A stretch of DNA of 64,000 bases from OCS116 cluster bacterium AG-390-I16 (lineage in GTDB: Bacteria; Pseudomonadota; Alphaproteobacteria; MED-G09): NCBI GenBank assembly GCA_003279705.1, contig QCGZ01000002.1, positions 3,620-67,619 of the forward strand, read 5' to 3'. A model generated the notes under the pieces. That model did not search any database. It saw nothing but the letters and a program-made list of their open reading frames with translations, and had not been told where the DNA came from. Of this stretch, positions 1 through 64,000 are shown piece after piece. Position numbers and translations under genes: made by a program. Each line of letters opens with the position of its first letter. The first letter of the stretch is position 1.

Positions 1-213
1 TCTAACATCGTTCCCATAAAAACAAATAGCGGAACTGCCATAAGAATTTCATTTGTCATGGTTCCAAATATTCTTTGAGGAATAGCTTTTAAAAACTGCA
101 TTGGGAAAACACCAAAATAATCACCGATAAAAGCGAAAAGTATTGCTGAACCTGCCAATGTAAAGGCTACTGGATAGCCAAGCAAAAGAACAATGCAAGC
201 AAATCCAAACATT
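1..213 (-). CDS. dctM: TRAP transporter large permease (DctM family), N-terminal fragment running off the window
   Basis: Hand translation of the reverse strand from the ATG near 213 gives MFGFACIVLLLGYPVAFTLAGSAILFAFIGDYFGVFPMQFLKAIPQRIFGTMTNEILMAVPLFVFMGTML, a typical DctM N-terminus. It follows dctP-dctQ on the same strand. Confidence 0.8.
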
Positions 214-232
214 AATAAATCTAAATGTTCGA

Positions 233-739
233 TCAATTTTTTATCTCAATTATAACTTTGATATTTCTGTAAATTATTGATATTGCTTGAATTAACAGTA
301 ATAAAGGGAAAATAATCAAAGCTGTTTTCAATAAAAATACTGCATTAAGTCCACTTGTTTCTGGAGAGCCTTCTAAAATTTTCCAAGATCTTTCTACATA
401 AGGAAAACTTGTCGAATAAGTAATAAGACAAAATGGTATTAGAAAAAATAAAGAACCTAAAATATTGATTACTGATTTATACTTATCCGAGGATGCCCTA
501 TAAATTAAATCAACTCTTACATGCTCATCACTCAAAAGCGTATATCCAGCTGCAAGTGTAAAAGATAGTCCGTGAAGATATATTAATAATTCTTGTAGCT
601 TTAAAAAGCCAACACCAAAAATATATCTGGCCATAACAATTATTAATTGAATTATAACCATAAAGACTATGAACCAAGAAATGTATTCCCCAATTACTTT
701 ATTGGATTTATCAAAAAAATTTACAATAGTATTAAGCAA
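233..739 (-). CDS. dctQ: TRAP transporter small permease (DctQ family)
   Basis: 168 aa with four hydrophobic helices, sandwiched between the DctP and DctM genes. TTG start. Confidence 0.8.
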   Translation of the reverse strand: MLNTIVNFFDKSNKVIGEYISWFIVFMVIIQLIIVMARYIFGVGFLKLQELLIYLHGLSFTLAAGYTLLSDEHVRVDLIYRASSDKYKSVINILGSLFFLIPFCLITYSTSFPYVERSWKILEGSPETSGLNAVFLLKTALIIFPLLLLIQAISIIYRNIKVIIEIKN

Positions 740-741
740 AT

Positions 742-1830
742 TTAACCTCTTGCTTTCATATATGCTTGCTCAGACTTAGATGACCATTCTTTAAGTCTAG
801 TCATAGAATCTTTAAAAGATAAAAATATTCTTTTTGAAATTTCAGTTCTTGTAGAAACATCCTCTAAAACTTCATCGGATAATTTTTTAAGTGATTGCAT
901 TATTTCCGGGGAGAATGTTCTCATTTGAACATTGTGTTTATTAATAAGTGTTTCTAAGGCTATTGAATTATGATGATTAAATTCAGCTAAAGTAAAATTA
1001 TTTTCAAAAGCTAGTATTTGCCTTATAATAGACTGTTCAGACTTTGAAAAAGAGTTCCAAGTATCAAGATTAATCCCAGTAGCGAGACCAGCTCCAGGTT
1101 CATGAAAACCAGGCCAATAGTAAAATTTTGCTGCTTGATAAAATGCCAATGATAAATCATTCCAAGGTCCAACCCATTCAGTTGCATCAATTGCACCAGA
1201 TTTTAAACTTGAAAAAATTTCACCACCAGGAATTGCTACTGCAGCAGCTCCAACCTTTCTTAAAACCTCTCCACCTAAACCAGGCATTCTTATTTTTAAT
1301 CCATTTAGGTCTTCAAGGTTTTTTATTTCTTTATTAAACCAACCACCCATTTGAACACCAGTGTTAGCTGATTGGAAAGAAATAACATTAAAATCTTTTG
1401 TAAGTTCATTCCAAAGTTCTTGCCCTCCACCATGATCTATCCAAGCATTTAATTCATTAGCAGTCATTCCAAAGGGAACGGCGGTGAAAAAATTAAACCC
1501 TATATTTTTGCCTTGCCAGTAATACTCAGCACCATTGTACATATCTGCTAATCCACTTGATGCAGCGTCAAACGCTCCAAAGGCAGGTACAAGCTCACCG
1601 GCCGAAAAAACTTTAATTTCAAGTTTGCCTTCTGTGGCCTCCTTTACTCTTAGGGCAATCCTTTCAGGTGACGTTCCTAAACCAGGAAGATTTTTGGGCC
1701 ATGTTGTGACCATATTTAATCTTCTTATATTTTTTGAAATTGCAGGAGTAGAAAACGCAGATCCTATTGCGATTGATGATGCGGCTCCAAGAAGAAAGTT
1801 TCTTCTTCCAAATTTTTTATTTTTTTGCAT
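742..1830 (-). CDS. dctP: TRAP transporter periplasmic solute-binding protein (DctP family) with twin-arginine signal
   Basis: 362 aa. N-terminus is FGRRNFLLGAASSIAIGSAFS (Tat-like). Family-7 solute-binding-protein-like body, and first gene of a P-Q-M operon. Confidence 0.85.
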   Translation of the reverse strand: MQKNKKFGRRNFLLGAASSIAIGSAFSTPAISKNIRRLNMVTTWPKNLPGLGTSPERIALRVKEATEGKLEIKVFSAGELVPAFGAFDAASSGLADMYNGAEYYWQGKNIGFNFFTAVPFGMTANELNAWIDHGGGQELWNELTKDFNVISFQSANTGVQMGGWFNKEIKNLEDLNGLKIRMPGLGGEVLRKVGAAAVAIPGGEIFSSLKSGAIDATEWVGPWNDLSLAFYQAAKFYYWPGFHEPGAGLATGINLDTWNSFSKSEQSIIRQILAFENNFTLAEFNHHNSIALETLINKHNVQMRTFSPEIMQSLKKLSDEVLEDVSTRTEISKRIFLSFKDSMTRLKEWSSKSEQAYMKARG

Positions 1831-1857
1831 TTTTTTCCTAAAATAAGATTAAAAAAA

Positions 1858-2568
1858 CTAAATAGATGTCCAAGTATTATCAATTAAAACTTCAGAAGAA
1901 TTAAAGCTATTTTTATAATCCATTTTACTTGAACCTTCTACCCAATAACCTAAATAAACATATTTTTTACTCATTTCCTTAGCTAATCTGAAGTGGTCTA
2001 TAATTATATACTTACCAAATGAATTTTTAAGAAAAGAGTCAGTATAAAATGAATAAACCATTGATAAAGCTCCCTCTAAAAAATCTGATATAACACAACC
2101 TACTAATTCATCCTTGTAATAATATTCATAGATCTTTGTAATGATACCAGGGGGGGTAAACATTTTACAATAATCATCAAAATTCATTTCATTCATTTCA
2201 CTATCACAGTGTTTAAATTTTAGATATTTTTTAAAAAGTAAAAACTGTTCTTCAGTAGGTTTGTCAGATAGTTTTTTTATAAAAAGATTTTTATTTTTAT
2301 TTAAAATTCTTTTATTACTTTTTGATAATGTAAATTCATTTACATTTATTCTTATCGATCTGCATGAATTGCAATTTGCACACACTTGATTATATAAAAT
2401 ATTATGACTTCTTCTAAAACCATTTTTAATAAGAAACTCATATTCGTTTGACTTGTTAATATCATTCATTATCAAAAATATTTTTTTTTCATCTCTATTA
2501 GTTAGATATGGGCAGGGCTCTGTATTTGATAGATAAAAGTCATGATTATTTTTATTTATTTTATTCAT
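1858..2568 (-). CDS. bpt: arginyl/leucyl-tRNA--protein transferase family (Bpt, N-end rule)
   Basis: 236 aa with the CPYL motif near the N-terminus and GFRRS...Y...C..C..C..R, characteristic of the ATE_N/ATE_C domains. Confidence 0.8.
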   Translation of the reverse strand: MNKINKNNHDFYLSNTEPCPYLTNRDEKKIFLIMNDINKSNEYEFLIKNGFRRSHNILYNQVCANCNSCRSIRINVNEFTLSKSNKRILNKNKNLFIKKLSDKPTEEQFLLFKKYLKFKHCDSEMNEMNFDDYCKMFTPPGIITKIYEYYYKDELVGCVISDFLEGALSMVYSFYTDSFLKNSFGKYIIIDHFRLAKEMSKKYVYLGYWVEGSSKMDYKNSFNSSEVLIDNTWTSI

Positions 2569-2577
2569 TATTATTCT

Positions 2578-4398
2578 TTAAAAACCCATATATGTAATCA
2601 TTAAAGTATAAGTGAGCCAAAGTATTATTACTAATGGAATTCCTGAAATTAGGAAATCTTTAAATTTATAATTTCCTGGACCCATAACCATTAAATTTGT
2701 CTGATAACCCATGGGTGTTGCGAACGAACAGTTTGCAGCAAAAATTATGCAGTAAATAAATGGTTCTGGTTCCATTTTTAAATCTAAAGCTAAACTTATT
2801 GCTATAGGCGTAAATAAAACTGCTGTAGCATTGTTACTAATAAAATTAGTAATAATCGCTACAAAGATGAAAAGAATTGATAAGACAGCTATAATAGATA
2901 AATCTAATGTTAAATCATAAATGCTATCTGCTAAAAATTTTGCGCCACCTGTTTCTTGAAGAGCAATTGACAGCATAATTGTTGACGCAACTAATAAATA
3001 AATTCTTGGATCAAGTGACATAACAGCATCTTTTACATTTAAAACTCTAAAAATTAGCATTAAGGCAGCCCCCATAACAGCTGCAGCGGTGATATTAAAG
3101 AGACCTGATGATGCAAGAAAAATTGTAGCTACAAATATTAATCTCGCTCTCAAAGCAAATAATTTTGATGGAAGGTATATTGTTGACCATTCAATTGGAA
3201 AGATATCTTTAATACCTCTAAGCGATCTTATTGATTTTTCAGATCCTTTTAAAAGAATAATATTTCCTGGATTAAGCTTAAGTGAGTCTAAAGTTTCAAT
3301 CTCTGTACTTACCCCCTGTTGAATTCCTACAACTTTACAGTTTACCTCACTTTCAAAATTAGTTTGATTTAAGCTTCTGCCAATTAAAAATGAACCAGGA
3401 GTAATTGCAGCCTCAATTATAATCTCTGGTTTAGTTGTTTCAGATAGGGTGCTTATACTATCAAAAATTGGATCATTCCTTTTTAAGGCATTTGTTAAAT
3501 TACCTTTTGTAATTGATAATGTAATTTTATCATTAAATTCTATTTCTAAATCATCGTAAGGTGGTAATAATTTTTTTTTGTTTCTTGTTATAAGACTAAT
3601 TGAACAATTTTCCATTTCAGGTAATAGTCCTGAGATAAATTTTTTACCAATTAATGGATTACCACCTTCGATTAAAATTTCTACAATGTATTGCTTACCA
3701 TCATTTTGAAAATCATCTATATTTTCATTATCTTTCTTATTAAAAGTCTTGAGAATAATTGGTAACAAAAAGGTAGCATAAATAAAGCCCACAAGAGCAA
3801 GAATCATTCCTTGTTTAGTAAAATCAAAGAAACCAATTTCCTTTCCTATTGTAGAATAAACTGAACCAGAAACGAGAAGATTTGTTGAGGAACCTATCAA
3901 TGTTGTCATCCCACCTAAAATACAGACATATGAAAGTGGAATAAGTATATATTTTGATGGTTGGTCTAACTGTTTACACAATGATAAAATTATTGGAATA
4001 AACATAACTATTATTGGGGTATTATTTAACAACGCACTTAAAATAAAAACCAAAAACATTACTGATATGAATTTAATTTGGGTGTTATGAGATTTATCTC
4101 CTGATATCCAAACGGCAATATCTTCAAGAGCCCCAGTAACAAGCAATCCATGGCCGATAATAAGTAAACACATTAAAGCTATTAATGCAGGATTTGCAAA
4201 TCCCCTCAATATGACCTCTAAAGAAACAGGTACACCTGAAACAGCTCCCAAAATTGGACTATTCTGGAATATTATTATTAAAATACTTATTATAGCTAAT
4301 GATGTTATTTCAATAGGTATTTTATCTATAGAGAATAAAATTACGCTTATGAATATTAAACCAAAAATAAACCACATATATAAATCAACAGAAAACAT
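2578..4398 (-). CDS. SLC13/DASS-type anion permease with central TrkA-C domains
   Basis: 606 aa. Hydrophobic N- and C-terminal halves flank a roughly 200-aa soluble insert, the architecture of TrkA-C-containing ArsB/NhaD-superfamily transporters. Confidence 0.7.
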   Translation of the reverse strand: MFSVDLYMWFIFGLIFISVILFSIDKIPIEITSLAIISILIIIFQNSPILGAVSGVPVSLEVILRGFANPALIALMCLLIIGHGLLVTGALEDIAVWISGDKSHNTQIKFISVMFLVFILSALLNNTPIIVMFIPIILSLCKQLDQPSKYILIPLSYVCILGGMTTLIGSSTNLLVSGSVYSTIGKEIGFFDFTKQGMILALVGFIYATFLLPIILKTFNKKDNENIDDFQNDGKQYIVEILIEGGNPLIGKKFISGLLPEMENCSISLITRNKKKLLPPYDDLEIEFNDKITLSITKGNLTNALKRNDPIFDSISTLSETTKPEIIIEAAITPGSFLIGRSLNQTNFESEVNCKVVGIQQGVSTEIETLDSLKLNPGNIILLKGSEKSIRSLRGIKDIFPIEWSTIYLPSKLFALRARLIFVATIFLASSGLFNITAAAVMGAALMLIFRVLNVKDAVMSLDPRIYLLVASTIMLSIALQETGGAKFLADSIYDLTLDLSIIAVLSILFIFVAIITNFISNNATAVLFTPIAISLALDLKMEPEPFIYCIIFAANCSFATPMGYQTNLMVMGPGNYKFKDFLISGIPLVIILWLTYTLMITYMGF

Positions 4399-4405
4399 AT
4401 TATTT

Positions 4406-4843
4406 CTAGCTCAATAAGTTAAATTTTGTTTTAAAGATATAGTCATGAATACATTTTCTCTCATCATTTACTAGAGGAATTATTAAAGAAATTAACAAAA
4501 CTAAACCAATAGGAGTTACTATAAAAAACAGAAAATTATAAATTAATAATTCTTTAGTGTTTAGTTTCTTATTTTTATTATTAACTAATCCTATCTTAAA
4601 AATTTTCATACCAAATGTTGAGCCATTTTCATTTCCTATTGAAAAAGAGTAATAACTTACAATTACTACTGGAATAATAAATAAAATTGCCACGTTAAAT
4701 AAGTTTAATGTAAAAAAATTAATAATTTTGAAAATAATAACCGTGATTGTTATTAACGACAAGCATATCAATAGATCGAGAATACATGCCTTTATTCTGT
4801 TAATCAGTATTTGATCATAATATGTTAATTTATAATTTTTCAT
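4406..4843 (-). CDS. RDD family membrane protein
   Basis: 145 aa with three TM segments. N-terminal R..A.ILDLL and C-terminal IHDYIFKT fit the R-D-D pattern. Confidence 0.55.
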   Translation of the reverse strand: MKNYKLTYYDQILINRIKACILDLLICLSLITITVIIFKIINFFTLNLFNVAILFIIPVVIVSYYSFSIGNENGSTFGMKIFKIGLVNNKNKKLNTKELLIYNFLFFIVTPIGLVLLISLIIPLVNDERKCIHDYIFKTKFNLLS

Positions 4844-4974
4844 TAATTTATAAAAATAAATATTATTTATACTTTATCAGAAATATAAAAGAATCTGTAT
4901 ATATTAAATTTTATTATATTTATAAAATTACATGTTTTTATTATTTAGGTTTACATTTTAAAGTACTGATTATA

Positions 4975-5727
4975 ATGATTAATTCTAATTTTCTTAACAA
5001 TAATTTTCTTGCTTTTGCTCATAGGGGTGGAAATGATTTTGGCCCAGAAAACTCACTTAAATCATTTATGTGCGCATATGAAATTGGATATAAATATCTT
5101 GAAACAGACGTTCATCTCTCAAAGGATGGTTATTTAGTAGCATTCCATGATGAAAGTCTTGATAGAGTAACAAATAAGAGTGGTCTTATAAAAGACCTGA
5201 ATTTAACTGATATAAAAAAGGCAAAAATTAACAATATCGAAGAAATTCCTCTGTTGATTGACCTTTTAGAGAATTTGCCAGATTGCTTTTTTAATATTGA
5301 CTGTAAATCTGATGATACAGTTGTGCCCTTAATAAATTTAATTAAAAAATATTCATTATTAGACAGAGTATGTATAGGTTCTTTTTCTCAAAAAAGAATA
5401 AATTTTATTCGAAAATCGTTAGGTCCCAATGTAAAAACATCAATGGGACCTAATGAAATTTTATTTGCTAAAATTTTATCTAACTTATCTGTTGTTAGAA
5501 ATTTTAAATCAACCTATGCATCTTTACCCATGAGAAGATATGGCGTTAATTTACTTAATGAAAAATATATAAATTTTCTAAAAAGTAATAATCAAAAAGT
5601 AATTGCATGGACTATAAATAATGAAAGTGAGATGAGGCTTTTAATTAAAAGGGGTGTTGACGGAATAATGACAGATAAAATTCTCTTGTTAAAAAATATT
5701 CTTATTGAAGAAAATAAGTGGAAATAA
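4975..5727 (+). CDS. glycerophosphodiester phosphodiesterase family protein
   Basis: FAHRGG...ENS...LETDVHLSKDG..VAFHD motifs. The ORF-track start at 4822 adds 51 low-complexity residues, so the ATG at 4975 is preferred. Confidence 0.85.
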   Translation: MINSNFLNNNFLAFAHRGGNDFGPENSLKSFMCAYEIGYKYLETDVHLSKDGYLVAFHDESLDRVTNKSGLIKDLNLTDIKKAKINNIEEIPLLIDLLENLPDCFFNIDCKSDDTVVPLINLIKKYSLLDRVCIGSFSQKRINFIRKSLGPNVKTSMGPNEILFAKILSNLSVVRNFKSTYASLPMRRYGVNLLNEKYINFLKSNNQKVIAWTINNESEMRLLIKRGVDGIMTDKILLLKNILIEENKWK

Positions 5728-5794
5728 GCATATAACTTGTGTTAAATTGCAAATAATTATACAAAATATTGTGTCATTTATATAGAAAGTTCAA

Positions 5795-7096
5795 ATGGAA
5801 AAAAAATTAGATAATATTACTCCCGAAGGTTTTTTCGATAATAACCTTGAGAAAGCTGATAAAGATATTTTTTCAGCAATGGCTAAAGAATTACATCGTC
5901 AACAAAGCCAAATAGAGCTGATAGCATCAGAAAATATTGTTTCTAAGGCAGTTTTAGAGGCTCAAGGTTCTATAATGACTAATAAATATGCTGAAGGATA
6001 TCCATCTAGGCGATATTATGGGGGTTGTGAATATGTTGATATTGCCGAAGAATTGGCAATTGAGAGAGCTTGCAGTTTATTTGAAGTTAATTTTGCAAAT
6101 GTTCAGCCTCACTCTGGCTCACAAGCAAACCAAGCAGTTTATACTGCATTATTAATGCCTGGTGATACTATTTTAGGTATGAGTTTAGCTGCAGGAGGTC
6201 ATTTAACTCATGGAGCAAAGCCTAACCAATCGGGTAAATGGTTTAACTCAGTTCAATATGGTGTAAGAAAAACTGATAGTTTAATTGATATTGATGAAGT
6301 CAAAGAATTGGCAATTAAACATAAGCCTAAGTTAATAATTGCAGGTGGATCTGCTTATCCAAGACATATTAATTTTAAAGATTTTCGAGAAATTGCAGAT
6401 TTAGTTGGAGCCTATCTTTTAGTTGATATGGCTCATTTTTCTGGTTTAGTTGCTGGTAAATCACATCCAAATCCATTTCCTTATGCTGATGTTGCTACAA
6501 CTACAACACATAAAGTACTAAGGGGGCCTAGAGGTGGTCTTATACTTACTAATAATGAAGAAATTTCAAAGAAAATAAATTCAGCTATTTTTCCTGGTAT
6601 TCAAGGTGGCCCTCTTATGCATACAATTGCTGCTAAAGCAGTTTCATTTGGCGAAAGTTTACAACCAGAATTTCATTTATACACTGAAAATGTTCTTAAA
6701 AATGCAAATGCTCTATCATCCACTCTCATGAATGATGGATTTGATATTGTTTCTGGTGGTACAGACACTCATATCGTTTTAGTAGATTTAAGGCCAAAAG
6801 GTATAAAAGGTAACATTGCCGAGGAGTCTCTTGGAAGGGCGGGAATAACTTGTAATAAAAACAGTGTACCATTTGATCCTGAAAAGCCAATGATTACCTC
6901 AGGAATAAGACTAGGGTCTCCAGCTTGTACAACACGAGGCTTTAATGTCTCAGAATTTAATATTGTTGGTGATTTAATTTGTGAGGTTCTTAATTCTATT
7001 TCTAATAATAACAATGAACCAGTTGAAGAAGTTGAAAAGGGCGTTAAAATCAAAGTTGAAAAACTTTGTAGTAAATTTCCTATATACGAGAAATAA
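5795..7096 (+). CDS. glyA: serine hydroxymethyltransferase
   Basis: 433 aa with ELIASEN, YAEGYP..RYYGGC and the [17 protein letters not shown]-lysine motif. Confidence 0.97.
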
Positions 7097-7572
7097 TGAT
7101 GCAATGTCCTTTTTGTAATAATCAAGAAACACAAGTACGTGACTCAAGACCTACAGAGGAAAATTCTGCAATTAGAAGAAGGCGCCAATGTCTTGCTTGT
7201 GGTGGACGTTTTACTACTTTTGAAAGAATACAAATGAGAGATTTGACGGTTGTCAAACGATCAGGAAAAAGGGCTCCTTTTGATAGGGATAAACTTATGA
7301 GATCTGTAGATATTTCTGTTAGAAAAAGAAATATTGATCCAGATGTTATTGAAAGAATGGTTACCGGTATCGTTAGACAGCTTGAGAGCACAGGTGAAAC
7401 AGATATACCATCAAATTTAATCGGCAGCTTAATTATGGCGGCATTAAGAGAGGTTGATATGGTTTCTTATGTAAGGTTTGCTTCTGTTTATAAAAATTTT
7501 CGTGAAGTTAAAGACTTTGAAGATTTTGTTGGAGAGTTAGGGAATCCTTCTGAGATAATTCATGAAGACTAA
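7096..7572 (+). CDS. nrdR: transcriptional repressor NrdR
   Basis: CPFC...C..C zinc ribbon followed by an ATP-cone, 158 aa. Confidence 0.95.
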
Positions 7573-7596
7573 TCTATGGTTTTTTTGTTTTAAATA

Positions 7597-8700
7597 ATGA
7601 AATATTATCAAAATGATAGCTTTTTTATGGACTATGCAATTAGGCTCGCATCAAGAAATATTGGAAATACAGGGGAAAATCCCTCTGTAGGGTGTGTTAT
7701 TGCCAGTGAGAATAAAATTGTAAGCATTGGAGTTACTGGAAGAAATGGTTCGCCTCATGCTGAATTTAATGCAATAAATAATATAAAAAACTTTCCAAAA
7801 AATACCACTGCTTATGTAACTTTAGAACCATGCTCACATATTGGTAAAAATCCTTCATGTGCAAAATTATTAATAGAAAAACAAGTAAAAAGGGTTGTTA
7901 TAGCTCAGAAAGATCCTAACCCTCTTGTTAATGGAAAAGGGATTGAACTTTTAAAGGCTAATGGTGTTCATGTTGATCTTGAAGATTATGATAAAATAGC
8001 TTTAAAAAATCATTATGGTTTTATAAGTAATATAAAAAATAAACACCCAGAAATTAATGTCAAAGTTGCATCTTATAAAAATGGGCTAACTATTCCTAAA
8101 AAAGGTATGACATGGATAACAAATCATTTGTCGAGATCTTATGGGCATATTTTAAGATCCAATCATGATGCAATTATGGTCGGAATAAACACTGTTTTAG
8201 CTGATAATCCCTCTTTGGATTGTAGATTAAATGGGTTAAAAGACAGATCGCCAATAAAGATTATAATCGATACTAATTTTAAAACCCCTGAAGATTCAAA
8301 GTTAGTTAAATACTCCAAAAATGATTTAATTATTTTTACTAACATATTGAAAAGTAAGAAAATTAGTCAATTTAAAAATAAAGGGATTAATGTTATTTAT
8401 ATAAATAAAAATGAAAAAGGTTTTCTTGAAATTAAAGAGATTTTATCTTTTTTAAATAAAATGAGTATTAATAGATTGCTAATCGAAGGCGGCTCAACAC
8501 TTTCAAGTACCTTTGTCGAGAAAAAATTGGTAAATTTAATTTATTGGTTTTCCTCTGAGAAAAATGCTAGCGAAGATAAATTACTGAATAAAAGCGATAA
8601 AAAACTCAACAAGATTAGATATAGTCATAAATTTTTGTTAAAAGATTGTATTAATTTACGAGATAATAAGCTAGAGATCTTTAGCTCAAAGAAGGATTAA
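7597..8700 (+). CDS. ribD: bifunctional riboflavin biosynthesis deaminase/reductase RibD
   Basis: HAEFNA...PCSHIGK..PC deaminase motif plus a C-terminal RibD_C-like reductase half, 367 aa. Confidence 0.92.
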   Translation: MKYYQNDSFFMDYAIRLASRNIGNTGENPSVGCVIASENKIVSIGVTGRNGSPHAEFNAINNIKNFPKNTTAYVTLEPCSHIGKNPSCAKLLIEKQVKRVVIAQKDPNPLVNGKGIELLKANGVHVDLEDYDKIALKNHYGFISNIKNKHPEINVKVASYKNGLTIPKKGMTWITNHLSRSYGHILRSNHDAIMVGINTVLADNPSLDCRLNGLKDRSPIKIIIDTNFKTPEDSKLVKYSKNDLIIFTNILKSKKISQFKNKGINVIYINKNEKGFLEIKEILSFLNKMSINRLLIEGGSTLSSTFVEKKLVNLIYWFSSEKNASEDKLLNKSDKKLNKIRYSHKFLLKDCINLRDNKLEIFSSKKD

Positions 8701-8704
8701 TATT

Positions 8705-9304
8705 TTGTTTACAGGAATAATTACTGATGTTGGTGAAATAGAGTCAATTAATTTAGATAATGGTAAAATTAAAATATCATCAATATTCAATCATGAGGAT
8801 ATTGATCTCGGCGCGTCTATTTGTTGTTCAGGAATTTGTTTAACAGTTGTTGAAAAAAATAAATTTAACGATAATTCTTATTTTTGCTTTGAAGTATCAC
8901 AAGAAACTATTTCTAGATCTTCTGTAAAGTTTTGGAAAAATCATACTAAAGTTAATTTAGAAAAGAGTTTAAAGTTTGGAGATGAGGTTGGTGGACATTT
9001 AGTTACCGGTCATGTTGATTGTTTGGGTGAAATCGACTCAATCATAAAATCAAAAAATAGTAATGTTTTTAAAATAAAATATCCTAATAAGTATAAAAAG
9101 TTTGTCGCTTCAAAAGGATCTATATGCTTGGATGGTATTTCACTGACAATAAATGATGTTTTTGATGATTTTTTTTCAGTAAATATTATACCTCATACTG
9201 AAGAAAATACTTCATGGAGTAGTGTTAGCAAGGGTGATAGTGTAAATATTGAATTTGATGTATTGGCTAGGTATGTTTCAAGACAGCTTGAGGAAAGATT
9301 ATGA
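8705..9304 (+). CDS. ribE: riboflavin synthase alpha chain
   Basis: Canonical MFTGIITDVG N-terminus (TTG start) and duplicated lumazine-binding repeats, 199 aa. Confidence 0.93.
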   Translation: MFTGIITDVGEIESINLDNGKIKISSIFNHEDIDLGASICCSGICLTVVEKNKFNDNSYFCFEVSQETISRSSVKFWKNHTKVNLEKSLKFGDEVGGHLVTGHVDCLGEIDSIIKSKNSNVFKIKYPNKYKKFVASKGSICLDGISLTINDVFDDFFSVNIIPHTEENTSWSSVSKGDSVNIEFDVLARYVSRQLEERL

Positions 9305-10407
9305 AGAAATATATTTCACCCATAGAAGATATTATCTCTGAAGCATCAAAGGGTAATATGTTTATTCTTGTAGATGCTGAAGATAGAGAAAATGAGGGTG
9401 ACCTTGTTATATCTGCAGAAGATGCAAATGCCGATATTATTAATTTTATGGCTAAAAATGGTAGAGGTTTAATCTGCTTGGCATTAAATGAAGATAAGGT
9501 AGAAAATCTTGGATTGTCACTAATGTCTTCAAATAATAAATCAAGGCATGAGACAGCATTCACTGTTTCTATTGAGGCCAGAGAGGGTGTTACTACAGGT
9601 ATTTCTGCTCATGATAGAGCTTTGACAATTGCAACTGCAATCTCAGGAAATACCAAAAGTACAGATATTGTTACACCTGGTCACGTTTTTCCTATTAAAG
9701 CACGTCCTGGTGGTGTTTTGGTTAGAGCTGGTCATACTGAAGCAGCTGTTGATATAGCAAAACTTGCTGGTAAAAATCCATCTGGTGTTATTTGTGAAAT
9801 AATGAATGATGATGGAACAATGGCAAGACTTCCAGAATTAATTGAAGTTGCAAAAAAATTTAATTTAAAAATTGGAACAATTGCCGACTTAATATCATAT
9901 AGAATTAATAATGATCATATAATTACTAGAGTTCAGAGTGAAAAAATAGAGAGTGAATTTGGTGGAGAATGGGACTGCATTGTTTATAAAAATGATCTTG
10001 ATAAAGCAGAGCATATTGCCCTTGTAAAAGGAAGAATTAATTCTAATGATGTTATTCCTGTAAGAGTTCATTCTGTAAATATTTTTGAAGATTTAATATC
10101 AATAAATCCTAATCGAAAGAATTTAATTTCAAAATCAATGGACTTAATTAGTGATCTCGACTCTGGTGTAATAATACTAGTTAGAGATACAAATGATGAT
10201 GCTTTATCAAACCTTCTTAAAAAATATTCAGGTAATAATTTGAAGCAAGATAATAAATTGAAGGAATATGGTGTTGGAGCTCAAATACTTATTGACTTGG
10301 GTGTAAAGAAAATGAGTTTAATTTCAGATACCAATGCAATGCCAATTAATCTGGAGGGTTATGATTTAGAAATTTCCGATAGACAGCCTCTTGAGGATAA
10401 TAATTAA
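9301..10407 (+). CDS. ribB: 3,4-dihydroxy-2-butanone-4-phosphate synthase fused to a degenerate GTP cyclohydrolase II-like domain (RibBX-type)
   Basis: The N-terminal half has DRENEGDL and GHTEAAVD motifs. The C-terminal half aligns to RibA (RVHS..., YGVGAQILIDLGV) but lacks the three zinc cysteines. Confidence 0.88.
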   Translation: MKKYISPIEDIISEASKGNMFILVDAEDRENEGDLVISAEDANADIINFMAKNGRGLICLALNEDKVENLGLSLMSSNNKSRHETAFTVSIEAREGVTTGISAHDRALTIATAISGNTKSTDIVTPGHVFPIKARPGGVLVRAGHTEAAVDIAKLAGKNPSGVICEIMNDDGTMARLPELIEVAKKFNLKIGTIADLISYRINNDHIITRVQSEKIESEFGGEWDCIVYKNDLDKAEHIALVKGRINSNDVIPVRVHSVNIFEDLISINPNRKNLISKSMDLISDLDSGVIILVRDTNDDALSNLLKKYSGNNLKQDNKLKEYGVGAQILIDLGVKKMSLISDTNAMPINLEGYDLEISDRQPLEDNN

Positions 10408-10408
10408 T

Positions 10409-10834
10409 ATGTCAAAAAGTATTTGCATAGTTGTTTCAGATTATTATAAAAAAATTTCTAATGGTTTAGAGTTAGGGGCAACAAAATTTTGTGATCAAAA
10501 CTCAATCTTTTATGAAAAATTTTATGTTCCTGGGGCTTTAGAAATTGGACCTGCTATTAAGTTTATTTCTGAAACAAAACATAATTTTGACGGTTTTGTG
10601 GCTTTAGGTTGTGTTATAAGAGGCGAAACAAGTCATTTTGATATAGTGATTAATGAGTCTGCAAGAGCTATTACAAATTTAAGTCTAGACTATTCTCTTA
10701 TAATCGGAAATGGTATTTTGACTGTTGAAAATAAACAGCAGGCAATTGAAAGAAGTAATAATAATCAAAATAATAAAGGTTATCATGCGGCATTAGCCTC
10801 CTCAAAGCTGATAGATTTTAAAGGTAATATTTAA
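10409..10834 (+). CDS. ribH: 6,7-dimethyl-8-ribityllumazine synthase
   Basis: VPGALE and GCVIRGETSHFD motifs. The ATG at 10409 sits directly after the ribB stop; the ORF-track TTG at 10391 is less likely. Confidence 0.9.
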   Translation: MSKSICIVVSDYYKKISNGLELGATKFCDQNSIFYEKFYVPGALEIGPAIKFISETKHNFDGFVALGCVIRGETSHFDIVINESARAITNLSLDYSLIIGNGILTVENKQQAIERSNNNQNNKGYHAALASSKLIDFKGNI

Positions 10835-10835
10835 T

Positions 10836-11291
10836 TTGAAGTCAAATATTTATAATAAAAAATCATCAGCCCGTCTTTTCGCAGTGCAAATCTTATTTGA
10901 AATGGAAATAAATGGAAAAAAAATTAATAATATTCTTGATAGATTAACTGATGATTATTTAATAGAAATCTCAATGCTAAATAAAGCTGAAAAAGCTGAT
11001 AAGAATCACTTAAGTAGAATCTTAAAAGGGGTTACAAAAAACCAAAAAGCAATTGACTCTGATATTAGGGATAATTTAATTGGTTGGTCTTTATCGAGAA
11101 TAGATTCCGTTTCTCGGGCAATATTAAGATCGGCTTTATATGAATTAAAAGAATGTAACGATATTCCAGTTAAAGTCATCATTAATGAATATATAGAAAT
11201 ATCAAAATCATTTTTTGAAGGTGAGGAACCAAATTTTATTAATGGTATTTTAGATAAAATATCCAAAATTTATAGATCAAGTGAATTATAA
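10836..11291 (+). CDS. nusB: transcription antitermination factor NusB
   Basis: 151 aa with SARLFAVQILFEME and INEYIEISK, typical NusB. A TTG start is required to retain the conserved N-terminus. Confidence 0.9.
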   Translation: MKSNIYNKKSSARLFAVQILFEMEINGKKINNILDRLTDDYLIEISMLNKAEKADKNHLSRILKGVTKNQKAIDSDIRDNLIGWSLSRIDSVSRAILRSALYELKECNDIPVKVIINEYIEISKSFFEGEEPNFINGILDKISKIYRSSEL

Positions 11292-11292
11292 A

Positions 11293-12219
11293 ATGATTAC
11301 TGAATTTGATTTCATAAAAAAATATCTCTCCTCCAAAGAAAAAAATTCGAAATATTCTTTAAACTTTAATGATGATGTTGGTTTAGTTGACGGTAAAATC
11401 TACTCCACTGATACTATTTGTGAAGATATTCACTTTTTTTCTAACGATAGGCCAAATCTTATCGCTAAAAAACTTATACGAGTAAACGTATCTGATATAG
11501 TTTCAAAAGGAGTTAAACCAAAATATTGTTTATTCAATTTCTCTATTGGTAAAAATATAGATGAAAATTGGATAAGTAATTTTATGAGAGGTTTAAGATC
11601 TGATATTCAGTTTTTTAAATTAAATTTAATTGGTGGTGATACTACTAAAACATTAGATAAAACAGTTTTATCCCTTACAATTTTTGGAAATTTAATAAAT
11701 GACAAATTTGTCAGAAGATCTTCAGCTAAAAGTAGTGATTATATTTATGTTTCAGGTACAATTGGTGACTCTGCATTGGGTTTATATTGTAAAAAGAAAG
11801 AAAAAGTTAATATTTTAAAAAAACATAAAGAGTTTTTATTAAATAGATACCTAAAACCAACTCCAAGAATTGATTTGTTTAATTATATAAATAAAAATGC
11901 ATCTGCTTCCACAGATGTATCAGATGGTCTTTACAGTGATCTAAGTAACATATGCCGAACTTCAAATTTAGGTGCTGATATAGATTTTAATGCAATTCCA
12001 TTATCTAATTCTGCTAAGGCTATTATCTCTAAATATCCTAAATTAAATAAATTAATATTAAATGGTGGTGATGATTATGAGTTGTTATTTACAGGGAAAG
12101 ACGGGCTAGATAGAAATAAAAATATTACTAAAATTGGTAAAATGAAAAAAGGCTATAATATAAATATAGCTGATTTTAATGACATAACTGACTTAGATGG
12201 CTATAAGCATAAATTCTAG
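11293..12219 (+). CDS. thiL: thiamine-monophosphate kinase
   Basis: AIR-synthase-like fold motifs (DD.G..., GGDTT, DVSDGL, GGDDYELLFT). The ATG at 11293 lies just after the nusB stop. Confidence 0.88.
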   Translation: MITEFDFIKKYLSSKEKNSKYSLNFNDDVGLVDGKIYSTDTICEDIHFFSNDRPNLIAKKLIRVNVSDIVSKGVKPKYCLFNFSIGKNIDENWISNFMRGLRSDIQFFKLNLIGGDTTKTLDKTVLSLTIFGNLINDKFVRRSSAKSSDYIYVSGTIGDSALGLYCKKKEKVNILKKHKEFLLNRYLKPTPRIDLFNYINKNASASTDVSDGLYSDLSNICRTSNLGADIDFNAIPLSNSAKAIISKYPKLNKLILNGGDDYELLFTGKDGLDRNKNITKIGKMKKGYNINIADFNDITDLDGYKHKF

Positions 12220-12239
12220 TAATGTTTAACTTGATATTA

Positions 12240-12261
12240 GAACATTGTTTTGGCAATGTTC
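12240..12261 (+). terminator. perfect 8-bp hairpin (GAACATTG-TTTTGG-CAATGTTC) between thiL and hppA
   Basis: Inverted repeat read directly from the sequence. There is no U-tract, so terminator function is uncertain. Confidence 0.2.
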
Positions 12262-12306
12262 GTCAAAATTATGAACTAGTTATTTAATAATGTGGAGGAA
12301 ATTATT

Positions 12307-14409
12307 ATGGATATTATGTATCTAATTATTGGATCTGGAGTATTGGCTGTTCTATATGGAATAATTACTTCTTTATCTGTTTTATCAGCAGATACAGGTA
12401 ATGAAAAAATGCAAGAAATTGCAAAAGCTATTCAGGAAGGGGCAGGAGCATATTTATCTAGACAATATAGTACTATAGCAATTGTTGGTGTGGTAATTCT
12501 TATAATTTCATATTTTTTATTAGGTCTTGAGGTAGCAGTTGGCTTTTTAATTGGATCAGTTATGTCTGGAATAGCAGGCTATATAGGTATGTTAGTATCT
12601 GTTAGAGCAAATGTTAGAACTACTCAAGCATCCTCAGTAAGTTTAGCTAGTGGCCTCGGTATTGCTTTTAAGTCAGGTGCGGTCACAGGCATGCTTGTAG
12701 CTGGTTTAGCGTTACTAGCAGTATCCGTTTATTATTATATTTTAACAAATATTTGGGTTCCTGAAAATGATAGAGTCGTCATTGATGCTTTAGTTGCTCT
12801 AGGTTTCGGTTCTTCATTGATTTCAATTTTTGCTAGACTGGGTGGAGGAATTTTTACAAAAGGAGCAGATGTTGGTGGAGATCTTGTAGGAAAAGTTGAA
12901 GCTGGTATTCCTGAAGATGATCCTAGAAATCCAGCAACAATTGCTGACAATGTTGGTGATAATGTTGGTGATTGTGCAGGAATGGCTGCAGACTTATTTG
13001 AGACATATGCTGTTACTGTTGTTGCTACAATGGTCTTAGCTTCTATATTTTTTACAGGTAATGTTGTAATGATGATTTACCCTATGGCAATCTGTGCAGC
13101 TTGTGTAATAACTTCTATTTTGGGTACTTATTTCGTTAAATTAGGTAAAAATAATTCAATAATGGGCGCTTTATATAGAGGATTTATTGCTACTGCTATT
13201 TTATCATTAATAGTGTTATATTTTGTAACAGACTTGGTAGTAGGCTTTAATACAACTCTATCTATTGATGATATTTCTTTTAACGGTCTTGATTTATATA
13301 TTTGTGGAGTAATTGGATTAGCTATTACTGGGCTTATTATATGGATAACTGAATATTATACTGGTGTTGACTATCGACCGGTTCAATCAATTGCAAAGTC
13401 TTCAGAAACTGGACACGGTACAAATGTAATTCAAGGTCTTGCTGTTTCAATGGAGTCAACAGCTCTTCCTGCTCTTGTAATAGTTTTTGGAATTATTTTA
13501 ACATATAGTTTAGCTGGTCTATTTGGTATTGCAATTGCTGTTACTACAATGCTTGCCTTAGCAGGTATGGTCGTTGCTCTTGATGCTTTTGGTCCAGTTA
13601 CTGATAATGCAGGTGGAATAGCTGAAATGTCAGAGTTACCTGAAGATGTGAGAAATACAACAGATGCATTAGATGCCGTTGGAAATACAACAAAAGCTGT
13701 AACAAAAGGTTATGCTATTGGATCGGCTGGATTAGGAGCTCTAGTTTTATTTGGTGCATATACTGCAGATATTGATTATTTTACGACCAATGCTGTAGAA
13801 GGAAGTTATTTTTATGGAGTGACAACAGATTTTTCATTATCTAATCCATATGTTGTAGTTGGTTTATTGGTTGGCGGTATGCTTCCTTATTTATTTGCAG
13901 CAATGGGTATGACTGCCGTTGGAAGGGCTGGTTCAGCCATTGTTGAGGAAGTAAGGCTTCAGTTTAAAGAAAAACCTGGAATTATGACTGGAAAAGATAA
14001 ACCTGATTATTCAAGGGCTGTTGACCTTTTAACAAAATCAGCAATTAAAGAAATGATTGTGCCTTCTTTACTTCCTTTACTTTCGCCAGTTATTTTATTT
14101 TATTTTATTAATTTTATAGCTACAAAAGGGGATGCTTTTTCTGCACTTGGAGCAATGCTTCTTGGGGTAATTGTAACTGGGTTATTCGTTGCGCTATCTA
14201 TGACAGCTGGAGGCGGTGCATGGGATAATGCAAAAAAATATATAGAAGATGGTAATCATGGAGGTAAAGGATCAGAAGCACATAAAGCTGCTGTTACAGG
14301 TGATACTGTTGGTGATCCATATAAAGATACGGCAGGGCCTGCAATTAATCCAATGATTAAAATTACTAATATTGTTGCATTACTGTTGCTAGCGATTTTA
14401 GCGCATTAA
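12307..14409 (+). CDS. hppA: membrane-bound proton/sodium-translocating pyrophosphatase
   Basis: About 700 aa and polytopic, with [41 protein letters not shown] and [10 protein letters not shown] signature motifs. GGAGGA lies 8 nt before the ATG at 12307. Confidence 0.96.
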
Positions 14410-14439
14410 TTTTTAGTAATATAAGATTTTCAAATCATA

Positions 14440-14476
14440 GAGATTCCTGTTATTTTTAATTAATAGTAGGAATCTC
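14440..14476 (+). promoter_or_regulatory. extended hairpin whose 3' arm covers the dgt Shine-Dalgarno region
   Basis: GAGATTCCT (14440-14448) pairs perfectly with AGGAATCTC (14468-14476). The stem extends by 2 wobble and 4 A-U pairs around a 7-nt loop. The dgt ATG is at 14479. Confidence 0.3.
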
Positions 14477-14478
14477 AA

Positions 14479-15642
14479 ATGATAAAAAAAGCTATTTTTT
14501 CTACATCCTTTGAAAATTCAAAAGGTAGATTGCATAATGAGAATGAGAGTCAGAATAGAAATCCTTTTCAAAGAGATAGGGATAGGGTTATACATTCCGA
14601 CTCATTTAGATTGTTAAAACATAAAACTCAGGTTTTTTTAGCTCACACAGAAGATTACTATAGAACACGTTTAACTCACTCACTTGAAGTAAGTCAAATT
14701 TCAAGAGCTGTTTCTAGAAGACTTGGTTTAGATGAAGATTTAGCAGAAGTATTGGCCTTATCTCATGATTTAGGCCACCCACCTTTTGCTCATTCTGGTG
14801 AAGAAATTCTAAATAGTTGTATGAAAGATTATGATGGCTTTGATCACAATGCTCAAACTTTAAGAATATTAACCTCTTTAGAAGAGAGATATCCTCTATT
14901 TGAAGGTTTAAATTTAACTTGGGAGACTCTAGAAGGTGTTGTAAAGCATAATGGCCCATTGTTAAACCCTCATATAGTTATAAAAGAATATAATAATATT
15001 CATGATTTAGAGTTAGATACATTCCCAGGGCTTGAGGCTCAAATTGCATCTTTATCAGATGATATAGCTTACAATAATCATGATATTGATGATGGATTTA
15101 GGGCGGGTTTAATTACTCTTAGTGACTTAAAAAAAATTGATTTATTTTCAGAAATTATTAAAGAAATAAATATAGAATTCAAAAATATTGATGATTATAT
15201 GATCGTTAAAGAATTAATCAGAAGATTAATAGGTTTGATGGTAAATGATTTAATAAGTAATACTAAAAAAAATATTGATAAAATTAAGCCCAATGATCCA
15301 GAACAAATTAGATCTCAGAAAAGTTTAGTTGCAGGTTTTTCAGATTTTTTTATTTCACAGGATAATCAAATAAGAAAATTTTTAAGATCAAGGGTTTATG
15401 AGCATAGTTCAATTGAAAACGAGAGAGTAAGATCTATGAGAACAATTGAAGATATTTTTTCTAAATTAATAAAAGATATTGATCTTCTTCCAATTAAATT
15501 AAGAGAAAAATGTGATACTCCATATTCTAAGATTTCTGCAAGAGTTATTTGTGACTATATAGCATCTATGACTGATAGATCTGTTGTTGAAAATCATGCT
15601 AGATTATATGACGAAAATTTATTAGATCTTCCTGGGTACTAA
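14479..15642 (+). CDS. dgt: dGTP triphosphohydrolase-like HD-domain protein
   Basis: FQRDRDRVIHS, RTRLTHSLEV and LSHDLGHPPFAH motifs, 387 aa. Confidence 0.92.
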   Translation: MIKKAIFSTSFENSKGRLHNENESQNRNPFQRDRDRVIHSDSFRLLKHKTQVFLAHTEDYYRTRLTHSLEVSQISRAVSRRLGLDEDLAEVLALSHDLGHPPFAHSGEEILNSCMKDYDGFDHNAQTLRILTSLEERYPLFEGLNLTWETLEGVVKHNGPLLNPHIVIKEYNNIHDLELDTFPGLEAQIASLSDDIAYNNHDIDDGFRAGLITLSDLKKIDLFSEIIKEINIEFKNIDDYMIVKELIRRLIGLMVNDLISNTKKNIDKIKPNDPEQIRSQKSLVAGFSDFFISQDNQIRKFLRSRVYEHSSIENERVRSMRTIEDIFSKLIKDIDLLPIKLREKCDTPYSKISARVICDYIASMTDRSVVENHARLYDENLLDLPGY

Positions 15643-15643
15643 A

Positions 15644-17383
15644 ATGAATATAATAAATCACTACAGAAATAAAATTGAAAATATCCTACTCAAAGAGTTT
15701 GCTCTAGAAAAAAGTGATTTAAAAAATATATCTTTTGAATTTCCAAAAGATGCTTCTCTGGGAGACTTATCTACTAACGCATCAATGGTTTTATCCGGAA
15801 AGTTAAAAAAACCTTCTCAAGAAATTGCATCTAAAATTATAAATTTAATAGAAAACAATCCTGATTTTGAAAATGTTGAGATTGCAGGAAAAGGTTTTAT
15901 AAATATAAATCTTAAAAAAGATATTTGGTGGAATTTACTTCCAATAATTTTAAAAGAAAAAAATAATTTTGGCGATGCAGATTATGGTAAAAATGAAAAA
16001 ATAAATCTTGAATATGTATCTGCAAATCCAACTGGACCTCTTCATGTTGGACATACTAGAGGTGCAGTTTTTGGAGATACATTATCAAATATATTAAAAA
16101 AAGTTGGTTATAATGTATGTAAGGAATATTACGTAAATGATGCCGGTGAACAAATAGATAAATTAGCTCAATCTGTTTTTATGAGATATAGAGAAGCTTG
16201 TGGCGAAAATATCGATGAAATTCCAGAGGGTTTATACCCTGGTGCTTATTTAAAATCAGTTGGAGAAGATCTAAGAATACAGTTTAAGGATTCATTAGTT
16301 GAAGTTGAAAAGGAAGATTGGCTTCCAATTGTTAAAGAATTTTCAATTAAATCTATGCTTAGTGTTATCAGAGATGATCTAAATTCACTCGGAATAAATC
16401 ATGATGTTTTTACATCTGAAAATAAACTTCTTAATGATGGTTATGTGCAAGAAGTTTTTAATGATATGTATAAGTCAGACCTTCTGTATGAAGGTGAAAC
16501 CCCACCACCAAAAGGTGTTAAAAAGTCTGAGTGGACGAAGAAGAAACATATACTCTTTAAATCGAAAAGCTTTGGTGATGATGAGGATAGGGTTGTTAAA
16601 AAACATGATGGTTCATGGACTTATTTTATGCCTGATATAGCTTATCATAAAGAAAAGTTTAATAGAGGTTTTAATAAAATGATTAATATATGGGGTGCGG
16701 ATCACTCTGGTTATATTTCTAGGGTAACCTCTGCAGTTGATGCAGTGACAAAATCAAAGTCCACTTTAGAGGTAAAGGTGTGCCAGCTCGTTAGATTAAT
16801 AAGAGGTGGAAATGTTTTAAAAATGTCAAAAAGATCAGGAAGTTTTATAACATTGAGAGATTTAGTTGAGGAAGTGGGCTCTGATGCTGTTAGATTTATG
16901 ATGCTGACAAGAAAAAATGATGCGCCCTTAGATTTCGACTATGATCTTGTTAAGGAACAAACTAAAGATAATCCTATTTTCTATGTTCAATATGCTCACG
17001 CAAGAATAAGCTCTATTATTCGAAAAGTTGGGGATGAAAACCTTTTTTCAGTTGACGAAAACTTTGTTAATAATACAAACCTTAGGCTTTTATCAAATTC
17101 TCATGATATTGAGCTTATAAAAATAATTTCAAATTTTCCAAGAATAATTGAACAGGCAGCAATATATAGAGAACCTCATAGAGTTGCTTTTTATCTTAGA
17201 GATATAGCTTCATCCTTTCATTCTTATTGGAATTTAGGAAATGAGGATAATAATTTGAAAGTTTTAAATATTGATAATTTAGACGAAACTAGAGCAAGAC
17301 TAGCTTTGATTATGTCTGTAAAAATTACAATATCTGAAGGATTAAGGTTATTAGGCATAAATGCACTAGAGGAACTAAGATAG
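15644..17383 (+). CDS. argS: arginine--tRNA ligase
   Basis: 579 aa with SANPTGPLHVGH (HIGH) and the class-I MSKRSG (KMSKS-like) motif. Confidence 0.96.
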   Translation: MNIINHYRNKIENILLKEFALEKSDLKNISFEFPKDASLGDLSTNASMVLSGKLKKPSQEIASKIINLIENNPDFENVEIAGKGFININLKKDIWWNLLPIILKEKNNFGDADYGKNEKINLEYVSANPTGPLHVGHTRGAVFGDTLSNILKKVGYNVCKEYYVNDAGEQIDKLAQSVFMRYREACGENIDEIPEGLYPGAYLKSVGEDLRIQFKDSLVEVEKEDWLPIVKEFSIKSMLSVIRDDLNSLGINHDVFTSENKLLNDGYVQEVFNDMYKSDLLYEGETPPPKGVKKSEWTKKKHILFKSKSFGDDEDRVVKKHDGSWTYFMPDIAYHKEKFNRGFNKMINIWGADHSGYISRVTSAVDAVTKSKSTLEVKVCQLVRLIRGGNVLKMSKRSGSFITLRDLVEEVGSDAVRFMMLTRKNDAPLDFDYDLVKEQTKDNPIFYVQYAHARISSIIRKVGDENLFSVDENFVNNTNLRLLSNSHDIELIKIISNFPRIIEQAAIYREPHRVAFYLRDIASSFHSYWNLGNEDNNLKVLNIDNLDETRARLALIMSVKITISEGLRLLGINALEELR

Positions 17384-17384
17384 A

Positions 17385-18029
17385 ATGAAGAAGAATATTT
17401 TTATATTCTTTACCACCTTATCTATAATAGTAATTGTTGGCCTTTTTATATATTTTAACTCAGATAGCGAAATACCAATAGTTTATCCACCAAATGGACA
17501 AATTAGGGAACTTCCAGAAAATACACCTGAAATTAAAAGACCTTCAAATATTCCATGTGTATATTCGCTTTGGAATAACTCAAACGAACCTTGCGGAACT
17601 CTTGAGAATATTTTTGAGGAGAGAAAATTAAAAATTAACTACTTTTCATTACTTTTTGGAACTTTTTCAAATATTAAAGATGCTGAAATTCATTTAAAAA
17701 AACTCAAAATGCAAGATTTTTTGAAAGATAGGATTATTAAGATAGAGAAAATTCTCCCAACAAATATAGTAATAAATATAAAAAAGGGAGATACTATTTC
17801 AACAATTGCAAGAAATTATTCAACAACCTCAAAAAAAATAATTGAATTAAATAATCTCACAAATCCCGATAGAATTAAAGTTGGGCAAAGATTGTTCCTT
17901 CCTGGTGAAGATCTTAAATATCGAATCATATCAACTAATATTGAAAATATTGATATTGCTCAAGATTATTGCAATAGCCTTTTAAATTTAAATTTTAGGT
18001 GTCAAATTCTTTCACAAAAAAACCAATAA
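17385..18029 (+). CDS. membrane-anchored peptidoglycan-binding protein, LysM domain embedded in a SPOR-like domain
   Basis: N-terminal TM helix. LysM is IKKGDTISTIARNYSTTSKKIIELNNLTNPDRIKVGQRLFLPG. Flanking segments YFSLLFGTFSNIKDAE... and YRIISTNIENIDIAQDYCNSL...RCQIL resemble the two halves of a SPOR domain. Confidence 0.6.
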   Translation: MKKNIFIFFTTLSIIVIVGLFIYFNSDSEIPIVYPPNGQIRELPENTPEIKRPSNIPCVYSLWNNSNEPCGTLENIFEERKLKINYFSLLFGTFSNIKDAEIHLKKLKMQDFLKDRIIKIEKILPTNIVINIKKGDTISTIARNYSTTSKKIIELNNLTNPDRIKVGQRLFLPGEDLKYRIISTNIENIDIAQDYCNSLLNLNFRCQILSQKNQ

Positions 18030-18190
18030 ATTGACTTTATAAATTATATATAAATTATTGATTAATATAGATAATATTATAAATATAAAATTATTTTAAC
18101 TCTTTAATTATCTTAAATCTAGTTATTACAACAATTTGTCAGTACTTAATGTAGTGTATATTTGTTAAAATAACAGCTATATATTGTTAT

Positions 18191-18991
18191 ATGGAGAATA
18201 GTTTGAATGATAATTATAATGAACAATTAGATTTGTTTCATGTTAATCTGGATGGCTTCGAAGGTCCTCTAGATTTGTTGTTATCTTTAGCAAAAGAACA
18301 AAAAGTTGATCTTTTAGAAATTTCAATACTAGAACTAGCTTCTCAATATTTAAACTTTATTGATCAAATGAAAAAAATTGATATTGATTTGGCTGCTGAT
18401 TATATTGTCATGGCATCGTGGTTAGCTTTTTTGAAGTCAAAATTGCTTTTACCTGATCAGGATGATGAAGATGTTTCCGCAAAAGAATTATCTGCTATCT
18501 TAGCTTTTAGACTTAGAAGGCTTGAGGTAATGAGAGAAGTTGGTTCAAAGCTTATAACTAGGGATAGGGAAGGTATTCATGTCTTTAGAAGGGGCATGCC
18601 CGAAAATATATTTTTAATTAAAAATTTTAATCATAAAGATACACTTTTTGACTTAATTTCTTCTTATTCTGGATTAAGAAATAGAAATTATGATAATAGT
18701 TGGAAACCAAGAGTTTTTTCAATATTTTCTATTGAGGATGCAAGAAATCGATTGGAAAAAATGCTAGGGACTATAGTAGATTGGACAAAAATTGAAGATT
18801 TTCTTCCTGTAAATAATGATGTATCAGAGGAAGGAGTTTTATTTAGAAAAAGTTCCTTAGCTTCAATTTTTTCTGCATCTTTAGAGTTATCAAAAGAAGG
18901 CATGATTGAAATAAACCAAAATAAAAATTTTGGATCAATTAAATTTAAAATTAAAGAGAATAGATCTAATATTAATGAGATGTTGGCATGA
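18191..18991 (+). CDS. scpA: segregation and condensation protein A
   Basis: 266 aa with FEGPLDLLLSLAKEQKVDLLEISI, typical ScpA. Translationally coupled to scpB. Confidence 0.9.
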   Translation: MENSLNDNYNEQLDLFHVNLDGFEGPLDLLLSLAKEQKVDLLEISILELASQYLNFIDQMKKIDIDLAADYIVMASWLAFLKSKLLLPDQDDEDVSAKELSAILAFRLRRLEVMREVGSKLITRDREGIHVFRRGMPENIFLIKNFNHKDTLFDLISSYSGLRNRNYDNSWKPRVFSIFSIEDARNRLEKMLGTIVDWTKIEDFLPVNNDVSEEGVLFRKSSLASIFSASLELSKEGMIEINQNKNFGSIKFKIKENRSNINEMLA

Positions 18992-19602
18992 TTGAAGATA
19001 ACGAAAATAATCCTTTAATAGAATTTTCTGACCAAATTAGAGCTGTTGAGGCTCTCTTATTTGCTGCATCTGACCCACTTGATGAAAAAACACTTAAAGA
19101 TATGCTTCCAGTTGATACCGATATTGAGGAGATAATGAATAATCTTCTCAATCTATATAAAGGCAGAGGGGTTGAATTAAAGAAGGTAAATAATAAATGG
19201 ATGTTTAAAACTGCATCTGACTTATCCTTTATAATGCAGAAAGAAGCAAAAATTCAAAAAAAATTATCAAAAGCTGCATTAGAAACATTATCAATAATTG
19301 CTTATCATCAACCCGTTTCAAGGGCTGAGATTGAGGAAATAAGAGGGGTAACTGCATCTCCAGGGACTATAGATACACTAATGGAGATAAATTGGGTTAA
19401 AATTAAGGGAAGAAGAAAAACCCCTGGAAATCCTATAACATACGGTACAACTGATGAATTTTTAGTACACTTTGACTTGGAAAATACAAAAGAACTTCCA
19501 GGTCTCGATGAATTAAAGTCTACTGGGCTATTAGATAGTAATTTACCGCCAGACATGTATCCAATAGATGATGACTTAGAGCATATCGAAGAAAATAATT
19601 AA
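18988..19602 (+). CDS. scpB: segregation and condensation protein B
   Basis: 204 aa with EALLFAASDPL and LETLSIIAYHQPVSRAEIEEIRGV motifs. Confidence 0.9.
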   Translation: MIEDNENNPLIEFSDQIRAVEALLFAASDPLDEKTLKDMLPVDTDIEEIMNNLLNLYKGRGVELKKVNNKWMFKTASDLSFIMQKEAKIQKKLSKAALETLSIIAYHQPVSRAEIEEIRGVTASPGTIDTLMEINWVKIKGRRKTPGNPITYGTTDEFLVHFDLENTKELPGLDELKSTGLLDSNLPPDMYPIDDDLEHIEENN

Positions 19603-19660
19603 TTTTTCATTATTGAGATAAGTGTATAATATTAATATATTTTTTATAAGGAATTAAAAA

Positions 19661-19843
19661 ATGTCACCAAGTTTAATGCAAATTTTAATAGTAGTTGTTC
19701 TTGTATTAATTTTTTTTGGAAGAGGAAGAATATCTAATTTTATGGGTGATCTAGCCTCAGGTATTAAAAGTTTTCGTAAGGGCTTAGAAGATGAACCAAA
19801 CGAAAATGAAATTGAAAATAATGATACGAAAGATAAAGATTAA
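19661..19843 (+). CDS. tatA: twin-arginine translocase subunit TatA
   Basis: 60 aa: a TM helix followed by the FG..R hinge and an amphipathic helix. Confidence 0.9.
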   Translation: MSPSLMQILIVVVLVLIFFGRGRISNFMGDLASGIKSFRKGLEDEPNENEIENNDTKDKD

Positions 19844-19854
19844 ATTATAAGACT

Positions 19855-20094
19855 ATGTTTGATTTTGGTTATAGTGAATTATTAATTGTTGCTGTGGTTT
19901 TACTTGTAACTGTAGGCCCTAAAGAATTGCCTAGCTTACTCAAAGTAATCTTTGATTTTGTTTCAAAAATAAAGATATACGCTGCTGAATTAAGAACGGG
20001 CGTTCAAAGTATAGCAAATGATCTAGAAATAGAAAAAATTTCAAAAAATAAAAATAAATCTATTAATAAAAATAAAACAACTGAAGATGATTAA
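19855..20094 (+). CDS. tatB: twin-arginine translocase subunit TatB
   Basis: MFDFGYSELLIVAVVLLVTVGPKELP N-terminus, located between tatA and tatC. Confidence 0.85.
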   Translation: MFDFGYSELLIVAVVLLVTVGPKELPSLLKVIFDFVSKIKIYAAELRTGVQSIANDLEIEKISKNKNKSINKNKTTEDD

Positions 20095-20102
20095 TTCTAT
20101 TT

Positions 20103-20897
20103 ATGTCGAAATCAGATAAAATACATCAAAATCAAAATGATTTTTCAAAAGCCCCCTTGATTGATCATTTAATTGAACTTCGATCTAGGTTGATAAGATC
20201 AATAATTATTTTTTTTATTGGATTTCTAATATCCTTTTATTTTTCAACAAGCATATATTCTTTCTTAGTAAATCCTTTTTTTGATACAGCAGGATCTAGC
20301 GGTGAAATGATTTATACAGCTCCACAAGAATTTTTAATGACTAAACTTAAGATAGGAATTTTTGGGGCATCTTTAATTGGACTTCCATATTTTGCTATTG
20401 AACTATATCTTTTTTTAGCGCCAGGATTATATGAAAATGAAAAAATGGCTCTAATACCTTACTTTATTGCTACACCTTTTTTATTTTTAATTAGTACATT
20501 AATGGTTCATTATTTAATAATGCCCTTGGCATTAAACTTTTTTATCTCTATGCAGATCGAATCTAGTCTTGATAATTTATCAATAAAACTTCTTCCAAAG
20601 GTTAGCGAGTACCTTAAATTGGTAACATCGTTAATTATTGCATTCGGTATATGTTTTCAGCTTCCGGTAGTTTTAACATTATTGGCAAAAATAGGTATTG
20701 TTGGATCAGAAAATTTAAAAAAGGGAAGAAAATATGCAATTGTATTAACTTTTTTAGTTGCAGCCTTTCTCACTCCACCTGATTTAATAAGTCAAATTGG
20801 TTTAGCAATTCCTACACTTTTACTGTATGAGTTATCTATTCTTTTGGTGTCTTTAATTGAAAGAAAAAATAAAGAAGGAAATACATTAAAGAATTAA
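20103..20897 (+). CDS. tatC: twin-arginine translocase subunit TatC
   Basis: 264 aa with six TM segments, HL.ELR.RL N-terminus and the TPPD motif. Confidence 0.93.
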   Translation: MSKSDKIHQNQNDFSKAPLIDHLIELRSRLIRSIIIFFIGFLISFYFSTSIYSFLVNPFFDTAGSSGEMIYTAPQEFLMTKLKIGIFGASLIGLPYFAIELYLFLAPGLYENEKMALIPYFIATPFLFLISTLMVHYLIMPLALNFFISMQIESSLDNLSIKLLPKVSEYLKLVTSLIIAFGICFQLPVVLTLLAKIGIVGSENLKKGRKYAIVLTFLVAAFLTPPDLISQIGLAIPTLLLYELSILLVSLIERKNKEGNTLKN

Positions 20898-20898
20898 A

Positions 20899-22176
20899 AT
20901 GCACGATATTAATAAAATAAGAAATGATGCTGATTTTTTTATCAAAGGATGGAAGAGAAGGGGATTAGATGTAAGTCTAGATACAATACTTGCACTTGAT
21001 AAAGATTTAAGAAAATCAATTACAGATCTTCAAGAGCTTCAAACTCAAAGAAATGATTTATCAAAGAAATTTGGTATTGCTAAAAAAAATAACGATAAAG
21101 TTGTCTATGAGAAACTTTCAGCTGATGTTCAATTAATAAAAGAAAAAATGCAATCTTTAGAGGAAAGCAAAGAAGAATTTTCCAAGTCTCTCAGTAAAGA
21201 ATTATCTTCCTTACCTAATATCCCTTTAGATGAAGTACCTGATGGTAAAGATGAGAGCTCAAATAAAATTATAAATGAGTATGGTGTAAAGAAGGATACT
21301 TCCCCAAATCATTATGAAATTGGCGAAGAGCTTGGAATGTTAGATTTTGATAAAGCTACAAAATTATCGGGCTCAAGATTTTCAATTCTAAAAAAAGACT
21401 TAGCTCAAATGGAGAGAGCTATTGCTAATTTTATGATAGATCATCATGTGTTAGAAAATAGTTATGAAGAAATCAGTGTACCTTATTTAGTTAAGGATGA
21501 CGTTATGTATGGCACAGGTCAGTTACCAAAATTTGCAGATGATCAGTTTAAAACAGAGGATGGTTTTTGGTTGATACCGACTGCTGAAGTTCCTTTAACA
21601 AACCTTGTTAAAGATGAAAATCTTAAAGACAATAATTTACCTTTACGTTTTGTTTCATATACACAATGTTTTAGAAAAGAGGCCGGTGCTGCTGGTAAAG
21701 ATACAAGAGGGTTAATAAGACTCCATCAATTTCCAAAAGTTGAATTAGTTAGTATTGTTAAACCAGAAAATTCTTTAGATGAATTAGAAAGACTTCTTTC
21801 TTGTGCCGAGGGGATTCTAAAAGAACTAGAATTACCATATAGAACAGTTGTTTTATCAACCGGTGATATGGGTTTTTCTGCGGTAAAGACTTATGATCTT
21901 GAAGTTTGGTTACCTGGTCAAAAACTTTTTAGAGAGATTTCATCATGTTCATTATGTGGAGATTTTCAATCAATAAGGATGAATACTAGGTATAAAGATC
22001 AAAAAACTGGAAAAAAAGTCTTTCCACACACTCTAAATGGCTCTGGATTGGCCGTTGGAAGAACTCTAGTTGCAATTTTGGAAAATTATTATGAAGGGTC
22101 TGGAGTAGTTAATATTCCAAAAGTTTTACAACCTTATATGAATGGTTCTAAGAAAATTGAATTAGAAAATACTTGA
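20899..22176 (+). CDS. serS: serine--tRNA ligase
   Basis: 425 aa with an N-terminal coiled-coil arm and class-II motifs (FRKEAGAAGKDTRGLIRLHQF, GSGLAVGRT). Confidence 0.96.
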   Translation: MHDINKIRNDADFFIKGWKRRGLDVSLDTILALDKDLRKSITDLQELQTQRNDLSKKFGIAKKNNDKVVYEKLSADVQLIKEKMQSLEESKEEFSKSLSKELSSLPNIPLDEVPDGKDESSNKIINEYGVKKDTSPNHYEIGEELGMLDFDKATKLSGSRFSILKKDLAQMERAIANFMIDHHVLENSYEEISVPYLVKDDVMYGTGQLPKFADDQFKTEDGFWLIPTAEVPLTNLVKDENLKDNNLPLRFVSYTQCFRKEAGAAGKDTRGLIRLHQFPKVELVSIVKPENSLDELERLLSCAEGILKELELPYRTVVLSTGDMGFSAVKTYDLEVWLPGQKLFREISSCSLCGDFQSIRMNTRYKDQKTGKKVFPHTLNGSGLAVGRTLVAILENYYEGSGVVNIPKVLQPYMNGSKKIELENT

Positions 22177-22252
22177 TATCAAAATATTAATTAAGTTTGA
22201 TATTTCGATAAAATTTACATATTAATTTATAACTCAACAACAAGGATAAGTT

Positions 22253-22513
22253 ATGCAAGAAGTTTTATTTCAAATAATGCCATTAATTTTAATCTTTTTC
22301 GTTTTTTATTTTCTAATAATTAGACCTCAGCAAAATAAAGTTAAAGAGCATGCTGCAATGGTTAATGCAGTAAAAAAAGGCGATGAAGTTGTAACTCAAG
22401 GTGGTTTAATAGGAAAAATTTTAAAAGTTTCTGATGACGAGGTTACAATTGATTTTGGTGATAATGTAAATATCAGAGCCGTTAAATCGACTCTAGCTCA
22501 TGTGAAGTCTTAA
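22253..22513 (+). CDS. yajC: preprotein translocase subunit YajC
   Basis: 86 aa with FYFL.IRPQQ and GD.V.T.GG..G motifs, located upstream of secD. Confidence 0.92.
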   Translation: MQEVLFQIMPLILIFFVFYFLIIRPQQNKVKEHAAMVNAVKKGDEVVTQGGLIGKILKVSDDEVTIDFGDNVNIRAVKSTLAHVKS

Positions 22514-22519
22514 TATGTT

Positions 22520-24100
22520 ATGATATATTTTTCTAATTCTAAGAAAATATTTTTACTGATAATATGTGTTATAGGTTTTTTTCTAGCTCTTCCTAACTTT
22601 TCCAAAGTTAATATTCCTTTATTCCCAAAACAAACTATTAATCTTGGTTTAGATTTAAGAGGAGGGTCATATCTTCTTTTAGAGGTAGATACAGATTCAA
22701 TTAAAAACGATAGATCGCAATCACTTTTAGAGGATATTAGATCGACCTTTCGGCAAAATAAAATTAAATATTCTGGTTTAAAAACTAATAAAAATGGAGT
22801 TCAGGTAACAATAAGAGATGTTCTTAAAGTAAATGAGGCAAAAAAATTAGTTCAAGAATTTAATATTTCATCATCAAATTTATTTACAAATACTAATAAT
22901 GAAGAGTTTTCAATTAATATTAATGATAATTTTTTCTTATTAGATTTGAATGAGAATTCATTAAAAGAGAAATATAGGTCTGCTGTATCTCAATCAATAG
23001 AAATTATCAGAAGAAGGATTGATGGCCTTGGCGTTACAGAGCCATCTATTCAAAGACAGGGTAATAATAGAATCTTATTAGAGGTTCCTGGAATGGATGA
23101 CCCTCAAAGATTAAAGGATTTACTTGGTCAAACCGCTAAATTAAATTTCAGAATGGTTGATACGTCTATTAGCGTTAGTGAGGCAAGACAAACTAGAATT
23201 CCTAGTAGATCAGAAATTATAAGAGATACAGATGGATTTGAATATCTTGTTATGAAGAAGGTATTAGTATCGGGTGAAAGACTTGTAGATGCGCAAGCAA
23301 GTTTTGATCAGGCAACTAATGCTCCAATTGTTAACTTTAGATTTGATACACTTGGGGGAAAGTATTTTGCAAAAGCAACATCTGAGAATGTTGGAAAACC
23401 TTTTGCAATAATTTTAGACAATGAAGTAATTTCTGCACCAGTTATTCGTACACCTATATTAGGCGGGTCTGGACAAATTGAAGGCGGTTTTACAGTTGAG
23501 GAAGCAAATAATTTATCAATTTTATTAAGGGCAGGTGCACTACCTGCTCCTCTAGAGATATTGGAAGAAAAAACAATTGGACCTGGTCTTGGAAAGGACT
23601 CAATTGACTCTGGAACTTCGGCAGCAATTATAGGTTTAGTTTGTGTATTAATATTCATTATTCTTAGTTATGGAAGATTTGGTTTTTATGCAAACTTTGC
23701 ATTAATTTTAAATATTATCTTCATTGTTGGTATTCTATCATTACTCCAAGCAACACTAACACTTCCAGGTATTGCAGGTATCGTATTGACCATCGGCATG
23801 GCCGTAGATGCTAATGTTATTATATTTGAAAGAATTAGAGATGAAATTAATAATGAAAAAAATCCAATATCAGCAATAGAATCTGGATATTCGAAGTCTT
23901 TTGGAACTATTCTTGATGCGAATGTAACAACCTTAATAGCATCTCTTGTTTTATTCTTTCTTGGGACAGGACCTGTCAAAGGATTTGCAGTGACATTATC
24001 TATAGGGATTATAACATCTGTTTTTACTGCGTTTATCATAACCAGATTATTAATTTCAATTTGGATTTTGAAAAAAAGACCTGAAGAACTATCTTTGTGA
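22520..24100 (+). CDS. secD: protein translocase subunit SecD
   Basis: 526 aa with LGLDLRGG and a large periplasmic domain followed by six C-terminal TM helices. Confidence 0.95.
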   Translation: MIYFSNSKKIFLLIICVIGFFLALPNFSKVNIPLFPKQTINLGLDLRGGSYLLLEVDTDSIKNDRSQSLLEDIRSTFRQNKIKYSGLKTNKNGVQVTIRDVLKVNEAKKLVQEFNISSSNLFTNTNNEEFSININDNFFLLDLNENSLKEKYRSAVSQSIEIIRRRIDGLGVTEPSIQRQGNNRILLEVPGMDDPQRLKDLLGQTAKLNFRMVDTSISVSEARQTRIPSRSEIIRDTDGFEYLVMKKVLVSGERLVDAQASFDQATNAPIVNFRFDTLGGKYFAKATSENVGKPFAIILDNEVISAPVIRTPILGGSGQIEGGFTVEEANNLSILLRAGALPAPLEILEEKTIGPGLGKDSIDSGTSAAIIGLVCVLIFIILSYGRFGFYANFALILNIIFIVGILSLLQATLTLPGIAGIVLTIGMAVDANVIIFERIRDEINNEKNPISAIESGYSKSFGTILDANVTTLIASLVLFFLGTGPVKGFAVTLSIGIITSVFTAFIITRLLISIWILKKRPEELSL

Positions 24101-24108
24101 GAATTTAA

Positions 24109-25018
24109 ATGAAAACCTTAAAAATAATAAATCAAAATACGAATATTCAGTTTCTTAAATACAAAAAAATAACATTATCTATTTCCATTATTTTTTGTCT
24201 TATATCGTTTTTTTCTCTTTTCATTAATGGACTAAATTTTGGTATAGATTTTAAGGGTGGAAGTCTTATTGAGGTTAAGTCTGATGAAAGCATAAATATT
24301 AGTGATGTTAGGTCTAAATTATCATTATTAAATCTTGGTGATGTGCAAATTCAAAATTTTGGATCTGAAAAAAAATATCTTAGTTAGAGTTGAGTCATCA
24401 TCATCAGAAAATAATTCTTCAGTTTTATCAATGATTACAAATGAATTAGAAACTTTTGGAGAAATTCAAAGAACAGAGGTAGTAGGTCCAAAGATAAGCT
24501 CTGAACTAATTCAAAAAGGAATTCTAGCAATTATTTCAGCTGTTGGCTTAATGCTTTTTTACATTTGGATTAGGTTTGAATGGCAATTTTCTCTGGGCGC
24601 TGTGTTAGCTCTAGTTCATGATGTTATTATAACAATTGGAATTTTTTCATTTTTTCAAATTGAGTTTAATTTATCAATAATTGCCGCTCTATTAACTATA
24701 ATTGGATACTCTATGAATGATACCGTTGTTGTTTATGATAGAATTAGAGAGAATTTAAGAAAATATAAAAAACAAGATTTATATGATCTTATAAATTCAT
24801 CAATTAATCAGACACTATCCAGGACAGTGCTAACATCCTTTACTACACTTTTAGCCTTATTCTCTCTTTATATTTTTGGCGGTCAGGTTATTAAAGGATT
24901 TACACTAGCTATGATTATAGGTGTTTTTATTGGGACATATTCATCTACATTTATAGCTTCTCAGCTTCTTCATATTCTTGGTGTTAAAAGGGATTGGTCA
25001 AAAAATAACGATAACTAG
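24109..25018 (+). pseudogene. secF: secF interrupted by a 1-nt frameshift in an A8 homopolymer (two ORFs, 24109-24387 and 24335-25018)
   Basis: ORF1 carries the SecF N-terminus (TM helix, GIDFKGG). ORF2 in the +1 frame continues with NILVRVESS... and the six-TM SecF core. The switch point is GAAAAAAAATAT at about 24368-24375. Confidence 0.85.
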
Positions 25019-25076
25019 CTTTCAAAATTGAATAATAGATATTATTATAGATTCATATTTAACAAGGGTGTCTAAT

Positions 25077-25691
25077 ATGAGTTCAATTTTATCTTCTTTA
25101 AAAAATACTGTAACAGCAGGTTTTATAGTTACAATTTTGTTATTAATAGTTTTCATGTCATGGGGGTCTGTATCTTCTGATAGCTTTTCTGATCAAGCTT
25201 TTTATTCTTTTCTATTTAGATGGCTACATGTTTTATCAGGGATAATGTGGATTGGCTTACTTTGGTATTTTAATTTTGTTCAAATTCCAAATATGCCAAA
25301 TATTCCTGACGATCAAAAACCTGCAGTTTCTAAAGTTATTGCTCCTGCAGCTCTTTGGTGGTTTCGTTGGGCTGCAATGTCAACAATCATAACAGGATTA
25401 ATTCTCGGCTATTTAAATGGTTATTTAGAAGCTGCAATGACCCTAGGCTTTAGAGGTGATGCAGCTCCTTCACATATAGCTATTGGGATAGGGATGTGGT
25501 TAGGAACAATTATGTGGTTTAATGTTTGGTTTGTTATATGGCCAAACCAGAAGAAAGCCTTAGGTATAGTTCCCGCAGAAGATGACGTAAAAGCTGCATC
25601 AGCTAGAACAGCAATGCTTTTTTCTAGGACTAATACATTACTAAGCATACCAATGCTTTTTTCAATGGTTGCTGCTCAGAATATTTTTTAA
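25077..25691 (+). CDS. polytopic membrane protein resembling the N-terminal membrane domain of urate hydroxylase PuuD (no cytochrome c domain)
   Basis: About 204 aa. The motif WLHVLSGIMWIGLLWYFNFVQ recalls that family from memory only. Assignment is tentative. Confidence 0.35.
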   Translation: MSSILSSLKNTVTAGFIVTILLLIVFMSWGSVSSDSFSDQAFYSFLFRWLHVLSGIMWIGLLWYFNFVQIPNMPNIPDDQKPAVSKVIAPAALWWFRWAAMSTIITGLILGYLNGYLEAAMTLGFRGDAAPSHIAIGIGMWLGTIMWFNVWFVIWPNQKKALGIVPAEDDVKAASARTAMLFSRTNTLLSIPMLFSMVAAQNIF

Positions 25692-25707
25692 ATTTAATAA
25701 ATAAATT

Positions 25708-25734
25708 AAAAAGGGGCTTTCAGCCCCTTTTTTT
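25708..25734. terminator. bidirectional rho-independent terminator between convergent genes
   Basis: AAAAA-GGGGC-TTTCA-GCCCC-TTTTTTT: a GC stem with an A-tract on one side and a T-tract on the other. The T-tract overlaps the uvrA stop codon. Confidence 0.8.
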
Positions 25735-28594
25735 ATATTATTTTCTTTAAATATTGACCTGTATAACTATTTTTTATCTTTAAAATACCTTCAAGCTCTC
25801 CTTCATAAACAAGCTCTCCGCCTTTATCGCCTCCATCAGGACCTATATCTAAAACCCAATCTGCGGTTTTAATTACATCAAGGTTGTGTTCGATAACTAC
25901 CACTGTATTTCCATTATCAACTAATTCATGAAGGACTTCCAAAAGTTTTTTTACATCATCAAAATGCAAACCAGTTGTTGGCTCATCAAGTACATAAAAG
26001 GTTCTTCCAGTAGCCTTTTTTGATAATTCCTTTGCTAATTTTATTCTTTGAGCTTCACCTCCAGATAATGTATTTGCCTGTTGTCCTACTTTTATATAAC
26101 CAAGACCGACCTTCTTAAGGGTCTCCATTTTATCTCTAATAAGCGGAACAGCCTTAAAAAGATCAGAACATTCTGTAACTGTCATATTTAAAACATCTGC
26201 AATTGATTTATCTTTATATTTTACCTCTAAAGTTTCTCTATTATATCTCTGTCCTTTGCATTGATCGCACTCAACATAAACATCAGGTAAGAAATGCATC
26301 TCAATTTTAATTACGCCATCACCTTGGCATGTTTCACACCTTCCTCCCTTCACATTAAAGGAAAATCTTCCGGGTTTATATCCTCTTGCTTTTGCCTCAG
26401 GTAATTGACAAAACCAATCTCTTATTGGTGTAAAGGCTCCTGTGTAGGTAGCAGGATTAGATCTAGGCGTCCTTCCTATTGGTGATTGGTTTATATCAAT
26501 GATCTTATCAATATAATGTATTCCATTAATTCCCTCATAATCCATTGGAGTTTTTTGAGAATTATTTAATTTTCTGTTTAAAGCCGCAAAAAGAGTATGA
26601 AGCAATAGAGTTGATTTACCTGAGCCTGATACACCTGTAACGCATGTTAGAGTGCTTAAAGGAAAATTAGCTGTAACATTTTTTAAATTATTCCCATTAG
26701 TATTTGTAATCGTTATACACCTATCTTTATTGATTTCTCGTTTTTGAGGTATATCAATTTTTAATTTTTTTGATAAATATTGTCCCGTAATACTTTTCTT
26801 ATTATTTGAAATTTCTCTAAATGTTCCTTCAGCAACGAGATATCCTCCATGAATACCAGCACCTGGACCAATATCAATAATATGATCAGCTGCATTCATT
26901 GTTTCCTCATCATGTTCAACAACTATTACAGTATTACCTAAGTCTTTTAGTCTCGATAAAGTTCCAAGTAATTTATCGTTGTCTCTCTGATGCAAGCCTA
27001 TAGAGGGCTCATCTAAAACATATAAAACACCCGTTAAACCTGATCCTATTTGAGAAGCCAGTCTTATTCTTTGGGACTCTCCTCCAGATAATGTTCCGGA
27101 TTCTCTTGATAAAGTAAGATAATTTAAACCAACATTTTTAAGGAAAAATAGTCTTTCAGTAATCTCCTTAATAATATTTCTTGAAATTTCAGTATCTTTT
27201 TTTGATAATTTTTTTTGCAAACTATTAAACCATAGGATTGCCTCATCTATTGTAAGCTTTGATATATCACCAATATTGGATCTATTAATTTTTATACACA
27301 ATGCCTCTTCTTTCAGCCTATAGCCATTACACTTAGAGCAGTTAGATTTTGACTGATATTTTTCAATTTCTTCTCTCATCCAATTACTATCAGTCTCTAA
27401 ATATCTTCTTTTTAAATTATTAATAATACCTTCAAAAGATTTTGTTGTTTTGAACGTTCTTGATCCATCATCATAATTAAATGTAATTTTTTCATTTTCA
27501 GAACCATCTAAAATTATTTTTTGAAATTTGGCTGGAAGGTTTGACCATTTACAGTCAATTGAAAAATTAAAATGCTCAGATAATGCCATTAATGTTTGAA
27601 GGTAATAGGGTGATGGAGATGATGTTCTTGACCATGGGGCAATTGCTCCATCTCTTATACTAATATCTTTATTTGGAATTACTAAGTCTCTATCAATAAA
27701 ATATTCTGTTCCTAGACCGTCACAATGCTGACAAGCCCCAACAGGATTATTGAATGAAAATAATCTTGGTTCAATTTCTTCAATTGTAAAACCAGTTTCT
27801 GGGCACGAATAATTTGCTGAGTATATTATTCTTTTTCCATTTTCTTCACCACTTGCTAATTCAATTGCAGCAAGACCATCTGATAACTGAAGTGCTGTTT
27901 CAAAACTATCTGCTAACCTATTTCCAAGAGATTTATCAATAACAATTCTATCAACAACAACATCAATATCATGTTTAATATTTTTCTCTAAGTTAGGAAT
28001 ATTATCTAATTCGTAAAATTCACCATCAATTTTTACTCTTTGGAAACCTTTTTTAAGAAGATTCGAAAATTCTTTTCTATACTCACCTTTTCTTCTTCGG
28101 ACAATTGGAGATAAAAGATAAGCTTTTGTTCCCTCTTTTATCTTGTAAACCTGATCTACCATTTGAGTAACAGTTTGACTTTTAATTGGTAAGCCTGTTG
28201 CAGGTGAATGAGGAACGCCTATTCTAGCAAACATTAGCCTTAAATAATCATATACCTCAGTGACTGTTCCAACAGTTGATCTTGGATTTTTTGAGGTTGT
28301 TTTTTGCTCAATTGCTATAGCTGGTGATAAACCGTCAATTTGGTCTAGGTCAGGTTTTTGCATCATTTCTAAAAACTGTCTTGCATAAGCAGATAGACTT
28401 TCTACATATCTTCTTTGTCCCTCAGCATAAATGGTATCAAAGGCAAGAGATGATTTTCCTGAACCAGAAAGACCTGTTATTACAGTAATGCTATCTTTTG
28501 GAATACTTACATTAATATTTTTTAAATTATGCTCTCTTGCGCCTACAATATTAATAAATTTTTTATTCGCTATTTTATCTTTTTTAGATGACAT
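25733..28594 (-). CDS. uvrA: excinuclease ABC subunit A
   Basis: 953 aa with two ABC ATPase modules ([25 protein letters not shown]), zinc-finger CxxC pairs and the N-terminal GAREHNLKN motif. Confidence 0.98.
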
Positions 28595-28703
28595 TATTAA
28601 TCCTAGATTTTTATGTATTAAATATAATTACAAAAGGTTATATCATAGTGCTTTCACGTAGGAAGAGTTTTTGTTATATATATTATAATTATTGGAGTTT
28701 TTT

Positions 28704-29147
28704 ATGGCAGGTAGTTTAAATAAAGTAATGCTTATAGGTAATTTAGGAAATGATCCAGAGGTCAGGAGCACTCAAGACGGAAGGTCATTATGTACTTTCT
28801 CAATAGCCACAACTGAAAGTTGGAAAGATAAAAATTCTGGTGAAAAAAGAGATAAAACTGAATGGCATAGAATAGTTATATTCAATGAGGGTCTTGTCAG
28901 AATTGCAGATCAATATTTAAAAAAAGGTTCAAAAGTATTTTTAGAAGGACAATTACAGACAAGAAAGTGGGAAGACAAAGATGGTATTGAGAAATATACT
29001 ACGGAAGTAGTTCTTCAAAATTTTAATGGAAATTTAACTATGCTTGGTGGAAGAAATGATAATTCATCAGGCGATTTCGCTAATGATTCAATTTCAAGTG
29101 AATCTGCATCCATAAGTTCTGATATGGATGATGATATACCCTTCTAA
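28704..29147 (+). CDS. ssb: single-stranded DNA-binding protein
   Basis: OB fold starting NKVMLIGNLG.DPE and an acidic tail ending DDDIPF. GGAG precedes the ATG at 28704; the ORF-track TTG at 28692 lies within the SD. Confidence 0.95.
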   Translation: MAGSLNKVMLIGNLGNDPEVRSTQDGRSLCTFSIATTESWKDKNSGEKRDKTEWHRIVIFNEGLVRIADQYLKKGSKVFLEGQLQTRKWEDKDGIEKYTTEVVLQNFNGNLTMLGGRNDNSSGDFANDSISSESASISSDMDDDIPF

Positions 29148-29282
29148 CTTATTGATTTAGAAGTATAATTATTAATTCCTATTATTCTTAATTTATTGAA
29201 GTGAATGAACAAAAATGTTAGTATATCAGTACATTTTTTTTATGATTTGATTCGTTTTAAATCATTCCTTTAAAGGGTATTT

Positions 29283-31967
29283 ATGTCTGACATATTAGAT
29301 GAAAATTCTGAAATTTCTAATATCAATTTAGATACAGAAATGCGTCAATCTTATCTTGATTACGCAATGAGTGTAATTGTTTCCAGAGCATTGCCTGATG
29401 CGCGTGATGGATTAAAACCAGTTCATAGAAGAATACTTTATTCTATGTATGAAAATAATTATGAATGGAATAAACCTTACAGAAAATCTGCTCGAGTTGT
29501 TGGTGATGTTATAGGTAAATACCATCCTCATGGAGACCAAAGTATTTATGATGCTCTTGTAAGAATGGCTCAACCTTTTTCAATGCATTTACCTTTAATA
29601 GAAGGTCAAGGTAACTTTGGTTCCGTAGATGGAGATCCTCCTGCAGCAATGCGTTACACTGAGGTGAGAATGGAAAAAATAAGCCAACATCTACTTAATG
29701 ATCTAGATAAAGAGACAGTAGACTTTCAGGAGAACTATGATAATTCAGAGTCCGAGCCGATTGTTATACCAGCTGAATTTCCAAATCTTCTTGTAAATGG
29801 CGCTGGTGGAATCGCTGTTGGTATGGCTACAAATATTCCTCCCCATAATTTAGGTGAAATTACTGATGCATGTTTATTATTATTAGATAAGCCAGAAGCT
29901 TTAATAGATGAATTAATTGAAATTGTTCCTGGCCCAGACTTTCCAACAGGTGGAATTATATTAGGTCAATCTGGTGCTAGAAGCGCATACTCTACTGGCA
30001 AAGGTTCAATTATTATAAGAGGTAAAGTTTCAATTGAAGATCTTCCTAAGGATAAAAAAGCTATAATCATTTCAGAAATACCTTATCAACTTAATAAAGT
30101 ATCCTTAATTGAAAAAATTGCAGAGCTTGTTCGAGAAAAAACTATTGAAGGAATAACAGATCTTCGGGATGAGAGCGATAGAAATGGAATGAGGATCTAT
30201 GTTGAGCTAAGAAAAGACGCCGTTCCTGATGTTATTTTAAATCAATTGTACAGGTATACTCAATTACAGACATCTTTTGGGGCTAATACTGTTGCACTAG
30301 ATAGAGGTAATCCTAAAACACTGAATTTGAAGGAACTTTTAGAGTGTTTTTTAGATTTTAGAGAAGAAGTTGTAACAAGAAGAATTAAATTTTTATTGAA
30401 TAAAGCAAGGGATAGAGCTCATATTCTAGTAGGTTTAGCAATAGCTGTTTCAAATATTGATGAAATTATTAAACTTATAAGATCATCAAAAAGTCCATCT
30501 GATGCTAAAGAAAAATTGATGCAAAAAGAGTGGCCTGCAAAAGAAGTTAAATCATTAATAGAGCTTATTGATGATCCGCGACATAATCTAACAAAAAAAG
30601 GTCTCTGTAAGTTTTCAGATGAGCAGGCAAGAGCAATTTTAGAACTCAGATTACAAAGACTAACAGCCATTGGTAAAGATGACATTGAGAATGAAATGGA
30701 TGATTTAAAAAAGAATATTGGAGATTATCTATCGACGCTTAAAAGTAAAGAAAAAGTTATCGATATAATTAAAAAAGAATTAAATGAAATAAAAGATAAT
30801 TTTTCAATTCCTAGAAGAACTGAAATTGTTGACTATATTGATGATGTTCAAGACGAAGATTTAATCAAAAAAGAAGAAATGGCAGTAACTGTTAGTCATT
30901 CTGGATATATAAAAAGAGTACCTTTATCAACGTATAGATCACAAAACAGAGGTGGTAAAGGCAGATCAGGTATGCAGACAAAGGATGAAGATTTTGTTAC
31001 AAATATATTTGTAGCAAATACTCATCAGCCCATTTTATTTTTCTCATCAACCGGAATGGTTTATAAATTAAAAACTTACCTTCTTCCAATTTCCAGCCCT
31101 CAAGCAAAAGGTAAAGCTTTAATAAATCTTTTACCTTTATCTGAAGGAGAGGTTATTACAACTATTATGCCACTATCCGAAAATGAAGATGATTGGAAAG
31201 ATTTGTATGTAATGTTTGCAACTTCAACAGGTGGTATTAGAAGAAATAATTTATCTGATTTTTTGAGAATTAATAAAAATGGTAAAATAGCTATGAAACC
31301 AGCTGATGGTGAGTCTATAATTTCTGTTCAAACCTGTTCTGATGATAATGATATTCTTCTTGCTACAAAAAAAGGTCAATGTATTAGATTTTCTGTCGAT
31401 AAAGTTAGGGTTTTTGCTTCACGTTCATCTACTGGTGTTAGGGGTATAAAACTCGATAAGAATGATAGTGTTATGGCAATGTCCATACTTAACCATGTTC
31501 AAGGTGAAACAGATGAGTTTAGGGCTTATTTAAAAGCATCATCAATTATGAGAAGGGCGAAAGACGATACAGAAGAAGCTATTTCTGATGATGATGTTAG
31601 CGTGGAACTATCTACAGAGAGATATGCAGAATTAGCTGCAAAAGAAGAGGTTATTTTAACTGTTGCATCAAATGGTCAGGGAAAAAGAACATCATCCTAT
31701 GAATACAGACTGACTAATAGAGGAGGAAAGGGTGTTATTAGCATGATGTTATCTAAATCTAACTCTGATATGGTTTCATCTTTCCCAATTGACGAAAATG
31801 ATGAGATCATGCTTATAGATGATAATGGACAGCTTATTAGATGTCCTGTTTCAGGGATTAGAATAATGGGACGAAATACTCAAGGTGTTAAAATTTTTAA
31901 TATAGATAAAAATTCTTCTGTTGTTAGTGTTGAAAGAGTTGTAGAACATGAGGATGAGGAGGAGTAA
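29283..31967 (+). CDS. gyrA: DNA gyrase subunit A
   Basis: 894 aa with [16 protein letters not shown] (catalytic Tyr), a QRDR-like GKYHPHGD and a C-terminal beta-pinwheel. Confidence 0.98.
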
Positions 31968-31969
31968 TT

Positions 31970-32458
31970 ATGACACTAGCTGTTTATCCTGGATCTTTTG
32001 ATCCTTTTACATTGGGTCACAGAGATATTTTGTTAAGAAGTTTAAAAATTTTTGATGAAATTATTATCGCTGTCGGTGTAAATCAAAATAAAAAAACCCT
32101 TTTTACACCTCAAGAACGTGTCAAAATGATAGAAAATGAGGTAAACGACATTGATCTAGCAAAAAAAAATAAAGTAAAAGTAGAATGTTTTGAGGGTTTA
32201 ATTGTTGATTTAGCAAGAAAATATGATGCAATTTCTCTTATAAAAGGTGTTAGAGGACCTGTTGATTATGATTACGAGGCTCAAATGGCCGGAATGAATA
32301 CTGTAATGTGTCCTGATTTAGAAACAATTTTTCTGATGTCAAAACCAGAATTTAGCTTTATTCATTCATCACTTGTAAAACAAATTTCGTTAATGGGCGG
32401 TGATGTTACTGGCTTTGTTAGTGAAAGTATAAAAAATAATTTAAAATCAAAATCTTAG
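31970..32458 (+). CDS. coaD: phosphopantetheine adenylyltransferase
   Basis: 162 aa with the YPGSFDP.T.GH N-terminal motif. Confidence 0.93.
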   Translation: MTLAVYPGSFDPFTLGHRDILLRSLKIFDEIIIAVGVNQNKKTLFTPQERVKMIENEVNDIDLAKKNKVKVECFEGLIVDLARKYDAISLIKGVRGPVDYDYEAQMAGMNTVMCPDLETIFLMSKPEFSFIHSSLVKQISLMGGDVTGFVSESIKNNLKSKS

Positions 32459-32460
32459 AA

Positions 32461-33027
32461 ATGAAAATTAATAAAATAATATACATATTTATTTTTTTAT
32501 TTTGTACAAATGGAGAAATCATGGCTAAAAATAATCAAAATTTAATTACTATGGTAATTACTCAAAATGAAAAAGTAACAGATCCAGGTGAAGAATCTCC
32601 TACAGCTAATGTTGTTATTGAGTTATTTCCAGACATTGCTCCAAATCATGTAAAACAAATTAAAACGTTAATTAGTGAAGAATTTTATGATGGTATAATA
32701 TTTCATAGAGTTATAGAGGGATTTATGGCTCAAACCGGAGATCCTACTGGTACAGGTATGGGTGGTTCAGATTTACCTGATATAAGGGCAGAATTTACTA
32801 TAACACCATTTGAAAGGGGAACATTAGGTATGGCTAGATCTCAACACCCAGATAGTGCCAATTCTCAATTTTTTATATGTTTCCAGGAAGCCTCTTTTTT
32901 AAATAATCAATATACTGTATTTGGAAAAGTTAAAGATGGTATGGAGTTTATTGATAAAATTGTTCGAGGAGAACCACCGGAATTTCCTGATAAAATTGTA
33001 TCTATAAGGCTTTCAGATAGTAATTAA
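32461..33027 (+). CDS. cyclophilin-type peptidyl-prolyl cis-trans isomerase with signal peptide
   Basis: FHRVIEGFMAQTGDPTGTGMGGS and SQFFICF motifs, with a hydrophobic N-terminus. Confidence 0.9.
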   Translation: MKINKIIYIFIFLFCTNGEIMAKNNQNLITMVITQNEKVTDPGEESPTANVVIELFPDIAPNHVKQIKTLISEEFYDGIIFHRVIEGFMAQTGDPTGTGMGGSDLPDIRAEFTITPFERGTLGMARSQHPDSANSQFFICFQEASFLNNQYTVFGKVKDGMEFIDKIVRGEPPEFPDKIVSIRLSDSN

Positions 33028-34088
33028 TGAATCTTTCTGATTTTGATTTTGATTTACCAGATAAATTAATAGCCCTTAATCCAGCAAAACCAAGGGATAG
33101 CTCTAAACTGCTTAGAGTTAACTCATCTGATTCTTTTGAGAATATTATTTTTAGTAAATTAACTGATTATTTGAATGATGGAGATGTTTTAGTTGTAAAT
33201 GATACAAAGGTTATACCATCAAAGATTATTGGTTATAAAGTTAATATTAAGAAAGAATTAACTAAAATATCATTTACATTCTTTGAAAATAAAGAAAATG
33301 GTCAATGGAAAGCTTTAGCTAAGCCAGCAAGAAAAATTAATAAAAATGATCTTATTTTTTTTGAAAATGATGATGATAAATTTTATAATTTATTTGCACA
33401 AATAATTGATAAAAATAAAGGTGAGGTAACATTTGATTTTGCCTCAGATAGTGAAAAATTTATAAATATTTTGAAAGAGAAGGGGGATGTTATGTTGCCT
33501 CCATACATTACCTCAAAAAGAGATATAAAAGAGGAAGATAATTCAGATTACCAAACAATTTTTCAAAATAACGAAGGATCTATTGCTGCTCCAACAGCAG
33601 GCTTACATTTTACAGAAGATCTAATTAAAAAAATTATAAAAAAAGGAATAACAATAGAAAAACTAACGCTAAATATTGGTCTTGGAACATTTCTTCCATT
33701 AAGGGAGGATAGTGTTGAGGATAATACTCTTCATAGCGAGTATTGCTATTTATCAAAAAAAACAGCGGAAAAATTAAATGAAATTAAAAATTCGAAAAAC
33801 AGAAGGATTATATGTGTTGGTACAACAGCTCTTAGAACTTTAGAAACTTCTTTTGAAAATGGTATTTTTAAACCAGTAAATAAGAAAACGAATAAATTTA
33901 TTTATCCTGGAATAGATATCAATTCTATTGATGCACTAATTACGAACTTTCATCTACCAAAATCATCATTATTTATACTTATTTGTGCATTAATGGGTAC
34001 AAACAAAATGATAAAAGCCTATGAATATGCTATAAAAAATAATTATAGGTTTTATTCATACGGTGATGCGTGCCTATTAGAGAAATAA
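33027..34088 (+). CDS. queA: S-adenosylmethionine:tRNA ribosyltransferase-isomerase
   Basis: 353 aa with LSDFDFDLP, PPYI, AAPTAGLHFT and VGTT..R.LE motifs. Confidence 0.93.
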   Translation: MNLSDFDFDLPDKLIALNPAKPRDSSKLLRVNSSDSFENIIFSKLTDYLNDGDVLVVNDTKVIPSKIIGYKVNIKKELTKISFTFFENKENGQWKALAKPARKINKNDLIFFENDDDKFYNLFAQIIDKNKGEVTFDFASDSEKFINILKEKGDVMLPPYITSKRDIKEEDNSDYQTIFQNNEGSIAAPTAGLHFTEDLIKKIIKKGITIEKLTLNIGLGTFLPLREDSVEDNTLHSEYCYLSKKTAEKLNEIKNSKNRRIICVGTTALRTLETSFENGIFKPVNKKTNKFIYPGIDINSIDALITNFHLPKSSLFILICALMGTNKMIKAYEYAIKNNYRFYSYGDACLLEK

Positions 34089-34089
34089 T

Positions 34090-35208
34090 ATGTCTGGATA
34101 TAAGTTTTTACTAAAAAAACAATATAAAAAAGCTCGTACTGGTATAATTAAAACATCCTTGGGTGACATTAAAACACCTGCTTTCATGCCTGTTGCAACT
34201 CAAGGTGCTGTAAAATCTACTCCAATCAACATTATTGAAGATATTGGCTATGAAATGATATTAAGCAATACATATCATAATATTTTAAGACCAGGACTAA
34301 AAACTATTAAAAAATTTAAAAATTTATCGAAATTTATGGACTGGAATAAACCAATATTAACTGATTCAGGTGGTTTTCAAGTTATGTCATTATCTAAATT
34401 AAGAAAAATAAATAAAAAAGGTGTTATTTTTCAATCACATATAGATGGTTCTTCATACGAATTAACTCCTGAAAATGTAGTTGATACCCAAAATATCATT
34501 GGTTCAAATATTCAAATGGTTTTAGATGAGTGCACGCCTTTTCCTTCAACCTATAATGATGCAGAAAAATCAATGAAACTATCATTAGATTGGGCCGAAA
34601 GAGCAAGAAAAACATACTTAAATTCAAAAAATAGATCTGATGCACAATTTGGTATAGTGCAAGGAAGCACTTATGAAGGTTTAAGAAAAAAATCCGCAGA
34701 AGAAACAATTAATATTGATTTTGATGGATATGCTGTCGGTGGCTTAGCCGTAGGAGAAGGTCATCATAAAATGATAGAAGTTTTAAATTATACAGTTCCT
34801 ATGCTCCCTAATGAAAAAGTAAGGTATTTGATGGGGGTTGGCAGGCCCGAAAATATTATTGAAGCTATTTCTGAAGGTATTGACATATTTGATTGCGTTA
34901 TTCCTACCAGAGAGGGAAGGCATGGGCATGCATATTGTAAAAGTGGAACCTTAAATCTTAAAAATAAGATATTTGAAGATGATAAAAGACCGTTAGATGA
35001 AAATTCAAATTTTAGCTTTTCTAAAAGATATTCAAGGGGTTACATACATCATTTAATTAAATCAAAAGAACCTTTGGGTGGCTTAATTATATCTTGTCAT
35101 AATCTTAATTATTACAAGAATTTTATGAATGATATAAGGTTATCAATAGAAAATGATGATTTTGACGATTTTAAGAAAAATTTTTATTTTAATAAAGATT
35201 CGCCTTGA
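34090..35208 (+). CDS. tgt: queuine tRNA-ribosyltransferase
   Basis: 372 aa with TP.FMPV.T.G.VK, TDSGGFQV, GGLAVGE and zinc-site C.C..C...H-like motifs. Confidence 0.95.
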   Translation: MSGYKFLLKKQYKKARTGIIKTSLGDIKTPAFMPVATQGAVKSTPINIIEDIGYEMILSNTYHNILRPGLKTIKKFKNLSKFMDWNKPILTDSGGFQVMSLSKLRKINKKGVIFQSHIDGSSYELTPENVVDTQNIIGSNIQMVLDECTPFPSTYNDAEKSMKLSLDWAERARKTYLNSKNRSDAQFGIVQGSTYEGLRKKSAEETINIDFDGYAVGGLAVGEGHHKMIEVLNYTVPMLPNEKVRYLMGVGRPENIIEAISEGIDIFDCVIPTREGRHGHAYCKSGTLNLKNKIFEDDKRPLDENSNFSFSKRYSRGYIHHLIKSKEPLGGLIISCHNLNYYKNFMNDIRLSIENDDFDDFKKNFYFNKDSP

Positions 35209-35489
35209 TTTAATTCAAGGCTTTCAATATTTGGATTATTATCATTGTTTATAATTTCTAACTCATCTTCAGTTGAATCATCGTTTTCTGTTTTAACAGC
35301 TTCAACACACTCTTCAGTTTCAATACCAGCTGCAGCACATACAAGTTTACCAGCCACATCTGGAGTTTCTTTCTGAGAAGGTTTAAGAACTCCCGAGATA
35401 CTTTCATTAATCCTTTCAACTGTTGAACATGAACTAACAACAATAATAAAAAAGGAAATTGCCAATAATTTATTATAATTTGATGACAT
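35184..35489 (-). CDS. small acidic lipoprotein, unknown function
   Basis: 101 aa with signal peptide and lipobox (IVVSSC). Its 3' end overlaps the tgt 3' end by 25 nt (convergent). Confidence 0.5.
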   Translation of the reverse strand: MSSNYNKLLAISFFIIVVSSCSTVERINESISGVLKPSQKETPDVAGKLVCAAAGIETEECVEAVKTENDDSTEDELEIINNDNNPNIESLELNQGESLLK

Positions 35490-35625
35490 ATAAAAAATTT
35501 AACACATAATAGTGAATTTACTAGAGATATATATATTTAATAATAGATTAATTTTAATAATATTAAATTTTAAATTGATTTGGTCGATTTAATTGATTAA
35601 AAGACTCATTATATCTTGGTATTTA

Positions 35626-35701
35626 GGGCCCTTAGCTCAGTTGGTAGAGCAGCTGACTTTTAATCAGCTTGTCGCAGGTTCGACCCCTGCAGGGCTCACC
35701 A
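35626..35701 (+). tRNA. tRNA-Lys (anticodon UUU), CCA encoded
   Basis: Hand-folded cloverleaf. Acceptor GGGCCCT/AGGGCTC, D arm GCTC-AGTTGGTA-GAGC, anticodon arm GCTGA-CTTTTAA-TCAGC, variable TTGTC, T arm GCAGG-TTCGACC-CCTGC, discriminator A plus CCA. Confidence 0.93.
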
Positions 35702-35703
35702 AG
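35656..35703 (+). repeat. attL-like core (3' half of tRNA-Lys plus 2 nt)
   Basis: ACTTTTAATCAGCTTGTCGCAGGTTCGACCCCTGCAGGGCTCACCAAG, identical to 37838-37885. Confidence 0.9.
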
Positions 35704-35763
35704 GTATACCGTAGAAAATAGCCATTATTCTTATTTTCACTATTTAACTAAAGCTTTCATTTT

Positions 35764-35794
35764 TAAAAGTTTCCGCAAAGTTTCCGCAAAAAAA
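35764..35794 (+). repeat. 31-bp direct repeat R1 (tandem GTTTCCGCAAA doublet plus A-tract)
   Basis: TAAAAGTTTCCGCAAAGTTTCCGCAAAAAAA, identical to 37686-37716. Confidence 0.9.
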
Positions 35795-35928
35795 TTGCTC
35801 TATCTAAAAATTTAATTAATTTCTTATTTTTTAACTTATTGATTCTTTTAATTAAAAAAAATTACTATGCTCTCTACACAGGGTGTCATATGATATTAAA
35901 TAAGCTTGTCGGTGGTAGAGGGTAAATA

Positions 35929-37674
35929 ATGAATAAAAATCTAATAATAGCGTTCTTAATGGGAACAATTATAACATTACTTGTTGTTAATTATTTACCA
36001 AAATTTGATATTAAAATTGAAGTGACTGAGAAATCTGAAACTTTGAAAAAAGATAAAACAGAAAAAAATGAATTATCTGAGCAAACTTCTATTGTTGATC
36101 GTCTAAAAAGTAAAATTATCCCTGAACCAATTCCTGAAATAACAGCTGATGAATTTTTATTACAAAATTATCCAGATACAAGAATTTATAATTATAGAGA
36201 ATTCTTTAAAGGTGAGCAATCTAAGTATATAAAAAATGGCAAACCAAAAGCTAGAAGAACTCAAACATTATCAAAAAAAGTTGGTGCTGATTTCTTGAAG
36301 GCCCAAGAAGCACTTGCTGAAGAAAAAACAGATGAGTCTCTTAAGATATTAGAAGAACTTTTAAGTAATCAAGAATTAAGTATTTTTGAAAGAGCAACTA
36401 TCTATAGGCTTCAAGGTTATGTCTATGCTGAAAAAGAAGATTATCAGAAATCTATTGAATCTTTACAGCAATCTCTCTCCTATAATGTACTTGAACCTCA
36501 AGCCCAATTAGATCTTCAATTTAGTATAGCTCAACTTTTTCTTGCTATTGATCAATGGGGAAATGGACTTCGTGAAATTAATGATTGGGGTAGAAACTCT
36601 GAATCATTAGGGGTCGATCCTGGTCCATTATTTCATGCCTTACTGTCTCAAATATATTTATACCTTGCATCTGAAACGGAAACGGGATCTTTAGCGGAAA
36701 AGCAATTTTATGAAAAAGCTGCACCACATGCACAAACTGCTATATTAATAGCTTCAAAGCCAAGAGAAAATTGGTATCAAATTTATTTATCAATTCTTTT
36801 ATTTGGTGAGAAGTATGAAGATGCTAGACCAATACTAGAAGAGATGGTTAAAAGATTTCCTGAAAGAGATACTTATAAAAGACAACTCTCAGGATTATAT
36901 TATAAATTAGATGTAAATGACGGATTGGTTCCACCAGAGAAATCATCACAAGAAATTGTTTCAACTCCTGATTATGGCGGTCCTCAATTTGGGAAATTTT
37001 CTTCATCAATTGATGCACATTTACTTCCAATTGTTAAATTTCCTCCTAAATATCCTGATAGAGCGCTGAAACAAAAAATTGAAGGTTGGGTTTTACTTGA
37101 ATTTACAGTTACAGAAACAGGTGAAGTCTTAAATCCTGTTGTAATTGATTCAGACCCACCAGGAATTTTTAATAGATCTGCTTTGAGAACAATAGCTCAA
37201 TGGAAATATAAACCAATAATTGAAGATGGTAAGGCTGTTAAAATAAAAGGTGTTCAACATTTAATTACTTATGAACTAAATGAACCGAAAAAAATTATGA
37301 GAAGACCCGCTCCATCAGGCAATAATGATATAACTAAAGTAGATAGAATAAGCAATAAAGTTTTGAAAGAATATAATGCATCAGAAAACAGTGACGTAAT
37401 AATTAAATCTAGTTTTCCACCTAAATATCCAAGAAGAGCTAAAGACCATGGTGTTGAAGGATGGATTTTAACAGAACATACTGTTACTTCTGATGGAGAT
37501 GTAGTCAATCCAGTTGTAATTGATGCAGACCCACCAGGAATTTTTAATAGATCTGCTATGAGAACAATAGTTCAATGGAAATACTTACCTGCTAAAAAAA
37601 ATGGTAAAGCTGTTGGAAGAACTGGTGTAAGAAATGTAATGACATACACATTAGAAGATAAAAATAAAAAATAG
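35929..37674 (+). CDS. membrane-anchored TPR-like protein with two tandem TonB C-terminal domains
   Basis: 581 aa. N-terminal TM helix, K/E-rich linker and a helical-repeat region. Two TonB_C-like modules follow (PKYPDRALKQKIEGWVLLEFTV...YKP and PKYPRRAKDHGVEGWILTEHTV...YLP). Confidence 0.8.
   Translation: MNKNLIIAFLMGTIITLLVVNYLPKFDIKIEVTEKSETLKKDKTEKNELSEQTSIVDRLKSKIIPEPIPEITADEFLLQNYPDTRIYNYREFFKGEQSKYIKNGKPKARRTQTLSKKVGADFLKAQEALAEEKTDESLKILEELLSNQELSIFERATIYRLQGYVYAEKEDYQKSIESLQQSLSYNVLEPQAQLDLQFSIAQLFLAIDQWGNGLREINDWGRNSESLGVDPGPLFHALLSQIYLYLASETETGSLAEKQFYEKAAPHAQTAILIASKPRENWYQIYLSILLFGEKYEDARPILEEMVKRFPERDTYKRQLSGLYYKLDVNDGLVPPEKSSQEIVSTPDYGGPQFGKFSSSIDAHLLPIVKFPPKYPDRALKQKIEGWVLLEFTVTETGEVLNPVVIDSDPPGIFNRSALRTIAQWKYKPIIEDGKAVKIKGVQHLITYELNEPKKIMRRPAPSGNNDITKVDRISNKVLKEYNASENSDVIIKSSFPPKYPRRAKDHGVEGWILTEHTVTSDGDVVNPVVIDADPPGIFNRSAMRTIVQWKYLPAKKNGKAVGRTGVRNVMTYTLEDKNKK
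37132..37208 (+). repeat. intragenic repeat copy A (TonB_C module 1 core)
   Basis: 77 nt matching 37507-37583 with 4 mismatches, offset exactly 375 nt (125 codons). Confidence 0.85.
37507..37583 (+). repeat. intragenic repeat copy B (TonB_C module 2 core)
   Basis: See copy A. The flanking parts of the two modules are much more diverged at the nucleotide level. Confidence 0.85.
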
Positions 37675-37685
37675 GGTAGAATACC

Positions 37686-37716
37686 TAAAAGTTTCCGCAA
37701 AGTTTCCGCAAAAAAA
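37686..37716 (+). repeat. 31-bp direct repeat R2
   Basis: Identical to R1. It starts 12 nt after the stop codon of the TonB-like gene. Confidence 0.9.
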
Positions 37717-37735
37717 CCTAATGAATAGGTTTTTA
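37711..37735 (+). terminator. AT-rich hairpin terminator after the TonB-like gene
   Basis: AAAAACCTA-ATGAA-TAGGTTTTT. The 5' arm overlaps the A-tract of R2. Confidence 0.4.
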
Positions 37736-37837
37736 AAAGATTTTAAAAATATATAGGTTCTTATAAAATATAAGCAATATAAAGGTTTCTATGTAAATTA
37801 TTGATTTAATTGAGTTATTAAAAATCTATATTTAGTT

Positions 37838-37885
37838 ACTTTTAATCAGCTTGTCGCAGGTTCGACCCCTGCAGGGCTCACCAAG
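37838..37885 (+). repeat. attR-like core, a truncated pseudo-tRNA-Lys (3' half only)
   Basis: Perfect copy of 35656-35703. No 5' acceptor or D arm lies upstream, so it is not a functional tRNA. Confidence 0.9.
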
Positions 37886-38010
37886 TTATAACCGCTTTAT
37901 ACTGCTCCACTTTCCTAGGTCTTCTAATTATTTTTATTGTCAATTATTTATCAAAATTTGATTTTATTATGATATTGTAAAGTGAAATAAATATATATGG
38001 AGTATTTACT

Positions 38011-38202
38011 ATGAATAAAATTATAACATTAAGTTTACTAGTTTTATTAATGTCATTTTCTGGAAATGTTATAGCGCATTGTGGTGATGCAGAAGCTCAT
38101 GCAGCCTCATCTCAAGAACATATTGAAAAAGATAATGCAAATAATAATGATGAAAAAAAAGAGAAAAAATCATATAAAAATAATATGACCAATAGATATT
38201 AG
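38011..38202 (+). CDS. small secreted protein with His/Cys-rich mature N-terminus
   Basis: 63 aa. GGAG lies 8 nt upstream. Signal peptide ends VIA, followed by HCGDAEAHAASSQEH and a K/N-rich tail. Confidence 0.45.
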   Translation: MNKIITLSLLVLLMSFSGNVIAHCGDAEAHAASSQEHIEKDNANNNDEKKEKKSYKNNMTNRY

Positions 38203-38228
38203 TCTTATTTACAAAAATAGGGTTCTAT

Positions 38229-38459
38229 ATGTTTAATGGTTTTGTCTTATTTCTTGGTTCAATAGGCTTGGCTCTAATTTGGAGCCTTTTGAATTTTTTA
38301 ACACCAAATTTCAAAGAGAAAGTAAAAAAAGAAGGAAAAAAAATTTGGGATTTTAGCTTTGGGGGTAAACTATTTATTGTAAGTAGTTTGCTTTTTGTAG
38401 TTTTATTTTTTGGTTTTGCTTTAGACTTCCTCATTAGGCTTATTCTTTCTTTTCTTTAA
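38229..38459 (+). CDS. small two-TM membrane protein
   Basis: 76 aa with two hydrophobic helices separated by a K-rich loop. Preferred over the overlapping basic minus-strand ORF at 38225-38434. Confidence 0.4.
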   Translation: MFNGFVLFLGSIGLALIWSLLNFLTPNFKEKVKKEGKKIWDFSFGGKLFIVSSLLFVVLFFGFALDFLIRLILSFL

Positions 38460-38573
38460 ATAAATAATTTATTAATTTCCTAACACTTATGTCGCATTTT
38501 GGACTATTGCAGATCTTTCAATTTCCATGATATTTAAATATAAAATGTTTGGTTAATTCTTTATGGAGAAAAA

Positions 38574-38711
38574 ATGACTCTTTATTTATCAGAGCAAAGT
38601 ATACCTTATCTACCTTTAATAATTTCTATAAAATTAATAGGGTTTTTAATTATTCTTATTATTGCAAGAAATAATAAAAAAAAATTTGAGGCAAATAACA
38701 ATAAGGCTTAG
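38574..38711 (+). CDS. 45-aa single-TM protein (below the ORF-track size cut-off)
   Basis: Hand translation: MTLYLSEQSIPYLPLIISIKLIGFLIILIIARNNKKKFEANNNKA. GGAGAA lies 4-9 nt upstream of the ATG. Confidence 0.35.
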   Translation: MTLYLSEQSIPYLPLIISIKLIGFLIILIIARNNKKKFEANNNKA

Positions 38712-38897
38712 AATTTTATTAACTTACTTAATTACCTATCTTTACATAAAGGTATATTAAAAAAACATCATAATAAGTTTCTCATAATATTTCTAATAAC
38801 TAGAGGATTTTAAATGTTATTTTAAACATTAAGCTCTAACATTTGCATTCTTTTTAAAGTGAGGTAATCTAAATTATAAAATAAGGATAATTATCAT

Positions 38898-39506
38898 TTG
38901 AAAAAAATATGTTTAATTTTTGGACATCATAATACAAACAATTCTTTCAATGCATCAATAAGAGATGCCTTTATCAACGAAGCAGAAAAATGTGGTCACA
39001 CGATTGACCTAATTAACTTATTTGATGAAGAGGAACAATTACCATTTTATCGAACAGATATTAACCCGCCTCCAAACAAAGTTCTTGAATACAGAAAAAG
39101 ATTAGAAAATTGTGATGTTATGTTCTTAATGAGCGCTTGTCATAATTTAAGAATGAGCGGTATTACTGAAAATTGGATAGATTGGGTACTGCATCCAAAG
39201 TGGTTTTTTTCATACAAATCTCTTTTACCAGATAGTAAATTTTTTGAAAATTATGGTTACCCCATTCCAGGAGCATTAAAAAATAAAATCGGAATTGTCT
39301 CTATTACTTATGGCGGCCCAATGATTAGCTACTTCAATTTTTCACTTTTTGATAATATACCTTTTAGAAGATTAAAAAAATCAGTTTTTGCTTTGGGTGG
39401 ATTGAAAATAAAATATTTAAGATTCTATTCTGTTTTACCTATAATGAATGAGAAAAAATTTCAAAAAAATATTCAAAAAGTTCGAAAATTCGCAAGGCAA
39501 CTATAG
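38898..39506 (+). CDS. flavodoxin-like fold NAD(P)H (quinone) oxidoreductase family protein
   Basis: 202 aa with MKKICLIFGHH..NSFN and CDVMFLMSA...ENWIDWVL, matching the Flavodoxin_2 (NQO/KefF-like) pattern. TTG start. Confidence 0.65.
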   Translation: MKKICLIFGHHNTNNSFNASIRDAFINEAEKCGHTIDLINLFDEEEQLPFYRTDINPPPNKVLEYRKRLENCDVMFLMSACHNLRMSGITENWIDWVLHPKWFFSYKSLLPDSKFFENYGYPIPGALKNKIGIVSITYGGPMISYFNFSLFDNIPFRRLKKSVFALGGLKIKYLRFYSVLPIMNEKKFQKNIQKVRKFARQL

Positions 39507-39529
39507 TTTATTTAAAAAAGGAATTAATT

Positions 39530-40528
39530 ATGAGACTTTTATGCATTTTTATTATTTTTAATATTTTTATATTTAATGAAAGCTTATTTTCAAAAGAACT
39601 TACTGAAAGAGAAAAGTTTGATAATCTTTCCAAAGAAATATCAAATTGGGGAAGGTGGGGAAAAAATGATCAACTTGGTACATTAAATAATATTTCTGAG
39701 TCAAATATAATTAATGCAAAAAAATTAGTTATTGAAGGAAAAACAATTTCTTTATCTAGAAATATGTCAAAAGAAACTAATCCCTTTAATCACGCACCTA
39801 TTAAACATAAACCTTTTATTTTTCCTGCTGATGCCTTTGGAACTGATCCTAAGTTAGCTCAAGAAGGAGCTGGAGATGTTTTTGAGATAGAGTATCATGG
39901 TTACTCACATACTCATATAGATGCAATAAATCATTTTGGTAGAAATGGAAAAATGTATAATGGCTATCCTTTTGAAATAAACTCTAATAATGAATTCGAA
40001 AATTTGGGTGTTGATGAGATAGGAAAATCAGGAGTAATTAGCAGAGGTATTTTAATTGATTTACCAGTTTTTTTTGGAGTTGACTATGTTGAGGCTGGAA
40101 CAATAATTAGAATTGAAGATATTAAAAATTGGGAAAAAAGGAATAATATACAAATTGGCAAAGGAGATATTTTATTACTTAGAACGGGAAGATGGGAACA
40201 ACTTCGTCAAAAGGGCTATTGGGAAATTACAAAAAAAAGTACAGGGTTTCATTATTCTGTAGCCTCTTTTTTAAAGGAAAGAGATGTCGCTGCAATAGGT
40301 TGTGATGGTGTATCAGATGTTTACCCATCGGGTATTAAAAGTAAAAAAGATGCATTACACGAGTTAGTATTAGTGGATTTGGGTATGCCTATTTTTGATA
40401 ATATGGATCTTGATTTATTATCTAAAAATTTAGAAAGATTAAATAGAAAAACATTTATGTTCGTTGCTAATCCTTTAAAAATAAAGGGTGCTACAGGTGC
40501 TCCTATAAACCCAGTTGCAATTTTTTAA
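39530..40528 (+). CDS. putative cyclase (kynurenine formamidase-like) family protein with signal peptide
   Basis: 332 aa with WGKNDQLGTLN and YHGYSHTHIDAINH metal-site-like motifs and a hydrophobic N-terminus. Confidence 0.7.
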   Translation: MRLLCIFIIFNIFIFNESLFSKELTEREKFDNLSKEISNWGRWGKNDQLGTLNNISESNIINAKKLVIEGKTISLSRNMSKETNPFNHAPIKHKPFIFPADAFGTDPKLAQEGAGDVFEIEYHGYSHTHIDAINHFGRNGKMYNGYPFEINSNNEFENLGVDEIGKSGVISRGILIDLPVFFGVDYVEAGTIIRIEDIKNWEKRNNIQIGKGDILLLRTGRWEQLRQKGYWEITKKSTGFHYSVASFLKERDVAAIGCDGVSDVYPSGIKSKKDALHELVLVDLGMPIFDNMDLDLLSKNLERLNRKTFMFVANPLKIKGATGAPINPVAIF

Positions 40529-40530
40529 AA

Positions 40531-40998
40531 TTAAAAAACCCCTGATATTAACCACTTTTCATCATTTTTTATGAACAGGTATGAAGCGCTCCCAGTAAAA
40601 ATTAATGAATTATCTTTTTTGTCGCTCTGAGTGTACTTTACAATTAACAGATAAGTATCTTCACGCATTTTGAATATAGATTTACTTTCAACAGATGTAT
40701 TTATTTCTGTATAATTTCTACCAGTATTAACAAATTTTGATTGAGGGGCTTCTTTTATAAGGTTTTGATAGATAATTTTTATATCTTCTTCACTTTTTGC
40801 AATTTGAACTTCACTTACAAAGCCTTTAAAAAGAGATGGAAAGGAAAATAATTTAGCTAGACTATCCATATCATTTTCAAATAAATGTTTGTAATAAGCG
40901 TTATGATTATCTTCTATTTTTTTAATATCCATTTCATTCGAGTACACATCTTCAATCATTGTTAGAGCAAAAATAATTCCATATATTAAATTCTTCAT
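40531..40998 (-). CDS. secreted NTF2-like fold protein, unknown function
   Basis: 155 aa with signal peptide. The alpha+beta cone-like pattern ends YLFIKNDEKWLISGV. Confidence 0.4.
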   Translation of the reverse strand: MKNLIYGIIFALTMIEDVYSNEMDIKKIEDNHNAYYKHLFENDMDSLAKLFSFPSLFKGFVSEVQIAKSEEDIKIIYQNLIKEAPQSKFVNTGRNYTEINTSVESKSIFKMREDTYLLIVKYTQSDKKDNSLIFTGSASYLFIKNDEKWLISGVF

Positions 40999-41089
40999 TT
41001 CGTTTCTCCATTTAAAATAATAACACTTAATTGTTTATTTTTTTTAAAATTAATTAGAAAATAACAATTTATAAGTAATGGAGAATAAA

Positions 41090-41716
41090 ATGTTACAGGT
41101 ACATCATTTAAATAATTCAAGATCTCAGAGAATATTGTGGCTTTTAGAAGAATTAAAAGCTCCCTATGAAATAATTCATTACAATAGAGATTCAGAAACT
41201 AATTTAGCTCCAGAGAAACTTAAAGATATACACATGTTAGGTAAATCTCCTGTTATTAACGATAATGGAAAGGTTATAATTGAGTCAGCTGCGATTTCTA
41301 CTTATATAATTGATCAATATGCTCCCGCGGATTTTTCTCCCAGTAAGGATGATGGTGACTATTATGAATATCAACAGCTTATGCATTATGCTGAAGGATC
41401 AGCAATGTTACCAATGTTACTCCTTCTTTATTCAAGCTCACTAGGAAAAAATGCAGAACCATTAATGAATAGAATTTTTTCAGAGATAAATCTTCATATA
41501 GGTTATCTATCTGAATGCCTCGGGGAAAATGATTTTTTCTTTAGAAATAAATTTTCTGGTTTAGATACAATGATTTCTTTTGTTTTAGAGGCCGCAAAAA
41601 TTTCTGACTCATTAAAATCATTTCCAAATTTAATAAATGCTCTAGATAATTATCAATCAAGGTCTGCTTATAAAAAAGCATTAGAAAAAGGCGGTGAATA
41701 TATTTTAGGATCTTAG
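41090..41716 (+). CDS. glutathione S-transferase family protein
   Basis: LQVHHLNNSRSQRILWLLEEL...GKSPVI thioredoxin-like N-domain plus a helical C-domain. GGAGA precedes the ATG at 41090; the ORF-track start is 41078. Confidence 0.8.
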   Translation: MLQVHHLNNSRSQRILWLLEELKAPYEIIHYNRDSETNLAPEKLKDIHMLGKSPVINDNGKVIIESAAISTYIIDQYAPADFSPSKDDGDYYEYQQLMHYAEGSAMLPMLLLLYSSSLGKNAEPLMNRIFSEINLHIGYLSECLGENDFFFRNKFSGLDTMISFVLEAAKISDSLKSFPNLINALDNYQSRSAYKKALEKGGEYILGS

Positions 41717-41796
41717 TAGCTATAATAAATGAGAATATTAAGATTATTTTATTCGTTTTATTAATAGGTTAGGAAATAAAAAGGTAGCAAAAAAGT

Positions 41797-42051
41797 TTAA
41801 AGATAAAAAAATGACATTAAAAATCCAGTTAATAAGCCAATAGATATAAAGAAAATTAAATTATAATCCTTATTATAAGATTTATATAAAATAAAACCTA
41901 ATAATGCTACTATTGTTAATTCTTTATAGTTTAATAAAAAATTAATAACAGAATCAAAAAAAGGTAAAATAAGATCTAAAATTAAAATTGAAATAGAGCA
42001 TAATAAGACTATAAAAATAAATAAAATTATTTTCTGTTTAATATTTTTCAT
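41797..42051 (-). CDS. small three-TM membrane protein
   Basis: About 84 aa from the ATG at 42051, preceded by GGAGAAAAA. The ORF-track start at 42090 is a non-ATG extension. Confidence 0.35.
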   Translation of the reverse strand: MKNIKQKIILFIFIVLLCSISILILDLILPFFDSVINFLLNYKELTIVALLGFILYKSYNKDYNLIFFISIGLLTGFLMSFFYL

Positions 42052-42129
42052 TTTTTCTCCTGTATTTATTACAATATCACTTATTAACAAAGAAGAAATA
42101 GTGGGTCATTTATATATTATTAATATAAT

Positions 42130-42570
42130 TTATTTGCTTAAATAATTCTTAATTTTTAATTTCATATCATTAGGAAATTTAATTGGCTTTGCATTTTTAT
42201 CTAAAAGCGCAAACTCTATATTAGCAGAAAATACTTTTTTCTCTTCTTTATAAATATCTTGTTTGATTTTGAGCCTAACACCTTCAATGCTTATAAAATT
42301 TGATCTAACTTCTAATATGTCATCTATAGTTGAGGCCCCCATAAATTTTGAATTCATTTTATATACAACAAAATATTTTGGTTCATTGGAATTAATTAAT
42401 TCTGAGTGATTTACACCCAATAACCTCAGGAAGTTAGTCCTTCCTCTCTCAGCAAACTTAAGATAATTTGCATGATAAACAATGCCAGTAAAATCTGTAT
42501 CTTCATAAAAAACCCTAATTTGAAAAAAATGGGTTTTTTGTTTAATAATTCCTGATATATCAGATGTCAT
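42130..42570 (-). CDS. YbgC/4HBT-family acyl-CoA thioesterase
   Basis: 146 aa with RVFYEDTDFTGIVYHANYLKFAERGRTNFLR, the hot-dog fold signature. Confidence 0.85.
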   Translation of the reverse strand: MTSDISGIIKQKTHFFQIRVFYEDTDFTGIVYHANYLKFAERGRTNFLRLLGVNHSELINSNEPKYFVVYKMNSKFMGASTIDDILEVRSNFISIEGVRLKIKQDIYKEEKKVFSANIEFALLDKNAKPIKFPNDMKLKIKNYLSK

Positions 42571-42718
42571 AATTCTTTCTTAATCACCAATTAACCATAT
42601 ATATCTTAATTTTATTAACCTTTGGAGATACTTTTATACAAAACTATTTAAACAATTAGTCTAATCGCTGTAATTTTGAAAAAAATATAAATAATAAATT
42701 TCATTTTCAGGTTTCTTT

Positions 42719-43078
42719 TTAACTATTATTCGAATTGGATGGGGCATTCATATAATCTCTGTAATAAGTCATAAGTCCATTTTCTACCCTATAAAGACCA
42801 CAACCTTCTATCTCACCCTTAGGAGATTCAGCAATCCATTGTGCCCATGCAACTTCTCCGCCACCATCTATTTTTACAGCTCTAAAGACCGTTTCTCTCG
42901 AGCGCATTTCTTCATTCATTTTTTTCATAAATTCTAGAATTTTTGCTTTCCCTTTGAAAGTTCCATATACAGGATCCTCAAACAATGCATCCTCAGAAAA
43001 AAGATCGATTACCTTCGTATAATCACCTTCATCTTGAATTTCCCAAAATCTTTTTATAACTTCATTTGCACTTTTCAT
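42719..43078 (-). CDS. SnoaL/NTF2-like (ketosteroid isomerase-like) protein
   Basis: 119 aa with FWEIQDEGDY..VIDLFSEDALFEDP and a C-terminal beta sheet pattern. Confidence 0.6.
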   Translation of the reverse strand: MKSANEVIKRFWEIQDEGDYTKVIDLFSEDALFEDPVYGTFKGKAKILEFMKKMNEEMRSRETVFRAVKIDGGGEVAWAQWIAESPKGEIEGCGLYRVENGLMTYYRDYMNAPSNSNNS

Positions 43079-43158
43079 TTTTTTCTCCTTTAATTAATAG
43101 TAATATTAAATTCGAATTGATCCAATAGTGAAAATTTTAACAATTTTAAATAAAAGGA

Positions 43159-43371
43159 ATGCATAGGAATATGGAGTTTTTATTAAATATTCCTTTCTTA
43201 AAATTTTTTTTACTAATTTTAGTTGGAATAATAATATTTGGAAATTTTAAAAATCTTAATAACAAAATCCTAGTAATTGAAATTGTAATCATTTTATTAG
43301 CTCTTATTTTTTTATTTTTAGATATAAAAAGAGTATTCTTTGCTGAAGGAATATCATTAATAGGGCATTAA
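43159..43371 (+). CDS. small two-TM membrane protein
   Basis: 70 aa and hydrophobic, 70 nt upstream of the alternative oxidase gene on the same strand. Confidence 0.3.
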   Translation: MHRNMEFLLNIPFLKFFLLILVGIIIFGNFKNLNNKILVIEIVIILLALIFLFLDIKRVFFAEGISLIGH

Positions 43372-43441
43372 AAAAGTTGATAATTTAAATTGCGTCAATC
43401 TGACACTTCCAAAAAGTAATTTTTACAGTTATTTATTCATT

Positions 43442-44146
43442 ATGATTAAATCAAAATATAAATATAATGAAAAATCTGATTACATAGCTCTTTCTATGAC
43501 TAAATTTTTTAGATTTATTGCTGATAGATTTTTTGCAAAGAGATATGGCCACAGAGCTGTTGTATTAGAAACTATTGCTGGTGTTCCTGGAATGGTTGCT
43601 GGTGTTTGGATGCATTTTAAAAGTCTTAGGAATATGAAAACTGGGCTTGGGGATTATATCAAAGAAATGCTCTCTGAAGCTGAAAATGAGAGAATGCATT
43701 TAATGTTTTTCATTGAAATTGCAAAACCAAATTGGTTTGAGAGAAGGTTGGTTCTCATTGCTCAAATATTTTTCTCTATTTTCTATTTTCTTATATTTAT
43801 TACTTTTCCAAGAACTGCGCATAAAATGATTGCTTATTTCGAAGAAGAAGCTGTTACAAGTTATACTGATTATTTAAATATGATTGAGAGTGGTGAAATA
43901 GATAACATTAATGCACCAAAAATAGCTATCGATTATTACGAACTTGATTTAGATGCAAAACTCTCTGATTTAATTATTAAAGTTAGAGAGGATGAACTTC
44001 ATCATAGCAAAACTAATCATAGATACGCAGATATTAACTCAAAGAACATTGTAAAGAAAAGCAATGAAAAAAGCTTAATTAGTACAATAAAACTTCAAAA
44101 ATTTTCAAATAGTATAATTTCCATGGAAACCAATAAAAGAAGTTAA
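43442..44146 (+). CDS. aox: alternative oxidase (non-haem di-iron ubiquinol oxidase)
   Basis: All four iron-ligand motifs are present: VLETIAGVPG, ENERMHL, YFEEEAVTSY and REDELHH, 234 aa. Confidence 0.9.
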   Translation: MIKSKYKYNEKSDYIALSMTKFFRFIADRFFAKRYGHRAVVLETIAGVPGMVAGVWMHFKSLRNMKTGLGDYIKEMLSEAENERMHLMFFIEIAKPNWFERRLVLIAQIFFSIFYFLIFITFPRTAHKMIAYFEEEAVTSYTDYLNMIESGEIDNINAPKIAIDYYELDLDAKLSDLIIKVREDELHHSKTNHRYADINSKNIVKKSNEKSLISTIKLQKFSNSIISMETNKRS

Positions 44147-44222
44147 TTATATTTACATTTTGATTACTTGACTATGGTTTTTACTCCAATAATCTAATAA
44201 TTGATTCTAAATGGAGTACTTT

Positions 44223-44519
44223 ATGGAAGAATTAACAAAATTAATCATTAAATGGCATCATGATAGAAACCTCATAGAGGGTAGTTCAGATAAAGATCAA
44301 GTTTTAAAATTAATGCAAGAACTTGGAGAATTAAGCGATAGCGTTTGTAAGGATAAAGATGTTAAAGATGATTTAGGTGATATGATGGTCGTTATGTTGA
44401 ATATTATGGAAAGGCAGGGAGTATCAATGGAGGAATGCTTAAAAACGGCTTATGATGACATTAAGGATCGAAAAGGAAAAATGGTCGACGGTATTTTTGT
44501 TAAGGAAGGAGATCATTAA
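44223..44519 (+). CDS. small MazG-like all-alpha NTP pyrophosphohydrolase (phage-associated type)
   Basis: QELGELSDSV...DLGDMMVVMLNI...AYDDIKDRKGKMVDGIFVKE. GGAG precedes the ATG at 44223; the ORF-track start is 44211. Confidence 0.7.
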   Translation: MEELTKLIIKWHHDRNLIEGSSDKDQVLKLMQELGELSDSVCKDKDVKDDLGDMMVVMLNIMERQGVSMEECLKTAYDDIKDRKGKMVDGIFVKEGDH

Positions 44520-44520
44520 C

Positions 44521-44682
44521 TTGACTACTAATTCTAGTTTTTTGGCTTTTAAATCAGCTTTAATGGTTGGTAAAGATGACAAAAGTTTAAGGAAAAATCT
44601 TAATAAAAGTGAAATTGATAGAGCAATAAAAGAAGTTGAAATAGAATTGAGAAATAAAAAATTTAAAATCAAAGATTTCTAA
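44521..44682 (+). CDS. 53-aa basic protein, translationally coupled to the MazG-like gene
   Basis: The TTG at 44521 lies 1 nt after the mazG-like stop and 9 nt after AAGGAAGGAG. An in-frame ATG at 44563 is an alternative start. Same frame as ORF 44452-44682. Confidence 0.4.
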   Translation: MTTNSSFLAFKSALMVGKDDKSLRKNLNKSEIDRAIKEVEIELRNKKFKIKDF

Positions 44683-44984
44683 TGGATATAGATTTAAAAA
44701 AAGAACCTGAAAACCTATATGAAGCTTTAAAAGACGCACTTTTTATTCATATAATGGCACCTACAAAAGAGCAATCGGATGAAGCACTGCATTTAGCTGA
44801 TATATTCTCGGAAAATTTAACTGAAGAAGAGATTTTAAAAGCAAAAAGTGAGGTCGATTTAAAAGTTGATGAATTATCAAAAGAAAATAATAATATGGAT
44901 AAATCTGTCAAAATAGACAATTATTTAACACCTGGATGGGACGAAGAACTTAATAATTTAGAGATATTCGATCTAGAGGACTAA
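44682..44984 (+). CDS. 100-aa acidic protein, unknown function
   Basis: Its ATG overlaps the upstream stop (TAATG). The protein is strongly acidic with tail DEELNNLEIFDLED. Confidence 0.5.
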   Translation: MDIDLKKEPENLYEALKDALFIHIMAPTKEQSDEALHLADIFSENLTEEEILKAKSEVDLKVDELSKENNNMDKSVKIDNYLTPGWDEELNNLEIFDLED

Positions 44985-45133
44985 AATCCATAATAAAAAA
45001 CAAGAATTTTATTGATTAATATTAAAAAAAAATAAACAAAAGTAAAAAAGCCAAAAAATATTATTAGTAAAAAAAATATTTTATTCATGAATAATACATG
45101 AGGTTAATTTTATATAATAAGTTATTAATATTA

Positions 45134-45457
45134 TTATACTTTTTTATCTTCTTTTTTCTCTAATAATGTAATTTTATCAATAAAGCATGAATAATTTTTA
45201 AGCTTTAAAACATCGTTTGAACATATTTTATAACCCATTTTTATTGGTTCAATTATTAAAGGGTGTTGAAATGTTAGGTGCCTAGATCCTTTACATGTCA
45301 GAGAATAATTTACATTTCTTCTATTTTCAAAAATTAAATGATCTTTTTTAAATAAAATATTTTCAATGTCTCTTGTTTTAAAGCAAATTCTTTCTTCAGA
45401 TTTGACAGCTAAAGGGATTAAAGCAACCAATAATAGAGCTAATATAACATTTTTCAT
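45134..45457 (-). CDS. small secreted four-cysteine protein
   Basis: 107 aa with signal peptide MKNVILALLLVALIPLAVKS and four Cys in the mature part. Confidence 0.45.
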   Translation of the reverse strand: MKNVILALLLVALIPLAVKSEERICFKTRDIENILFKKDHLIFENRRNVNYSLTCKGSRHLTFQHPLIIEPIKMGYKICSNDVLKLKNYSCFIDKITLLEKKEDKKV

Positions 45458-45520
45458 TTTTTATCTTTCTTGACTATAGTTACAAAATTAAACTTAATAA
45501 ATAAACATTATCAAATTATC

Positions 45521-46807
45521 ATGTATCAAGAAAAAGAAAAAGAAAAAATAGAATCTAGAAATTACATTTTTTTATGTTTTTTAATACTTTTAAATGTAAT
45601 GAACTTTGTTGACCGTCAGTTATTAGCAAGTTTTGCAAATTTTATTATTCCTGATTTATCTCTAACAAACACTCAGTTTGGAATTTTAACTGGATTTGGT
45701 TTTTTATTTTTTTATTCAATTATGGGCCTTTTTATGGGGATTTTGGCTGATAAATTCCATCGACCTAAATTAATTGCACTAGGCGTAGGTTTATGGAGTG
45801 CTTTAACTGCAATATCAGGAGCTGCTAGAGGCTTTGTTGGATTGTTATTACCTAGAATGTTTATTGGGGTAGGGGAATCTATTTTAACACCTACATCTCT
45901 TTCTCTTTTGGGAGATAAATTCCCTCAAAATAAAATGGGTTTTGTTACTGGGGCTTATTATATGGGGGTTCCTATTGGCGCAGGTTTAAGTCTAATAATT
46001 GCAGGTTATTTGGGGCCTATAATTGGTTGGAGAATGTGTTTTTATATTCTTGGAATGATAGGCCTAATTTTTGCTGGAATAATGTTTTTTATTAAAGAAA
46101 CCCCAAGAAAAAATATTAAAGAAAATGTAGTTGAAAAAAAAATTAATTTTAAAGAAATAAGAATGGATATATCTACAGCTTTAAAAGAAAACCCAGCACT
46201 TACACTTTGTATATATGGTGCAGTTATTTATCACTTGGTTTTGGGGGCTGCAGTATACGATCAAGTCTGGTATGTTAAAGAAAGAGGCTTTGATAGAGCT
46301 GAAATTGCTCAATATACAGGTTATATTGTCGTAGTTTTCGGTATTTTAGGAAATCTTTTTGGCGGCATTGGTTCAGATTTATTTAGAGAAAAGTTTAAAT
46401 TAGGACGACCTATGTTCTTATTTTGGCTTATGCTTTTTCTTCTACCAATTAATATACTTGGAAGACTGGTTTCACCTGAAAATTATATTTTTTGGTTTGC
46501 TATGATGGCTGGATCTTTTCAGTTAGGAGCTCTTTATGGTCCAACTTTCTCAACAGTTCAAGAGCTAGCACCATCGCACATGAAGGCTACTGTAATAGCC
46601 TTCTTAATTCTTAATATAAATTTGATTGGAATGTTTATAGGAACAACCGGAACCGGTATAATTATTGATACTCTATTAGCTTATAACGAAACTGCAACCA
46701 ATCCTATTATAGAGCCTTATACAAAAACATTGTTATTTTTTACACTAATATCGTCTTTATCAATACCAATGTTTTGGTTAGCAGGAAAAAAACAAAAAAC
46801 TAATTAA
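45521..46807 (+). CDS. MFS transporter
   Basis: About 428 aa with 12 predicted TM segments and MFS motifs (D-R-x-x-R-like DKFHRPK, GVGES). ATG at 45521 preferred over the TTG at 45470. Confidence 0.85.
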   Translation: MYQEKEKEKIESRNYIFLCFLILLNVMNFVDRQLLASFANFIIPDLSLTNTQFGILTGFGFLFFYSIMGLFMGILADKFHRPKLIALGVGLWSALTAISGAARGFVGLLLPRMFIGVGESILTPTSLSLLGDKFPQNKMGFVTGAYYMGVPIGAGLSLIIAGYLGPIIGWRMCFYILGMIGLIFAGIMFFIKETPRKNIKENVVEKKINFKEIRMDISTALKENPALTLCIYGAVIYHLVLGAAVYDQVWYVKERGFDRAEIAQYTGYIVVVFGILGNLFGGIGSDLFREKFKLGRPMFLFWLMLFLLPINILGRLVSPENYIFWFAMMAGSFQLGALYGPTFSTVQELAPSHMKATVIAFLILNINLIGMFIGTTGTGIIIDTLLAYNETATNPIIEPYTKTLLFFTLISSLSIPMFWLAGKKQKTN

Positions 46808-47570
46808 TTGATTTTGGGGGATCCTTAATATCAGACCAGTTAAGCTCGATTGGTCCACCATTTGATATTAAAATAAAAGTAACACCATCAGGACCTGGTT
46901 TTTCTGGTCCATACGAATGACCACCTTCGACAACCCTGATATCACCTTTTTTATAAATTGGCTCTTCATCGCTAAACGACATCTCTCCATCCATAATAAA
47001 ATACATTGTATCGTATTTGTGCCAATGATCTTTTGCTTCATAGTCAGGATCAAACTTGGTTCTAACTATATATGGAGACTCATCGCATATAACTTGAACA
47101 GGTTGTGTAGGTCTTCCAAACTCATCTTCAAATGGTATAAAAGGGACAGTATTAATATTTGCATTACCAACACCATTTCCTCTTTTAGCGAGAGATTCTT
47201 TTAAATCATCGGGAAGAGGGTATAAATCATCCCACATTAATGGAATATCCCCGCCCAATGCAATAAGATAAAATCTTGACCCCTTATCACCAGCACCTTC
47301 TTTTGTTGATTGACCAGCTTTTACCCACCTAATGTCTCCTGGATAAAAAGATCCTTCTCCTTCCGCTATAAATTCACCTTCAAGAAAAATTTGAACAATA
47401 TCATAAGGATGCCAATGGGATTCAGCAACGTAATTGGGTAATAAATCTGCTTCCCAAATATACTGATTACCCTCATAAAATGTTCTTACCTTAGAGGTTT
47501 CTCTTCCATGTTTGTCACCAAAATAATCCCAATCATAATCATTAGTTTTTATATGTTTCCAATTTGTCAT
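46800..47570 (-). CDS. bicupin-like protein, unknown function
   Basis: 256 aa with two internally similar halves, each with an HWH..D....F..GE and GDIR.V..G pattern. Confidence 0.5.
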   Translation of the reverse strand: MTNWKHIKTNDYDWDYFGDKHGRETSKVRTFYEGNQYIWEADLLPNYVAESHWHPYDIVQIFLEGEFIAEGEGSFYPGDIRWVKAGQSTKEGAGDKGSRFYLIALGGDIPLMWDDLYPLPDDLKESLAKRGNGVGNANINTVPFIPFEDEFGRPTQPVQVICDESPYIVRTKFDPDYEAKDHWHKYDTMYFIMDGEMSFSDEEPIYKKGDIRVVEGGHSYGPEKPGPDGVTFILISNGGPIELNWSDIKDPPKSIN

Positions 47571-47573
47571 TTT

Positions 47574-48623
47574 TTATGGCTGTAAAACAACCCTCCCTGT
47601 AATTGAACCATCTCTTAAGTCATCAAGAGTTTGAGTAGCTTCTTTAATATCTCTCTTAGAAACTGGAATAGGGTCGACTTTTCCTTGTTTAACTAATTCA
47701 AGCATTTCTTTAGTTTCTTCAAGATTTCCTACAAAACTACCCCCAATACTTTTTGCAGATAACGGAAACATTGGTATAGGCATTTGAAAAGCTCCTCCAA
47801 AAAGACCAACAACAACAACTTGACCACCTTTTTTTGTCGAGTCTAAAGAATATTGGACAGTTTTTTCAGCCCCTACAAAATCAGCTGTAGCTTTTACACC
47901 GCCACCTGTATCTTCTAATAATTTCTTTATAGAAAGTTCATCAGATGTATCATAAACTTCATCTGCACCAGCACCTTTTGCAGCTTGAAGTTTATTAGGA
48001 TCTATATCTGCTGCCAAAATTTTACAATTAAATAAGGCCCTAGCAAATTGTAAACCCATCATTCCAACACCACCTAAACCCATAATTAAGATATGATCAT
48101 CATCGGATATATTAACAAACTTTTTTAAAGCTCCAAAGGCTGTAAGTCCAGAACACATATAAGTTGCCGCTAATCCAGGTCTTATACCTTCATAATCTAA
48201 AACATATTTGGAATCTGGAACTATACAATAATCAGCAAACCCCCCAGGTAATTGAATACCTAGCTGCCTAGGTGCATTACAATAATGTTCATCACCAGCT
48301 TTGCATGTTGCACACTCCCCACAGCCAATCCATGGGTATGCAACAACATGTGATCCAATTTCAACTTCAGTTACTTCTGGCCCAATACTTACAACTTCGC
48401 CTTCGATCTCATGACCCATTGTGTGTGGCAAATTAAGCATTGCCCCTACAGGTAATTTATTTCCTCCACCTAAATCAAAATAACCATCATGAATATGAAC
48501 ATCAGAGTGACAAACTCCACTATGCGTAATTTTTAATAGAACTTCATTTCCTTTTGGCTCAGGTGTTTCTGTCTCAATGGTTTGGAGTGGTTTACCTAAT
48601 TCAACAATTGCTTCACTCTTCAT
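47574..48623 (-). CDS. zinc-dependent alcohol dehydrogenase family oxidoreductase
   Basis: GVCHSDVH, GHEIEGEVV, the structural zinc site CGECATCKAGDEHYC and a GLGGVG Rossmann motif. Confidence 0.9.
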   Translation of the reverse strand: MKSEAIVELGKPLQTIETETPEPKGNEVLLKITHSGVCHSDVHIHDGYFDLGGGNKLPVGAMLNLPHTMGHEIEGEVVSIGPEVTEVEIGSHVVAYPWIGCGECATCKAGDEHYCNAPRQLGIQLPGGFADYCIVPDSKYVLDYEGIRPGLAATYMCSGLTAFGALKKFVNISDDDHILIMGLGGVGMMGLQFARALFNCKILAADIDPNKLQAAKGAGADEVYDTSDELSIKKLLEDTGGGVKATADFVGAEKTVQYSLDSTKKGGQVVVVGLFGGAFQMPIPMFPLSAKSIGGSFVGNLEETKEMLELVKQGKVDPIPVSKRDIKEATQTLDDLRDGSITGRVVLQP

Positions 48624-49869
48624 TATGCATCTCCATTTGGTTTTTATTCATTTTTAAAGCTTTTTCTGAACTTGCTACTATTGTTGATACAGTGCTATCA
48701 CCTGTAACATTAACAACTGTTCTAATCATATCAAGAATTCTATCAACTCCTAAAATAAGTGCAATACCTTCAGTAGGTAATCCAACCTGAGATAAGACCA
48801 TTGCAAGCATAATAAGACCAACACCTGGAACTCCAGCTGTACCAATTGAAGCTAACGTTGCAGTTAAAATCACCATTAGATAATCTATTGTTGATAAATC
48901 AATATTATAGGCATTTGCTATAAAAACAGTTGCGACACCTTGCATTATTGCAGTTCCATCCATATTTATGGTTGCCCCTAAAGGAATTGTAAACGATGCA
49001 ATTTTTTTATCAACGCCAATATCTTCTGTAACAGTTTTTAAAGTAACAGGCATTGTTGCATTTGAAGAAGAGGTTGAAAAAGCAAAAATCATCAATGGTC
49101 TTAATTTACCAAAAAACCAATAGGGATTTATTTTTGTAAAAAAATACAAAAGGGAAGGGTATACAACAAGCCCATGAATAAGAAGAACAAATATAACTAA
49201 AAAGAAATATTCAGCTAAATTTCCTAAAACATTTAAACCTTGAACAGCAAAAAGTGATCCCAACAAGCAAAAAACACCAATAGGTGCAAAATTAATTAAA
49301 ATAAAAACCATCTTCATTATGACATTTGTTATATTATTCATAATTTCAAAAAGATTTTTATTAACGTCTTTTGTAAGCCTAAGCGCAATTCCAAAAAATA
49401 TTGAAAAAACAATTATCTGCAGCATTTTACCTTCAGCCATTGCCTGAACTGGATTCGTTGGAAAAATATCAATAATTACCGATTTTAAACTTGGAGCTTC
49501 GGGTGCATTAAATTGAGATAATGTTATAAGGTCTAGTCCTGAACCAGGTGAAACGAATATTGCAATTAAAAGACCAAGAGAGATGGCGAGAGCTGTGGTG
49601 AATAAATATAGTAATAATGTTTTGAGGGCTATTAAAGAAATTTTCTTCTCTTTATCAAATGAAGCAACACCAGTTGATAATGAAAAAAATACAAGCGGCA
49701 CAACCATTAATTTAAGAGAAGATATAAATATAGATCCTATAATTTCAAAAATACCTTCAATAAAATATGTATTGATATAAAAATTATTATTAAGAGAGAA
49801 AAAATTTATTACAGACCCCGTAATAAAGCCAAGTAACATTCCTATTATTATTTTTAAAGTTAAAGACAT
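48613..49869 (-). CDS. dicarboxylate/amino acid:cation symporter (DAACS family)
   Basis: 418 aa with SSSNATMP and GATINMDGTA hairpin motifs. Confidence 0.9.
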   Translation of the reverse strand: MSLTLKIIIGMLLGFITGSVINFFSLNNNFYINTYFIEGIFEIIGSIFISSLKLMVVPLVFFSLSTGVASFDKEKKISLIALKTLLLYLFTTALAISLGLLIAIFVSPGSGLDLITLSQFNAPEAPSLKSVIIDIFPTNPVQAMAEGKMLQIIVFSIFFGIALRLTKDVNKNLFEIMNNITNVIMKMVFILINFAPIGVFCLLGSLFAVQGLNVLGNLAEYFFLVIFVLLIHGLVVYPSLLYFFTKINPYWFFGKLRPLMIFAFSTSSSNATMPVTLKTVTEDIGVDKKIASFTIPLGATINMDGTAIMQGVATVFIANAYNIDLSTIDYLMVILTATLASIGTAGVPGVGLIMLAMVLSQVGLPTEGIALILGVDRILDMIRTVVNVTGDSTVSTIVASSEKALKMNKNQMEMHNEE

Positions 49870-49967
49870 AGCTCAAAATATATTAAATTTTAATAAAAAC
49901 AAATAAGATCTTAAATATTGCTGTTTTTAACGAATCAACAAGTAATTATAATTTTATGAGGTATTTT

Positions 49968-50351
49968 ATGGACGATCTTAATGGTACAGCTCTTTATGCT
50001 GGTATTCTTGGTATTATGGCTGTTGCATTAGCTTTAAATATAGCATTTAGAAGAATGGAAACTAAAACAGCAATTGGCGGCGAAGACGATATATTGGTTA
50101 AGAGATCAAGAGCTTTTGGAAATCTAGTAGAGCATACACCTTTAATGCTTATTCTTTTAATGCTAATGGAATACAAAGGAAGTGAGTTTTTTGTTCATCT
50201 TTTTGGAATTGGTTTTATTCTTTGCAGAGGATCACATGCATATGGAATAATTGCTAGAAACGGCTTAGGTCCTGACAATATTCCTAGAGCTGTAGGAGCA
50301 GTTGGAAGTTGGTCTTTAATGATTTTAGCTTCTTTAATGTGTATTTTTTAA
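49968..50351 (+). CDS. MAPEG family inner-membrane protein (YecN-like)
   Basis: About 127 aa with R...G.......R.FGN.VEH.P and CRG.H.YG, aligning to E. coli YecN from memory. Confidence 0.75.
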   Translation: MDDLNGTALYAGILGIMAVALALNIAFRRMETKTAIGGEDDILVKRSRAFGNLVEHTPLMLILLMLMEYKGSEFFVHLFGIGFILCRGSHAYGIIARNGLGPDNIPRAVGAVGSWSLMILASLMCIF

Positions 50352-50418
50352 TCATTATTTGACCGACTCATTAATAAAAGTGTAATTTTGTAGATATTAT
50401 AGTTTAAGGAGATTTTAA

Positions 50419-50868
50419 ATGTCTTTTTTTCGTACCTTTTTTGTTTTTATGTTAATTTTTTCACTTGCTTCATGCGCAGAAATTTCATCCTTAACCAATC
50501 CTGGAAGTTCAACAACTGTGTCTGAGGTTTCGGAGTTGAACGAACCCACGCAAGAAGATGTTTTAAATCAATTTAGCGATGTTGCTTTTCCTCCAGAAAC
50601 TTATTTAGATTTAACAAAGTCTGTGGTTGTAGGTAGTGATGAAAATTGGTTTGGTCAAATTTATTTTAACTCTGGATTAGATGCTAACTCAGTATTTAAT
50701 TACTTTAAAGAGCATATGCCTGATACAGGCTGGTTTTTAATAATGGAGCAGCAAGGAAATCAAGTTTTCTTGGTTTATGAAAAGGATTTAAGAACAGCGA
50801 TAATTAGTATTAGTAGGAAAAGATCAGGTGCTGATACAATATTAGCAGTAGCGCCTAGGGCTCAATAG
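50419..50868 (+). CDS. lipoprotein, unknown function
   Basis: 149 aa with signal peptide and lipobox LASC. Confidence 0.5.
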   Translation: MSFFRTFFVFMLIFSLASCAEISSLTNPGSSTTVSEVSELNEPTQEDVLNQFSDVAFPPETYLDLTKSVVVGSDENWFGQIYFNSGLDANSVFNYFKEHMPDTGWFLIMEQQGNQVFLVYEKDLRTAIISISRKRSGADTILAVAPRAQ

Positions 50869-51078
50869 TTACTCAAGAATTATTATTTCTTGATCTTCAT
50901 TAACGTTATCACCTTCTTTGATTAGAATATCCTTAACGACTCCTTTATATTTGGACTCGATAGGAATTTCCATTTTCATTGACTCCAAGATAACCACAAC
51001 ATCATCAATATGAACTTTTTGACCAATCTCAACATTGATTTTCCAAATCACAGCCTGTATTTCAGTTTTAATTTTCAT
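50869..51078 (-). CDS. stand-alone biotin/lipoyl attachment domain protein
   Basis: 69 aa with the ILESMKMEIPIES biotinyl-lysine motif, 4 nt downstream of the ABC ATPase gene. Confidence 0.8.
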   Translation of the reverse strand: MKIKTEIQAVIWKINVEIGQKVHIDDVVVILESMKMEIPIESKYKGVVKDILIKEGDNVNEDQEIIILE

Positions 51079-51082
51079 TTTC

Positions 51083-51889
51083 TTATTTTAGAGGAATAGG
51101 GGAAGGAACTGAAGAAATTAATTTTTTTGTATAAACACTTTGTGGGTTTTTAAATAAATTAATTGTATTGTCGCTCTCAATAATATTTCCATCCTTTAAA
51201 ACAATTACTCTATCACAAATTGACTTAATAATGGAAAGATCATGACTAACAAAAATAATAGTTAATTTATACTTATCTTTGAGAATTTTTATTAAATCCA
51301 GTATCTGTGCTTGTATTGACAAATCTAAAGCTGATACTGGTTCATCACATATCAAAACAGATGGTTTATTTATTAATGATCTAGCTATACCGACTCTTTG
51401 ACACTGGCCCCCTGATAATTCATGAGGATAACGATTAAATAATTCATTTGATAAACCAACATCCTTCATAGCCGTTATAACAAGTTCTTCTTTTTCTTTG
51501 GTTTTCAAATTTTTTCTATAAATATCTAATGGTTCAGAAATTATTTTACCAATTGTCATGCGCGGATCTAAACTGCCGTAGGGATCTTGAAAAATAATCT
51601 GTACTGATTTTCTGAAGTTTTTTAATTCATAAGAATTGAGGCTATGAATATCTTTATTAAACCAGCTTATAGATCCGGATGTTTTATTTATTAATTTTAA
51701 AATAAGCCTGCATACACTAGATTTTCCAGAGCCAGACTCCCCAACAATACCCAGTGTTTCACCACTAAAAAGAGAAAAACTAATATTATCAACTGCTTTA
51801 ATAAGAATTGGAGATTTAAATAAACCTCTTGAAAGTTTAAAATGTAAGTTTAAGTGATCTACTTGAAGAATTTTATCTTTATTTTCCAT
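51083..51889 (-). CDS. peptide/nickel-type ABC transporter ATP-binding protein (DppF/OppF-like)
   Basis: GESGSGKS Walker A, LSGGQCQR signature, Walker B LICDEP. Confidence 0.9.
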   Translation of the reverse strand: MENKDKILQVDHLNLHFKLSRGLFKSPILIKAVDNISFSLFSGETLGIVGESGSGKSSVCRLILKLINKTSGSISWFNKDIHSLNSYELKNFRKSVQIIFQDPYGSLDPRMTIGKIISEPLDIYRKNLKTKEKEELVITAMKDVGLSNELFNRYPHELSGGQCQRVGIARSLINKPSVLICDEPVSALDLSIQAQILDLIKILKDKYKLTIIFVSHDLSIIKSICDRVIVLKDGNIIESDNTINLFKNPQSVYTKKLISSVPSPIPLK

Positions 51890-52711
51890 TTAATTACCTA
51901 TCCAAGGGGGAATACAAGACAGTAAATGTTTAGTATATTCATTTTTCGGTTTAGTTAAGACTTTAGCAGTTTCTCCACTTTCTAAAATCTGACCATCTTT
52001 CATTACTAATACTTCATTTGATGTTTCAGCTATAACGCCTATATTGTGTGATATTAATACCAGCCCTATATTAAAATTATTTTTTAAATCATTGAATATA
52101 TTAAGTATTTCTGCTTGTGTAGTTACATCAAGGGCAGTTGTTGGTTCATCTGCGATTATAAGATCTGGTTCACACATTAATGATATTGCTATCATAATTC
52201 TTTGTTTCATTCCTCCTGATAATTCATGAGGATAAGAATTAATAATATCTCTGTTAGATGGTAATTTGACAATATCCATTACTTCAATTGCTTTTTTTAA
52301 AGCTTTATTTTTATTAATTTTTTTATGATAAATAGCTATTTCAGCTAATTGATCACCAATATTTAAATGAGGTGTTAGACTTGTCATTGGATCTTGAAAA
52401 ATAAAACCTATTGATTTTCCAAGAAAACCTCTTCTTGTTTCATCGTCGCATGTTATTAAATTAGTATCTTTAAAAAATGCCTCTCCCTCAACATAGCCAT
52501 TATTTGCCAGTAAACCTGTTATTGAGAAAAAAGTCTGAGTTTTACCGGAACCAGATTCACCAACAACTCCAAGACATGTTCCTTTTTTTAAATTAAAATT
52601 TGCATCTTTTACAACGTGAGATATACCCTCCGGGGTTTTAAAAAATACATTAAGATTATGAATATTTAACAATAAATTATTGTTTTTAATATTCTTTTGG
52701 GTCAATTGCAT
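51890..52711 (-). CDS. peptide/nickel-type ABC transporter ATP-binding protein (DppD/OppD-like)
   Basis: GESGSGKT, LSGGMKQR and IADEPTTALD motifs. Confidence 0.9.
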   Translation of the reverse strand: MQLTQKNIKNNNLLLNIHNLNVFFKTPEGISHVVKDANFNLKKGTCLGVVGESGSGKTQTFFSITGLLANNGYVEGEAFFKDTNLITCDDETRRGFLGKSIGFIFQDPMTSLTPHLNIGDQLAEIAIYHKKINKNKALKKAIEVMDIVKLPSNRDIINSYPHELSGGMKQRIMIAISLMCEPDLIIADEPTTALDVTTQAEILNIFNDLKNNFNIGLVLISHNIGVIAETSNEVLVMKDGQILESGETAKVLTKPKNEYTKHLLSCIPPWIGN

Positions 52712-53579
52712 CTCTCAATCCATCTCCTATAAAATTTAATGAAGCTAATGTAATTGTCATAAATAAACCTGGAAAAATTAATAACCACCAAGCGGTTTCC
52801 ATTTCCCTGGAACCCTCTGAAATTAAAACACCCCAGGATGTTAATGGTTCCTGAACACCTAAGCCAAGAAACGATAAAAAACTCTCTAAAATAATTACAG
52901 ATGGTACCATAAGGGTAATGTATACAATTATAGGACCAGCTAAATTTGGTATTATATGCTTCCATATAATCATAAAGTTAGTTTGGCCAAGTGCTTTACT
53001 TGTTTCAATAAATTCTTTTTCTTTTAATGATATAGTCTGTCCTCTTACTATTCTTGCCATTGTTAACCATTCAACAGCACCTATAGCAATAAAAAGAAAA
53101 TAAATATTTCTTCCAAACACTACCATTAGAATAATAACAAAAATTAAATAAGGCATTGCATATAAAATTTCGACAACTCTCATCATAAATATGTCTAATT
53201 TTCCACCAAAATATCCCGCGATAGTACCGTAAATAACACCGATAAACACACTAACAAGTGTTGCTAAAACTCCGATACTTAAGCTTAATCTTCCTCCATA
53301 TAAAATCCTTACCAATAAATCCCTTCCGTTTCCGTCAGTTCCGAGAAAATGTCCATTGATGAGGCTAGGGGGGTAATATATTGAATTCCAATCAGTATCA
53401 CTAAAGCTATATTTTAAGAAAAAAGGACCAAAAAAAGATAAAAAAGCTACAAAAAAAAGTAAAATTAAAGAAACAACCGCAGCTTTGTTTTGAAACAACC
53501 TTCTTCTGGCATCAACCCAAAGAGATCTTCCTTTAATATTTGAGTAATCTTCGACTATTTTTATATTATTTCTATTCAT
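52686..53579 (-). CDS. peptide/nickel-type ABC transporter permease (DppC/OppC-like)
   Basis: 297 aa with six TM segments, the N-terminal OppC_N-like segment and an EAA loop (ETSKALG). Confidence 0.88.
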   Translation of the reverse strand: MNRNNIKIVEDYSNIKGRSLWVDARRRLFQNKAAVVSLILLFFVAFLSFFGPFFLKYSFSDTDWNSIYYPPSLINGHFLGTDGNGRDLLVRILYGGRLSLSIGVLATLVSVFIGVIYGTIAGYFGGKLDIFMMRVVEILYAMPYLIFVIILMVVFGRNIYFLFIAIGAVEWLTMARIVRGQTISLKEKEFIETSKALGQTNFMIIWKHIIPNLAGPIIVYITLMVPSVIILESFLSFLGLGVQEPLTSWGVLISEGSREMETAWWLLIFPGLFMTITLASLNFIGDGLRDAIDPKEY

Positions 53580-53583
53580 AGTC

Positions 53584-54516
53584 TTAAATTTTGACCCTGG
53601 GATCTAAAATTGCTCTAATAATATCAGTAATTAATATTAAAAATATCAACAAGGAAGCGTATAAAATTAAAACTCCACTTACTAATGTATAATCCCTCTG
53701 TAATGCACCCACAACGAAATATCTTCCTATTCCGGGTAAACCAAAAATTTGTTCGATTATTATTGATCCAGTCATTAAACCTGCTGAAGCAGGAGCCAAA
53801 TACTCAATAATTGGTAAAATTGAGGCTCTAATTACATGTTTTCTTATAATATATGATTGATTTAAGCCTTTTGACTTAGCTGTTCGTATAAAGTTTGAAT
53901 TCAATACTTCAATAGTACTTGCTCTCATCATCCTAGAAATTACTGCGATTTGAGGTAATGATAATGCTGTTATTGGTAAAATAAGATTCAATATATTGCC
54001 ATTATTCCAACCAGATGTTGGTAAAATTCCCAAATATAGACTAAAAAACAACGATAATAGCGGTGCCATTACAAAGCTAGGTACACATATACCGACTAAA
54101 GAAACACCCATAACTGAATAGTCAAAGACAGTATTTCTGTTAATAGCGGCAATTATTCCTAAAAATGATCCTATAAATAATGAAATTATTATCGAGGATA
54201 AGCCTAAAGTAACACTTACTGGTAATCCATTTAGAATTAACTCCTTTACAGAGAAGTCCTTATATTTAAAAGAGGGGCCAAAATCACCTTTTGTTAAGTT
54301 TTTAATATAGATATAAAATTGTTCATAAACAGGTTTATCAAGATTATAAGCTGCTTTAATATTTCTCTCTATTTCTGGTGGCAATGCTCTTTCATTTGTA
54401 AATGGTCCACCTGGTGCAACTCTCATCATAGAAAAGCTAAAAGCAACTATAATTAGAAGAGTAGGTATAGCTATAAGTATTCTTTTCGTTATAAATTTAA
54501 TCATAGTAATGCGCAT
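53584..54516 (-). CDS. peptide/nickel-type ABC transporter permease (DppB/OppB-like)
   Basis: 310 aa with the IAIPTLL N-terminus, EAA loop FIRTAKSKGL and a C-terminal DPR. Confidence 0.88.
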   Translation of the reverse strand: MRITMIKFITKRILIAIPTLLIIVAFSFSMMRVAPGGPFTNERALPPEIERNIKAAYNLDKPVYEQFYIYIKNLTKGDFGPSFKYKDFSVKELILNGLPVSVTLGLSSIIISLFIGSFLGIIAAINRNTVFDYSVMGVSLVGICVPSFVMAPLLSLFFSLYLGILPTSGWNNGNILNLILPITALSLPQIAVISRMMRASTIEVLNSNFIRTAKSKGLNQSYIIRKHVIRASILPIIEYLAPASAGLMTGSIIIEQIFGLPGIGRYFVVGALQRDYTLVSGVLILYASLLIFLILITDIIRAILDPRVKI

Positions 54517-54543
54517 AATATATATTATGTATAAATAATATAT

Positions 54544-55353
54544 CTAAAGATCTACCTCAAAAGTTAAATTATCAAAAGCTGGTTCAATATGATTGGGTAA
54601 TGTTTCTTTTAAATCATTATAATCAAGATCAATATGAAGGTTTGTAAGTATTCCTCTCTTAACATTAAGGTTACTTATCCACTCTAACGTAAGGTCTAAA
54701 TGAGCATGTGTTGGATGAGGATCATATCTTAATGCATCAACAATCCAATAATCTAAATTTTGTAGCACATCAAAACTTTCAGGATAAAAATCTACAACAT
54801 CACTTGAATAAGCAATATTATTAAATTTAAACCCTAAAGAATCAATTTTTCCGTGTTTTTGGAGGAATGGAAGAAATTTAATATCTCCACCAGGTCCATT
54901 TATTGTAAAGTCCTCAAACGGAATAATAGTATTTTTTTCCAAAATTGCCGGATAAACCTTATCTTCAAGAGTATTAAAGCAATAACTAAATCTAGGTATT
55001 AGCCTAGATGCAGTTTCATTATCTATGTAAACTTGAACTCTTTTTCTTTTTCTAAGAGCAAAGATCCTTAGATCATCAATACCACCTGATTGATCAGCAT
55101 GATCATGAGTATACAATACTGCATCAATCTGTTTTACATTGGTTTTTAACAATTGATTTCTTAAATCTGGAGAAGTATCAATTAAAACAGTGGTAACATC
55201 GCCCAAATCATTAAATTTTTGAACTAATAAAGAGCATCTAGATCTTAAATTTTTTGGTTCATCTGGATTACAATTTCCCCAGTCACCATCTATCCTTGGA
55301 ACACCTCCAGATGAGCCACAGCCTAGAACGGTTACTATAATTTTATTGTTCAT
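54544..55353 (-). CDS. MBL-fold metallo-hydrolase (PhnP-like)
   Basis: LGCGSSGGVP and the YTHDHADQSGG (HxHxDH) motif. ATG at 55353 preferred; the ORF-track start at 55386 lies 44 nt inside tatD. Confidence 0.8.
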   Translation of the reverse strand: MNNKIIVTVLGCGSSGGVPRIDGDWGNCNPDEPKNLRSRCSLLVQKFNDLGDVTTVLIDTSPDLRNQLLKTNVKQIDAVLYTHDHADQSGGIDDLRIFALRKRKRVQVYIDNETASRLIPRFSYCFNTLEDKVYPAILEKNTIIPFEDFTINGPGGDIKFLPFLQKHGKIDSLGFKFNNIAYSSDVVDFYPESFDVLQNLDYWIVDALRYDPHPTHAHLDLTLEWISNLNVKRGILTNLHIDLDYNDLKETLPNHIEPAFDNLTFEVDL

Positions 55354-56152
55354 TAAGAGGCCTTTTTGCTTTTTTAAAAATTTCAAAGAAATTATTTGTT
55401 GTTAATGCAAAAAACTCATCTTCATCTATATTATAAAAGTTTGCTAAATATTTTGCTGTATGAACCACATGTGAGGGTTCGTTTCTTTTTCCTCTCATAG
55501 GCTCAGGTGATAAATATGGAGAGTCAGTTTCAACTATCAGCCTTTCTAATGGAATATTTCTGATAGTTTCTCTTAATTTTTCAGCATTTTTGAATGTTAC
55601 TATTCCTGATAAAGATATATAAAAGTCTAGATCGATAACACGTCTTGCTAAATCTTCACCCGCAGTAAAGCAATGAATAATTCCCGGAAATTTACCTTTT
55701 TTAGTCTCTTGTTCCAAAATAGAGCATGTTTCATCGTCAGCATCACGAGTATGAATAATGATTGGAAGTTGAGTATTTCTAGAGACATTTATATGTTTTT
55801 TAAAACTTTTAATCTGATCTTCTTTTTTAGAATTTTCATAGTAAAAATCGAGACCTGTCTCCCCTATTCCAATTACATTTGAATTTTTAGATTTTTTTTC
55901 AAGAAAACCTTCATCTACTTGATTATCTATATTAGTTGAGTGGGGATGAATGCCTACAGTACAATAAATGTTATCATATTTTTCAGATATATTAATAATT
56001 TTATCAATTTCATCTAATTCAGTTGAAATTGAAACCATTACCCTTACATTTGATTCTTCCGCTCTTAATAAGACTTTTTCAAAGTCATCATTAAAGTCTT
56101 TAAAATTCAAATGACAATGACTGTCTACTAAATATGATGATTTTATTTCCAT
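55343..56152 (-). CDS. tatD: TatD-family metal-dependent hydrolase
   Basis: 269 aa with DSHCHL, GETGLD, IIHTRDA and ETDSPYL motifs. Confidence 0.92.
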   Translation of the reverse strand: MEIKSSYLVDSHCHLNFKDFNDDFEKVLLRAEESNVRVMVSISTELDEIDKIINISEKYDNIYCTVGIHPHSTNIDNQVDEGFLEKKSKNSNVIGIGETGLDFYYENSKKEDQIKSFKKHINVSRNTQLPIIIHTRDADDETCSILEQETKKGKFPGIIHCFTAGEDLARRVIDLDFYISLSGIVTFKNAEKLRETIRNIPLERLIVETDSPYLSPEPMRGKRNEPSHVVHTAKYLANFYNIDEDEFFALTTNNFFEIFKKAKRPLNEQ

Positions 56153-56217
56153 TATAGACAGTTATGCCTTTAGATTTTAGAATAAGCAAGATTAAGCTAC
56201 AAAATTAAGAGAAAATA

Positions 56218-56844
56218 ATGATAAAAATTGATGTTATTTCAGATACTATTTGTCCATGGTGCTATATCGGAAAAAGAAACTTTGATAAAGCGTTAAGTCT
56301 TGTTCCGGATGTAAAGGTAAAATTTACATACTCAACATTTCAATTGAACCCAGATTTTCCAAAAGAAGGTGTTAATAGGAGAGAATATATATCAAGAAAA
56401 TTTAACGAAGATCATCATAGTAGTATGAAGGAAAGAATTAAAAGCGAAGCCTTAAAATCAGGAATATCTATAACAAACAATAAGTTAAGTATAATTCCTA
56501 ATACTTTTAATAGTCATAAATTAATTTTTTGGTCTAAAGAATATGACTGTCATACAGAAGTGGTTGAAAATCTATTTAAGGCATATTTTGAAAAATCTAA
56601 GGATATAAGTAATATTGATATACTAATAGAAATCGCTGAAGAATCAGGTTTAGACAAAGAAATAATTAGAAAGAAATTTTTAGAAAACGAAGATAATGAA
56701 AATGTAACTGAAGAAGAGAGAAAAAATAGAGAAAATGGAGTTATGGGTGTTCCAACTTACATAATAAATGATGGAATTACTCTTACAGGATCTCAACCAG
56801 TTGACTCATTGGTTAAACTTTTAAAACATATAAATTCTAATTAG
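56218..56844 (+). CDS. DsbA-family (FrnE/HCCA isomerase-like) thiol oxidoreductase
   Basis: DTICPWCYIGK active-site region and GVPTYII near the C-terminus. Confidence 0.8.
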   Translation: MIKIDVISDTICPWCYIGKRNFDKALSLVPDVKVKFTYSTFQLNPDFPKEGVNRREYISRKFNEDHHSSMKERIKSEALKSGISITNNKLSIIPNTFNSHKLIFWSKEYDCHTEVVENLFKAYFEKSKDISNIDILIEIAEESGLDKEIIRKKFLENEDNENVTEEERKNRENGVMGVPTYIINDGITLTGSQPVDSLVKLLKHINSN

Positions 56845-59800
56845 CTTTCAATCATTTTCAGAAAATCGATAACTACGGATTTAATATAATCAATTATATT
56901 TTCCTTTTCTTGATTAAACTTAACAAATAATCTTTGATCTGGCCTAATACTTATATAATTCTTATTACTATTAATATATTTAACAAGCTCTGTAGGATTA
57001 GAAAAAGTATTGTTCTTAAAAGAAATTAAAAAACCACTTTTTCCGCAATCAATCTTTTCTATATTTGTTTTTTTACACAAATTTTTCAAACCTATTGTAT
57101 CGATTAATGTTTCAACTTCCCTAGGAAGGCTTCCAAATCTATCAATTAATTCTGCAGCAATTTCATCTGTTTCTTCCTCTAAAGAAATTGATGATAACCT
57201 TTTATATATTTCCATCCTTATAGTTAAATCTGATATGTAATCTTCAGGTATCAAAACAGATAAAGGCAGTGATATCTTTGGTGACCATTGATTATTATTA
57301 ATTTTTTGATTTGTATTTTTTAACTCTTCAATAGTTTCCTCAAGCATATTTTGGTATAGCTCAATACCAACCTCCTTTATTTGTCCTGATTGTTCTTCAC
57401 CAAGTAAATTACCAGATCCACGTATCTCAAGATCGTAACTTGCCAGATTGAAACCAGCCCCCAGTGAATCAAGAGATTGAAGAACCTCAAGTCTTTTTAG
57501 GGCTTTCTTTCCAAGTTTTTTATGTTCTTTATAGGTAAGGTAAGCATAAGCCTTTACTTTTGATCGTCCTACCCTGCCCCTTATTTGGTATAATTGAGAC
57601 AAACCAAACATATCTGATCTATGTATTATCAATGTGTTAGCATTTGGAATATCTAAGCCAGATTCAATAATTGTTGTTGAAATTAAAACGTCATATGAAC
57701 CCATATAAAAATCATTAATTCTGTCCTCTATTTGTTTTGAAGGCATCTGACCATGAACAGTTATATAATTAATCTCAGGAACAAATTCTTTTAAATATTC
57801 CTCAATATCCTCAATATCAGAAATTCTTGGAACAACATAAAAGCTCTGACCTCCCCTATATCGTTCTCTTAATAATGCCTCCTTAACTACCAAAGGATCG
57901 TTTGGAAAAACATAAGTCTCTATAGCTCTTCTATCAATTGGTGGCGAAGCAATTATTGATAGATCCCTTACACCTGTCATAGCTAATTGAAGAGTTCTTG
58001 GAATAGGTGTTGCTGTTAATGTAAGAACATGAATGTTATCTCTTAGTTTTTTAATTTTTTCCTTATGCTTGACACCAAAATGTTGTTCCTCATCAATAAT
58101 CAAAAGACCCAAATCATTAAAACTAATTTTTTCACTTAATAAAGAATGTGTACCTATTACTATGTCACAGGATCCAGAGTTAATTCCTTTAATTACACTT
58201 TCTTTTTTTGGGGTTAATCTAGATAATTCTGAAATATTAATTGGAAAACCCTTGAATCTATCTTTAAATGTTTCAAAATGTTGTCTTGCTAGTAAGGTAG
58301 TAGGAGTTAATAAAGAAACTTGTTTCCCGCTCATAGCGGCTAAAAATGAAGCTCTAAGAGCAACCTCAGTTTTCCCAAAACCTACATCCCCACAAATTAA
58401 TCTATCCATTGGAAGTCCCTTTTCAAGATCATTTTGAACATCATTTATTGCATTTAATTGATCATTTGTTTCCTCAAATGAGAATCTTGAACAAAATTCC
58501 TCATAAAAGTCTTCTGGAACATTTAACATTTCAGCCTTAGACAGCTGACGTTTGGCAGCGACTGAAATAAGCTCTTCTGCTAAAAATTTTATTTTCTTCT
58601 TTAAATTTTCTTTTCTTGCTGTCCAAGATAAACCACCAAGTTTATCAAGCATTTGATCTGATATTTCGGATCCATATCTTGATAAAACTTCGATATTTTC
58701 AACTGGAAGATATAATTTATCATCATTGGCATACTTAATTAAAAGGCATTCATGCTTTGCATTATTAATTTCAAGTGTTGATAAATTTTGAAATCTTCCT
58801 ATTCCATGATCAACATGAACAACAGCATCACCAGGCATTACACTAGATATTTCTCTAATAAAATTTTCTGCTTTTCTAATAATGCGTGGTCTATAAAATT
58901 TTTCACCAAAAATATCTTGCTCAGAAATAAAGATATAATCTTCAAAATGAAATCCGTTATTTAAATTCAAAACGGTTATGTAGATATTACCTTGATTAAT
59001 ATCATTGAAGGAATCTAAGTTTTCTAGATGATTTAAAACACCATTATTAATTAATATTTTGGCAACTCTTTCACTTGAGCCAACACTTGAGCAGGCAAAG
59101 ATAATTTTTTTGTTTTCTCTAATATAACTATCAATATCCTTTTTTAACTCTTTATAACTTGAGGAGTCATTTCTTTGTGATTTAATATTGGAATATTTTG
59201 AAGAAACTTTTCCACTTAAGTTTATTGCTTTTGGCTTCTTAAAAGGACTAATTTGAAAACAGTTTTTTGAATCTAAGTTTTTTTCATATTCCTCTTTTTC
59301 TTGATAAAGGTATGAAGGTTCAATAGAAAAATATTTATTTTCAATCTTTGACAATTTATTTTCATCATATTCTTTTCTAGATTGAAAATGATCAGTAACT
59401 GTTACAAGAAAATCCTCTAATGAATTTTCATAAAGATGATCTAATATGATTACTGGATCATTAGTGTAGTCAAAAATTGTATTAGTTTTATCATAAAAAA
59501 AAGGAAGCCAATGCTCCATACCAGGGTAGGAAATTCCTTCAGAAATACTTTCGTAAATTTTAATTTTTTCTTTTTGAGATCCGAATTTTTTATTAAAATT
59601 AATTCTAAAATTTTCTATAGTCTTGTCATTGAGAACAATTTCTGAGGCCGGATAAATTAAAACCTCTTTTAATAACTCGATAGATCTCTGTGAAATTAAG
59701 TCAAAGGATTTTATAGACTCTATATTATTACCAAATAGGTCTAGCCTTATAGGGTTATTTAAAGGTGAAAAAAAATCAATTATTCCCCCTCTTATAGAAA

Positions 59801-60299
59801 ATTCACCATGTTCTCTAACAGTTGAGGTTTTTGTATAACCATTATTTACAAAGAAACTTAATAAATTGTCTATATCCACAATCTCGCCAGGTTTTAATGA
59901 AATGAATTTATTTTTAATTTCATTTATTGATAATGTTCTTTGGCATGAGGCCTGAATAGTAGTTAAAATAATCTTATTTTTGCACTCTCCATTTGATAGG
60001 ATAGATAGGGTCTCTAAACGTTTAGAAGTAATTAATTTATTTGGAGAAATTCTATCATATGGAACGCAATCCCACTGAGGGTAAAATAAAACATCATTAT
60101 TTACAAAATAATCGAGTCCATCTTTAATTTGCTGATATCTTTTTAAGTCCCTAGCTATAATAAAAATATTATTATCTATATTCTTAGATATTTCATTAAT
60201 CAGTAATGATTCTGAGCCCTCAGGAACCTCACCAAAATGAGAGATATTATTAAGATTAGAATAAAATTCCTTTGAAAGAATTTCTTTTAAATTATTCAT
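56841..60299 (-). CDS. mfd: transcription-repair coupling factor
   Basis: 1152 aa with a UvrB-homology N-terminus, a CarD-like domain, an SF2 helicase core (GDVGFGKTEV, DEEQHFG, QLRGRVGRS) and a TRCF C-terminal domain. Confidence 0.97.
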   Translation of the reverse strand: MNNLKEILSKEFYSNLNNISHFGEVPEGSESLLINEISKNIDNNIFIIARDLKRYQQIKDGLDYFVNNDVLFYPQWDCVPYDRISPNKLITSKRLETLSILSNGECKNKIILTTIQASCQRTLSINEIKNKFISLKPGEIVDIDNLLSFFVNNGYTKTSTVREHGEFSIRGGIIDFFSPLNNPIRLDLFGNNIESIKSFDLISQRSIELLKEVLIYPASEIVLNDKTIENFRINFNKKFGSQKEKIKIYESISEGISYPGMEHWLPFFYDKTNTIFDYTNDPVIILDHLYENSLEDFLVTVTDHFQSRKEYDENKLSKIENKYFSIEPSYLYQEKEEYEKNLDSKNCFQISPFKKPKAINLSGKVSSKYSNIKSQRNDSSSYKELKKDIDSYIRENKKIIFACSSVGSSERVAKILINNGVLNHLENLDSFNDINQGNIYITVLNLNNGFHFEDYIFISEQDIFGEKFYRPRIIRKAENFIREISSVMPGDAVVHVDHGIGRFQNLSTLEINNAKHECLLIKYANDDKLYLPVENIEVLSRYGSEISDQMLDKLGGLSWTARKENLKKKIKFLAEELISVAAKRQLSKAEMLNVPEDFYEEFCSRFSFEETNDQLNAINDVQNDLEKGLPMDRLICGDVGFGKTEVALRASFLAAMSGKQVSLLTPTTLLARQHFETFKDRFKGFPINISELSRLTPKKESVIKGINSGSCDIVIGTHSLLSEKISFNDLGLLIIDEEQHFGVKHKEKIKKLRDNIHVLTLTATPIPRTLQLAMTGVRDLSIIASPPIDRRAIETYVFPNDPLVVKEALLRERYRGGQSFYVVPRISDIEDIEEYLKEFVPEINYITVHGQMPSKQIEDRINDFYMGSYDVLISTTIIESGLDIPNANTLIIHRSDMFGLSQLYQIRGRVGRSKVKAYAYLTYKEHKKLGKKALKRLEVLQSLDSLGAGFNLASYDLEIRGSGNLLGEEQSGQIKEVGIELYQNMLEETIEELKNTNQKINNNQWSPKISLPLSVLIPEDYISDLTIRMEIYKRLSSISLEEETDEIAAELIDRFGSLPREVETLIDTIGLKNLCKKTNIEKIDCGKSGFLISFKNNTFSNPTELVKYINSNKNYISIRPDQRLFVKFNQEKENIIDYIKSVVIDFLKMIES

Positions 60300-60306
60300 T
60301 TTTGAC

Positions 60307-60567
60307 CTAAGAATTTGTTTTAAGAATTATATCTTCAATTAAATCTCTAAATTCCTCAGGGAAAGCCTTTTCTTCAGAAATTAACCATTTATACAAATCA
60401 GGATCAGATAAATTCAAAAAGCTTTGGAAATGCAACAACTCATCATATGACATATTTGATAAATTATTATCAGCATAAGTCCCTAAAACAAGATCCATTT
60501 CTTTTGTTCCGCGATGCCAAGAGCGAAATAAAATTTTTTTTCTAATTATTTCTGTGTTTTTTTCCAT
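60307..60567 (-). CDS. sdhE: FAD assembly factor SdhE (succinate dehydrogenase assembly factor 2)
   Basis: 86 aa with RSWHRGTKEMDLVLG (RG.KE.D motif), in the conserved position upstream of mfd. Confidence 0.85.
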   Translation of the reverse strand: MEKNTEIIRKKILFRSWHRGTKEMDLVLGTYADNNLSNMSYDELLHFQSFLNLSDPDLYKWLISEEKAFPEEFRDLIEDIILKTNS

Positions 60568-60588
60568 AATTTGTACTTTAATAGAGTA

Positions 60589-62676
60589 ATGAGACCAAAG
60601 ATTCTAGATAAATTATTTAAACCTATAGAAACTACGAAAGGTATAGGACCAAGATTAAAAATAAAACTAAAATATTTAATTGGTGAAAATATTGTTGATT
60701 ATTTATGGCACCTTCCAAATAATATCATTGATAGAAGTTATAAACCTACAGTTATTTCTGCTGAAAATGAAAGAATTGTAACAATAGACATAACAGTTTC
60801 AAAGCATTCTCCATCAAGAAGAAGAGGATTACCATATAAAATAACCTGCATAGATGAAACTGGAGAAGTTGATTTAATTTGGTTTAACGCCAGAAAACAA
60901 TATTTAGAAGATATACTTCCTGTTGGTTCAAACGCAACTATTAGTGGTAAAATTGAAACCTATAAAAATAGAAAACAAATCATACATCCCCAACATATTG
61001 TAAAAAATCAAGAAGTAGATGATTTTCAAGATATTGAGCCTGTTTATAGACTAACTCAGGGTTTATCAAATAAAGTAATCAGAAACTACATAAAAAAAGC
61101 TATAGATATGGTTCCAGATTTACCTGAATGGCATGACAAAGAACTTATAAAAAGAATGAAATGGCCAACATTTTCAAAATCAATTAATGATTGTCATAAT
61201 CCTCAAAGCACACAAGATTTGGATCATCAAAATATCTCAAAACAACGACTTTCATATGACGAGTTATTAGCAAATCAATTATCTTTAGCGTTAATTGCAA
61301 GAAACTTTGAAGCACCTAGAGGCCAGGTAATAAATGATAAAAATCAACTAGTTAAAGAGTTATTAAATAATTTATCATTTGAACTTACTAACTCACAGAA
61401 AGTCTCAATTGATGAGATATCAAATGACTTATGCAAACCTGATAGGATGATAAGATTACTTCAAGGAGATGTAGGATCAGGAAAAACTATTGTTGCACTT
61501 GCCGGGCTTTTTCACGTAGTTGGTTCATTAAAACAAGGAGCAATGATGGCGCCAACTGAATTACTTGCAAGACAGCATTATGAGAGTATTAAAGATTTAT
61601 GTTTAAAATCAGATATTAATGTCAGTATATTAACAGGAAAAATAAAACAAAAAGATAGAGAAAAAGTACTTAATGATCTTAAGGAAGGTAAAATTGATAT
61701 AATTATTGGCACACATGCCCTTTTTCAAGAAAAAGTAATTTTTAATGACCTAGGATTGGTTATAATTGACGAACAACACCGTTTTGGTGTTCATCAAAGG
61801 CTATCCTTGACCTCTAAAAGCAAGGATTATCCTCCAGATATTCTTATAATGAGCGCAACACCAATCCCAAGAACCCTTGAACTTACTGCATTTGGATCAA
61901 TGCAGGTTTCGAGGCTTTTGGATAAGCCCAAAGGCAGAAAACCAATAAAAACAATTGCAAAACCAATTGATAAAATTGATGAAGTTATTGATTCTATTGA
62001 AAGATTAATAAATATGAATGAAAAGACTTATTGGGTTTGTCCTCTAATTGAAGAGTCAGAAAAAATTGATTTGGCGGCTGCAGAAGATAGATTTCATCAA
62101 CTAAATTTGATTTACAAAGATAAAGTGGGATTAGTTCATGGAAAGATGAAAATTGAAGATCGAGAAAAAGTAATGAATGACTTTAAATACGGTAAAAAGA
62201 TGATCTTAGTTGCCACAACAGTTATTGAGGTTGGAATTGATGTACCTGATGCAACATTTATGATTATAGAACACTCAGAACGATTTGGTTTATCTCAACT
62301 CCATCAATTAAGAGGGAGAGTTGGAAGAAGTGATAAATTATCAAGTTGTCTACTATTATATAAGTCTCCGCTGGGAGAAAATGCTAAAAAAAGGATAGAA
62401 ACATTAAGAGGTACTGATGATGGATTTATTATAGCTGAGGAAGACTTAATTCTAAGAGGAGCTGGTGAAATACTTGGAGTAAAGCAATCTGGTTTACCCT
62501 ATTTTAAAATAGCAAATTTAAATATTGATAGAGAGTTATTGGAATTAGCAAAAAACGATGCAAATTTTATTATTGATAGCGATATTTTAGGGAAAACAGA
62601 AAGAGGAAAAAATTTAGAGATTTTACTTCATTTATTTAATAAAGAAGAGGCTCTTAAATATTTAGAGGCTGGTTAG
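60589..62676 (+). CDS. recG: ATP-dependent DNA helicase RecG
   Basis: OB wedge domain plus SF2 core (GDVGSGKT, DEQHRFG, QLRGRVGRS). ATG at 60589 preferred over the TTG at 60571. Confidence 0.95.
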   Translation: MRPKILDKLFKPIETTKGIGPRLKIKLKYLIGENIVDYLWHLPNNIIDRSYKPTVISAENERIVTIDITVSKHSPSRRRGLPYKITCIDETGEVDLIWFNARKQYLEDILPVGSNATISGKIETYKNRKQIIHPQHIVKNQEVDDFQDIEPVYRLTQGLSNKVIRNYIKKAIDMVPDLPEWHDKELIKRMKWPTFSKSINDCHNPQSTQDLDHQNISKQRLSYDELLANQLSLALIARNFEAPRGQVINDKNQLVKELLNNLSFELTNSQKVSIDEISNDLCKPDRMIRLLQGDVGSGKTIVALAGLFHVVGSLKQGAMMAPTELLARQHYESIKDLCLKSDINVSILTGKIKQKDREKVLNDLKEGKIDIIIGTHALFQEKVIFNDLGLVIIDEQHRFGVHQRLSLTSKSKDYPPDILIMSATPIPRTLELTAFGSMQVSRLLDKPKGRKPIKTIAKPIDKIDEVIDSIERLINMNEKTYWVCPLIEESEKIDLAAAEDRFHQLNLIYKDKVGLVHGKMKIEDREKVMNDFKYGKKMILVATTVIEVGIDVPDATFMIIEHSERFGLSQLHQLRGRVGRSDKLSSCLLLYKSPLGENAKKRIETLRGTDDGFIIAEEDLILRGAGEILGVKQSGLPYFKIANLNIDRELLELAKNDANFIIDSDILGKTERGKNLEILLHLFNKEEALKYLEAG

Positions 62677-63317
62677 TCTTTCTTTTCAGGCATAACTAGA
62701 CCAGCTGAAATTATTAATTTTGCTGCACTTTCAACAGTCATATCAAGTTCAATTACTTTATCTTTAGGAACAAATAATAAAAAACCAGATGTTGGATTTG
62801 GTGTTGTTGGAAGAAATACACAAAGCATTTCATTTTCATGTTTTTTAGCAATTTCACCTTTTGCTTCAGTTGTTACAAATGCAATAGCCCAGCACCCCTC
62901 TTTAGGATATTCAAGCATTACAACTCTTTGAAAGTTATTTGAAGATTTTGAAGCAATTGTTTGAAATATTTGTTTTAAAGTACCGTATATATTTCTTATA
63001 ATTGGTAAGCGATCAACTAATCGTTCACCATATCCAATTATAGTTCTTCCAAAGAAATTAGTTGTGAGAGCGCCTAGTATTGTCAAAATAATAAAAGCAG
63101 AAACAATTCCAAGTCCAGGTATATTAAAAGGAAGATCATTGTAACTTTTTGGAGCAAATGGAGAAAACCATCCATCTACTGCTTGTACAAACCAAATAGC
63201 CACCCATCCAGTAACAGTTATTGGAGCAGCAACAACAATACCAGTTAAAAAATAAGTTCTAATTTTTGAAAAAAAACCAGGCTTTAAATTTACATTTTTG
63301 TCTTTATTCTTTGTCAT
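62673..63317 (-). CDS. DUF502-family membrane protein
   Basis: 214 aa with two N-terminal TM helices, then IPGLG...FFGR and P..R.IY...KQ motifs. Confidence 0.75.
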   Translation of the reverse strand: MTKNKDKNVNLKPGFFSKIRTYFLTGIVVAAPITVTGWVAIWFVQAVDGWFSPFAPKSYNDLPFNIPGLGIVSAFIILTILGALTTNFFGRTIIGYGERLVDRLPIIRNIYGTLKQIFQTIASKSSNNFQRVVMLEYPKEGCWAIAFVTTEAKGEIAKKHENEMLCVFLPTTPNPTSGFLLFVPKDKVIELDMTVESAAKLIISAGLVMPEKKD

Positions 63318-63371
63318 AATAAGTTTGTATCATAAAATAACTTATGAAAAAAACTATTATTAAATAGAAAA

Positions 63372-64000
63372 ATGAATAAAACAGAAAAAAAAATAAAAGA
63401 TTTCTTAATATCAAAAGATAAAAAATTTAATTCAATTTTTGAAATTGATAAATTACCGGGAGGCTCTAGTAACGAAACCTGGATAATAAAATACAACAAT
63501 TCATCAAAAGAAAAAAAAATAGTACTTAGAAGACATTTTCAAGGAATGAGGAATATTGATAATAAATACCCTCCACTTTCATTAAAAATAGAGTCAGATG
63601 TAATGATGGCGGCGTATGAGGCTAAAGTTCCAGTTCCTAGGGTCTTGTACTCGACAGAATCCAATTCAGACTTAGGTGAAGGTTTTTTTATGGAATTTAT
63701 TGATGGAATAGCACTTGGTAATAAAATTGTGGATGAAAGTTTTCTTAAAAATAAAGATGTAAATTTGTCCAAACAATGTGGTCTTTATTTATCAAAGATA
63801 CATTCAATTAATTATAAAGAATTAAATAATATACAAAAATCTGAAGCGGCCGATGAATTAGAAAAATATAAAGAGGTATATAGAAATTATAATCTTAGTA
63901 TTCCTGTATTTGATTTTAGCATTAAGTGGTTAGAAAGAAATATACCAATTAATAAAAGACCTTATTTATTACATGGAGATTTTCGAAATGGAAATATACT
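63372..64000 (+). CDS. phosphotransferase (APH/choline-kinase-like) family protein, 5' part running off the window
   Basis: Hand translation from the ATG at 63372: MNKTEKKIKDFL...LPGGSSNETW...VLRR...FMEFIDG...LLHGDFRNGNI (catalytic-loop HGD..N). Absent from the ORF track because it is open-ended. Confidence 0.7.
   Translation, partial: MNKTEKKIKDFLISKDKKFNSIFEIDKLPGGSSNETWIIKYNNSSKEKKIVLRRHFQGMRNIDNKYPPLSLKIESDVMMAAYEAKVPVPRVLYSTESNSDLGEGFFMEFIDGIALGNKIVDESFLKNKDVNLSKQCGLYLSKIHSINYKELNNIQKSEAADELEKYKEVYRNYNLSIPVFDFSIKWLERNIPINKRPYLLHGDFRNGNI

What the first reader, a model, noticed from the sequence alone, without database searches (positions are those of the whole stretch)
35626..37885. tRNA-Lys(UUU) with a perfect 48-bp copy of its 3' half 2.1 kb downstream, bounding a one-gene island with no integrase
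Seen in the sequence: the 48 nt from the anticodon loop to 2 nt past the CCA (35656-35703) recur without a mismatch at 37838-37885 in direct orientation. Established knowledge: tyrosine-recombinase elements that target tRNA genes (temperate phages, ICEs, genomic islands) leave this attL/attR signature, with the core running from the anticodon loop to the 3' end. What is unusual is that the bounded unique DNA is only about 2134 bp. It encodes a single cargo gene and no integrase, excisionase or replication function. Inference: it is either a non-autonomous element mobilised in trans (CIME-like) or the last remnant of a larger element. Accessory genes continue to the right of the second copy, so it could also be the first unit of a tandem island array at this tRNA.
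Basis: partly seen in the sequence, partly recalled or inferred. Interest (0 to 1): 0.7.

Follow-up and report, generated by a model that had tools for sequence, protein, structure and literature searches.

The report
Integrase-less phage-attP gene cassette at tRNA-Lys
The 2.1-kb segment is a real, recently mobile mini-element: one cargo gene wrapped in a complete copy of a temperate phage's attachment site but lacking an integrase, one of a family of such cassettes that stack up next to tRNA-Lys in marine PS1/OCS116-type alphaproteobacteria and probably borrow the integrase of matching phages.

Summary
tRNA-Lys(UUU) lies at 35626-35701, and its last 48 nt recur perfectly at 37838-37885. Between the copies are 2134 bp with one gene and no recombinase. 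Precise empty sites exist in close relatives (L049, 97-98% identical flanks; also L008, L052). An orthologous cassette occurs in other assemblies, some with two cassettes in tandem.

The segment also holds a second perfect repeat, a tandem GTTTCCGC 8-mer: one copy 60 nt right of the left core, the other 121 nt left of the right core. Joined as a circle, this gives tandem 8-mers, core, tandem 8-mers. That is the attP layout of a family of siphovirus-like temperate phages, where a 450-470 aa tyrosine integrase sits in the position the cassette gives to its cargo. The 8-mer is identical on both arms within an element but differs between elements. It diversifies together with the integrase N-terminus, so I read it as arm-type sites. 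One integrase (P0044, locus L085) is preceded by exactly the window's 8-mer.

Best reading: a CIME-like, phage-derived cassette mobilised in trans. Mobilisation itself is inferred, not shown. The host is PS1/OCS116-like, not Pelagibacterales. No integrase was found in the 64-kb window (all ORFs of 170 aa or more scanned).

The parts
35626..35701 (+). tRNA-Lys(UUU), intact. Its 3' part is the attL core.
   Evidence: ARAGORN; Rfam RF00005, 70.9 bits.
35656..35703 (+). Left core copy (attL core, 'R1'), running from the anticodon loop to 2 nt past CCA. The identity shared by all elements starts at the 7-nt anticodon loop CTTTTAA, which I infer to be the crossover region.
   Evidence: Exact 48-mer repeat. 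In phage L081 the first base differs, so shared identity begins at CTTTTAA.
35704..35794 (+). P'-arm equivalent: conserved left end GTATACCGTAGAAAATAGCCAT, about 40 variable nt, then the left arm repeat.
   Evidence: Conserved in other cassettes. 86/106 identical to the P' arm upstream of integrase P0044 in L085 (shuffle maximum 73).
35764..35794 (+). R2L: tandem 11-mers (AAAGTTTCCGC x2; 8-mer cores at 35769-35776 and 35780-35787). Putative arm-type integrase-binding sites.
   Evidence: An identical tandem 8-mer lies upstream of integrase P0044 in L085.
35836..35928 (+). Conserved cassette leader: promoter-like TTGATT-18 nt-TACTAT, palindrome TCATATGA, and a Shine-Dalgarno sequence. About 90% conserved in 9 cassettes with unrelated cargo.
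   Evidence: The promoter reading is my own; the generic scan did not flag it.
35929..37674 (+). Cargo gene, 581 aa: N-terminal membrane anchor, TPR region, two TonB C-terminal domains. It is a chimera of host-type TonB-operon genes.
   Evidence: Pfam TonB_C 5.4e-35, 2 stretches. Residues 108-327 are 72% identical to TPR protein P0012. Residues 336-454 (71%) and 482-577 (60%) match the TonB encoded next to P0012.
37675..37837 (+). P-arm equivalent: R2R, a weak hairpin (37712-37734), and a conserved ~100-nt right end ending ...TGTAAATTATTGATTTAATTGAGTTATTAAAAATCTATATTTAGTT.
   Evidence: 91-94% identical to the right ends of cassettes with other cargo (L054, L040 cassette 2, L039, L032). Same layout as phage P arms, though sequence similarity to them is only modest.
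37686..37716 (+). R2R: the same tandem 11-mers (8-mer cores at 37691-37698 and 37702-37709), 11 nt after the cargo stop codon and 121 nt before the right core.
37838..37885 (+). Right core copy (attR core): the tRNA 3' half without a 5' half.
   Evidence: Rfam gives only a sub-threshold tRNA hit (20.1 bits).
37886..37910 (+). Flank present at empty sites. Its first ~20 nt (TTATAACCGCTTTATACTGC) resemble the start of the L085/L078 phage P' arm (GTATAACCGCAGTATACTGCC), so it is probably an older decayed P' arm.
   Evidence: Borderline over the whole arm (74 identical against a shuffle maximum of 73), so this is suggestive only.

Best explanation
The segment 35704-37837, together with one core copy, is a miniature non-autonomous integrative element. 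It is a single self-contained expression unit (conserved leader, cargo gene, weak hairpin) carried on a complete phage-type attP.

Joining the two ends as a circle gives: tandem GTTTCCGC sites, 121 nt, the 48-52-bp core identical to the tRNA-Lys 3' half, 60 nt, tandem GTTTCCGC sites. A family of temperate siphovirus-like phages has this same attP layout, with a 450-470 aa tyrosine integrase immediately downstream of the second arm. In the cassette the integrase position is occupied by cargo.

Shown here: the repeats; precise empty and occupied alleles in close relatives; arrays of up to two cassettes; the same design in phages next to an integrase; an integrase (P0044) preceded by the same 8-mer as the window cassette; and no recombinase in the cassette or in the 64-kb window.

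Inferred: the cassette entered by Int-mediated attP x attB recombination with crossover in the anticodon loop. The tandem 8-mers are arm-type sites read by the integrase N-terminal domain. Excision and reintegration therefore need a co-resident or infecting phage whose integrase matches the cassette's 8-mer.

How the cassette moves between cells is unknown. A plausible route is Int-mediated attP x attP cointegration into the helper phage genome, followed by separate resolution after lysogeny. Repeated insertion at the tRNA and decay of older units builds the variable island to the right.
For: Repeats and coordinates.

Empty sites: L049 (flanks 97% and 98% identical, sharing a single core copy), L008 and L052. 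A second precise presence/absence case: L070 equals L068 minus exactly cassette 2, with flanks 99.8-99.9% identical.

Family and arrays: 7 of 57 metagenome loci carry 2-3 core copies. Nine distinct complete cassettes of 1.7-2.5 kb have the same modular ends but different cargo.

Phage attP plus integrase: L074 and L075 have no tRNA gene at the core; L074 carries tail and holin genes and an integrase matching PF00589 at 1.8e-9. Further phage contexts: L078-L088.

Arm repeat: identical on both arms in 7 of 7 phages where both arms are seen (L088 in 3 of 4 copies) and in 8 of 9 cassettes, with 14 different 8-mers overall. Exact cassette-phage matches: window = L085/P0044 (GTTTCCGC), L040 cassette 2 = L078/P0043 (GTTGTCCC), L054 cassette 1 = L084/P0042 (GTTTTGCC).

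Integrase N-terminal ~100 alignment columns diverge faster than the rest between integrases with different 8-mers: 79 vs 99%, 75 vs 94%, 77 vs 95%, 73 vs 86%.

No recombinase: every window ORF of 170 aa or more, plus most of 97 aa or more between 35 and 47 kb, has a Pfam assignment or no hit, and none is a recombinase. The cassette cargo proteins I scanned (about 10 of the larger ones) gave none either.
Against: No circular form, no attP junction of this cassette, and no cassette inside a phage genome or viral contig was found. Exact searches of IMG/VR for the 46-mer, the window's arm repeat, and the cassette left end, right end and leader all returned nothing.

The cognate integrase sits on a 2.7-kb contig that begins inside the core, so its P arm and its host are unseen. 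The rest of the window's genome could not be searched.

Binding of the 8-mers by Int is an analogy to lambda-type integrases, not a measurement.

Sequence similarity between the cassette P arm and phage P arms is only modestly above shuffled AT-rich controls.

Loss of one cassette from an array could also occur by homologous recombination between the ~230-bp near-identical junction modules.

One cassette (L044 cassette 1) has different 8-mers at its two ends.
Confidence: 0.75

Rival explanations
1. Dead remnant. A full prophage once integrated at tRNA-Lys and internal deletions removed everything except the att arms and a moron gene. The segment is now fixed and immobile, and the polymorphism seen reflects ancestral variation or homologous deletion.
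For: The backbone is clearly phage-derived. Cassette L032 c1 even keeps the 3' end of the last phage late gene (GTGGATAAGTTTGGAGAATAG) before its arm repeat. Decayed units without a right core are common (L001, L046, L036, L041). No circular form was detected.
Against: At least seven different cargo sets share the same ~80-nt non-phage leader and the same ends at 80-94% identity. That argues for one cassette backbone that spread and exchanged cargo, not independent decays. Both cores are perfect and all four 8-mer copies are intact in the window. Precise gain or loss of single units occurs between contigs 97-99.9% identical.
Confidence: 0.15
2. Movement by homologous recombination only. The cassettes are inserted and lost through RecA-type recombination using the 48-52-bp tRNA repeat and the ~230-bp shared junction modules, after uptake of foreign DNA. 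No site-specific recombinase acts on them today.
For: Adjacent cassettes share near-identical right end plus core modules (233-nt overlap in the L068/L070 comparison). No integrase lies in the window or in any cassette-bearing contig.
Against: This does not explain why both arms, with matched and intact tandem 8-mers at fixed distances from the core, are kept in 8 of 9 cassettes, nor why they match particular phage integrase loci exactly. It also does not explain why identity to the tRNA starts exactly at the anticodon loop.
Confidence: 0.07
3. Assembly artefact: the second copy arises from a mis-join or a duplicated contig end.
For: None found. It remains a formal possibility for any single assembly.
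Against: The same layout, and an orthologous cassette, appear in independent JGI, ENA and TARA assemblies. The internal arm repeats and conserved ends give a coherent biological architecture shared with phages.
Confidence: 0.01

Closest known systems
CIMEs (cis-mobilizable elements) of Streptococcus and other Firmicutes
   Same: By definition they have lost integration and transfer genes but keep attL and attR. They sit in tandem with related elements at the 3' end of a target gene, including tRNA-Lys, and are moved by the recombinase of a related element (definition quoted from PMC5704250).
   Different: CIMEs are described as decayed ICEs or IMEs and travel by accretion with a conjugative element. 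Here the parent is a temperate phage family. The units are far smaller (1.7-2.5 kb) and form a family with a common leader and ends and exchangeable cargo. Each unit is tied to an integrase variant by its arm repeat.
Tycheposons and additive genomic islands of Prochlorococcus (bioRxiv 10.1101/2020.12.28.424599)
   Same: [quoted passage not shown]
   Different: [quoted passage not shown] Many carry replication genes. The cassettes here have neither. Host clade and tRNA also differ.
Lambda-type attP (core flanked by arm-type sites bound by the Int N-terminal domain)
   Same: A core flanked on both arms by short repeated sites at fixed distances, next to the int gene; the integrase carries an extra N-terminal domain. 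This comparison rests on established knowledge of lambda, HK022, P2 and L5 Int, not on a test here.
   Different: The sites are tandem direct 8-mers with 11-bp phasing, identical on both arms. They differ between integrases that are otherwise 83-99% identical, while the core (attB specificity) stays the same.
Phage satellites (PICI, P4-like, PICMI, marine VEIMEs)
   Same: Small elements that exploit a helper phage, integrate site-specifically and are abundant in marine bacteria (PMC9618062 is listed; its details are from my own knowledge).
   Different: As far as I know, described satellites encode their own integrase and some packaging or hijacking functions. These cassettes encode only cargo, and there is no evidence of packaging.
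Integron gene cassettes
   Same: Small, mostly one- to few-gene units without a recombinase, stacked in arrays at one site and moved by a tyrosine recombinase encoded elsewhere.
   Different: There is no IntI, attI or folded attC. The recombination site is a duplex phage attP with arms. Each cassette brings its own promoter-like leader. The array grows at a tRNA gene.

Membership tests
tRNA-targeting tyrosine-recombinase integrative element (attL/attR signature) | Direct repeat of the tRNA 3' part bounding the insert, with the tRNA gene kept intact | tested here: met
   48-nt perfect repeat; tRNA intact.
tRNA-targeting tyrosine-recombinase integrative element (attL/attR signature) | Existence of an unoccupied attB in relatives | tested here: met
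   L049, L008 and L052 join the tRNA directly to the 37886+ flank.
tRNA-targeting tyrosine-recombinase integrative element (attL/attR signature) | A cognate tyrosine recombinase next to a matching attP | tested here: met
   Phage contigs with a matching core plus a PF00589 integrase. L085/P0044 has the window's exact arm repeat and core 3' end. The integrase is not in the element or in the window.
tRNA-targeting tyrosine-recombinase integrative element (attL/attR signature) | Demonstrated excision or integration (circular form, attP junction) | not testable with these tools
   No reads or experiments were available, and no circular-junction contig was seen.
CIME (cis-mobilizable element) | Has lost integration and transfer genes | tested here: met
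   The only ORF of 80 aa or more between the core copies is the cargo gene (short antisense ORFs lie inside it), and it has no recombinase domain.
CIME (cis-mobilizable element) | Retains functional-looking attL and attR | tested here: met
   Perfect cores and intact matched arm repeats at both ends.
CIME (cis-mobilizable element) | Derived from an ICE or IME and mobilised in cis by accretion with a conjugative element | tested here: not met
   The parent architecture is a temperate phage attP. No conjugation genes were seen in any of the ORFs scanned from the loci. It therefore works like a CIME but is not a member in the strict sense.
Tycheposon | Carries its own site-specific integrase (tyrosine or large serine recombinase) | tested here: not met
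   None of the cassette proteins scanned is a recombinase. Definition taken.
Tycheposon | Integrates at an island-associated tRNA, forms tandems separated by partial tRNAs, leaves decayed remnants | tested here: met
Phage satellite (PICI/P4/PICMI type) | Own integrase plus genes for helper exploitation or packaging; found in virions | tested here: not met
   Cargo only. Exact searches of IMG/VR for cassette ends and leader found nothing. These were exact-pattern searches, so the negative is weak.
Integron cassette | attC hairpin site and an IntI/attI platform | tested here: not met
   The recombination site is a tRNA-derived core with arms. No integrase lies adjacent to the array in the window.
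Lambda-type arm-dependent integrase system | Arm-type sites bound by the integrase N-terminal domain and required for recombination | tested here: inconclusive
   The position, phasing and co-diversification with the Int N-terminus fit. Binding and requirement were not measured.

The most novel reading that the evidence does not exclude
A widespread family of minimal 'attP cassettes' exists in marine PS1/OCS116-type bacteria: gene-sized, integrase-less units that parasitise temperate-phage integrases. Each cassette is addressed to one integrase variant by an 8-nt code repeated on both att arms. The phages and cassettes share one attB (tRNA-Lys) but have diversified into many arm-site/N-terminal-domain specificities that may be orthogonal. 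This could be an arms race, or a partitioning, between phages and their hitchhikers. Serial insertion and decay of these cassettes would be the main builder of the variable island at this tRNA.
Probability: 0.5. Interest if true: 0.8.

Novelty: new variant of a known kind. Interest (0 to 1): 0.66.

Why it matters
How streamlined, plasmid-poor marine bacteria gain and lose single genes at tRNA-linked variable islands is still an open question. This locus offers a concrete and testable mechanism: gene-sized cassettes that keep a full phage attachment site and rely on passing phages for the enzyme.

It also identifies uncultured temperate phages whose attP core matches the tRNA-Lys of a clade for which my literature searches returned no phage or integrase reports.

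Finally, it exposes a natural series of closely related integrases that share one chromosomal target but appear to read different arm sequences. Such a series would be useful for studying how arm-site specificity evolves. If the specificities prove orthogonal, it would also be a source of recombination tools.

The cargo in this window is a chimeric TPR-TonB_C-TonB_C protein built from host-type TonB-operon parts. It hints that cassettes trade in envelope and uptake functions, which are also relevant to phage entry.

Tried and rejected
1. Exact 46-mer core in IMG/VR: no hit. Only shortening the query to the 23 nt at the anticodon-loop side found the phage attPs, because those phages differ by 2 nt in the T-arm.

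2. INPHARED phage genomes: blastn of the region returned only generic tRNA hits.

3. Integrase in the window: every ORF of 170 aa or more was scanned in Pfam, and none is a recombinase.

4. The 317-aa minus-strand ORF next to the tRNA in a more distant lineage looked like an integrase by position. It is a CN_hydrolase.

5. Arm repeat as a target-site duplication of a mobile 'junction module'. Rejected: the repeat matches within a cassette, not across a junction (in L040, cassette 1 has GTGCC and cassette 2 has GTCCC).

6. Arm repeat as LTR-like copies regenerated through a copying step. Dropped once the same paired repeats were seen flanking the core in phage attPs next to int.

7. The apparent 4.5-kb cassette in L029 with mismatched repeats resolved into two cassettes, separated by a core copy with 2 mismatches.

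8. Rfam search of 35.3-38.3 kb: only tRNA hits, and no known RNA family in the leader.

9. PADLOC scan of ten cargo proteins: no defence-system hits.

10. Generic promoter/terminator scan: flags neither the leader nor the hairpin after the arm repeat, so those two roles are unsupported by that tool.

11. IMG/VR searches for the cassette left end, right end, leader, window arm repeat and the L085-type P' arm: all empty.

12. Literature searches for PS1 clade with prophage and OCS116 with integrase: nothing relevant.
Full report
**1. Observation**

The window has one tRNA gene, tRNA-Lys(UUU), at 35626-35701 on the + strand (Rfam 70.9 bits). The 48 nt from the last base of the anticodon stem to 2 nt past CCA (35656-35703) recur without mismatch at 37838-37885 in direct orientation. 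None of 100 shuffles gave a match, even with 3 mismatches allowed. Similarity runs on to 53 nt with one mismatch.

The 2134 bp between the copies hold one long ORF, 35929-37674 (581 aa). It has two TonB_C domains and weak TPR hits.

One copy is at 35764-35794, 60 nt right of the left core. The other is at 37686-37716, 121 nt left of the right core and just after the cargo stop codon. Each copy is a tandem pair of 11-mers with the 8-mer core GTTTCCGC. These are the only such tandem 8-mers in the 64 kb.

**2. Context and host**

To the left are housekeeping genes: gyrA, coaD, a cyclophilin, queA and tgt. To the right are small accessory genes: a flavodoxin-like protein, a cyclase, GST, a thioesterase, a SnoaL-like protein, alternative oxidase, MazG and an MFS transporter.

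Every ORF of 170 aa or more in the window was scanned against Pfam, and none is a recombinase or transposase.

The exact 46-mer core occurs in only four species-representative genomes. Two are a PS1-clade SAG and an OCS116 SAG; the other two are alphaproteobacterial MAGs. The two SAGs share queA-tgt-tRNA-Lys synteny with the window at 82-83% nt identity.

**3. The insertion is real and polymorphic**

A metagenome scan with the 46-mer gave 57 loci. Three are precise empty sites.
- L049: left flank 97% and right flank 98% identical to the window, sharing one core copy.
- L008: 92% and 97%.
- L052: 92%.

In each, tRNA-Lys is joined directly to the window's 37886+ flank.

Other contigs (L035, L040, L068-L071) carry an orthologous cassette, with 86% nt identity and a 622-aa ortholog that is 70% identical. 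In L068, L069 and L071 a second, unrelated cassette follows it, giving three core copies. L070 is 99.8-99.9% identical to L068 but lacks exactly that second unit.

This rules out an assembly artefact and shows recent gain or loss of single units.

**4. A cassette family**

Nine distinct complete units bounded by core copies were recovered (W, L015 c1, L029 c1 and c2, L032 c1, L035 c1, L040 c2, L044 c1, L054 c1). They are 1.7-2.5 kb long.

Most share the following layout:
- core;
- a conserved left end (AGRTATAYCSYAGAAAATAGCCAT);
- about 40 variable nt;
- tandem 8-mers;
- an ~80-nt leader, about 90% conserved (TTGATT-18 nt-TACTAT, a TCATATGA palindrome, GGAGG);
- cargo;
- tandem 8-mers;
- a weak hairpin;
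- a conserved ~100-nt right end;
- the next core.

L029 c1 and L032 c1 instead have the L074-phage-type left end and lack this leader.

Cargo differs between units. Examples are the TonB-like protein, a 452-aa protein, a 525-aa protein, and sets of 2-4 small secreted or membrane proteins. A C5 DNA methylase follows the related L001-type (decayed phage P' arm) leader in L030. Most cargo proteins have no Pfam hit and none has a PADLOC hit. None of the cargo proteins I scanned is a recombinase.

Many loci show decayed units that keep only the left end, or the left end plus leader (L001, L046, L036, L041). This is what an island that grows by insertion at the tRNA and erodes distally would look like.

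**5. Source of the architecture**

The exact core, arm repeat, cassette ends and leader are all absent from IMG/VR. The 23 nt at the anticodon-loop side of the core did hit two viral contigs, L074 and L075, at places with no tRNA gene.

L074 encodes a tape-measure-like protein, a tail protein and a holin. Downstream of these late genes it has, in order:
- tandem TGTGTCCC 8-mers;
- about 125 nt;
- the core, with 2 mismatches in the T-arm;
- about 75 nt;
- tandem TGTGTCCC again;
- a 466-aa tyrosine integrase (PF00589, 1.8e-9).

L075 is the same, with AGTTAACC as its 8-mer.

A protein search with the L074 integrase found 19 clusters. Their contigs are phage genomes with the same order: capsid, tail, holin, attP, int, then early genes including an HTH_17 protein. 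Metagenome locus L058 is such an attP with the exact 46-mer core, followed by the integrase N-terminus.

The window cassette, closed into a circle, is therefore a full phage-type attP with the cargo gene where int would be.

**6. The 8-mer is an element-specific arm signature**

Within an element the 8-mer is the same on both arms. This holds in 7 of 7 phages where both arms are visible: L074, L075, L058, L079, L081, L087, and L088 in 3 of 4 copies. It also holds in 8 of 9 cassettes; the exception is L044 c1.

Between elements it differs. Fourteen variants were seen: eleven in the phage loci, plus GTTGTACC, GTTGTGCC and GTGTCGCA, which occur only in cassettes.

Three cassettes match phage integrase loci exactly:

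| Cassette | 8-mer | Phage locus / integrase |
|---|---|---|
| Window | GTTTCCGC | L085 / P0044 |
| L040 c2 | GTTGTCCC | L078 / P0043 |
| L054 c1 | GTTTTGCC | L084 / P0042 |

The window's P' arm is 86/106 identical to the L085 P' arm, against a shuffle maximum of 73.

Integrases with different 8-mers are much more diverged in the first ~100 alignment columns than elsewhere:

| Pair | First ~100 columns | Rest |
|---|---|---|
| P0043 / P0045 | 79% | 99% |
| P0043 / P0044 | 75% | 94% |
| P0046 / P0048 | 77% | 95% |
| L074 / L075 | 73% | 86% |

By analogy with lambda-type integrases (established knowledge, not tested here), I read the 8-mers as arm-type sites bound by the N-terminal domain. On that reading, each cassette is tuned to one integrase variant.

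The identity shared by all elements begins at the 7-nt anticodon loop CTTTTAA; L081 differs at the base before it. I infer this loop to be the overlap region for strand exchange.

**7. Mechanism proposed**

- Shown: the anatomy, the polymorphism, the phage counterpart and the cognate integrase locus.
- Inferred: integration by Int-catalysed attP x attB exchange; excision when a phage with a matching integrase (and its directionality factor) is present; array growth by repeated insertion at the tRNA-proximal core.
- Speculative: cell-to-cell transfer as an attP x attP cointegrate in the helper phage genome.

The flanks found at 'empty' sites also begin like phage P' arms. The window and L049 flank resembles L085/L078. 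The L003-type flank resembles L058 and L074. The L001-type flank resembles L081. So even unoccupied sites carry scars of earlier integrations.

**8. Cargo**

The 581-aa protein has an N-terminal membrane anchor. Residues 108-327 are 72% identical to a 466-aa TPR protein, P0012. That protein is the last gene of a DUF3450-ExbB-ExbB-ExbD-TonB-TPR operon in related metagenomic and MAG contigs. Residues 336-454 (71%) and 482-577 (60%) match the C-terminal domain of that operon's TonB.

It is thus a chimera of host-type TonB-system parts. Its role is untested; it might provide an alternative energy transducer, modulate receptor function, or interfere with phage entry.

**9. Comparison with known systems**

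Functionally the element is closest to a CIME: att sites retained, recombination genes lost, moved by a related element's integrase, and found in tandem at the 3' end of a gene (definition in PMC5704250). It fails the CIME criterion of ICE or IME ancestry and conjugative accretion.

It shares tRNA targeting, partial-tRNA-separated tandems and island building with tycheposons. However, the elements in that study were identified by, and described as carrying, their own integrases. It lacks what defines phage satellites and integron cassettes (see the membership table).

I found no description of these elements or phages.

**10. Verdict**

The element is a new variant of a known kind: a phage-derived, integrase-less attP cassette family with an arm-site code.

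The main gaps are direct evidence of excision or transfer, and of integrase binding to the 8-mers.

Noticed in passing
The only species-representative genomes with the exact tRNA-Lys 3' half are a PS1-clade SAG, an OCS116 SAG and two alphaproteobacterial MAGs. The two SAGs share synteny with the window at 82-83% nt identity.
   Followed up: partly
window 35929-37674: The cargo protein is a chimera: a TPR segment 72% identical to the last gene of a host-type DUF3450-ExbB-ExbB-ExbD-TonB-TPR operon, followed by two copies of that operon's TonB C-terminal domain.
   Followed up: yes
window 35836-35928; same element in L006, L029, L035, L039, L044, L053, L054: An ~80-nt leader is about 90% conserved upstream of unrelated cargo genes. 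It has a promoter-like TTGATT/TACTAT pair and a TCATATGA palindrome just downstream, which could be an operator. There is no Rfam hit, and the generic promoter scan does not flag it.
   Followed up: partly
window 39519-40512: The putative cyclase gene (39530-40528) is a clean ~1-kb presence/absence difference. It is absent from L041, L052 and L055, which are otherwise collinear, and present in another context in L038. No tRNA-derived repeat bounds it.
   Followed up: no
window 40531-40998 (- strand): This 155-aa ORF of unknown function lies 2.6 kb from the tRNA in the window but directly abuts tRNA-Lys in L002, L020, L025, L027, L047 and L060. Gene order within the island is therefore shuffled between relatives.
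   Followed up: no
window 38011-38202: A small 63-aa predicted secreted protein rich in His, Cys and charged residues is conserved to the right of the insertion site in most relatives. It serves as the stable right-hand landmark of the site.
   Followed up: no
L016 12120-13664; L017 (oriented) 1219-2763: In a more distant lineage (flank type AAGTTA...), a 514-aa DUF5906 primase/helicase-like protein and several unknown ORFs follow tRNA-Lys. This may be a different integrative element or satellite at the same tRNA. No integrase is seen within the contig.
   Followed up: partly
L079, L080, L087: Phages of the same family carry a different tRNA-Lys-like core (11-12 mismatches, same CTTTTAA loop) with their own arm 8-mers. 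The family therefore also targets tRNA-Lys of another host lineage.
   Followed up: no
L044 (oriented) 43-2574: This is the one cassette whose left (GTTGTGCC) and right (GTATCCGC) arm repeats differ. It may be a fusion of two units or a recombinant.
   Followed up: no
L045 (oriented) 1441-1920: The end of this metagenome contig carries a high-GC ORF unlike the rest of the AT-rich contig. It is probably a chimeric assembly.
   Followed up: no

Follow-up and report, generated by a model that had tools for sequence, protein, structure and literature searches.

Two perfect copies of a 31-bp direct repeat enclose a single gene beside tRNA-Lys in the window, that is, the whole 64-kb stretch of DNA analysed here. 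What kind of site are these repeats, and how could a gene without a recombinase of its own have come to lie between them? A first-pass annotation had offered two answers: arm-type sites, as in the P and P′ arms of lambda-like attP, or a recombination site in its own right, bounding a 1922-bp cassette. On sequence comparisons, we consider it very probable that the two 31-mers are arm-type sites of a heterobivalent (lambda-type) tyrosine integrase, and that the island is an integrated element with phage-type attL and attR.

The repeats and the island at tRNA-Lys

TAAAAGTTTCCGCAAAGTTTCCGCAAAAAAA is present exactly twice in the window, both times on the + strand (Table 1). No third copy was found in the window with up to three mismatches allowed, and 100 shuffles of it gave 0 matches. 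The copies are identical to each other (31/31), with all four 11-bp units intact, and they are the sole exact tandem 11-mers with at least three G/C in the 64 kb. The first copy starts 62 nt past the end of tRNA-Lys, and 134 nt separate its own end from the ATG at 35929; the second starts 11 nt past the stop codon and ends 121 nt before the duplicated 3′ part of the tRNA. The first-pass annotation had the two same-orientation copies, their spacings to the neighbouring features and the absence of the motif elsewhere in the window right. The half motifs that it placed at 36673-36701 did not hold up, as neither strand lies within one mismatch of the 11-mer there. A lone GTTTCCGCAAA at 18473, within a coding region, looks like a chance occurrence. 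The 31-mer is a direct tandem repeat and has no attC-type inverted repeat or hairpin. An A/T-flanked hairpin lies just after the second copy.

Table 1. Parts of the island at tRNA-Lys, in window coordinates (attachment-site terms follow the proposed reading)
Feature	Position	Strand	Basis or remark
tRNA-Lys(UUU) gene, putative bacterial attachment target	35626..35701	+	ARAGORN; Rfam tRNA 70.9 bits
tRNA-Lys 3′ part, putative attL recombination core	within 35626..35701	+	
attL copy, 53-nt identity block from the anticodon loop to 7 nt past the tRNA end	35656..35708	+	repeat search
P′ arm spacer, tRNA end to 31-mer, with a GCCATTAT-type block	35702..35763	+	alignment
P′ arm 31-mer, two tandem GTTTCCGCAAA units in an A-rich frame	35764..35794 (units 35769-35779, 35780-35790)	+	
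Leader	35795..35928	+	common to the L002 mini-element (same species), absent from phages
Cargo gene, 581 aa	35929..37674	+	Pfam
P arm 31-mer, two tandem GTTTCCGCAAA units	37686..37716 (units 37691-37701, 37702-37712)	+	
P arm, homologous to phage P arms, with the conserved block AAGGTTTCTATGTAAATTATTGATT	37717..37837	+	alignment
attR copy of the tRNA-Lys 3′ part, then conserved chromosomal flank	37838..37890	+	repeat search; empty-site alignment

The 31-mers are nested inside a 2182-bp insertion at tRNA-Lys, in which attL and attR are both kept: a 53-nt core duplication, a P′ arm and a P arm, with an intact doublet of 11-bp units in each arm. The two 53-nt copies differ by one mismatch (G at 35704, T at 37886), and an identical core is found in the attP of two marine phage contigs (L085 and L087). 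Compared with the P′ arms of L087 and L081, the P′ spacer is 71% identical, and its GCCATTAT-type block is seen in every P′ arm. The P arm is 85% identical over 61 nt to that of L004, and overall just 60-69% identical to the phage P arms compared. The leader matches only L002 (92.6% identity over 94 nt); it holds an 11-codon mini-ORF (35890-35925, MILNKLVGGRG) and a 26-nt stretch that is 77% like the tRNA anticodon-arm region in a repeat search. In a promoter/terminator scan of the island, the leader had no predicted promoter and the stretch past the second 31-mer no predicted terminator, and an Rfam scan of the island returned only the tRNA.

The only long ORF of the element encodes a TPR/TonB_C protein, with neither integrase nor excisionase. 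This cargo protein has an N-terminal hydrophobic segment, a TPR region (TPR_16, weak) and two TonB C-terminal domains (Pfam TonB_C, 5.4e-35, two stretches); an exact-match search found no record of it elsewhere. With five integrases of the phage family described below, tblastn found no family integrase in the window (best E-value 0.06). The earlier claim of complete arms on an enzyme-less island is supported. Coverage by metagenome contigs is deeper over the leader and P arm than over the cargo. Among these contigs, which are very fragmented, neither an excised circle nor an attP junction of the element came to light.

Strain comparison, as the first-pass annotation had proposed, was informative. 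In four contigs from close relatives (L006, L007, L008 and L011), tgt, tRNA-Lys and a 63-aa ORF are present and exactly the 2182-bp unit is absent, with no 31-mer kept at the empty site. Presence or absence of the unit is precise among near-identical strains, and what varies is the segment with the tRNA core at its borders and not the 1922-bp unit enclosed by the 31-mers. The repeat as a dispersed REP-like or terminator element, and the repeat as the flank of a vertically inherited gene, both of which the annotation had named as fatal to its proposal, are excluded.

Phage attP sites and the integrase N-domain

The same layout is found in related marine phage contigs, examined over ~3 kb to either side of int. 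At eight phage loci (L071, L072, L073, L075, L077, L079, L082 and L085), and likewise at L086, the stop codon of a 99-aa gene is followed by a doublet, ~125-130 nt, a tRNA 3′ fragment, 65-80 nt, a second doublet and the integrase gene. The doublets thus sit between a lysis-region gene and int, and the arms homologous to those of the window adjoin tail, holin and integrase genes. Measured at 10 sites, the P distance from the first unit of the doublet to the ACCA end is 190-196 nt in phages and 193 nt in the window. The P′ gap from ACCA to the first unit, measured at 14 sites, is 67 nt in the window; of the other 13 gaps, 11 span 65-68 nt, and those of L082 and L085 are longer, at 78-80 nt. The int gene lies ~110-630 nt past the P′ doublet in the phage relatives, the slot between them holding varying ORFs or none. 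One contig (L087) carries the window's exact tRNA-Lys core, a 68-nt spacer, two copies of GTTTCCGCAAA and then the integrase P0011; it starts inside the core and covers the P′ side only. At L080 (integrase P0004) there is no attP upstream of int, and hence no doublet.

The integrases of this family are tyrosine integrases of 440-470 aa (Pfam Phage_integrase, 7e-19). Six residues (R281, K315, H387, R390, H415 and Y426) do not vary among 23 sequences; guided by the HxxR motif and by what is generally known of such enzymes, we take them to be the catalytic RKHRH pentad and the tyrosine nucleophile. The Arm-DNA-bind_4 profile matched 14 of 15 N-domains, at threshold (22.3 bits, best E 6e-5) and over the helix half only. 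An AlphaFold model of residues 1-60 gave three beta-strands and a helix (pLDDT ~80-85), for which Foldseek returned no significant match in the PDB; a profile search of PDB sequences with the N-domain found no integrase. The family is small, with 20 clusters among 5.8 billion proteins. In the INPHARED set of cultured phages, the integrase had distant matches only, in the catalytic half and at <32% identity, and a phage structural-region protein had none. As judged by these searches, the integrase family is without a cultured-phage relative in INPHARED.

Eleven integrase loci present nine doublet sequences, each of which accompanies a distinct form of integrase residues 5-33, in the putative arm-binding N-domain; two further doublet types were seen, only without an enzyme. 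L071, L072 and L075 show few scattered differences over the ~690 nt of the 99-aa gene and attP besides the variable positions of all four units, and their int genes differ almost solely within the first 120 nt. Pairs with differing doublets that are 89-99% identical outside the N-domain have N-domains only 48-77% identical. Conversely, two independent same-type pairs sit on divergent backbones: L072 and L073 have a common doublet with N-domains 72% and remaining proteins 64% identical, and P0005 and P0008 have a common doublet with N-domains 100% and remaining proteins 50% identical. Several near-identical backbones carry differing types. The adjacent 99-aa SNase-like protein was rejected as the specificity determinant, since it is 100% identical across differing doublets. 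The genetic covariation (11 loci, nine types) points, as a correlation, to recognition of the arm units by the integrase N-domain, and the doublets and integrase residues ~5-33 are apparently exchanged as a matched set, with at least nine enzyme-linked specificities. Together with the doublet-core-doublet geometry of phage attP, this covariation supports arm-type sites, and therefore the first of the two earlier proposals and not the second.

Other elements without an integrase carry matched doublets too. L002, at the same tRNA and in the same species, has a GTC doublet and a different cargo. In L059, an integrase-less element (E1) with a TCG doublet at both ends and a defence-like cargo is followed in tandem by another (E2) with the CCG doublet, the window's type. 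The PS1-clade elements have one common backbone and three differing doublets; each of two host lineages has its own mini-element backbone, with interchangeable doublets. Tgt of the window is 62% identical to that of the PS1-clade single-amplified genomes (SAGs), and synteny from gyrA to tgt and tRNA-Lys is common to both. A scan of the genome collections with AGTTTNNNCAAAGTTTNNNCAAAAA gave 55 loci, mostly chance matches with unequal units; the relevant ones were confined to PS1-clade SAGs and one MAG (L040, L058 and L059). The exact CCG 22-mer had no match in viral contigs, and its one match in JGI metagenome contigs, an unrelated higher-GC contig without a tRNA, was set aside.

A proposed mechanism and its alternatives

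On the arm-site reading, attL would consist of the tRNA core, the 62-nt P′ spacer and a doublet, and attR of a doublet, the 121-nt P arm and the core copy. Each doublet would comprise two head-to-tail 11-bp sites, one helical turn apart; with two sites per doublet and two arms there are therefore four in total, which could provide, on a stoichiometry that we infer, every protomer of an integrase tetramer with one site for its N-terminal domain; the remaining domains of the protomers would act on the tRNA core. The phage-borne integrase P0011 occurs in the ocean beside an identical core and GTTTCCGCAAA doublet, and is the likely enzyme for inserting the element, and possibly for excising it. 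The island is best described, by analogy, as an integrase-less, att-flanked mini-element that would work like a CIME. It may or may not be mobilised in trans by a phage-borne integrase, and here we lean neither way. More tentatively, the doublets might serve as interchangeable 'address labels', a plausible idea to which we do not commit ourselves: the phage family would keep at least 9-11 orthogonal pairs of N-domain and arm site, and mini-elements would carry the matching label. A label swap would involve three short patches (P doublet, P′ doublet and int codons ~1-40) within an otherwise near-identical block of 99-aa gene, attP and int. Label-matched mini-elements of one or two genes, encoding TonB-like, defence-like or membrane proteins, would each be inserted and excised only by the cognate phage integrase.

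Could the doublets be something other than integrase arm sites? Excisionase-type factors often have tandem direct repeats, spaced by about one turn, as their binding sites. The doublets would suit such a factor, and could be bound mainly by it, or by another recombination directionality factor, instead of the integrase N-domain; a small covarying gene beyond the ~3 kb inspected on each side of int might have escaped notice. We judge this improbable, as the sites occur in both arms, Int residues 5-33 are the sole covarying stretch among the neighbouring proteins, the 99-aa protein stays the same whatever the doublet type, and no constant ORF lies between the P′ doublet and int. A directionality factor that reads the repeats in addition to the integrase is conceivable. 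Less probable still than binding mainly by such a factor is a regulatory role, in which the doublets would be operators for a direct-repeat-binding regulator (e.g. of the OmpR/PhoB type) or a terminator-associated sequence controlling the cargo. The same doublets are found whatever the cargo and also inside phage attP, their sequence covaries with the integrase N-terminus, and the scan gave neither a leader promoter nor a terminator past the second copy; these points outweigh an 11-bp head-to-tail periodicity typical of winged-helix response regulators and the placing of one copy upstream and one downstream of the gene, with the hairpin after the latter. The cassette proposal, in which the 31-mer would itself recombine and the 1922-bp unit would be an integron-like circular cassette, is largely refuted already by the empty sites, and we give it almost no credence. 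It drew on the perfect direct repeats that enclose a single gene, and in other contigs similar repeats do precede different genes, but phage doublets flank the tRNA core at fixed distances and do not bound cassettes, the variable positions follow the integrase N-domain and not a crossover spacer, and neither an attC-type hairpin nor an IntI-like gene is present.

A weightier alternative, rather doubtful in our view but deserving to be taken seriously, accepts the repeats as arm-type sites and holds that the island is the dead remnant of a prophage or of tandem elements, fixed by deletion and mobilised by nothing. An element without integrase or excisionase, in a window without a family integrase, would fit, as would the lack of a circle junction among fragmentary metagenome contigs and the rarity of the CCG doublet in the collections searched. 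In L059 E1, moreover, the P arm is 96-97% identical to phage P arms and the P′ arm is not, and these unequal arms suggest formation by deletion or hybrid events. Decay sits less easily with 31-mers that are identical and intact in all four units, with the precise presence or absence of the unit in near-identical strains, and with L002, where the same tRNA of the same species adjoins a common leader, another matched doublet and another cargo. The single PS1-clade backbone with three doublets implies that labels stay matched to enzymes, which is hard to explain as inert debris, and L087 carries a cognate integrase beside an identical core and doublet.

If the proposed mechanism is true, it would offer streamlined ocean bacteria a helper-specific route by which single genes could come and go at a tRNA island, and would turn an unexplained repeat into a testable mechanism for single-gene cassette traffic at such a locus. 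The hosts are abundant, genome-streamlined marine bacteria without obvious gene-transfer machinery. The patch-wise matched variation amounts to a natural experiment on arm-site recognition, with nine pairs a few bases and residues apart, and genome engineering might draw on the enzyme/site pairs for orthogonal integrase/att combinations. The findings further suggest competition between phages and integrase-borrowing att-only elements for one chromosomal site, with diversification of the 'labels'.

Relation to known systems

The first-pass annotation held that no described system matches this locus. That was too strong, as a lambda-type heterobivalent scheme combined with an att-only, CIME-like element fits. 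Heterobivalent tyrosine integrases have an extra N-terminal arm-binding domain besides the core-binding and catalytic domains (PMC8138268). As in lambda-type systems, short repeated sites lie in both attP arms, tens to >100 bp from the crossover core, and integration leaves one arm in attL and the other in attR. Unlike those systems, there is here one tandem pair per arm, at a fixed distance and in a single orientation (2+2), and the specificity is hypervariable, being swapped as short patches between near-identical phages.

CIMEs (cis-mobilizable elements) have lost their integration and transfer genes and retain attL and attR (PMC5704250). Similarly, the window's element is integrase-less, with complete attL and attR at the 3′ end of a tRNA gene; related elements accrete in tandem with others (L059), and mobilisation by the integrase of a related element is conceivable. 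The arms derive, in contrast, from phage attP and not from an ICE or IME, so that origin by ICE/IME decay does not apply, and the elements carry one or two genes only.

Additive flexible genomic islands and tycheposon-type islands occupy tRNA genes in streamlined aquatic bacteria (bioRxiv 10.1101/2020.12.28.424599; PMC10872708). Such islands are alike in that elements inserted one after another at one tRNA displace the older ones inward, small cargo units lie between partial tRNA repeats, and the host is streamlined and marine. A term search of the tycheposon preprint (bioRxiv 10.1101/2020.12.28.424599) found no mention of arms or direct repeats, and the passages considered in the other paper mention only repeats of the tRNA 3′ end (PMC10872708). 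Unlike tycheposons, the cargo units described here are without a hallmark gene, and the likeness is one of layout alone (tRNA target, partial tRNA repeats and tandem elements).

With integron cassettes, the island has in common single, promoterless-looking genes, short bounding repeats and differences between strains; it differs in having no attC hairpin, IntI or attI, and in that the tRNA core, not the 31-mers, marks the limits of the recombining unit. Elements of the att-only sort are known, as are arm-type sites, whereas modular 'label swapping', together with label-matched mini-elements of one or two genes, appears to be undescribed so far.

The repeat pair and its tRNA-bounded island

The perfect 31-bp direct repeats described in the first-pass annotation are present as read: TAAAAGTTTCCGCAAAGTTTCCGCAAAAAAA occurs twice, and no third copy was found in the 64-kb window at up to three mismatches (0 in 100 shuffles). 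Exact tandem 11-mers with at least three G/C are confined to the same two sites of the window. The pair is enclosed by an outer repeat of the tRNA-Lys 3′ part, and the sole ORF between the 31-mers is the cargo ORF. Upstream lie gyrA, a CTP-transferase-like gene, a PPIase gene, queA and tgt; small ORFs and a flavodoxin-like gene follow downstream.

Coordinates of features in the window and, where a locus is named, in compared contigs
Feature	Position	Remarks
31-mer	35764-35794 and 37686-37716	exact, + strand
single GTTTCCGCAAA unit	18473	within coding region
tRNA-Lys(UUU)	35626-35701	
outer repeat	35656-35708 and 37838-37890	last 46 nt of tRNA-Lys + 7 flanking nt; one mismatch
cargo ORF, 581 aa	35929-37674	weak TPR match, two TonB C-terminal domains
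attL	35626-35794	B-core-P′ (lambda nomenclature)
attR	37686-37890	P-core-B′ (lambda nomenclature)
tRNA-like leader stretch, 26 nt	35891-35916	77% identical to tRNA anticodon-arm/variable region, 35654-35679
tRNA-like stretch, L002	2365-2390	20/26 matches
33-nt direct repeat	35981-36013 and 37934-37966	88% identity; 5′ coding part of cargo gene vs flank beyond attR
glutathione S-transferase gene	41078-41716	
tRNA-Lys and flank, L010	1-160	
attP tRNA 3′ fragment, L079	1200-1256	
P-arm doublet, L086	1118-1145	units 10 nt apart
P′-arm doublet, L086	1385-1415	units 11 nt apart, one base different
slot ORF, L071	~2484-3000	172 aa
slot ORF, L072	~2822-3000	~60 aa
slot ORF, L079	1432-1602	56 aa
Clostridia doublet, L043	~4711-4735	- strand
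Clostridia doublet, L048	3307-3331	
Clostridia doublet, L027	7910-7934	

Tgt or flavodoxin-like proteins identical to those of the window are encoded on contigs of Tara and other marine metagenomes and of two MAGs. A 63-aa ORF directly follows tRNA-Lys on four of these contigs (L006, L007, L008 and L011). The segment proves to be a genuine, polymorphic insertion with the tRNA core at its borders: the missing piece is not a cassette between identical 31-mers, for which the first-pass annotation had proposed to compare strains, but the 2182-bp, core-bounded unit. Three further contigs (L001, L009 and L012) end precisely at the tRNA end or within the core, as expected for a heterogeneous population. 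Another, L002, matches the window in Tgt protein and tRNA; the tRNA is followed by a different 60-nt spacer and the doublet TAAAAGTTTGTCCAAAGTTTGTCCAAAAAAA, with GTC in place of CCG in both units. Its leader is 92.6% identical to window positions 35808-35901, and the gene after it differs. Metagenome contig depth is greater over leader and P arm than over the cargo, which fits other elements having those parts in common. The one difference between the core copies, G at 35704 in attL (as on the phage P′ side) vs T at 37886 in attR (this strain's flank, as in L012), is compatible with, and weak evidence for, a crossover inside the tRNA part. Judging by Tgt (62% identical) and the same synteny, the window organism is related to PS1-clade cells.

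Several other features of the region and its relatives were recorded. The tRNA-like leader stretch, matched to the same degree in L002, may be a decayed core site or a chance likeness. A mini-ORF overlaps it (MILNKLVGGRG in the window), and the L002 version of this ORF is joined in frame to the cargo gene. A 33-nt direct repeat joins the cargo gene to the flank beyond attR. The glutathione S-transferase gene, also present in L012, is missing at the same position in L006-L010, and a two-gene insert with rhodanese occurs in L008 and L013 only; both are further small presence/absence cassettes, remote from any tRNA. Finally, L010 (GCA_002700515.1) has a full tRNA-Lys and the same downstream flank, with a wholly different upstream side and no tgt, reflecting either a rearrangement, a second locus or a MAG mis-join.

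Phage attP sites and the integrase N-terminus

Viral contigs were searched first with a degenerate pattern and then with the integrase that this revealed, which together gave the phage loci L004, L071 (one contig with L005), L072, L073, L075-L079 and L081-L087. On contigs spanning both arms, tail, holin and other structural-end genes precede a 99-aa gene, whose stop codon abuts or just precedes a tandem doublet; then come a P arm of ~125-130 nt, a tRNA 3′ fragment of ~46 nt (no full tRNA by ARAGORN on L005), a 65-80-nt spacer, a second doublet and a tyrosine integrase of 440-470 aa. The window has arms of this phage type. Its P doublet starts 193 nt before the ACCA end of the core (190-196 nt in phages), and ACCA lies 67 nt from the P′ doublet (65-68 nt in phages, but 78-80 nt in L082 and L085). 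Conserved blocks of the phage P arms align with the window P arm (85% identity over 61 nt to L004), and the window P′ spacer matches its counterparts in L087 and L081 at 71% identity.

The P arm of L086 shows the sole departure from the 11-nt period. Between P′ doublet and int lies a slot with a different small ORF per phage, a 'moron'-like variable position next to attP; L073, L075 and L077 have no ORF there.

Doublet units at integrase loci
Locus (integrase)	Unit
L071	GTTTCTGCAAA
L072, L073	GTATTCACAAA
L075 (P0002)	GTTTTCGCAAA
L077 (P0005), L079 (P0008)	GTTGTGCCAAA
L081 (P0012)	GTTGTCCCAAA
L082 (P0018)	TTGTGTCCCA[T/A]
L085 (P0014)	GTTGCACAAAA
L086 (P0016)	GTGTCACAAA
L087 (P0011)	GTTTCCGCAAA

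Nine doublet types were found at 11 integrase loci. Units within a doublet and doublets of both arms agree in every locus, with single-base exceptions in L072, L082 and L086, and variation in the integrase alignment is concentrated at residues ~5-33. Across L071, L072 and L075, the ~690 nt of 99-aa gene and attP carry few scattered differences besides the variable positions of all four units, and differences between the int genes are almost confined to the first 120 nt (15-24 mismatches per 60 nt; mostly 0-4 in the rest, with three more divergent stretches in L075). L072 and L073 have the same doublet, with N-domains 72% and remaining integrase sequence 64% identical; for P0005 and P0008, also with one doublet, the values are 100% and 50%. 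The most similar of the different N-domains, those of P0018 and P0016 (77%), accompany doublets sharing GTGTC.CA. By these alignments, changes in the doublet go hand in hand with changes in the integrase N-terminus. P0008 uses a different tRNA core from P0005, tRNA-Arg-like by eye, and core and arm specificity therefore assort independently.

The tRNA fragment of L079, unlike that of L077 beside the same N-domain and doublet, has the anticodon loop CTTCTAA, which suggests tRNA-Arg(UCU). The 99-aa protein was rejected as reader of the sites because it is 100% identical across different doublets.

Integrase residues R281, K315, H387, R390, H415 and Y426 are invariant in the alignment, and Pfam Arm-DNA-bind_4 matches 14 of the 15 N-domains at about threshold. 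The modelled N-domain has three β-strands and a helix, the topology of known arm-binding domains. A Foldseek search of the model against the PDB gave no significant match, and the main evidence is therefore covariation rather than fold.

Integrase-less elements and rival readings

No integrase of the phage-contig family is present in the 64-kb window. A matching one exists on the phage contig L087, which begins inside the core with GTTCGACCCCTGCAGGGCTCACCAAGGTATAACCGC, identical to the window tRNA-Lys 3′ end plus empty-site flank; a 68-nt P′ spacer, GTTTCCGCAAAGTTTCCGCAAA and integrase P0011 come next. The island is therefore an att-only element, and its core and arm labels, compared as sequences, each suit a phage integrase that circulates in the same habitat. 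The first-pass proposal of arm-type sites lacking their enzyme is supported by the phage attP layout, the N-domain covariation and the missing integrase.

Similar elements occur elsewhere. In the PS1-clade single-cell genome L059, tRNA-Lys is followed by a 68-nt spacer, a TCG doublet, two defence-like genes (T5orf172/MUG113 and MrcB_N-HNH), a TCG doublet with a P arm 96-97% identical to those of phages L075 and L071, a tRNA fragment, the same spacer, a CCG doublet and further small genes. Among the integrase-bearing phages, L075 has TCG doublets and a PS1-type core. The PS1 backbone of L059 recurs in L040 and L058 with CTG and TCG doublets, so each host lineage's mini-elements share their own backbone while doublets vary.

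An identical doublet, GTTTCCGCAAAGTTTCCGCAAA, was also seen in three rabbit-gut Clostridia MAG contigs, ~150 nt downstream of a tRNA-Ser gene (read by eye) and followed by relaxase (MobA/VirD2), NikA-like and ArdC genes, which mark where a mobilizable element integrated in an unrelated phylum ends. The doublet there is probably an arm-type site too, so the same label may serve far outside marine bacteria.

We infer that each 11-bp unit would bind one Int N-domain, the 2+2 units recruiting the four protomers of the recombination tetramer and bending the arms onto the core. The element would owe its insertion to a P0011-type integrase provided in trans, which could also excise it, and label diversification may keep co-resident elements at one tRNA from each other's enzymes. 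The other first-pass option, that the 31-mer is itself the recombination site of a 1922-bp cassette, is contradicted by the tRNA-core borders of empty sites and by the attP geometry, and was rejected. A host operator or terminator is likewise contradicted, as doublets occur whatever the cargo and co-vary with Int. It is improbable that an excisionase is their main reader, with no co-varying candidate nearby. The strongest rival to an arm-labelled element mobilised in trans bears on whether the island is active, not on what it is: it may be an immobile remnant, and no excision product was seen, yet its sites are intact and perfectly matched, and labels have repeatedly been re-matched on shared backbones.

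Relation to known systems

The integrase family comprises 20 clusters in 5.8 billion proteins, with no cultured-phage relative in INPHARED. In the open-access literature we found no description of this family, of arm sites and N-domain being swapped together in patches between near-identical phages, or of one- to two-gene label-matched mini-elements. The main interest lies in a natural library of matched arm-site/N-domain specificities, and also in integrase-less cargo elements bearing that library's labels. Integrases with arm-binding domains and their arm sites are long established (PMC8138268 reviews the class), and att-only elements are known as the CIMEs of streptococcal ICE systems (defined in PMC5704250). 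Aquatic bacteria are known to have tycheposons and additive islands linked to tRNA genes (10.1101/2020.12.28.424599; PMC10872708).
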